From Asterionella formosa (lineage: Eukaryota), in contig NKIB01015326.1 in the NCBI GenBank assembly GCA_002256025.1, positions 1-36,517 on the forward strand: 36,517 nt of DNA, in the 5' to 3' direction. This document shows positions 1 through 36,517 of this stretch, one piece after another. The position numbers and the translations under genes are program-made. How positions within the stretch are numbered: position 1 is the stretch's first letter; each line of letters starts with the position of its first letter. Under the pieces are notes generated by a model. That model was given only the letters and a program-made list of their open reading frames with translations, made no database searches and was not told the origin of the DNA.

Positions 1-529
1 CGCTCCACTGGTACCAGTTCGTTTCGTTGCCATCAAACTTGATGAGCCTCATGCTCTCTTCAGACATTTCTGTAGACATGTTAAAACACTTAAGTCCGTT
101 TATAAACGTGTTAAAGTATTACCTTTTGTATAGATCTATATCGTTAGACAAAGAAGACTATAGATAGAGACGTTCGTTTCTCTTTCCGTTTCTACATTCT
201 TATTGTGAGTTTACTAATCTAGTTTAGGTTGTTCTGTTTGAACAAAACAAACAAACTATTCTCCAAATGCTGTTTGCATTTCTAGGAACATACAATCATA
301 GATAGACCCATGTCTATCTCACACTTACTGATCATAGGTATTTAACCATGATCATTCATTTCAAACTATCGGTCTTCCGAAATAGCTTATATTGTCCGGC
401 TCATAATAGTCGGAGTAACAAAGTATAATGTGTGGTTGATGAGAGCTTGGTACATCAAAGTTGACTCATTCGAATCGTTTGACTCGTTTGACTCCGAGTC
501 CTAACTACGTAGATGAGCTCACTTTAACA

Positions 530-1254
530 TCAGAGCAGTAGTCGTGGCAACCAAACAAGTGGTTGATTGGTGCTTTGGAGGACTCCGTGAATTCGGTTAG
601 AGAGAGGTTCCGGTTTTTTTTTAATCCATGCTCCATAATATATCTTGAGTCGGAGACAATCTGCTTTGGAAGGTCTCTCTACACAAACTGGGCCATTGGA
701 TTTCAGAAAAGCAGGGCGAAGAAGAATGCGGATCCTGTGCGATGGATCGGAAAGAAACCGTGGTTCTGGAATGTGTAGTGGAAGGCATCCTTTGTCGGTT
801 TTTTTTTACCATTTAATGTCCTTGGCCAATGAAAGTCAGACTGTAGATTTGATAATTCCTTATAGGACCATTTGGAGACAGCTCGAATTGTAGAATCATC
901 ATCACAGATGATTGTAGAGTAGATAACATTGTATTTAGTAATGGCATCAACCATCATTTCCAAACCCGCATCTGGTTCCATTGCCTTCGAACTTCCAGTT
1001 ACGTGATTCTTGGAGCAAACATGATGTTTCTTGTGCCGTACAGCCCTATCGCACACATTACAGACCTTTGACTTTACTCGATAGTCTAGGATCTTTCTCG
1101 TGTAGCCACCAATACAGAATGCATGTCCACTTACGGAGTTGTATTTATTCCCACTGGATCGCTGCTGCCATCCCATATCATAAGTAACGGTGAGTTGCGG
1201 CATATTGAGTACAGACATGCGTTCTGTAACAGGTAGACTATTCCACCACTGGAA
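530..1254 (-). pseudogene. Mutator-like (MULE) transposase remnant, 5'-truncated and frameshifted
   Basis: ORF 703-1218 has the motif order of Mutator-like transposases: YDMGWQQR..YNSVSGHAF, KSKVCNVC, CSKNH..GSSKAMEP, IICDDDS. Coding continues in other frames across two T9 runs (799-807, 614-622) as KGCLPLHIPEPRFLSDPSHR..DCLRLK and APINHLFGCHDYC. Confidence 0.8.
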
Positions 1255-1618
1255 ATGTTGATCGTATCATATGTATATATACATTCAGTGATGGAGAATG
1301 TTTACATATATATTTAGCGAATTCGAAAAGGAATCTATGTACGTACGCGCAAATTTCCACTGATTTAATTATATCAAATGGAATCACCTGCTGCATTTGA
1401 ACCCCTAGGCAAAAATTAAAATATTGCTTAGGGTTGCGAAAATTCCCTGGAATTAAGAATTAAATTAGCTATTCTTGAATGACGTGATTCCATTTGAAAT
1501 AATTAAATCAGTGGAAATTTGCGAATACGTACATAGATTCCTTGTCGAAATCGCTAAATATATATAAAGACACTCTTCGTCGCTGCCTGTATATATACGC
1601 TAAAAATACGATCAACAT
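1255..1618. repeat. Imperfect inverted repeat, arms of about 133 bp (1255-1387 and 1484-1618)
   Basis: For example gcaaatttccactgatttaattatatcaaatggaatcac on the left versus gtgattccatttgaaataattaaatcagtggaaatttgc on the right. Outer ends are atgttgatcgtat and atacgatcaacat. Confidence 0.9.
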
Positions 1619-2609
1619 GTATCCATGGACACTCTATACTCCGATTGACGATTTGAATGCGTTCGACATATTCAAATCGTACAATACATATACACAGATT
1701 TAGATTCTACATCGCTTAATGTGCATACACCACTACTACAATCTATATTCCGATCGACGACCATGGGTCATGTATACGACCCGGCGACTCGGCAAATATT
1801 TGAAAGTGCACTCAAGGAGCGGTACGCGTATGTCCTATGATGATCGTCTACTGGTACCTGGTACCAGTACCCTGGTACCCGTCGAGAATATAGAACCGGA
1901 CTGTCAGTACACAGAAGAAAATATTACATGTTTATACAATGTGGCCGGCGTGGGTTTGCAAGACCTCGCAAACCAGGCCAATCAAACAGAGGAACGAAAT
2001 TCACGTTCACCAATCATATTATATATGTGGAAGCGGGCACTTACAATGGAATTTTTTGGATAGGAGACTTTAGGACTAAAAATTCCGGCACACGACTACC
2101 ATTCCGATGATGAGCGGCACTTAATAATTCTGATTCCGATATTTTGGCGACCGTAGAAAAGGCCGATTTTGTCGAGTTTTTGGACGACGATACCTAAACG
2201 TTGGCTGGGTCTGACGGTGATTTAGATACATAGGTAACTTTCAAATGGCATCAGTATATAACTGTCTGGCGAGAAACTGCAGAAAGGAACTTCGGTTTTT
2301 TACTATGCCAAATAAACAGATTTCCCCCGAATTTTCGAGTCTTTTTAGCCTAGTTAAAAAACCGAAATTCCTTTCTGCAGTTTCTGACCAGATCCTATAT
2401 ACCGGGTACTGACGATACATAGAGTGGACCTAAACCCCCAACTTTGTCCGAAGACTGTATGTAAGCATACGGATAGGGTGTGTATTGGTGAAAGCTCCGT
2501 TGAGCGTTATACACATCTATTTTGTACGTGAAAAGTACGTGTTTGATTTGTCTGACTGAATATTATTTTTTAAACCCTACCTCGACCTAGGGGTTCAAAT
2601 GCAGCAACC
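1389..2609. mobile_element. Non-autonomous TIR element of about 1.2 kb, possibly PIF/Harbinger-like; left tip lost
   Basis: Perfect 21-bp inverted pair tgctgcatttgaacccctagg (1389-1409) and cctaggggttcaaatgcagca (2586-2606). The right end continues acc then TTA. No convincing internal ORF; several internal hairpins. Confidence 0.6.
2255..2400. repeat. Imperfect fold-back hairpin inside the TIR element
   Basis: agaaactgcagaaaggaacttcggttttttacta pairs with tagttaaaaaaccgaaattcctttctgcagtttct. Confidence 0.85.
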
Positions 2610-2781
2610 TTAAATAAAATTACTCCCTCTCCCTGATAACAGTTGCATTGATGATTCAAATTCTCCGGGGCCATTTTTGACTCCTACATACCATTTTCTC
2701 CAGTTCCATTGCCCTATGTGCGGCTTCTCTGTAAGTCGTGATCTTAACGGAGTACAAAATGGAAAAATATGGTGCTTGACC

Positions 2782-2943
2782 AAAATTTTTGGTGTCTCCA
2801 ACATCCAGGAGATATGTTGCTTCCAGCTGTTGGCTATTATATCATGAGCAAAATGCAGATGCATGAGGACCAATTCTTCTTCGAGCCACCTATTCTCAGT
2901 ATACATATGAAGTAGAAATTAACAAGAGAATATATGCAACTTG
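2782..2943 (+). repeat. 162-bp direct repeat, copy 1
   Basis: Near-identical to 5182-5343 (about 3 substitutions seen), offset exactly 2400 bp. Confidence 0.95.
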
Positions 2944-5086
2944 CATTCAATTATGAATTGTGCAACTGTGAAAATGGCGATGATGGGAAGGACGAAAACA
3001 ATGGTAGTATGGCATGCTTGTTTTTGATGATTGGAACTGTTTAATATCTGGCCCCCTGTTTAACGCTAAGAGGCCAGCTCATGGCAATAGCATTTGGCAG
3101 TATGTAGATTTACTGAATGTTAAGTTCCAAAATAAAATTAAGTATGCGTTATGGAGCCTCGACTACAGTGGAGTTCATTTTGTTGCAGCGGGGTGCAAAG
3201 CACCTGGCTTTGAATAAACAAAAGCTACATGTTGTGAGCAGGAGGGCGGGGGCATTGCATTGGATTATGTATTGTTTAATAGAGCCTTGGCGTTGTTTCT
3301 CATGCGCGGTTTGAGAGGCTAAGACATTTTTATCAGTTGTGTAGAGGCAGGATAAGCCAAGCTTCCATTGCGGAAGGAATGTGGAGGTGGCAGTGGCTAA
3401 GGGGAAGACCAAATAAGTGATTCTGATATGCTTAACAAGATGGTGGTTTTGGTAGGCAGCGTGTGTCTGACATTAAGTGGCAAGTGTGTTTGGCTCGGTT
3501 GGTCTGGAGAGTAGCGCCATGGATGAAGGAATGAATTTCGTTCATCCCAGTATGCATCTGTTGATGGAACTTCGCAAGCTTCTATCCCTGATAGGTTGTT
3601 ACTCTTGGGCATTCTTTTACCAGTTTCATGAAACAGTTGACAACGATTTGATCTTCCTCAGGTAAATTTTCTAAATCATAGCTCGCTTTCTTTAACCAGG
3701 CATTGTACTAGCAGAGCATCCCCTCGAATAAGGCATGAAAGTTTCGAATTTCTTGATTGGTCATACCACTTTCTTCTTGGCATACAGTTGATACCAAAAC
3801 GGAAATATGGATCATTGGCTCACAATATCCAATAAATCTTTGATGCCCTGGATAAATAACATGCAACTTAATTTTACAAACAATACAAATTTGTATGATG
3901 TGCGTCGAGGCACCAAGCCTGCTCCTCAATTGGTTTACAAAAATGTTCAATGTCAATGAAAAATTATAAAATTGTGTATATCATTCATTTGTCATCCCTC
4001 ACCAGTAAACCAATATGTTACAAATGTCAAATATTGTCGGTATTACACATGCCACGAGATGTTTGAATTGCACAGAAAATGCCGAAGATGCATAGAACGG
4101 AGATTTGGCTATCCTGATGCACCAATTTGACGCAACAGTGTACATCGTCGCTAGGCTTAAAGACTTGCGCAGTGTCAGGGTAAAATTGTAAAATTGAAAT
4201 TTTTGCATAAATAAATCATTTCTCATCCTTGACCAGCAGTAAACCAACATGTTGCAAGTGTCTCCTTGTGGTTGTCGTCATTGAATTACCCTGAATGTAC
4301 GAATCACACAGAAACCGAGAAAGACATGATGATAGAACAAATTTTCATCAACATGATGTACCAGAGTTAATACCCTTCTTCTAAATTTTTTTTGGTGATA
4401 TTTATCTTTTTGGCGAAGAAAAGAAATCTCAAAATTATTGAAAATGTTTAACTCAATCAAACGATTTTAAAAATAACAAAATCCAGGTGTTAACTTGTTA
4501 TTCTAATAGAAGTCTAGTGAGTCAGCCAGTGCTTAGACCATTTTGAGTAACCATTGGTTATGCCCTCTCCTGCTTGTCTTTTTTCTTCGAAGTCACAATT
4601 GTAGCCTCAGAAATTGTTCCGGACGAAACTATTTGCAAGACTGTGCCAGATGTTTTTGTGTAGATTGGCTGTACGTCGTTGTGGTACAAAGAAGAAGAAA
4701 TGGCTGCGCCAGGCATTTTGATCATCTGAGTTTATAAAAACAACAGTCAACACCACAATGAACAATATCTTTCCAACATGGTTCAACCCTTACAACCAGT
4801 GTCCCCCTTCCAGCTTTTTAGCTGCCTCACTATTAACAAATCCTTCATCAACTGATATACTGTATGCTGCCCCAATAGAAGGTGGAATGACGCAACATGG
4901 AGATCCGCAATGGATTTTTTAAGATATGATTAATTTGCTTACTATATATTTTTATCATATCACCAAGCCAGCGATATCTCATATTGTTGTTCTCTACCTT
5001 CTTCATTTGACATTTGAACAGGCTTTTTCAATAAAGGAGTGTTCCTTTAAAAGCAGGAGTGATAGAACAAGGTGAAATGCATGATA

Positions 5087-5122
5087 TATATAGATATATA
5101 TATATATTTATGTGTGTGTGTG
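5087..5122. repeat. Imperfect (TA)n/(TG)n microsatellite
   Basis: Read directly from the sequence. Confidence 0.7.
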
Positions 5123-5181
5123 CTGCTTTCTGTTGTAGCTAGTAGTTCTATCGAATGAATTACTGACACGCAGTTGCTATG

Positions 5182-5343
5182 AAAATTTTTGGTGTCTCCA
5201 ACATCCAGGTGATATGTAGCTGCCAGCTGTTGGCTATTATATCATGAGCAAAATGCAGATGCATGAGGACCAATTCTTCTTCGAGCCACCTATTCTCAGT
5301 ATACATATGAAGTAGAAATTAACAAGAGAATATATGCAACTTG
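5182..5343 (+). repeat. 162-bp direct repeat, copy 2
   Basis: aaaatttttggtgtctccaacatccagg...gagaatatatgcaacttg matches 2782-2943. Confidence 0.95.
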
Positions 5344-6139
5344 GCAGGTGAGATCAAAGAAATATGTCAGAGCAGAAAAAATAATAAATGAATCGGAATT
5401 GGCATTTTTCTGTTCAATTATATGGTGAAACCAGCATAATAATGCTGTGGAGCATCGTAATTTTGCCATTATACTGTCACAATGGCTAGTTCATCAATAC
5501 ATGATATCTTCACAAGCACACATAATTATTGGTGTGCCCATATGATTATTTGATAAGTGAAATAAATGTTGTATATCACATACATTTGGGATTGACCCAA
5601 ATAAAATCCGAAAAAAGTAGCATAATATTTTAGGAAAGTAACACAAATATGTCACTTTAATAATGAATTCGAAAAAGTGCCTAAAATGGCCTCTTCCCTA
5701 AATGTAAAACTCACCGTTGTGCCATGGTTAGAAAGCTTCGTTCGAGGCACCATGCAATGACATATGCATCGTGAAATGAAAAGTAATGAATAACATGCGT
5801 TGTTGGTTGGGGAGAGATATAATTTCTATATTACTCTGATGATTGTTTGATTATATACAGTAGGTGTGTACAATTTTGTAGTATTGGTACTTTATACCAA
5901 ACTAGATAATTATATACTAGAGGCTACAGGGCAACCTAAAGCACCCCTCTGCTTGAATCCAGCAATGCGGTAGACTAAATTATATACCCAGTAGCTATAC
6001 TCGGTACCACCTAAACACTGAGAGTCATACAAACTTTTAGTTTTGTACTGATAATCATAAAAAGGGGTAATCACACGGTTTGAGGCGAATATTAATCATA
6101 TTAAAAATCTGTATTAGACAAAGTTCTTCCTTTGCCTGT

Positions 6140-6207
6140 AAGGAAAAGCATTGTTCGTACTGGTATGAGATTGTACTAGTGTTCAAGTACAAACAATGCT
6201 GTTCCTT
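6140..6207. repeat. Short hairpin with 22-bp arms
   Basis: aaggaaaagcattgttcgtact (6140-6161) and agtacaaacaatgctgttcctt (6186-6207), 2 mismatches. Confidence 0.8.
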
Positions 6208-6985
6208 CACTACAATCTCTTAGCTGACATCTGTCATAATATTACCACACCACCAGTATCCTGATGTAAGCAGAACACTAATAGCGGAAAACATAAAATA
6301 ATTCCTATATAAATCTATATCAAGCCATCATGGAAACGAACAAAGATAAGATTATTGACACAAAAACTTAAAATAATATTGGAGTTACAAGGCAAACGCA
6401 ATATTACTAAAGGCTTAAAAAGTGAGAACAATTTATAATAAATGGGTAGAAGATGCAAGGGACAAATAATATTGTAGCAGGAAAAAGTTTTAGAGTCAAC
6501 AATAGGGTAATCGAAACCAGAATTTGTATATATAATTATCTTCAGGTATGTTGTAAAAATATTTATTGATAGTCATAATCATCAACTTAAAAATTTTCAC
6601 ATCTCTTGAATTTGGAAACTCGCTTCATTGCTTACTATACCCGTAATTAAGTAAACCTCCTATTAAAGCAAAGCTGAGAGCCTGGAAGGTCTAGTCATCA
6701 GTGCATTGCTCGCACTTCAATCTAAAAATTTTACATAGCGGTGTCAACCTACCTCATTGGTAGTCTGACCGGCTCACCAATTCCAAAATGATGAAATATT
6801 TCAAAATATAATCATGTGTTTATATTACCTGTAACCGTAACAAAGTTTTCAAACTGAAAAGTGCTACCAGGTACCAGGTACTACTTGATTTGTTGTCACC
6901 GTGAAATTTGATTAAAATAGTTTGAGTCGAATGATAATAAAGTAAACTTTATTGGACTCTCATTTTTTAGGTGGTACCAGTAGCT

Positions 6986-7474
6986 GCAATTTGCGGTCAT
7001 TTTGCTGAAATGGACAACGTGACGCAGGACAGGCGCTCAAAACGGTTAAATAGAGAACGTCATCAACTCTCTCTTTGAATCGACAGTATCACAACTTGTT
7101 AGTGACGTATATAATTATTTCGTCTAAATACGGAAACGTCGAAACGAGGCGAATGATGGCCGATAAAAGAAAATAACAATGACTGGGGCAATAGAGGGGC
7201 TTGTTTTCATCACTTCGGTCGGAAAAGGAGAACGATTTTGAGTTTGGAGAGAATAAAGCAACGTAAGCTTACTTTTGCTTCTGGCCGCCCCTCTATTGCC
7301 GTGATCATTGTTGTGTTTTCTTGACGTTTCCCAGTTTTGAAGAATCAAATTAGCATAAAACCTAGTACGTCACTAAAAGTGTTGATCACCATGCATACAG
7401 ACGATTTTAAAAAGCGAATTAAACGCCTGTCCTACGTCACGTTAGCATTTTCTAGCAAAATGACCGCAACTTGC
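6986..7474. mobile_element. MITE-like element of about 490 bp with long degenerate TIRs
   Basis: Left gcaatttgcggtcattttgctgaaatggacaacgtgacgcaggacaggcg; right cgcctgtcctacgtcacgttagcattttctagcaaaatgaccgcaacttgc. Inner match ttagtgacgta / tacgtcactaa. No clear TSD. Confidence 0.7.
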
Positions 7475-7485
7475 TCGTACAATCT

Positions 7486-7573
7486 CAGGTTGCAGTATTT
7501 TTGCTGAAACTAAAGATTTATCTGTCTTTATCCGAGATTAAAATGTTAGTTTAAGCAAAATGACCGCAACTTG
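7486..7573. mobile_element. 88-bp mini-MITE sharing the terminal sequence of the adjacent element
   Basis: caggttgcagtatttttgctgaaactaa and ttagtttaagcaaaatgaccgcaacttg are inverted. The right end agcaaaatgaccgcaacttg is identical to 7454-7473. Confidence 0.65.
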
Positions 7574-7939
7574 ATGTTAACCTAATGCCTCGGTTGGGGT
7601 GTCGTACTCTCACCATCATCATGAATCGTCCAAAACAACATACATGGCAATCAAGAAGCCGAGCCGAGTCGATCCCAACAAAGCTCCCCTCTTGGCTATT
7701 GTCTCTCTTTGAGTTTTATTGACAAAATGTAAGTTACTGCGCTCACAAGATGTATAAAATTGAGTGCATCGATGAGTCTTTCTCCCAGACGTCTTCACCT
7801 TTTTGATGGGGAGGAGGAGTCTTGATGCTGTGTTCACCTTCAACTACCGGTACTGACTAACATCATATACTATACATCACGGGTATCAGATTTACATTTT
7901 CCTTTACATATACATAAAAAGTAAAGAATTTTGTTAAGT

Positions 7940-8185
7940 ATGCCAAAAATCAACGGTAAAACCTTGGTAGTCATTGCCTCAACGGCTACCATGTGTGCTG
8001 TTGGTTTTGGAACTGTTTATCTCCCATTTTTCGCGGACAGGGACAAGATCCGAGGAATGAACGAACACGCCGATACTGACGCAAAGAAAGAAATGGAAAA
8101 ATATAGAGCATCACACGGCGAAGGTCAGCGTGATCCGACATCTCAGCAGGCTGGAAGCATGTGGAAGAATATGTCGAAAAAGTAA
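7940..8185 (+). CDS. Small single-transmembrane protein (81 aa), function unknown
   Basis: ATG at 7940 (the ORF track starts at an upstream TTG). Hydrophobic LVVIASTATMCAVGFGTVYLPFF is followed by a charged tail ending GSMWKNMSKK. Coding-like composition in an AT-rich context. Confidence 0.7.
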   Translation: MPKINGKTLVVIASTATMCAVGFGTVYLPFFADRDKIRGMNEHADTDAKKEMEKYRASHGEGQRDPTSQQAGSMWKNMSKK

Positions 8186-8361
8186 ATAATCATGTAAGAA
8201 GTCGTTTTACAATGCAATCCATAACTCTCTACAAGATGGAAATCGGTTGGTAGCTACAATTTACGTAATGAAACGACATGCTCAGTATAATGAACTGAAC
8301 ATCGGGGACAATCCGCCCCAAAAACGTCCTCGAATCAAGAGTCGCCCTTGTAGAAAACCAG

Positions 8362-9035
8362 TTAGAGAACATTCATTGACAAGATCTCCACAGACTGAAC
8401 TTCATCCTCCAACGCTTCAATAGCTTCTTGAACATCATCACTGCTATTGTTGACTCCCATAACAAAGGTGGTCTGAATCTTCTTAATACCGAAGGCAACA
8501 TCAACCAATTGGCAATTTTCGCCCCACTTTAGGCCGGGCTGCACAATCGTTGTGGTAATTTTCTTCCACAATTCCATCAAGTCTGTTTCCATAGACCATG
8601 GCTTGATTTCAAGACCAACCAGTGTACGTTGGTTGGCTTCTTTCTTTGCTGTGCGCTCCTCGGCTTCCTTCTTGAGGCGAGCAAGCATATCCACTCTGGA
8701 TTCCTTCGGGGCTTCGTCTTCCTCCTCATCCTCTCCAAAGACATCAAAGTCGTCATCGTCCTCTTCCTGAGTAAATAGATAGCATAAGGAGTGAGAAAAA
8801 TAAGGATAAGAAAATTAAGGAATCAAGCCATCCATCCATTCAAACGAAGTACCGGTACCCTGCATACCTTCTTTGCCTCGACTTTCGGTTCAGGGGCTAC
8901 TGGCGCTGGCGCTGAAGCAGCAACAGGAGCCTTCACAACAGGAGCAGGGGCAGCACCGATAACAACACCAGTAGCAAAAGAGAGAGCGATGCTCAGCTCG
9001 TCGAGAGCAAGATTGTATTCAGGAACGGCGGTCAT
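8362..9035 (-). CDS. EF1B: Translation elongation factor 1-beta (2 exons: 9035-8868 and 8766-8362; 101-bp GT-AG intron; 190 aa)
   Basis: The spliced frame gives the acidic EEDDDDFDVFGEDEEE linker and the EF1 guanine-exchange domain LEIKPWSMETDL..GLKWG..VDVAFGIKKI..EDEVQSVEI. Donor AAG|GTATGC, acceptor TACTCAG|GAA, phase 0. Confidence 0.93.
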
Positions 9036-9874
9036 TGTCAACAGCGTCAAGGCGGAATTAATGATATGAAATTATCTTTACCAGAGGGAGTTGATACTAT
9101 TTTCAAGCGTTTGTGGCTCTCGTGGAATGATAGAAGATGACCCGGAGTTCAGGAATCTTGATGGAATCTAATTTTGGAGGAATGGGGTTCATTTCGTCGA
9201 GGCGACGAAAAAAATATGCCGGTACCGGTAGTAATCTAGCCAATATAGTGAGTAACAAGGCAAAATATCAAAATTATGACTCGCCTTCTCAATTCATTGA
9301 TTGATCCCCACATTCTTACAGTTGTGGTAAATTGCCTGTTTAGACTTGATGAATTCTTGGGGAAATGAATCAGGCCGAGACTCTATGAGCAAGGCTGAAA
9401 CGATTTCTGAATGTATGGTATGCATTATAGGAGTCAAAAACTATAATCAATCTCAATAGAAAAATCCGTAGAAACAGTAAAATAGCTAAGGGATTGTCTT
9501 GCTATTTTAGAGGTGCGTCTTGAGCACCAAATTTCATATTCTCATGTCCCAACTTGCTATTAGTCCAATCCATTTCCATTGCGGTCCATACTAGTGACCA
9601 AATCAATGGAACCTACCAATACGCGACTGAGTACTTGTCCCGAGGTGAAGAGGAACACCGAAAATGAATTTTGGTAGTAGGATCTAGTTAAATGTGCCTT
9701 GAGCAAGCCCAGCTCGTTCGCTACTGTAGGACGGATGGATGCAACTGGCTTCGTTGTGAGGACATCTCTCAAGCTATTCCGTAAAGTTCAGCATCGGCGT
9801 CCAGCACTACAAGAATAGTGGGGTTTGAGGGTTCTGACTGTATCCATAGTATTGTCACATATAACAATACTGGA

Positions 9875-10963
9875 CTAATTTTGAAAAGTTTCTCCATACC
9901 CTGCCACGGAAACATTGGTGCATGGATTCACAAGAACAGGGTCAACAACGAGAAGAGATTCCTGCGCCACTGGGAATACAATATCCACCTTGCTGGAGGG
10001 CACCTGGATTGCCGGGACGACCCAGGTTCCACAAGAACACTGCGTCCCAGCCCATTTCCACACACCCAACTTGGTCGCACACGACGGGCACCCAAATCTT
10101 CCCTCCACAGCAGAAAGGTCCCCCATCCAGTCAAGGCCAGAGGAGAGAAAAATGGACTCACATTTATTAGAGCCCTGTTTGCGATATCCAAAATTATGTT
10201 TGTATGGTTGGTGAGGAGGATCCTCAATATCGTGTTCGTCAAAAAGGAAACTGCGACAGATACGACAGGCATAGCGAATCTTGTTCTGATCGAATATTCT
10301 GGAAGTAAGTGGCTCGCCCACTTCTACGGTGATATCATCCAAGGTTTCCTGATGAGCTTCTTGAACCAGCTCTATTGGCTTTGGATAGGCTCTCTCAATC
10401 GCCTTGAAGGCCAATGATTCAACAAGCTTGGCCATTTTTCCCGGGCCAATCGATTGTTGCGTGGAAACTTCTTCCTTCTTTGCAGCGTCCAGAGCTTGAT
10501 ATGCGATCATCTCCTCTTTCATGGAAGCAAATTCAGAGTTCGGCTTCACCGAATCCACTAGGATCCTTGCGTAATTTACACCAGTCAGTGCTTGCAGGAA
10601 AGTTGCAATCTGCTGGATATCAGGGTCGTCATCGATGCCACAACCAATCGCCACAGCTGCAACGCCCGCGAATGGGTCTTTATCGTCTCGTTCTTCATCG
10701 AAAAAGGGTGCCAAGCTGGATGGCTTGTCCTGCTTTCCATCGGGTCCATGATAAGACACAGTGGATAGATACTTAACAATTGCGCCTGTTTCGTCTTTGT
10801 AGACACCAAACGAGGCAATGCATGGAAGATATTCAATTTTGATTGCGACATGCTCGCTTGGCTGTACAACGGACTGGTCTGGTGACTGGAGTAGCGAGAG
10901 GACTTTTGCCACTCGGGGTCGATGAGCACCCACAATAGCGACTCGGCAAGTATATTCCTTCAT
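9875..10963 (-). CDS. Protein with C-terminal Yvh1/DUSP12-type zinc-binding domain and an unrecognised N-terminal domain
   Basis: YACRICRSFLF..H..CESIF..LDWM..EGRFGCPSCATKLGVWKWAGTQCSCGTWVVPAIQV..SKVD. Likely start is MKEY at 10963; an upstream in-frame ATG lies at 11035. Confidence 0.8.
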   Translation of the reverse strand: MKEYTCRVAIVGAHRPRVAKVLSLLQSPDQSVVQPSEHVAIKIEYLPCIASFGVYKDETGAIVKYLSTVSYHGPDGKQDKPSSLAPFFDEERDDKDPFAGVAAVAIGCGIDDDPDIQQIATFLQALTGVNYARILVDSVKPNSEFASMKEEMIAYQALDAAKKEEVSTQQSIGPGKMAKLVESLAFKAIERAYPKPIELVQEAHQETLDDITVEVGEPLTSRIFDQNKIRYACRICRSFLFDEHDIEDPPHQPYKHNFGYRKQGSNKCESIFLSSGLDWMGDLSAVEGRFGCPSCATKLGVWKWAGTQCSCGTWVVPAIQVPSSKVDIVFPVAQESLLVVDPVLVNPCTNVSVAGYGETFQN

Positions 10964-11805
10964 GTTGTGTGCCCTTCCTCGTATTGATGGTGCGGAGTAC
11001 CAGGTACCTGGTACCAAGAAGCGTGTAGTGCGCATAAATCGTGTTTGTTACGACTGCACACTGCCGTGACTGAATTTGACTGATTTTATGTTAAAAACAA
11101 ACTTGCAGTGCCTCATTTCATATTGCAATGGCGGTATCAATTTATTCGATGTACTCCCTCTGTTCCAGTTGTAACATGGTCAGCAACTAACCCGCTCCCT
11201 CTGTAGATGCAACATGTTGTTATTTTTAAGTTTTCACATTTTTCTTTGATATCAACTTCCAAAGAACAACACATTTGTCACCACTGACAACTGCATCCAT
11301 AACTACAAAAATTGCTGGTAATCAATCAATTCACTGTGGATAAATAACTATTTTCATACCTCTTCCTTCAACTAGTCACTCTATTGTTATAGTCGTCGTC
11401 TTATTTGTTGTAGAGCTACTGTAAAATTGTCAAATCTGTTGGCACCTTTTTTGGTATGTTGTTGCTTAGTTGTTTAACCTATTGTCGTGCTATTTGTTCA
11501 TTGTAAACACTCACACAAGTAATCTAGCTCATGCTTCAGAAACAACATTGCTTTGTGACATTCCAGAGACATAATAAGGAAGGAACAGCGATTATTTTTC
11601 CATGCGCTTTGCAATTGTTTTCAATTAAGCAACTCTCATTGCAGGAATCATTTCTTTTTATGCTACAATCAGCCAACAACTATGAAAAGATACTAGTGAT
11701 ATAGCAGCTAATTCTGTGATTCAAGCGATGGTGGAGTAATATTTGTTGATAATAGGAAGACAACCAGCAGGAGGCCATCGCAAACAAGCAAGCAGGGGAG
11801 TGATT

Positions 11806-11880
11806 CCACATCAACGTGCTCCTGTTCTGAAATTCTCACTCCTGCCTCCACATCAACATGCTCCTGTTCCACAATTTTCT
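11806..11880 (+). repeat. 42-bp tandem duplication
   Basis: ccacatcaacgtgctcctgttc and ccacatcaacatgctcctgttc. Confidence 0.75.
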
Positions 11881-12265
11881 AAACTGCCAATAGTACTAGC
11901 TAGTCATACAATATAAAATATGGTTCTGGCACCTATTACAACATCAAAATATATTTCAATCACACTTTCAGTTTACTTTGTTCATTCATAGAATACATAG
12001 ATGATTGCTGCAAATGATAGCTGTGGTTGTTGATCAAGAAATTATTTGATTGGATTCACAAATATAGTTAGTTTCCCCAAAAAATTATGTGGGGTTCTAA
12101 AATAAATTATGGAAGTTGTCAAAACTAATTTGGTTCACTCTTATCATGTATATATATAATGATGCATCATATTTTTTTATGTGATGTCATACCCTTAAAT
12201 TACGTATGCAGCCAAATTCACCATTTTGGGCCAACCAAACAATTAATTTGGATGATCACATTTGA

Positions 12266-13092
12266 GGCCATTGCTAACGGTGGACCAAAACGCCAACCAA
12301 ACAGTGTTTTGGTTTCGGTAACCCTAAAAAACGATGCTATAGGGAGTGAAAAACCCAACGCAAACGCATTACATTTAGGGGATTCCGTGCCCATGTCCCA
12401 ATAAGTTATCCAAATGCATTACATTTAGGTTTTCTTCTTCCAAAGTTAGTACCTAAACGAAGGATTCCATATTGACTACTTTGAAGTTAGTCACTAGAAA
12501 CCCAATTATTATCGTCGTAGAATCACTTTATAGAGGACACATCATATACCGGTATATCATTTATATGTATACAACAATAGCTATATGGTACCGGTACTCT
12601 GGAACCAGGTACCATGGTATCATACTGGCGAGAACAACAACAACAACAAATCATCGCTGATTTCTCCACAATCAACAATCAAGGATGAGCGGCAATCGAC
12701 AGATGTTGTTCTGTTCTTGTTGTTTTTGTTTTTGTGTACCTGGTACCTGGTAATATGTACTTGGAGTATATTTACGGCACTTACGGTATAGTATATATAC
12801 ATACCGGTGTGTAGTTGGATGACAAGACAGCAGCATCGCTCAAATTGCGGGAAAAACTAACTAATTCCCAAATAGGAATCATGATATTTCATTTGAAAGA
12901 GTGGTCAAATAGAAATTTTTTACTTTTTTTGTGATGGTTTTGTCATCCTCCATCACAGTAGATGGGTGGTTGACAACATTTAGGATTTCCCAAAAACCGA
13001 TAGCATTGTTTTTGCGTCCGTCTGACCAAAACCAAAACCAATCCAAAACTAAGGTTTTGGGTTTTGGTTTGGGTCAACGGTTAGCAATGGCC
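12266..13092. mobile_element. PIF/Harbinger-like non-autonomous element (827 bp) with 3-bp TGA TSD
   Basis: TIRs ggccattgctaacggtggacc and ggtcaacggttagcaatggcc. TGA at 12263-12265 and 13093-13095. Subterminal similarity aaaaacgatgctat / atagcattgttttt. Non-coding interior. Confidence 0.8.
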
Positions 13093-14255
13093 TGACTAGC
13101 GTTTTTTCTGGTCCTTCCTTGCAGTCTTCTTTGTTCCTGTTTCCGCATTTAGAGTTGTTCCTGTTGTCGCATTTTTATTTTCATTGTGCATCCCAAAGCT
13201 ACAGAATTGAAATGCTTGCAAAGAATTTGCTCATTCTACATGCACTACCACTGCTGACAGTGGCTTTGCCATCATTACATGAAGATAAAGAACTTTTTGG
13301 GAACTTGTTCAACACATAGTACTCTTTATCACTGCTGTCTCACATTAATATCCCGACATGCATCAAAAGTATATGTTGATCCTCCCAAACTGCGAAATGA
13401 CAAGCACATGGATTCATCAATGGAAATTTCCCGCCTGTTGCTTGTTCTTCTAGAAGAAGCTCATTCTGTTTAACCAATTATGAAGCAACAAGCCCTGGAG
13501 CAATGAGGTTTCTCAATAATTCATAAGCAAATATAGACATTCTTAAACATTGCACGAAAATTGACAGCGTCAAGTGGAACTTGAGCGTGAATTGATTTTG
13601 AAATGAGTAATAAACTTGTAAGTCTTCTGTGGCAATAATCTTTGAACATTTCCGTCCTTTCTTATGCTTCTCTGTAGTCGCCATCTCTTGTAGCTGTTGC
13701 CAGTTGATTATAATAGCGGCTAGGGCACCAGCATACCCCAAAACCGCAAAGAGTCTTGGCTGAAGTTGTCCATTGATGAGGACACCTTGCTGAGATAATT
13801 AACATAACATTAGTATCTACTGATTGGTGAATTCATGTGTGCATGCATACCAGGAAATTCCGGGAAATAATTTCACAGAATATCATGGGACAGTTGGGAG
13901 CAAAAACCATGCTGACACATTCACAGATTATCAGCAAATTCATGATGAAAAGCGGCACCCTACAAGAATTGACAGACAATTGTGATAAAATGTCTTACTT
14001 CATGCCATGTTTTATGAGACTTTTTTGAGCCCTAAGAGATGGAACCTCATTTGATAATATATATCCATCACTTAAGCGTATGTCGCCCAATGCTGTTTTA
14101 CAATGGCCAGATACCCAAATCTTTGCAGGAAAGCAAATTATGAATTTTACTGTGTCAAGAAAGCAACAAGGTGGTCATGTCACTTGTCATGGTAGAAACC
14201 TCAATACCATAGGCAATGTACTTTTGGTACATAAACTCCATATTTCTATCCAAAA

Positions 14256-15269
14256 CTATAACCTTGCCTTTGGTACAACCTTTCGTATCGCTTTTATACA
14301 GAACTCCAGAACAGGTGGAACCATTTGTGGATGAACAACGTAATCATGTTTAAGTTCAGGAATGAATAACCATTCAATAGATTTTGGTATCAAATTACGT
14401 TGCTGAAGATCGTGTAGATCATGGGCGTGAAATAATGGGGCCCATTGATCACCAGCAGCAAACAATATTTCTAGTCGACAATGTGACCCCAATATCCGCA
14501 AGGCGCTTTCATCAGTTTTCTGAGGTAAAGCACGAATCTCTTCTCCACCTAGTTCGAAAAGGTTCCTTGCAAACGTGGGCAATCGAACCAAATCTACAGC
14601 CACATTCCGTGCATCTAAACCTGGTACAGTTTTCGCCAGCAACTGGTCGACCTTTTCGCGAGGTAATTTGGACATGAGAGTAAGAAGCATTCTCCCCAAC
14701 ATAATTGCCGAATCACAGTGCTGAGCTACGGAATTCAGCACTATCTGCTGAGAAAAAGGAGCATCCATTCGTATGAAGGGCATCAAATGAATGATGAGAA
14801 TAGTTCTCTTGAGAATATCAGGCCGCAAGACACACATTCGCTGGACCAGATGACTCCCAATGGAATGGGACAGGAAAATGAATCTAGGCATTGTATCCCA
14901 TTGTGCCACCAAATCTCGTAAAAGTTCATCCATATAAGCAATTTTGTGTTGAATTTGCCCATCCACAGTCCAAGCTACGTTAACGTTTCTTGCGGACGAG
15001 CCTTCGAATTGTTCGACATTCGTCATTTCCTTAGTCAAGCCATGGCCTGCATAACTCAACCCGCGAGCTGAAAATCCAGGACCTAATTGATCCAAGATTT
15101 CTTTCAGCATAGGAGCATACCAATGAATTAGACCAGGATTGCCTGGGACAAAGACAAGGATTGTTTGGGGCATGCTTACTTCGCCATTCTCGTCAAGGAA
15201 GTCGATTGATACGGTGTCTGTTGGAAATTGGAGGATCGTTTTCACTTCGTTTGTCACTTTCACCCTCAT
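14256..15269 (-). CDS. LDAH: Lipid droplet-associated hydrolase-like alpha/beta hydrolase (337 aa)
   Basis: ILVFVPGNPGLIHWY, LSYAGH, QIQHK, nucleophile elbow SHSIGS, GDQWAP and C-terminal KHDY match LDAH/C2orf43 family motifs. Confidence 0.88.
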   Translation of the reverse strand: MRVKVTNEVKTILQFPTDTVSIDFLDENGEVSMPQTILVFVPGNPGLIHWYAPMLKEILDQLGPGFSARGLSYAGHGLTKEMTNVEQFEGSSARNVNVAWTVDGQIQHKIAYMDELLRDLVAQWDTMPRFIFLSHSIGSHLVQRMCVLRPDILKRTILIIHLMPFIRMDAPFSQQIVLNSVAQHCDSAIMLGRMLLTLMSKLPREKVDQLLAKTVPGLDARNVAVDLVRLPTFARNLFELGGEEIRALPQKTDESALRILGSHCRLEILFAAGDQWAPLFHAHDLHDLQQRNLIPKSIEWLFIPELKHDYVVHPQMVPPVLEFCIKAIRKVVPKARL

Positions 15270-16716
15270 CTGTCGTCGTTATTTCTTTTATCGGTCGGCA
15301 ACTTCAAAGTCTATATACTTAAGGTATGGGGCTCTCAAGCAATGCATTCGTGGCTTTACCTACCGGTACATGAAATATATTTTTGTAAAATATACTTCGT
15401 CATTCATAATATCACCAAGTTCAAGGAACTAACCGTGTGCATTGCGATTGATGGGGCCAACACTAAACATACCGGTATATGGTACCCTGGTACCACCACC
15501 GCCTAAAAGCTATAAGCCTATCGCTACGGCGACTTTTGAACTGTAAGCCACCACTAAACGGAGTAAACGCACGGTTTGAACTTACCAGTAGTTTGCAAGA
15601 TATGCTATTTTTAAGTGCTTGTCACGAAAGAGTTGTTCAAATTTATATAGCGAGTAAATACTTACGTAGTTATATTCATTGTTCATTATTTTTTCATTAT
15701 TAGGTATTATTGCCCAAAGGTTGCTGTCAACACGAAATTGCGAAAAATGCACATTCTTTTCACTTTGACTCTATTGAGCAAGCATCACCTTTTATAAATG
15801 TATCCAGGTACTAGAGTGTTCCTTGGCTAGAAAACTAGTTTGTATCCCAAAAAAATTATTTAATATTGCTACCACAACGTCATTGCACTTTCTCTCATGT
15901 GCCATACCAGTCATAAAGAGACAAATTCACGGATGGAAAACGTCAATTAGGAATTCCTGCATCACCCATCACAATCATTCGTGGAAAGCACCTTGACAAG
16001 GCAAAGCCTTGCCTCAAAAGAAGCTGTCTCCTGAGGAGCTGGTCAGCGTTCAGCTTTGTCTTAACAATGTGATTAGGGAGCTACAAGCAAAGAGGGCTAA
16101 CAATGGTGGAAAATGCCTTACAGTGCTATTTCTGGGACAGTATTAGCTAAGCAACGCATTTTCCCTTGGACATCTGTTAACCAAGAGAAGAAAACAAAAA
16201 GGCAACAAGAATTCAATAAACTTCGCGGAAAAGTAATTACATTGAAGGAACAGAACAAAACAAAAGAACAAAAGTATGTGGCAGAATTGAAATTAATGGA
16301 GTGTGTTGGTACAAACAATCAAGTGATTTGCTGGTTCCACAAACAAGGTTAGCTCTAATTACATGATTCGACGACACTAATCACTGTGTTGACCAGCAGC
16401 CGCCATTCCCTCTCCGTATACCCCCTCCTGCTGTGGTTGTTGCTGCTGTACCTCCTCTGTTGCTAATATTTTTCCTGCTACGACTGCTACTTCTGATCCA
16501 CCATTCCGTGATGAAGTTTGAGACTCCACAAGTAATTGGATGCGAAGCTCGTGACTTATGTTGTGCATAGATGAATTCTCTGACAATCATGCTGCCCTGC
16601 AAAAGTGTAAAACGTAAAGTAATAAGATAAGAAATTTTGTAGTATAAACGGAGTAAAAATAAACACGGTTTGGAGAAGAAAAAAAAAAATATATATATAC
16701 AGATAGAAAAACATGC

Positions 16717-16923
16717 ACTGTAAACTACTGATATGCGACAATCTTAGTGACTTTGGAAAAATTATATCTTCATGGCTCGATATACTGAATCAAAACTGAT
16801 TCCTTAATAGTGTAGCAGAGAGCATCATCTAATATACACTTACTATTTGCATCAAGTTTTGATTGTTGTATTATATAAATATTTTTAGTCGGAAGATATT
16901 GTAAAATAACGGCGGTTTACAGT
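16717..16923. repeat. Degenerate fold-back of about 205 bp
   Basis: Nested pairs actgtaaac/gtttacagt, acaatctt/aagatattgt, aatcaaaactgat/atcaagttttgatt and agtgta/tacact. Confidence 0.7.
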
Positions 16924-17119
16924 TTTAAGTGGTGGTACCAGAGTACTACCAGTATATTATAAACAGCACTCCAGTACAGTACACGTGAATACTTTATTAA
17001 CTAATAAATATTTTACACCATCATATGCAATTACCGGTCCTCCACCTGGTACCTGGGTACCAGTAAAAAACTGCCATGACCCATTTATAATTCTTTTGTA
17101 CTGCTCTGACCTCTTGAAT

Positions 17120-18230
17120 GCAGAATAACACGTTTTGCTATCAAAACTTACGTAAATGGGAATTCTGAGAGTTCTGGCTCCTTCCCGAGCATATACCGGT
17201 AGACTAGTCAGCTATGTAATTAGGTTGAGATTTGGAGCAAGTTGTTCATCTCGATAGATTGCCTGAAATGGTTCGATTGACCAAAAAACCATGAAGAACA
17301 AGGATTAGGGTAAGTTTAGAAGTCTCCACGTCATATGATATACGATAATCAATATAACATTTTCGATATTGATTTGAACCTTAACCTCATTTACAAAAAT
17401 TTATTTTTTGTCTTCGTATTGACTTCTACGGCGATGGCAAATTATTTAGGCGCGCTGCATCATCATGCATATGCGTCATGTTTGGATACAGGTACACCAG
17501 GTAGGGAGTACATACCAGGTTTTCAAAGAAGATGTTTAACAACACACATGGCAATCGCTTTAACACATGACCTAATCCATCCTCGAAAATGTATATAAAT
17601 TTATATGCATTTATCTAGAAAAAAGTATATACTGCCGTGACCCATTGAAATCACTTTGTAGCGGCTGTTTTATAATCATCGTATCTTCTGATGAAATCGT
17701 TCAATGAAAATTTTAACATAAGAGCTTGATTGATCGATGCTGCTCTGACACTATCGAACAAACGGGTCCGCAATTTGGAGGTTAAATTCACCTTTAGTCG
17801 GAGGAGCCAAACAAACACCCTAGCTCAATGGGTCATGGCAGTTTTTTTACTAGTACTGGGGTACGACGCTGTCAATGTATATCTGCGTATGTATATCCCA
17901 GTATTTCGTTCCGGTAAAATACTGCCTAGCTAGACCCATCATTTAGAACGCGCTGCTCTGGGAGTTGCGGTAAAAGGACAATTGTTACTAGATACCGGGA
18001 AACGACAAGAAAAACACGACAGTGTGCACTCCTTGCTAATCTATTGAAGGCTGAATAGCACTATTTGCTATCAAAACATTCATACATACTGTAAATTCTA
18101 AGAGCACTGCTGGCTCCTTCCTGAGCATTTGATGGTACGCTATTCAGCTATGATAGGTATGTACTACCAGGTAATTAGTTTGAGATTTGGAGTCAGTTGT
18201 TCATCTGTATGATGTACATGATTGCTGAAG
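17120..18230 (+). repeat. Diverged direct repeat pair (about 17120-17270 and 18050-18230)
   Basis: Shared blocks in the same order: tttgctatcaaaac, ctggctccttcc.gagcat, tcagctatg, gtaattag.ttgagatttggag, agttgttcatct. Confidence 0.8.
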
Positions 18231-18232
18231 GA

Positions 18233-18413
18233 AATACATGCCCGAGGTGGTCTTGTGCCTGCCAGTATACATGTGTTCGAGGCTGGGTGGCACAAGTAGA
18301 TTGACCTTACGAGTGGCGCCCCCAGCACTGTAAGAAGGTCATCCTGCGAGTGCCATCCCAGCCAAGTACACATGCATGTATACGAGAAGGCATGTAGCCC
18401 CCTGAGGCGTATT
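18233..18413. repeat. GC-rich imperfect fold-back of about 180 bp
   Basis: Nested pairs tgcct/aggca, gtatacatg/catgtatac, ggctgggtggcac/gtgccatcccagcc, tgacctt/aaggtca and agtg/cact. Confidence 0.75.
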
Positions 18414-18971
18414 ATTGAGGCAATTCACAAACTAGTTATTGTTGCGCCATTTGCTTGCATACTGCCCACTCATTGAGTATAAATGTCAATTTCAGCTTGC
18501 TATAGCCCGCCATTATATAAAATATATTTTGTATATTTCGTACCTTCACATCGAAATTTGCAATGGTTCCAGTATTTCCCATCATTAAAACATATTTGGT
18601 ATAGTTCAAATGTTCGCATTCCGGCAATAAATTTTATGCTGATTGCCCCTCAGTTTTCCAGCCCTGGGATTGCTGAAATTGGCAAGGGGACTACTTAAGG
18701 AAACCATTTTATATACTCTACAGATTTGATTAAAATATATCTATTATTCACCTTGTTATTGTTCGTCGCCAGGAAAGTGACTCCGGCAATTCACCTTTCA
18801 CCATGCTGATCATCGTTCCTCATGACCAGTCTGAAGCGAAATGGGTTTATTGATAACACCAGTAGCGATTCATTGTCAGCTAAATGCTGCGGTTGGTTTT
18901 TGGATTCCTTGTCTTCTTGTTGGATTCACGTAGTCGCATTGTACATATTTCTTTGGAATGATGATTATGAT

Positions 18972-19314
18972 TGTTGGAAAAATGCGAGCTGACTGCCACA
19001 GGACAGGAGTGAGCGAAGGGTATAGTAGAAACGAGAGAGAACAGTACAGTAAAGCCGGTACCAAGCTGTACCTGGGCTGACGTGGTAAAAGGCACGACGC
19101 AAGCAAAAGCAATCAGAGGTCAGGAAATGTTAAAATGCAATGTGAGTAATAAGAGTGTTTCGTGACCATTATCTCGAAACAATCCAGTTAGTACTAAAGT
19201 GAAAGTTTAAGTTGACGACTTCTTCGTTGCTATCAATTTCATCAACTGTATTCGATTGACACAGTACTAGGTTCAAGGCCTACAATACGGTCGATTACGG
19301 TAGTTGAACCAACA
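18972..19314 (+). repeat. 5' LTR (343 bp)
   Basis: tgttggaaaaatgcgagc...gttgaaccaaca. Carries a 46-bp segment (19081-19126) absent from the 3' LTR. Confidence 0.95.
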
Positions 19315-19328
19315 TTGTTTCGAGATAA
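19314..19328 (+). promoter_or_regulatory. Primer-binding site position, complementary to the element's own LTR rather than a tRNA 3' end
   Basis: attgtttcgagataa is the exact reverse complement of ttatctcgaaacaat (19169-19183). No TGG start. Confidence 0.8.
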
Positions 19329-22139
19329 AAAGAAAAGAAAAGAAAAGGAACCAGCCGTTTTGAGACTCACATGGAAGGCTGGAGTTTCGACATCTCAATC
19401 GCGGAATTGAACATTTTATAGATTCGAGTAGCGCAGCTTAGGGCCGCAGCCACCAACAATCAAGGAACCAACAGCAACAATTTGAAGAGATTTGTTTTTG
19501 GCTTCTAAAACAGATCAAGTCGATTACTTTACAGTTCGATCAGAGCAGGAACGGTTTCATTGCACTTTTGGACGCTCAGACCAGTTTCCTCACTTGTCGT
19601 CAGTTACAAGGACAGTCCGCAGAAGACTACGTTGAGTGTTTGCAAGGATGGGCTGAGACCATCGAGTACCATGGCGGCACCGTGGCAGCAAATTATAAAC
19701 TGGTACCCTTCCAGGATCAGGACGGGAATGGGTGTAGTATTGAAGAGCGAAAGGAGGTCGCGCGTGAACGCACCCTCGCAATCGCTTTGATTCGAAGTGC
19801 TGACCCCACCAGGTATGGCACCCTCATCGCTGACCTATCAAACCAGTATGCAATGGGAAATGACCAGTACCCCACCGATTTGCTGTCAGCCCAAAGCCTG
19901 CTTGTCAACTACAGAACTCCAATGAACACCAATGTCAGGACAGATACACCACGCACCCAGCCGACTGGAAGCCCTGAGGCCAGTGCAATGACGTTTGGGC
20001 AACGCGGCGAAATCGCAGGCAACAATGGAGTGGTACACGATGGCATCATCTGTTACAACTGCCAAAGCCTAGGACACTACGTGGGAGACTGCCCTGACAG
20101 GCAGGGATCGACGACCTCAGGCACTACATTGATGCAGTATGCATACATGCTTGCACAGGCCGGCGACCCTGGTATTGATCCTAAGTGGATCCTTCTCGAC
20201 TCGCAGTCGACAATCTCCGTGTTCAAGAACGCCGACATGCTCAGCAACATCCGGCGTAGCTCTCATGTACTCAGGGCGCTCACAAACGGGGGTTACCAGG
20301 ACTCCAACATGGTAGGAGATTTTCCCAACTTGGGTAAGGTTTGGTACAATCGTGAATCAATTGCCAACATCCTCTCCCTTGATGAGGTGCGCAAGGTATG
20401 CCACGTCACCATGGACTCTGCGGACAAGCCAGCGATGCTTGTCCATAGACTCGATGGAACTGTGATGAAATTTTTTGAGCACCCCTCAGGACTATATGTG
20501 TTTAGTTGTAACAACGATACAAACGACAGTGTTACAGGTTATACCATGCTATCCACAGTAGCAGAACAGAAGAAACTATTCTCACGACGTGAAATTCAAT
20601 CAGCCAATGCAGCCAGAGATTTGTATAGAAAGATCAGGCGGCCTGCCGAGGCGGAATTCCAATCCATCCTATGGAACAACTTGATTATAAATTGCCCAGT
20701 CACGCCAGACGACGCCAAGCGCGCCCTCATTATTTACGGTCCAGACATCGCTGTCATAAAAGGTAAAACTACGCGGTCGCACGCTGCCCCAAGAGCGCCA
20801 ACATTTGTGGCTGAACCGATTCCTGCCCCAATCCTGGAGCATCACCACAACGTAACATTGTGCGCCGATTTCTTCTTTGTGCAGGGTCTACCATTTTTTC
20901 ATACCATCTCACAGGGCATTGGTTTCCGAACCGTGGACCTGGTTCCCGACCGGACCAAGACTACCATTCTATGCAAGATTCGGAGTGCGGTCCGCCTCTA
21001 CCCCCACCTACGCGGTTTACAGGTTCGTGATGTGCACGCTGACCGTGAACTCGAGTGCGTTTGTGAGGACTTGCAACCTATCGCATTAAACATTGTACTT
21101 GCCGACAGTCACGTTGGTGAAGTGGAACGTTCCATCCGATCCATCAAGGAGCGACTACACTCGTGTGCACACGGCCTACCTTTCAAGCGTCTTCCACGGG
21201 TGATCATCAATCATATGGTGATCGATGCCATTCGATGTCTAAACCAGTTCCCATGTGCAAACGGCATCTCAGACACCATGAGCCCTGCATACATTGTCAC
21301 GGGCGCTGCCAACCCAGAATACAACCAAATGCGCATTGAGTTTGGGGCCTATGTCCAAGTTTTTGAAGACAATGACCCATCCAACAGCCTTCAAGCGCGT
21401 TCCCTCGGGGCAATTGCCCTTACCCCCACTGGCAATGCCCAAGGTGACTACTACTTCATGTCTCTTGCAACCGGAAATAAGATTTCCCAACATAATTGGA
21501 CGGAGTTGCCCATGACAGACACCGCCATTGCCCGCATGGAGGCGCTCGCGGCACACAAGGGGCAGCCCCCCATCCAGGCCAGAGGCCTAGTTGTAGAATG
21601 GCGCGCCGATCACCACATTGACAACGACGAATACGACCGGGACTATGAGCCTGCCGCACGCCAACCTATTGACGATTTTAACCCTGCGGATTTTGATGCC
21701 ATCGATGATCACGAAGTTGCCGATCTGCTCCATGATGGGCCACACCCTACGGCTTTGGACGATGCACCGCTAGTCGAGCCAAATCCAGGAGACCCAAACA
21801 CGATCGATATTGATGACGTCGCGCTTGTCTATGATGACTACATACAACAATAACACGACGAAGACCACCAAGGAGCGCACCTGGAACAAGGGGCGCCTAT
21901 CGACGAAAACCAAGGAGCGCCTGTGGAAGAAGCAGCGCTCTTTGAAGAAGCCAATCAAGAAGCGGGCTCTGACAACGACTACGAGGTGGCAGACCAAGGA
22001 GCGTTGGCGGAAGAACACAGACCATATAATCTCCGACAATGGGCAGCCACAAGTGAACAGTTCAAGCAGGCAATTGATGCACCGCATAGCAACAAGTCAT
22101 ACTTTCCACACCAAGACAGTTTGTCCAACTCGGATTTCG

Positions 22140-22200
22140 AACAATGATGCCATATGCAGATGACGGACTCCAAACAACGATGCCATATGCAGACGACGAC
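22140..22200 (+). repeat. 33-bp tandem duplication in the INT-RT linker
   Basis: aacaatgatgccatatgcagatgacg and aacaacgatgccatatgcagacgacg. Confidence 0.85.
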
Positions 22201-23840
22201 ACAAGTAAACATATTTTTGGGTATGTAATGAACCAGATGACCGCGAAGGCGGGAATAAAGAAACACGGGAACGCCCTGATGAAATAATTTGCACAACTAG
22301 AGAAGCTGGATGTGTACGAACCCGTAAGCGCGAACTCCCTTACCAGGGAACAGAGGATGGGAGCGCTCCGAGCCATCAATCTCATCAAAGAGAAGAGAGA
22401 CAGGCGCCTCAAGGGGCGTACAGTAGCCAACGGGAGACCGCAGCGATCACTTTATGACAAGTCGCAGACGGCATCTCCAACAGTATCCACTGATGCACTC
22501 ATGTTGTCCATCATGATTGATGCACATGAAGGAAGAGATGTCGCCACAGCAGACGTGGTGGGTGCGTATTTGAAAGCAGATATGGATGATTTTGTTGTTA
22601 TGAAATTCACTGGTGAATCAGTCGATATATTATGTAACATGAATCCAGAGCACACGAATTTTGTGTCCAACGAAAAAGGAAACAAAGTGTTGTAGTATGT
22701 CAGGCTAGTGAAAGCGATTTATGAGTGCGTCAAGTCTGCCCTACTATGGTATGATTTATTCCACAACACCCTAAAAGAGATGGGTTTTGCGTTAAACTCT
22801 TACGACTCTTGCATTGCTAACTGCACAATCAACGGGAAGCAGTGCACAATTGCGTGGTATGTAGACGACAACAAGATTTCGCATGTGGACCCAGACGTCA
22901 TGACATCAATTATCGAGAAAATTGAGGAGCGCTTTGACAAAATGACTGTCACCAGAGGAACAGAGCATATTTTCCTGGGTATGCACATATGATACACAGG
23001 CAAGGGCACAGCTGTCATTACTATGAAGGAATAGCTTCCTTTGAGCAAGTCAGGGATGGAAATCACACGGGAAGTGGCCACGCCAGCCCAGAAGTGTCTA
23101 TTTGAAGTGGATGAGGAGTCTCCATTTTTGAGCCAGAAAGAAGCCGAGATTTTCCATAGTGTGGTGGCCAAACTGCTTTACATTTCGATCAGGGCAAGAG
23201 TGGATTTGCTATTGGCGGTCAGTTTCCTATGCACCAGGGTTTTAAAGCAGCCACCAAACAAGATCAGAGAAAGCTACGACGGGTGTTGGAATACATCAAT
23301 GGAAGTATGGATGTGGAATACACCATTGTAGCCGATGACATGGGCAAGATGAGTTCGTGGGTGGATGTGGCATTTGCCGTGCACCCTGACATGAAGAGTC
23401 ACACCGGAGGCGTGATGTCTTTTGGAACTGGAGGCATCGTATGCAAGTCGACCAAGCAGAAATTGAACACAAAGAGCTCGATGGAGGCTGAATTTGTGGG
23501 TGCCAGCGATTATCTCCCAAACATGCTGTGGGTAAAAATGTTTCTTGAAGCACAGGGATACAAGATCCAAGAAAGTTTCTTCGAACAAGACAACGAGAGC
23601 GCAATTAAACTCGAAGAACGGACGAATTTCGGCAGGGCCAAAGTCTTGGCATATCAACATCCGCTATTTCTGGATTAAGGATCGATCGGTAGATGAAGGA
23701 ATCACCATTCGCCATTGTCCAACGTTGGAAATGTTGGGGGATTTTTTATGAAAACACTGCAAGGAAACCTGTTCAGAACATTCCGGGACGTGCTTCTAGG
23801 AGCTGCACACGTCGATACCCTGACTGCCAGTTCCCTGGCA

Positions 23841-23854
23841 ACAGCCGAGGAGCG
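23841..23854 (+). promoter_or_regulatory. Putative polypurine tract
   Basis: acagccgaggagcg lies immediately before the 3' LTR; only moderately purine-rich. Confidence 0.55.
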
Positions 23855-24146
23855 TGTTGGAAAAATGCGAGCTGACTGCCACAGGACAGGAGTGAAGGGT
23901 AAAGTAGACACGAGAGAGAAAGTACGGTAAAGCCGGTACCAAGCTGTACCTGGGCTGAATGTTAAAATGCAATGTGAGTAATAAGAGTGTTTCGTGACCA
24001 TTATCTCGAAACAATCCAGTTAGTACTAAAGTGAAAGTTTAAGTTGACGACTTCTTCGTTGCTATCAATTTCATCAACTGTATTCGATTGACACAGTACT
24101 AGGTTCAAGGCCTACGATACGGTCGATTACGGTAGGTGAAACAACA
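23855..24146 (+). repeat. 3' LTR (292 bp)
   Basis: tgttggaaaaatgcgagc...ggtgaaacaaca. About 6 substitutions and 3 indels (46, 4 and 1 bp) versus the 5' LTR. Confidence 0.95.
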
Positions 24147-25546
24147 ATGATGTATCTGATGTTGGTGGCAAGCTTTTGCTCCGGTCATTTATGTGCTCAA
24201 AGGATATTCTAGTTGTATATCCTACATACATGCATGGTACTAAAAACAACTATGCATGGCTTAAGATAAACTTTAACGCATACTTTGAACATGCTATAAT
24301 ATGTATGCTGTAGACTTGGTATCATTCACATGTTCATTGATTTTACATTTGCCCGATTTCGTCCTCACAATTATAATTCTCACTCTATCCTGCCTGCTGT
24401 TGCTCAATTCAGTCTTACAACAGGGACATTTCGACTTTCGTTTGATACCATTGTCTGCTGATTGTTATGCTAGTTCGATTGGATCGGTGAGTATAACAGT
24501 GAAACATGCATGTAGATACTATTTGTCCAATTTGCGATTTGATTGCTTCCATTGTCTGTTTCGATCGCTTCCATCATTGTTTGTCGTTCTGTACTGTTGT
24601 TTAGGTTCAAACTCTTTGAAGATGTATTGTTGTTGATCTTATTTGTTGATTTGTATAGTTGTTGACCATGATGTCAATATTGCTGCCAAGCAATACTTTT
24701 CTTGTACTAATGCGCCTTGCTACCTTTCTACTCAGAGTTTGTATCATAAGCTATGTATCAATATTCAGCTTGAGGGAGTCAATAGTGTAGCAGCCTGGCA
24801 ATCATGCTTGCTAAGAATAGAATGGAATGATCAGGGTTGTTTGGTGGGAGGAACGACTGTGAGCGGAACCACTCCTGCTACTTGGTTGTGTCTGGCTACA
24901 GCTAGCTATGTGCATGGTTGCAGCAACCAGATCATCTACACTACATAACAATGCAGATTTCAGTTGGGCTACGCTTTTTTTGTTCTGTTCTTTATTATTT
25001 TGCTCATTGATTGTGTGATGGCAAGTCAATGTTGGCTGTGTAAGTACTAAAATGCATTCATCTCCACTGAAACTCCTATTTTTTACTTCATTTCTAACCC
25101 AAAACAATTTTTTCTATTTCTCGTTTGATGCTAGTTATTAGATTGCATATCATACTTTGGTTGCTCCAAACATCATGTTCAATTTTCATTGATATTGCAT
25201 GTTACAATCATTCTTGTGCATTTGATGTTTGTGTTACCATTTCTATGCATACTACCATTATTCTGGCTGTCACGCTAAAATCTGCAATTTTAATGCCGAA
25301 AAGTTCCATGTGAACCATATTGCCCCTGAATAAAAATTACTTAACCAATTACCTAGAGCCTAAAAATTACTTGTAAGTACCCAAGCGGCACAGCAATAGC
25401 TGGAACGGAAATTTCCTGAAAAAATAATTGAAAAGAGCAATGGGGACATGAATAAGGATTAGTTTCTAGGTCTCCTCTTAAATTGATTGATATTTCGCAT
25501 TGTGTGACTGATATCATCATAATGAAAGTACAAATAAGATTTGATG

Positions 25547-27547
25547 TTATACATTTCCATAACCAAGGCCAATTATCAGATTGAGGACAAAATTTCCTAA
25601 ACCAGGAAAGAAGCTCACTTTCTCGTACCGGCCCTCAGACTCTTTTACCTTCTTCACAATTTCCAGGATGATAGGTGCTGCATGCTGCATTCCTTGAAAA
25701 GGATCTTCATCTGTAATACTATCTGCTTTGGGTTCACTTATTGTCCTGGTGTTTGTTTTGTTATTCGTTAAGTGTAGGTAATAACCTTCGCTCACTTTCG
25801 AAGTTTGCACTTTCTCAACAAAGCTGTTGAACTCAGAGCGACTCTCAGGTGAGGTGAAATTCGCTTTCAAGTCAGAAACTTTTACTCCAAAGACATTCAT
25901 ATTTGGCTTATTTTTTCTTTCATGACGGGTCATGATCACGTTCAAGGCTTGCTCATCATCCTTGTCTTGGTAGATAGCCAAGAGGGGAATATTGGCGAAA
26001 ATGCATTCTGATAGCAGCTGAGAACCAGCTGATGATGCTATACCATCCGCAATTGCCATAAACGAAACAAAAAGATTTCGATCATAGACTCGGATGATTC
26101 GTGGACCTAGGCGAGTCTCGGAGGGTTTTGAGTTTGCAGGATTCATTACTTTTGTCAATCTACGCCGCTTGATTTTACCATCTCCAAGATTGTCGGTATC
26201 TAGCCCAACTTGTTTTCGCATTTTCACTCTATCTTCCTCGCGGACGATCCATTTCTTGCCAAACAAGGACGACGTTACCTTCGAAGAAGAAGTGGTGTCT
26301 TCAAAACCAGTAGCAAACCAAAATACATCAAAACCCATATTGTGTAGTGCTTTAACGGCCATTTGCCCATCCTTATCACGAAAGTAACAAACAATTGACT
26401 TCCTCAAAGGAATAATTGACGCAGTCCTTGGCAAGTCTTCTTGGCCATACAAAAACAAATTCGTGACTCTATCGTTGTGCTCCATTATTTGATAGGATTT
26501 TCTGTATTTGGTCATTTTGACAAACTCAGGTCGTAATGGTGGTCTTGCGACTGCAGCAGTTGGCTTGCTTGTTTCTAAGTTCACGAAATTGGTCCCAATC
26601 TGCCAAGAGGTGAACATTGAGGCTCGTTGATTGAGCGTCGCTTGCTTATTCCAAGCCTTACTGTAATACGGATCTTGAGCAATGTATTCAGGTTTGTTTG
26701 CAACCGCGAACAGCTGGCCATGTGATATACCCACAGAAGGTATCCCACCAATCTCTGCTCGCAGCATACCAGGTAGGTCGCCATCAGTGATGACTAACAT
26801 AGGATATCGAGACGTTTGTGCCGCAACCTCGCAATCTCCCATAATTCTCTCTAACAGCAACGAGAGACTTGAAACAGGACCAAATGTTGGTAAGAGTGTC
26901 TTGACTGATATTGCTGTTGTAGATCCTGTAGTCGTTTTGGGGGCTACATAGTCCCGAAAGAAATTCCAAACGGTGGATCGGCCAATGAACATTCGTACAT
27001 CTATCCCTGCTTCGTTCAGGGCTTCGATTACTGCCATCGATCTTACGTAGTGCCCGTTTCCTCTTGCGTGTACATAGTACTCAACAAGTGGGTGCTGAAA
27101 CAGATCATGACCCCGAGGAGGAGCACACAACTGCGCAGCATCGACATAAAATGATCTGACAATCACCACTAACCAAAAAATCAGGAAGGAACCGCTAGCG
27201 GCAAGGGCGTATGCAACATACTTGGCGTAAGTTGACAATCGTCTACGAAAGGAAGGAGCATGGTGTTGCATGTAGCGACAAAGGATTCTCAACATATCGG
27301 CGAAAATCTGACTAATCCTCGGCACTTCGTCGCCTCCGCCGTATCGAACTTGGCGTTGGTAATTCCCTTGCTGATTCCGAGTAATGGACCGCTTCTTTGG
27401 ACGTCTCTGTCTAATGGGTCTATTTGAGAATGGAGAACCAAATGCAATCGCGACTCTTGGCTCTGAATCTGCTCTTTCGTCGAACGAGAACGATCTGGAC
27501 GGGCTGAATGAATCGTTTGGAGGGGTGGATTTGGCATCGTCCTCCAT
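25547..27547 (-). CDS. Type II membrane GT-B glycosyltransferase (GT28-like / MJ1255-like)
   Basis: One TM helix (YVAYALAASGSFLIFWLVVIV), then YYVHARGNGHYVRS, LVITDGD, GIPSVGISHG and ADGIASSAGSQLLSECIFANIPLLAI..DEQALN. First ATG at 27547 (the track starts at TTG 27646). The 3' end may be spliced at AAA|GTGAGC near 25618. Confidence 0.78.
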   Translation of the reverse strand: MEDDAKSTPPNDSFSPSRSFSFDERADSEPRVAIAFGSPFSNRPIRQRRPKKRSITRNQQGNYQRQVRYGGGDEVPRISQIFADMLRILCRYMQHHAPSFRRRLSTYAKYVAYALAASGSFLIFWLVVIVRSFYVDAAQLCAPPRGHDLFQHPLVEYYVHARGNGHYVRSMAVIEALNEAGIDVRMFIGRSTVWNFFRDYVAPKTTTGSTTAISVKTLLPTFGPVSSLSLLLERIMGDCEVAAQTSRYPMLVITDGDLPGMLRAEIGGIPSVGISHGQLFAVANKPEYIAQDPYYSKAWNKQATLNQRASMFTSWQIGTNFVNLETSKPTAAVARPPLRPEFVKMTKYRKSYQIMEHNDRVTNLFLYGQEDLPRTASIIPLRKSIVCYFRDKDGQMAVKALHNMGFDVFWFATGFEDTTSSSKVTSSLFGKKWIVREEDRVKMRKQVGLDTDNLGDGKIKRRRLTKVMNPANSKPSETRLGPRIIRVYDRNLFVSFMAIADGIASSAGSQLLSECIFANIPLLAIYQDKDDEQALNVIMTRHERKNKPNMNVFGVKVSDLKANFTSPESRSEFNSFVEKVQTSKVSEGYYLHLTNNKTNTRTISEPKADSITDEDPFQGMQHAAPIILEIVKKVKESEGRYEKVSFFPGLGNFVLNLIIGLGYGNV

Positions 27548-28397
27548 TCTAACGTAACTGCAAATCCCTGTATTATTTTCAGCTGGGACTCTGAACTCGA
27601 TTTGATTGCCTTCGAAAGTAAAGCCTTTGCTCGGAGAAATTTCCAACAGTATATATACCGGTAGTTGTCTTGGCTGGCACGATCAACTGATGGTACATTG
27701 AGGCCAAAAGGGAATAAAATTTTTGGCTTGCTTGCGTTTACCCTTTCCTTGTGCGCAGGAGTGTGTGGTATAACAAGGTCGCACTGGATATTACTCAGTG
27801 GGTATAATGAATTATGTATTTTCACCGAGTTTTTGTGGTTCAGCCATGAGCTTGTCTGATATACCGGTATTCAACGTACGTACCGGTATTTCTTAGTAGA
27901 TATTACACGATAATTTGTCCGCTATCATACTCCCTTGCTGTTCATCCACGACTAATTCACAAAAAGCATTGTTCTTCTGCTTATTCATGTACGGTACCTG
28001 GCAATCACTTTGTACTCGCTTACCAGTGCCCAGTTACGCATCGGTGCCTTGTAGTCTGGTCTAGCACTGGCATGTATACGTGAAAAACATCATTCAGCTC
28101 AACGGCCTTGTGATTGCCAATCCATGTACTTGGATGGTAGGATTTTTGGGGTTGAACAAGGTTCGATTACGATTGGAGTGTATTTATGGGCACATCGCTG
28201 TACCAGTACACCTACAAACTTCGTTAGCAGTACTCCATATGTAACCTTACCCTGTCTCTAAATTCTACAACTATAGCCTGTGCCCAATCAACAAGTAGGC
28301 AATCTATAAGAAGCAGTTGGCTGCAATAGCACTAACAGGCGTCCTAGCCTTCCCATCGAACTTACACCAACCCCCTGCCCTGCCAAGGTACTGCTCC

Positions 28398-29751
28398 TTA
28401 ATCTACTGCAACCAACAACACCGCAGTTGCTATCAGAGCTCCCCCAAGATAACCGGCTGGGCCCAGCTTCTCCCCCAGAAGGCCAAATGCAAAAAGTGCA
28501 GTGCACAATGGTTGAATTGTATAGATCAAATTGGCTGTGATAGGCTCAACACGCGATTGCCCAAATGACTGAGCTGTTATGGTATATGCCACGGGTATAA
28601 GCCCAGTCCATATGACAGCCCCGATTGTGGGGTATAGTGCTGACATTGAAATTGAACCATCTGAGAACGCCTCTGTCAAAGAAGTGACATAATTAAATAT
28701 TTCCTGACCTGCATCCACAGCGTAACCCATCGACCCGTCCTTGGAAGCCCCAGCCAAAGACAACAAAGCCAAGTTAAAAGAGAGACACAGAATCAACTCA
28801 GTTGTTGCCTTTGCTGCACCAAGTTTGATAGCCGATGTTTCCTTCGCAAATTGCTCAAGTCGGATGCAGTGAAATGTATATGAGAAGGCAGCGGCAACAA
28901 TCAACCAGTCGCCTTGTGAAAGATTTTGAAGAGACGGTAGAGACATGGACAAATCGCCTTGTGAAACCTCCTGCCCGTCCAAACCGATGACTGCAACTCC
29001 GAATAACGCGACGAAGCAAGCAGCCCAAGTTTTGAGAGAAATAAAGGAAATGTCAAGACGAATTGCAGCTTGTACCAAGGGTACAAAAATCTATTAAGGT
29101 TCGGTAAGTGTTAGGAGATTTTAGAAGTTTTCGAGGTCTGCAATGTATACTCACAGTTGTTAATTGAAGTAGAAATGCAGCTCGATCAGATGGAACTGTT
29201 TGCAGACCGATAACTTGTAGCGCATTACCAAAAAATAAATATGAGCCAAGTTCAAGGCCTCCTCGTATGGGCAGAGTTCTTCCTTCGCACTGCACTGACT
29301 TTTCAACACTGTCGGCACCTCTTGGATGATTTGTATCAACTAGTGTTAACAATAATAGTGAAACAGCTGCTACCAGATAGTATCCGGCAGAAAAGACAAG
29401 CCCAGGCATTGCTGGCTTAATAGCGTATACATATCTGACTGCAGGCTCAAACGTTCCCCATGCCAATGGAACAGTTAGAAGCACCAAGAGACCGACTTTC
29501 CTCTCATTTGACGACTTGTAGTCTTCCTTTAAACTTAAAAATCTTGCGCTCGTCAAAGTCACTTTACAGCATGCTCCTTTCGAGTCGATGCACATTAGAC
29601 TATTGCGATTATATTGTGCTCTGCTGCTCGAAGAACATCGATTCATAAATTTCTTGAGAGGCGAGGATAGCTTGCTAACTTGCAATGAGTGAGATAATCC
29701 AATAAACGCAGTCAACAGTAACATGGGGATCCATCCTCTTGCCGTGATCAT
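28398..29751 (-). CDS. EamA/DMT-family transporter, paralogue 1 (exons 29751-29155 and 29090-28398; 64-bp intron; 429 aa), possibly plastid-targeted
   Basis: VPLAWGT, GGLELG.YLF.GN.LQ.IGL..V.SDRAAFLLQLTT|IFVPL, GDWLI, AYTI.AQSFGQ, ANLIYTIQPLCTALFA..LLGE. Donor ACT|GTGAGT, acceptor TTAATAG|ATT. Signal-like N-terminus followed by a Ser/Lys/Arg-rich stretch. Confidence 0.9.
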
Positions 29752-30545
29752 CGAATATCTCAATATTGTGCAAGAACCAAGAGCTAAAGAATGATTGACA
29801 AATTATTGTTTTGTTGCTGTCAGCACTGCTCCAACTGGTTTTTCGTTTTTCTCCGTGATGCTTTCGATGTCAGCGGATTTGAGCGAAACGATGGTGAGTT
29901 TACTCTTTTCAATTGCCGGGGTATATTTCTTTTAAGGGGGTGTGAGAAACGGGGTTGATCCATTGGTCACATCCCAGGCTACAGTAGAATTAAACTTTTG
30001 GTAAACATTTTTCTCTTTGTCCAGCAACAATTGGGTTTGTCGTGATTTGCAATGCAGCTGTTAATATTGTGTTTCCACTTTCCTTTACTACGGACGAAGG
30101 GTGATGTGATTACCGGTAGTTATTTTACACATACATAATAGCCATCATATGTGTCATATATCACCAGTCCAACCAACAAAACAATAATTTGTCAATCATT
30201 CTTTAGCTCTTGGTTCTTGCACAATATTGAGATATTCGATGATCACGGCAAGAGGATGGATCCCCATGTTACTGTTGACTGCGTTTATTGGATTATCTCA
30301 CTCATTGCAAGTTAGCAAGCTATCCTCGCCTCTCAAGAAATTTATGAATCGATGTTTATATAATGTTTAATTCTACTGTAGCCTGGGATGTTACCAATGG
30401 ATCAACCCCGTTTCTCACACCCCTTGAAAAGAAATATAACCCAGCAATTGAAAAGAATAAACTCACCATTGTTTCGCTCAAATCCGCTGACATCGAAAGC
30501 ATCACTGAGAAAAGCAAACAAAAGACCGGTTGGAGCAGTGCTGAC
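29634..30545. repeat. Complex inverted duplication A-B-spacer-A'-B'
   Basis: A (29634-29816) is the reverse complement of A' (30174-30356), 183 bp, no mismatch seen. B (29819-29995) is the reverse complement of B' (30365-30545), roughly 90% identical. Confidence 0.93.
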
Positions 30546-30589
30546 TTCGAAAGCAAGCTCACTCAACCACAGAAAGACAATACTGTGTT

Positions 30590-30945
30590 GTTCGATCTGT
30601 TGCCAGCCCACCGCGCTCATAAACTCGACCTCTTGCTGGCTGGCCTCTACCCGTGGCTGCAAATACCCCCCCCCCCTTAAAAAATGGCAGCAACTGCTTG
30701 GCGAACTTGGCAGTGTGCTCCCTGCTCTGCCCGGTAGTCATGGCCTTTTCAGTCTCTTCCAACATGCACTTACCTTGGCCACACAAAAACAAAGCGTGAA
30801 GCTCACCCCTGCAGTCCCCGTATTCCTTCATGACTTCCACCACCTGGTTGACACCATTCATGCCCACCCTGCCCATCTATGCGAGCTAGTCCCCACCGCT
30901 CCCACGTTCATCGGTGCATGCGACGCTGCCGGCCTGGGCATGGGC
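30590..30945 (+). mobile_element. Fragment of RT-connection/RNase H of a DIRS/Ngaro-like (tyrosine recombinase) retroelement
   Basis: KKWQQLLGEL.S..PALPGS.GLFS.FQ.AL ... ELVPTAPTFIGACDAAGLGMG resembles the first RNase H motif (DAS..G.G) of DIRS-type elements. C-rich composition unlike the flanks. Confidence 0.6.
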
Positions 30946-31659
30946 AACCTTCAAGCCCAGCCAGTCATGCGTGGTGACCTTGCCCGGCAGATTCTAATTG
31001 GTGGGAATTATTCCTTGATCCCTAGACAGGACATCCCTGATGCCCTACAGGATCTATCCATCCCAATCATCCCTTCTTAATGAAACCCCACCCCTGTTCT
31101 TGCATCTGGCCCAAATGGCGGACATCTAGTCTACGGACATTAGTCACTGTGGTGGAGGCGGAAATTCATAGTAAATTTGCCTTGACCACCAAGACTCATT
31201 ATCCTACCGCTAGGCCCCAAACTTTTCCTTATTCTAAGGTTGAATAGAAGAGGCAGTCCTAGGCAAAGGAGCAGAGGCCACAAATGTGTGCTGTATAATT
31301 AATTTCATACGGCTTGTACCAGGTAGCTGTTGGCTGTCCAGTATAAATCCATAGGTACATATGTATTGGTCATACATATTTCCACCATACTGTGCCTTTT
31401 CACTATTGAATGACTTAACTTCCCTGGGGTATGTTGTAATATTTCTCTGATCCGTACCTGGTACTGGTACTATTACTGGTATTAAAATTGGTAGGCGCAA
31501 AGATTTTTGAAAACAGTTTTTTTGAAAGATTTTAATTTTTAATCATCCTTAAATATTATATATATCAAAGGTGATGCCACATCATCCCGAACACAAAGTG
31601 GGGTTTAACAACCAATGATTGGCTCAGCATACGATGAAGGGTCCTGAAACATTTACCTA

Positions 31660-33015
31660 TTATTGCATTGGCTCCTCTACTTTTGATCCGGGAACGTCTG
31701 ATTGTCGCTTCTCTTGCTCTTCTGTACCCATGTTATAGGCAACAAGGTAAATTGCTGAAGCTATTAGTGCACCTCCAACTACCCCAGCGCTACCTAGAGT
31801 CTCTCCAAGCAGCCACCACGCAAAAAGAGCTGTGAATAGGGGTTGCATGCTATAGATCAAGTTGGCTTCTGTTGGGCCCAGTTGAGACTGTCCGAACGTT
31901 TGTGCAGATATGGTGTATGCGCAAGTTACCCAACCAGTCCATAATGTTGCACCAACAGCAGGTATCACAATTGTTGATGGAATAGCACCTGATGCAATCT
32001 TTTCTGAAATTATCGAAAAGAAAGTCAATATTTCTCGACCAGCTTCTTGGGCGTACAAAAGGGAACCTGTTTCAGTAGAATCCCCTCCAACTGACACGAG
32101 AAATGCGACCAGCGAGATGCTGAGGACAGCTTCAGTTGTAGCTTTGCATGCTCCTAATTTGAACGGCGTTGTGTCCCGTGCATATTTGCCCAACCTGACG
32201 ACATGCAGTGTGTACACAAATGCAGCCATGATAATGAGAAGATCGCCTTGGGAGAAGCCAGCAAGCAGAGCCGAGAAGCTAACAACGTTGTTAGTTCCAT
32301 CCATACCCATAACAATGACCCCTCCAAACGCTAGCAAACATGCGATCCAAGTTTTAGCTGTTATATTCGTCAGCTTGCCTTCAAGAGCCCCCGAAACCAA
32401 GGGCACCATAACGGTAGTGAGTTGAACAAGAAAACCTGCACGATCTGAAGAAACAGTTTTGAGTCCCAAAATTTGCAACCCATTTCCCAGAAACAGATAA
32501 GTGCCAAGCTCAAGACCACCAACGATAGGAAGTCTACTATCAATACTCGATGCGGCCACAGTGAGTGGTGGGCGCGAGTCGGGCTCATGCTCGTCCATTG
32601 TATCTAGTTGGCCGATTTGTGCACAAACCAAAAATATTAAAGTCAGCGATGCGACTGAATAGTATGCTGCCGAGAATACAAAGCCGGGGACTGGTGGCTG
32701 TATTTCGTATAAGTAGCGGACAACTGGAACATAGGTTCCCCATGCTAACGGAACTGTCATAAGAACTAAGAAACCTTGGGCTCGATCTGAAATTCCGATG
32801 TTTTGGTCTTCATTTCTTTTGCTACTTTTCAAAATTATTGAGCATCGTTGGTTAACATTTTTGTCAGAAATTGTAAATATCACTTTGGAGCTTGGTTGTT
32901 CAAAATGGAGTGGGGACCTTGCAACTATTGGTTCACGAATTGAGAAGGGTTCCCCTCGTTCAAGGAGAATGATCGATGCCAAAATGAATAACAGTAAATT
33001 CCTTTCCTTAATCAT
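31660..33015 (-). CDS. EamA/DMT-family transporter, paralogue 2 (intronless, 451 aa), possibly plastid-targeted
   Basis: Same motifs as paralogue 1. First ATG at 33015, MIKERNLLLFILASIILLERGEP-F, reads as a signal peptide followed by Phe. Confidence 0.9.
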   Translation of the reverse strand: MIKERNLLLFILASIILLERGEPFSIREPIVARSPLHFEQPSSKVIFTISDKNVNQRCSIILKSSKRNEDQNIGISDRAQGFLVLMTVPLAWGTYVPVVRYLYEIQPPVPGFVFSAAYYSVASLTLIFLVCAQIGQLDTMDEHEPDSRPPLTVAASSIDSRLPIVGGLELGTYLFLGNGLQILGLKTVSSDRAGFLVQLTTVMVPLVSGALEGKLTNITAKTWIACLLAFGGVIVMGMDGTNNVVSFSALLAGFSQGDLLIIMAAFVYTLHVVRLGKYARDTTPFKLGACKATTEAVLSISLVAFLVSVGGDSTETGSLLYAQEAGREILTFFSIISEKIASGAIPSTIVIPAVGATLWTGWVTCAYTISAQTFGQSQLGPTEANLIYSMQPLFTALFAWWLLGETLGSAGVVGGALIASAIYLVAYNMGTEEQEKRQSDVPGSKVEEPMQ

Positions 33016-34187
33016 GGTCGAGCAACGGAGGCGGGGAGGCGGAAATACGGCAGAATGTCGAAACGATGGATGGATGTTGGAATATGTCAGCCGCAACAAC
33101 CAGAAATACTACCGGTACCGGTATCTGCATTCAGGCCTCGTCCAAAAATCCATCTATAGCTAATATCAGTATATAATAAATGTTAGAACATCATTCATAC
33201 CCGAATATTCTTACATTATTAAATATGTGTTTATTAATTAAAAGTTTTCATGGTATACCGGTATGTACGGTACTACTGCAGTGTGTATTTACTTACATAG
33301 TACAGACTGCCCAACCAGCGTGTATCGAGGAATTTTTCGACATTTTCCGCGACTACAAAAGTCAACACGGAAAATCGCTTGTTGTTCAAAAAGCCGTACG
33401 CGAATTTCAATTGTTGGTCGTCCTGACCAGTTCCAATTGGCGCGCTTCTCACCATGGATAGCAGGGCTCGTTGTGGAGTACTTCCGATGGAGAGATTGCA
33501 AAACGAGGCCTCATGGGTTGAGGAATCTGCCATTTCCATAACAACGGGATTATAATTGAGTCATTTGAGTCAAAGGACGCGAAACAACAAGCATGATTAT
33601 GCTTTGATATGGTGCATGTAATTATGTGATTATTAACTATGTATGCTCTGTCTTCAGTCATCAGCTGTGCTTCCATCATGTACACCATCACTCAAGCGAT
33701 TTTCAATTTAAGAAGGCAGTCCATTTAGCTAAACACCACACATCAATCAACAGTGCACAAGAAGGTTTACGTTTGTTGCTGTGGTGGGAGGATGCGTTGT
33801 CTGGCTGCAAGAGCAATCAAGCCAATTCCGCTTGCTTATTGCCATGAGCATATGTGATGTTGATCAAGCAGCCTTGGCGACTTCAGCAGCTAAATGTGTG
33901 GGCATATTTGGCATCATTTAGTCAGTTTGCTTGCACCTTTGCATCTTTGCTCTCCATTAGGGGTGGGTTTCCCACTGTTGCTTACATTTTTCTCTTGTTG
34001 CTACTACTGGTTCTCCATGTATGATGATTCAACAAAACCGAAATCTCATGCTATTTTAATGGCCTCGACCTCCCTGGAATGTTTCCATTTCTTTTGGAAC
34101 ATTTGCATTTACATTAGGACTGCTGAGATACAGTCGTCTTTCCACTGTACTCTGAAACAAGAACAACAAGGGAAATATTGTGGGACC

Positions 34188-34790
34188 CAATTGAATTCGT
34201 TAATTCGTTAGAAAAACAGCTGTTGCATATTTTAATATTCAGTGCATCATGTCGCCATAGTGCTTCAAATTGAGATTTGCCGCAATGGCCTTCTCCTGTT
34301 CGGAGCGGATACAAATAGTCTACAGTGATAACTCCAACAAGTACAATATAGAAAAAAGGAAAGGATGAGTAGCTGAGAACAAGTAAATTCGTAAATTCGT
34401 TTTGAAACAGCTGTTGCATATTTTAACATTCAATGCATGTCGCCATACTAGTGAGTCAAAATCGAGATGTGCCGCAATGGCCTTCTCCTCTTTGGAGCAG
34501 CTACAAATAGTCTACAGCGATAACCTTAGCGAGCACAATACAGAAGAAAGAGAAGGAAATTATGAGTAGCTGAGAACAATTGAATTCGTAAATTCGTTAA
34601 GAAACAGCTGTTGCCTATTTTAACATTCAATGCATGCATGTCACCATACTAGTGCTTCGAAATTGAGATTTGCCGCAATGGCCTTCTCCTTTCCGAAGCA
34701 GCTATAAATAGTCTCAAGCTGTAACTCTAGCAAGCACAATATATCAAAACAAGCACTTTATGACTAGCTGTCAATGATTGAATTAGTAAA
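34188..34790 (+). repeat. Tandem repeat, 3 units of about 192-198 bp
   Basis: Units start near 34188, 34380 and 34577. Shared blocks aaacagctgttgc.tattttaa, gccgcaatggccttctcct, aaatagtct, atga.tagctg. Followed by (tcagtaata)x3 at 34791-34817. Confidence 0.92.
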
Positions 34791-34883
34791 TCAGTAATAT
34801 CAGTAATATCAGTAATAATTTTGGTTCCTAGTTCATCTGCCCTTTCACAATAGTCAATTCGTCAAAATTGAAATTCATTTTCA

Positions 34884-35546
34884 CTAAACTGGAGTGAAGT
34901 TCAATTGTCTTGCAACATCTTTCATTGACCGTTTGAAATACTCATATTCACTCCTAGTATTTTCATTTGCCACCTTGGTTCTTTCATCTGTTGTCTCCAC
35001 TGATTCTTCGTCTAATTCGCTTTTCTTGAACCTGTAAAAGTCCCTGTGCAACTTTGCGTAGATCTTCTTCTTAGCCACTTTGTATTTCCTCTGGCTCTTT
35101 GCTGCAACCTCCTCGAATTTTTTAATGTAGCTCTCATCATTCATCATCCCTTCTTTAATTTCATCTCCAAAAAGGTCTGGGGGTGCAATGTTCTGATCAA
35201 TACAAGCCTTATAATTTTCACTCTTTTTCTTCATCCGAAGCTCCACATACATCTTTTTCTTCATCTCTTGGAAGTACCAATCCGTGGCACCCTTGACTTG
35301 GTCTGGGGGAAAGTGAATAATCACGTTCAAACTCTTTGTACTCTTTGTACTCTTTGAACTCTTTGCACTCTTAGTACTACCAGTTGTTATCCTTGAAGTT
35401 CTTCCTGAAATAACTTGTGGAGTCAATCCACTGATGGAAGATGCCGGAGTTTTGCTTACTGGAAGAGAAATGGCCACTAGATCATTACGAACTCTAATGG
35501 CAGGCACACTGTTGTTCCCTGGCGTAACTTCAATGAAAATGTCCAT
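34884..35546 (-). CDS. Hypothetical Lys/Ser-rich ORF (220 aa), probably transposon-associated
   Basis: Open ATG-started ORF with a 9-bp repeat encoding TKSAKSSKSTKSTKS. It lies directly downstream of a decayed TE-like gene on the same strand. No recognised domain. Confidence 0.4.
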   Translation of the reverse strand: MDIFIEVTPGNNSVPAIRVRNDLVAISLPVSKTPASSISGLTPQVISGRTSRITTGSTKSAKSSKSTKSTKSLNVIIHFPPDQVKGATDWYFQEMKKKMYVELRMKKKSENYKACIDQNIAPPDLFGDEIKEGMMNDESYIKKFEEVAAKSQRKYKVAKKKIYAKLHRDFYRFKKSELDEESVETTDERTKVANENTRSEYEYFKRSMKDVARQLNFTPV

Positions 35547-35639
35547 CAGTTAGTCAATATCTTCCATGAACATCAGTTCAACAATTCCACTTTGTTCACA
35601 CTTCCCCGAAGTGACTAACCTTGTGGAACTCCAGCCAAA

Positions 35640-36517
35640 ACAAGAAGATTGGACTTAAAGCTGATCTCCAACTGCCTGCTCATGGCAGTTGTCCTTTGTA
35701 TGTCATACAGGCTGTTGAACCTGGCATATCCCTTTGCGTCCCAGCCCCCATATCTCTTTCCCTGTCCTCCAGTACCGGTATAAACTTATTTTGGTGCAGG
35801 AGTATCATCTTCATGACCTTTCATCATTGCCTTATGCAACCAGACATCCCAAAAATTCTCCAAGACCAACAATGAAAAAACCTCGTCAGAAACACTAACA
35901 ATGTCACTGACATGCTTCTTAGCACACTGTCGTTTCCAAGACAGCTTTCGCCCAACCCTGGAATAAAAGTACTCAACTAGAAGGAAGAAAGGATGATTCT
36001 TGGCTCCTTCTCCATCACCTGTCTCCTGAATAGAAACAGAACGGCTTTTGGAGATGGTATGCTTATTCAGATGAATGTGCATACCATCACGAAAAAGTAC
36101 TGAAGTTTTGTAGATTGGAATGGAATGATTTGTAAGTAGTAAACAATAAGTATGTTAACCAAGTCAAGAACAAATCAGGCATACCACCAAGTCAAGTTGT
36201 TTACTTACTAGCAAAGGCATGTTTGAGAGTGGTAACAACGGCATTTCTTTTCTCAGACATCACTTTATTGATATCATTCTTATATGTCTGCCAAATTGAT
36301 TCGAAGTCCTTATCGGTTCCCATGAATAGACTTGGGAAGTGAGCACGAAACGAGAGTGCCAGACTAGTTGGTCCTCTTTCATCAAGTTCTATATCACCTG
36401 TGATAAACTTGACTTTTGGGAAAAGTTCAAGTTTGACCCATTGACCAACATTTCGGGTCCAATGCTTGTCTCTTCCAATGCCATGGCCACCAGAAAGTTG
36501 AAGTCTTTGCTTCTCCG
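35640..36517 (-). pseudogene. Decayed gene of a type I associate with DNA-transposon accessory ORFs; runs off the window end
   Basis: Translated pieces FPKVKFI..IWQTYKNDINKVMSEKRNAVVTTLKHAF, then VSVSDEVFSLLVLENFWDVW..PK*VYTGTGGQGKRYGGWDAKGYARFNSL, with in-frame stops and a probable GTAAGT intron near 36209. Family assignment is from memory only. Confidence 0.5.

Follow-up and report, generated by a model that had tools for sequence, protein, structure and literature searches.

Self-primed LTR retrotransposons have been described in fission yeasts, where Tf1 and Tf2 of Schizosaccharomyces pombe and Tj1 of S. japonicus, all members of the Ty3/gypsy superfamily, use their own RNA as primer (PMC4600332, PMC5341516, PMC5445492). 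Self-priming as such is not new for copia elements either, since it was already predicted for the TAR lineage of plant Ty1/copia elements (Houba, Osr-1) by the rule of Neumann et al., in which at least 10 bp of the 5' LTR are complementary to sequence that begins 0-5 bp downstream of the LTR (PMC6317226). The fungal GalEa copia elements have no tRNA-type primer-binding site (PBS); in its place they are reported to carry a conserved hairpin site, made up of a palindromic 9-bp site at the LTR border and a hairpin, for which the authors found no complement in the LTR (PMC5445492).

In diatom genomes the main mobile DNA consists of copia-like elements, of which some are activated by stress; the CoDi groups described by Maumus et al. 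(2009) are about 5-8 kb long and have short LTRs with TG/CA ends (PMC2806351). Nowhere in its main text does that paper mention a PBS, tRNA or self-priming. We found no description of self-priming in diatoms in the literature, nor could we find there the earlier proposal for a diatom copia element that the original prediction for this locus had mentioned.

The window analysed here is a stretch of 36,517 nt from the diatom Asterionella formosa. It contains a Ty1/copia retrotransposon at 18972-24146, with the 5-bp target duplication ATGAT on both sides. We read it as a defective copy of a diatom element whose lineage probably primes its minus strand with its own RNA and not with a tRNA, in the manner of Tf1, and from the sequence comparisons given below we put the probability of this reading at about 0.78. 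The parts of the element are as follows.

18967-18971, no strand: target-site duplication ATGAT, left copy, identical to 24147-24151
18972-19314, plus strand: 5' LTR, 343 nt, TGTTGG...CCAACA, from self-BLAST and alignment with the LTRs of the relatives L001 and L002
19372-19422, plus strand: short upstream reading frame of 16 codons and a stop, common to L001 and L002
19442-21853, plus strand: open gag-protease-integrase remnant of 803 codons, without a start codon
19473-19491, plus strand: deletion scar, from BLAST of the element against L002
22288-23678, plus strand: reverse transcriptase / RNase H region, split over several frames, with RVT_2 on two pieces
23847-23854, plus strand: candidate polypurine tract gaggagcg, adjoining the 3' LTR; this role is suggested by its position
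23855-24146, plus strand: 3' LTR, 292 nt, TGTTGG...CCAACA, with its own copy of the primer arm at 24001-24015
24147-24151, no strand: target-site duplication ATGAT, right copy

Self-BLAST matched the two LTRs in two blocks, 18972-19094 with 23855-23971 (90%) and 19126-19314 with 23958-24146 (98.4%). An LTR length of about 190 nt was rejected, as it corresponds merely to the 98%-repeated part of the full 5' LTR. The alignment of LTRs showed that a 46-nt piece absent from the 3' LTR is carried by L001 and L002 too, and the motif gaggagcg precedes the LTR in both of these relatives as well. With the start site predicted below, the 5' LTR would be divided into U3 (18972-19168) and R-U5 (19169-19314).

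Placement in Ty1/copia (Pseudoviridae) follows from the TG...CA LTRs with a target duplication, the RVT_2 matches and the position of the integrase before the reverse transcriptase. Sequence profiles matched a zinc knuckle alone in the 803-codon frame (zf-CCHC, residues 203-218) and detected no integrase there, and a PDB sequence search with a gag-integrase profile returned zinc knuckles only and no integrase. Because the sequence searches gave zinc knuckles only, the integrase was shown by fold search: residues 430-720 have the predicted fold of a retroviral-type integrase core followed by a C-terminal domain (pLDDT 85.4), and Foldseek found the SIV and RSV integrases with a probability of 1.00 and an E value of 2.5e-09. 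RVT_2 follows downstream at 22288-22992. Its two pieces (E 4.3e-07 and 4.1e-06; 30.2 and 27 bits) fall just under the gathering cut-off of 31.6 bits because the frame is broken, and the intact relatives L002, L054 and L015 score 68.5, 60.3 and 71 bits, respectively. The last pieces of the 22288-23678 region appear, from a reading of their letters, to be RNase H.

Compared by BLAST with intact L002, the element lacks 537 nt (596-1132 of L002, including its first ATG at 603) at the scar 19473-19491, and RNA contigs have loose ends at 19472 and 19492, the edges of this scar. With its gag start deleted and its reverse transcriptase region frameshifted the window copy is dead, and for this reason nothing works at the locus now. 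What follows concerns the lineage, as seen through the leader of this copy and of its relatives. The leader and LTR features are listed below.

19156-19165, plus strand: copy of the PBS letters at the U3 end, just 5' of the predicted start
19167-19168, plus strand: CA dinucleotide directly 5' of the arm, initiator-like; predicted start at 19168 or 19169
19169-19183, plus strand: putative self-primer arm, predicted first 15 nt of the element RNA, exact complement of 19314-19328 and covarying with it
19268-19282, plus strand: possible small U5 hairpin over a conserved motif of the type GGTTNARGRCY, from minimum-energy folds
19314-19328, plus strand: putative PBS, its first base being the last base of the LTR, without TGG
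19329-19350, plus strand: A/G-rich run 3' of the PBS, read in the sequence

Positions 19169-19183, which lie in the LTR about 130 nt upstream, match the 15 nt at 19314-19328 (attgtttcgagataa) exactly in reverse complement. When sites for this 15-mer with up to two mismatches were sought in the window three were found, namely the PBS on the plus strand and the arms 19169-19183 and 24001-24015 on the minus strand, against a chance expectation of 0.13; no shuffle out of 100 reached three. The arm/PBS pair is the sole perfect inverted repeat of its kind within the element, and with 15 exactly complementary nt that begin on the last LTR base the window has what the rule for self-primers describes, that is, at least 10 nt of the 5' LTR. 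The predicted fold of RNA 19169-19345 is closed by the arm/PBS helix at -45 kcal/mol (z = -3.56), with none of 200 shuffles equally stable. A point that counts against self-priming concerns the completion of the LTR end, since in elements with a 15-nt pair the terminal LTR base is already taken up by pairing with the final primer base.

The strongest evidence comes from related elements, for which 79 related metagenome loci were scanned over their whole length. A perfect pair of 13-16 nt is found at the same place in 32 of them (15 nt in 24 loci, 14 nt in six, and 13 and 16 nt in one each), and its 3' arm begins on, or directly after, the terminal A of the LTR in all 32. These loci have no other perfect inverted repeat of at least 14 nt with a loop of up to 450 nt anywhere in them. 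Sixteen loci have an internal direct repeat, and the pair is seen in every one; in most relatives the PBS is followed by an A-rich run. Among named homologues, those closest to the window protein come from the diatom Fragilaria crotonensis, and across the clade gag-integrase identity to the window protein is as low as about 32%. Neither Pfam rve nor gag_pre-integrs gave a match in the diatom proteins, which suggests a distant lineage.

The window included, there are 22 distinct arm sequences. In an alignment of 21 families and 15 pairs (315 pair cells), pairing was Watson-Crick in 99.0% of cells, compared with 68.9 +/- 1.8% in shuffles (0/500 as high), and it dropped to 39-52% when the partner was slid by 1-3 columns. 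Changes on both sides were present at 12 of the 15 pairs, in 86 cells, with no one-sided changes and not a single G:U pair. RNAalifold independently recovered the arm/PBS helix from the alignment, and the helix closes the minimum-energy fold of each of the 22 representatives folded. A decayed copy, L069, has mismatches and one G:U in the pair, as would be expected where selection or re-copying has ceased. By these comparisons the pairing is shown to be kept by compensatory change across a deep clade, and the compensatory change that marks self-primed elements is seen here in natural covariation alone.

The claims on which the original prediction was built, namely perfect complementarity at the LTR end, the absence of TGG behind it and self-priming of a copia lineage, fared well: the first two were read again in the sequence, the complementarity also by the 15-mer search, and the third gained support from the compensatory changes at 12 of 15 pairs that the prediction had proposed to look for. 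It had also named loss of the complementarity in intact family members as a sign to the contrary. The complementarity is kept in L002, which belongs to the window's own family and has one frame of 1710 codons, and in 31 further relatives; frames of at least 1600 codons are present in at least ten pair-bearing loci, L002 among them, and no intact relative without the pairing was found among the 79 loci.

The same comparisons bear on classical copia priming, in which the PBS would bind a tRNA or tRNA half and the match in the LTR would be incidental. Such priming has its precedents, as half-tRNA primers are known in several copia lineages (PMC6317226). Here 12 of the 15 PBS positions vary from family to family, the PBS always matching its own LTR, so that no shared tRNA explains its letters. 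TGG is absent after the LTR of the window, a scan of the window and of 20 of the 79 loci revealed no tRNA genes, and Rfam gave nothing at threshold in 18900-19600, where it returned three snoRNA-like matches below threshold (E 0.23-0.91). Judged by the missing TGG and the variation of the PBS, the element does not appear to be a tRNA- or half-tRNA-primed copia, and we regard this explanation as extremely improbable.

Another possibility is that the helix serves the RNA in packaging, dimerisation or translation control while something else does the priming; long-range helices of the 5' leader are known in other retroelements. Such a role would not account for a 3' arm placed exactly on the border of LTR and internal region in 32 of 32 loci, after which no alternative PBS candidate (TGG) is present. 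A helix needed only for its shape should also tolerate G:U pairs, which are missing from all 315 cells but are many in the neighbouring U5 hairpin, where UG occupies 16 of 21 cells at one pair. We consider a helix of this other kind quite unlikely.

A primer derived from the element could also act in trans, if the PBS were to anneal with another RNA copy in the particle, through that copy's 5' end, or with a short RNA derived from the LTR. The covariation demands only that arm and PBS pair and is silent on whether one molecule is involved or two, and the loop between the arms varies from 79 to 177 nt across the relatives, as though no fixed fold-back geometry were needed. Set against this, both arms always lie within this distance in one LTR-leader unit, their helix closes the minimum-energy fold in 22 of 22 representatives, and the primer of Tf1 is reported to be cut from the same mRNA (PMC5341516). 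Priming in trans therefore seems to us unlikely, and priming in cis by the RNA's own 5' end is the reading that we follow below.

Self-priming in cis would place the start of transcription at the arm or one base before it (19168 or 19169), with the arm as the RNA 5' end. All 24 representatives have a CA dinucleotide directly before the arm. The diatom initiator-like motif TCAH+1W, with +1 on the first base of the arm, fits 19 of these and YCAYTYY fits 13, the motifs being those of PMC4686930, the source of TCAH+1W, and PMC3599244. The context in the window itself, CCATTAT, matches neither motif fully, which counts against the self-priming reading. Of the promoter and stem-loop claims made originally only part stands. 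The TATA-like taataa is present at 19147-19152, but in relatives the 45 nt before the arm, read by eye and without scoring, show no conserved TATA-like box. The stem-loop of ggttcaa (19270-19276) and ttgaacc (19304-19310) exists in the 5' LTR; neither the 3' LTR of this copy nor the same-family loci L001 and L002 have the same letters in its 3' half, and the stem is absent from the minimum-energy fold; it was rejected.

RNA data came from assembled contigs of four metatranscriptome runs, the only ones to contain the family, each with 8-12% of the sampled words. Over 18900-19700 the contigs pass from the 3' end of the internal region through the whole LTR into the leader; as the two LTRs are joined in the assembly, no 5' end can be seen in them. 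Two X4 contigs start at 19157 and one X1 contig diverges before 19156; these ends were rejected as start sites and taken as assembly breaks, since the palindrome around the predicted start begins there.

Two further features of the LTR were observed. The copy of the PBS letters at the U3 end forms a stem with the arm, of 10 nt in L002, 12 nt in L012 and 14 nt in L028, and position 19163 within it is T in the window and A in the relatives and RNA contigs (T>A in all four runs). The small U5 hairpin at 19268-19282 paired in 77.4% of cells as compared with 71.7% in shuffles, of which 13 of 500 were as high, and this weakly suggests a hairpin.

The following course of events is proposed for an intact member. 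The RNA would start at or one base before the arm, and its 5' end would fold back on the PBS, so that a loop of R-U5, 79-177 nt long, is closed. RNase H of the element would then cut behind the arm, which in the window means between 19183 and 19184, and reverse transcriptase would extend the 15-nt RNA through U5 and R. As in the general retroviral scheme, plus-strand strong-stop DNA would copy the primer, and the PBS would be rewritten from the arm in each cycle. Such rewriting could account for the strictly Watson-Crick pairing without G:U.

A broader proposal can be put forward only tentatively, and as a whole we find it more doubtful than probable. A deep clade of diatom copia elements would do without host tRNA, with a 15-nt primer beginning at initiator position +1, a PBS rewritten in each cycle, strictly Watson-Crick pairing and joint drift of arm and PBS; in a sub-clade the third copy of the PBS letters, at the U3 end, would perhaps mask the primer sequence in the 3' R or in read-through RNA.

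The priming mode tells which transcripts can move, as only those starting at the arm could do so. Finders of PBSs that are based on tRNAs would miss or mis-annotate such elements, and the arm/PBS rule offers a simple way to recognise family members and their 5' ends in metagenomes. With 22 different primer/PBS pairs, all perfect, the comparative support for self-priming is unusually clean for elements outside fission yeast, and the missing G:U pairs lead one to predict that the primer serves as template for the PBS, which can be tested.

How, then, does this element compare with the described systems? It shares with the CoDi groups a diatom host, a Ty1/copia-like make-up, a length within about 5-8 kb, TG/CA LTR ends and short LTRs; for membership of one of the CoDi groups 1-7, the host group is the one point that fits. 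Like GalEa, it is a copia element without a tRNA-type PBS that has a self-complementary feature at the PBS position. Unlike the GalEa site, the window 15-mer is not palindromic and has its partner in the LTR, so it is not of the GalEa type. The TAR lineage belongs to the same superfamily and was the subject of the same kind of prediction, by a rule that also describes the window, although its hosts are land plants and ours is a diatom. Tf1, Tf2 and Tj1 likewise have, in place of a tRNA-type PBS, a post-LTR site complementary to a stretch of the same LTR, which in them is the start of R and here is predicted to be, and the fold-back, RNase H cut and extension proposed here are the steps described for those elements. 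The superfamily is a different one, the window element having its integrase before the reverse transcriptase and an RVT_2-type enzyme, and the host is a diatom. The arm has 15 nt, and the Tf1 primer has 11 nt. Self-priming was proven experimentally for Tf1, whereas for the diatom element the evidence is comparative alone. If the reading is true and the diatom clade is related neither to plant TAR nor to Tf1, then self-priming either arose several times or is an old state of LTR elements.

At the primer-binding site (PBS) position of the copia element, all 15 bases of 19314-19328 (attgtttcgagataa) match the reverse complement of 19169-19183, the 5' arm and predicted start of the element RNA. 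No TGG directly follows the LTR, and a taataa stands upstream at 19147-19152, all as the original prediction had it. Searched on both strands with up to two mismatches, the 36.5-kb window holds three sites for this 15-mer, against 0.13 expected by chance, and none of 100 shuffles reached three:

19314-19328, + strand, PBS position
19169-19183, - strand, arm in the 5' LTR
24001-24015, - strand, arm in the 3' LTR

When RNA 19169-19345 is folded alone, it is closed by the 15-bp arm/PBS helix (-45 kcal/mol, z = -3.56). A ggttcaa/ttgaacc stem, noted there too, exists in the 5' LTR. Its 3' half is not conserved, however: the 3' LTR of this element has other letters, as do L001 and L002, metagenome loci of the same family, and the stem is absent from the minimum-energy fold.

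The element belongs to Ty1/copia, as the integrase lies upstream of an RVT_2 reverse transcriptase (RT), the latter in broken pieces. The 98%-identical repeat 19126-19317 / 23958-24149 was rejected as the whole LTR, which extends further upstream: 18972-19094 and 23855-23971 are 90% similar, and in both copies the first base of this similarity is the first of TGTTGG. A 6-bp inverted repeat (TGTTGG / CCAACA) marks the LTR termini, and these ends, together with the ATGAT flanks, delimit an element at 18972-24146 whose LTRs measure 343 and 292 nt. A 46-nt piece missing from the 3' LTR is present in the 5' LTR, L001 and L002.

18967-18971 and 24147-24151, ATGAT flanking both element ends
19442-21853, frame of 803 codons without a start codon, with a zinc knuckle

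Residues 430-720 of this frame have a predicted fold (pLDDT 85.4) of a retroviral-type integrase core plus C-terminal domain, for which Foldseek returned SIV, RSV, HIV and foamy-virus integrases (E 2.5e-09, prob 1.00). The window copy is dead; its RT region is frameshifted, and 537 nt of L002, first ATG included, are missing between 19472 and 19492. L002, with 93-94% internal identity to the window, has a single open frame of 1710 codons (567-5696) that enters its own 3' LTR (start 5453) by about 240 nt. A 16-codon upstream reading frame, 19372-19422, lies between PBS and gag and is shared by the window, L001 and L002. The closest named proteins come from Fragilaria crotonensis, a diatom (identity 59-66%), and the closest protein-atlas cluster with taxa is Bacillariophyta, which makes a diatom the probable host.

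The window has other repeats as well. A perfect 183-nt inverted repeat (29634-29816 / 30174-30356, spacer 357 nt, with further arms 29937-29995 / 30365-30423) lies amid ORFs that carry EamA-like transporter domains and resembles an inverted duplication of recent origin. A long interrupted palindrome of six nested arm blocks of 11-25 nt (1255-1618) adjoins an ORF on the - strand, 703-1218, with a Mutator-like transposase domain (E 2.9e-32). Two 162-nt direct repeats (2782-2943 / 5182-5343; 98% identity) lie 2400 nt apart with only short - strand ORFs between them, and 34241-34741 is a tandem array whose period is about 197 nt.

A profile search of a metagenome collection with the gag-integrase frame confirmed 492 relatives from 608 candidate stretches, and the best 79 loci (32-94% identity to the window protein) were each scanned whole for perfect inverted repeats of at least 12 nt. 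A perfect pair was found at the LTR/leader border in 32 of the 79 loci, and in 16/16 loci having an internal direct repeat. Among the 32, the 3' arm starts on the terminal A of the LTR-end ...AACA or right after it, with the 5' arm 79-177 nt upstream; the scan yielded no further perfect inverted repeat (at least 14 nt, loop up to 450 nt) in these loci. The arms differ in length and comprise 22 distinct sequences, window counted:

Arm lengths and examples of arm sequences
15 nt, 24 loci
14 nt, 6 loci
13 nt, 1 locus
16 nt, 1 locus
TTATCTCGAAACAAT, window, L001, L002
TTAAATCGTTTGAAT, L008
CTTTCAAGAATTAAT, L015
TTCTTTTTGATTAAT, seven loci
TTCTGTAAAGATAA, three loci

Contigs L001, L004, L011, L012, L016, L030, L038 and L049 are circularly permuted, with an internal 3' end, one LTR, then PBS and leader. 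This is likely due to the assembler merging two LTRs; such contigs are usable for the pair test and are not evidence for tandem or circular DNA.

The 47 loci without a perfect pair were inspected for LTR-end-like motifs and compared with the leaders of the positive loci. Five of them (L006, L007, L019, L020, L035) have a PBS-like stretch after ...AACA preceded by at most 107 nt of contig, so that the 5' arm would fall off the contig. L069, which belongs to the seven-locus family, retains the two arms, but their pairing is interrupted by two mismatches and a single G:U; it looks like a decayed copy. In L063 gag is deleted and no LTR-leader junction is recognisable, L005 has lost its 5' end, and in the other 39 the junction was not found. 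Elsewhere in the 47 loci the same motif gives 6-12 of 15 complementary bases by chance. Loss of the complementarity in intact members, which would have spoken against self-priming, was not found in any intact example among the 79 loci, contigs lacking the region being uninformative.

Compensatory changes were sought in an alignment of 21 families, one sequence each (A5), from the CA preceding the 5' arm through two bases beyond the 3' arm; L016 was omitted, since each of its arms lacks one base at matching positions, which disrupts the column register. Standard pairs fill 99.0% of 315 cells (15 pairs x 21 families), against 68.9 +/- 1.8% with shuffled partners (0/500 as high) and 39-52% with partners slid one to three columns. 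The innermost pair of L044, L054 and L057, all of the 14-nt class, accounts for the three unpaired cells. Two-sided changes occur in 12/15 pairs (86 cells), bearing out the expectation of compensation, and one-sided changes in none of the 315 cells; the helix therefore contains no G:U. RNAalifold predicts it unprompted from A5. A small U5 hairpin (19268-19282; A5 columns 119-129) over a conserved GGTTNARGRCY-type motif appears in the folds of most families; its pair test is weak (77.4% paired vs 71.7% shuffled, 13/500 shuffles as high), and in contrast to the PBS helix it is rich in G:U.

Compensated, conserved pairing thus lies exactly at the PBS position, with no tRNA-type site. Since the PBS varies at 12/15 positions and tracks its own LTR, priming by a tRNA is excluded in practice. 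A purely structural helix, with something else as primer, is disfavoured by the position of the 3' arm and by the lack of any G:U. That the pairing is strictly Watson-Crick suggests something beyond selection for helix stability. In reverse transcription generally, the primer is copied by plus-strand strong-stop DNA, and by such copying an arm change would be written into the progeny PBS.

The conserved, compensated pairing supports the proposal that this copia lineage self-primes, and we put the probability that the element's own RNA primes its reverse transcription at nearly four in five. The simplest reading is the Tf1 scheme, in which the first RNA bases pair with the PBS, are released by the element's own RNase H and are then elongated by RT (PMC5341516, PMC4600332, PMC5445492). 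Here the RNA would start at the arm, which would anneal to the PBS; RNase H of the element would cut after the arm to free the primer, and RT would extend it. Priming in trans by the 5' end of another copy fits the data just as priming in cis does, and we consider it improbable.

The sequence context of the putative start was compared among representatives. CA directly precedes the 5' arm in 24/24. TCAH+1W, which has been proposed as an initiator-like motif of Phaeodactylum genes, fits 19/24 with +1 on the first arm base; the oomycete initiator YCAYTYY fits 13/24 (PMC4686930, PMC3599244). The window context, CCATTAT, is a full fit to neither. Such context bears on the start only indirectly. 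RNA libraries from both fresh and estuarine water contain the element family; public RNA consists of assembled contigs bridging the whole LTR, so 5' ends are not visible in such data. Among the differences listed for RNA contigs none falls within either arm, with coverage thin at the PBS.

One sub-clade carries the PBS letters once more in the final 7-14 nt of U3, up against the initiator-like TCA, which puts the predicted start site in mid-palindrome:

19156-19165, third copy of the PBS letters just before the 5' arm; likewise in L002, L012, L013, L028, L004, L011 and L016

This third copy covaries with arm and PBS, and U3-end/arm stems of at least 9 nt occur in 5/23 representatives against 5/1150 shuffles. 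One speculative role would be masking of the primer sequence where it occurs in the 3' R or in read-through transcripts.

Tf1 and Tf2 are established self-primers, and the mechanism has also been proposed for Tj1, for Tcn1 elements and for the Tf1/sushi group; among Ty1/copia elements it is predicted for the TAR lineage of plants, to which Houba and Osr-1 belong (PMC6317226). The site of fungal GalEa copia elements is a palindromic hairpin, unlike that of the window (PMC5445492). No description of the PBS or priming of diatom copia elements was found in the mainly open-access full texts covered, and a note on the subject may have been published elsewhere; the main text of the paper on CoDi, the diatom copia groups, mentions neither tRNA, self-priming nor a primer-binding site (PMC2806351). 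The comparative support for self-priming is much stronger than one single complement would be, and what would be new here is that a known mechanism serves a distant clade of copia elements in a host group new to it.
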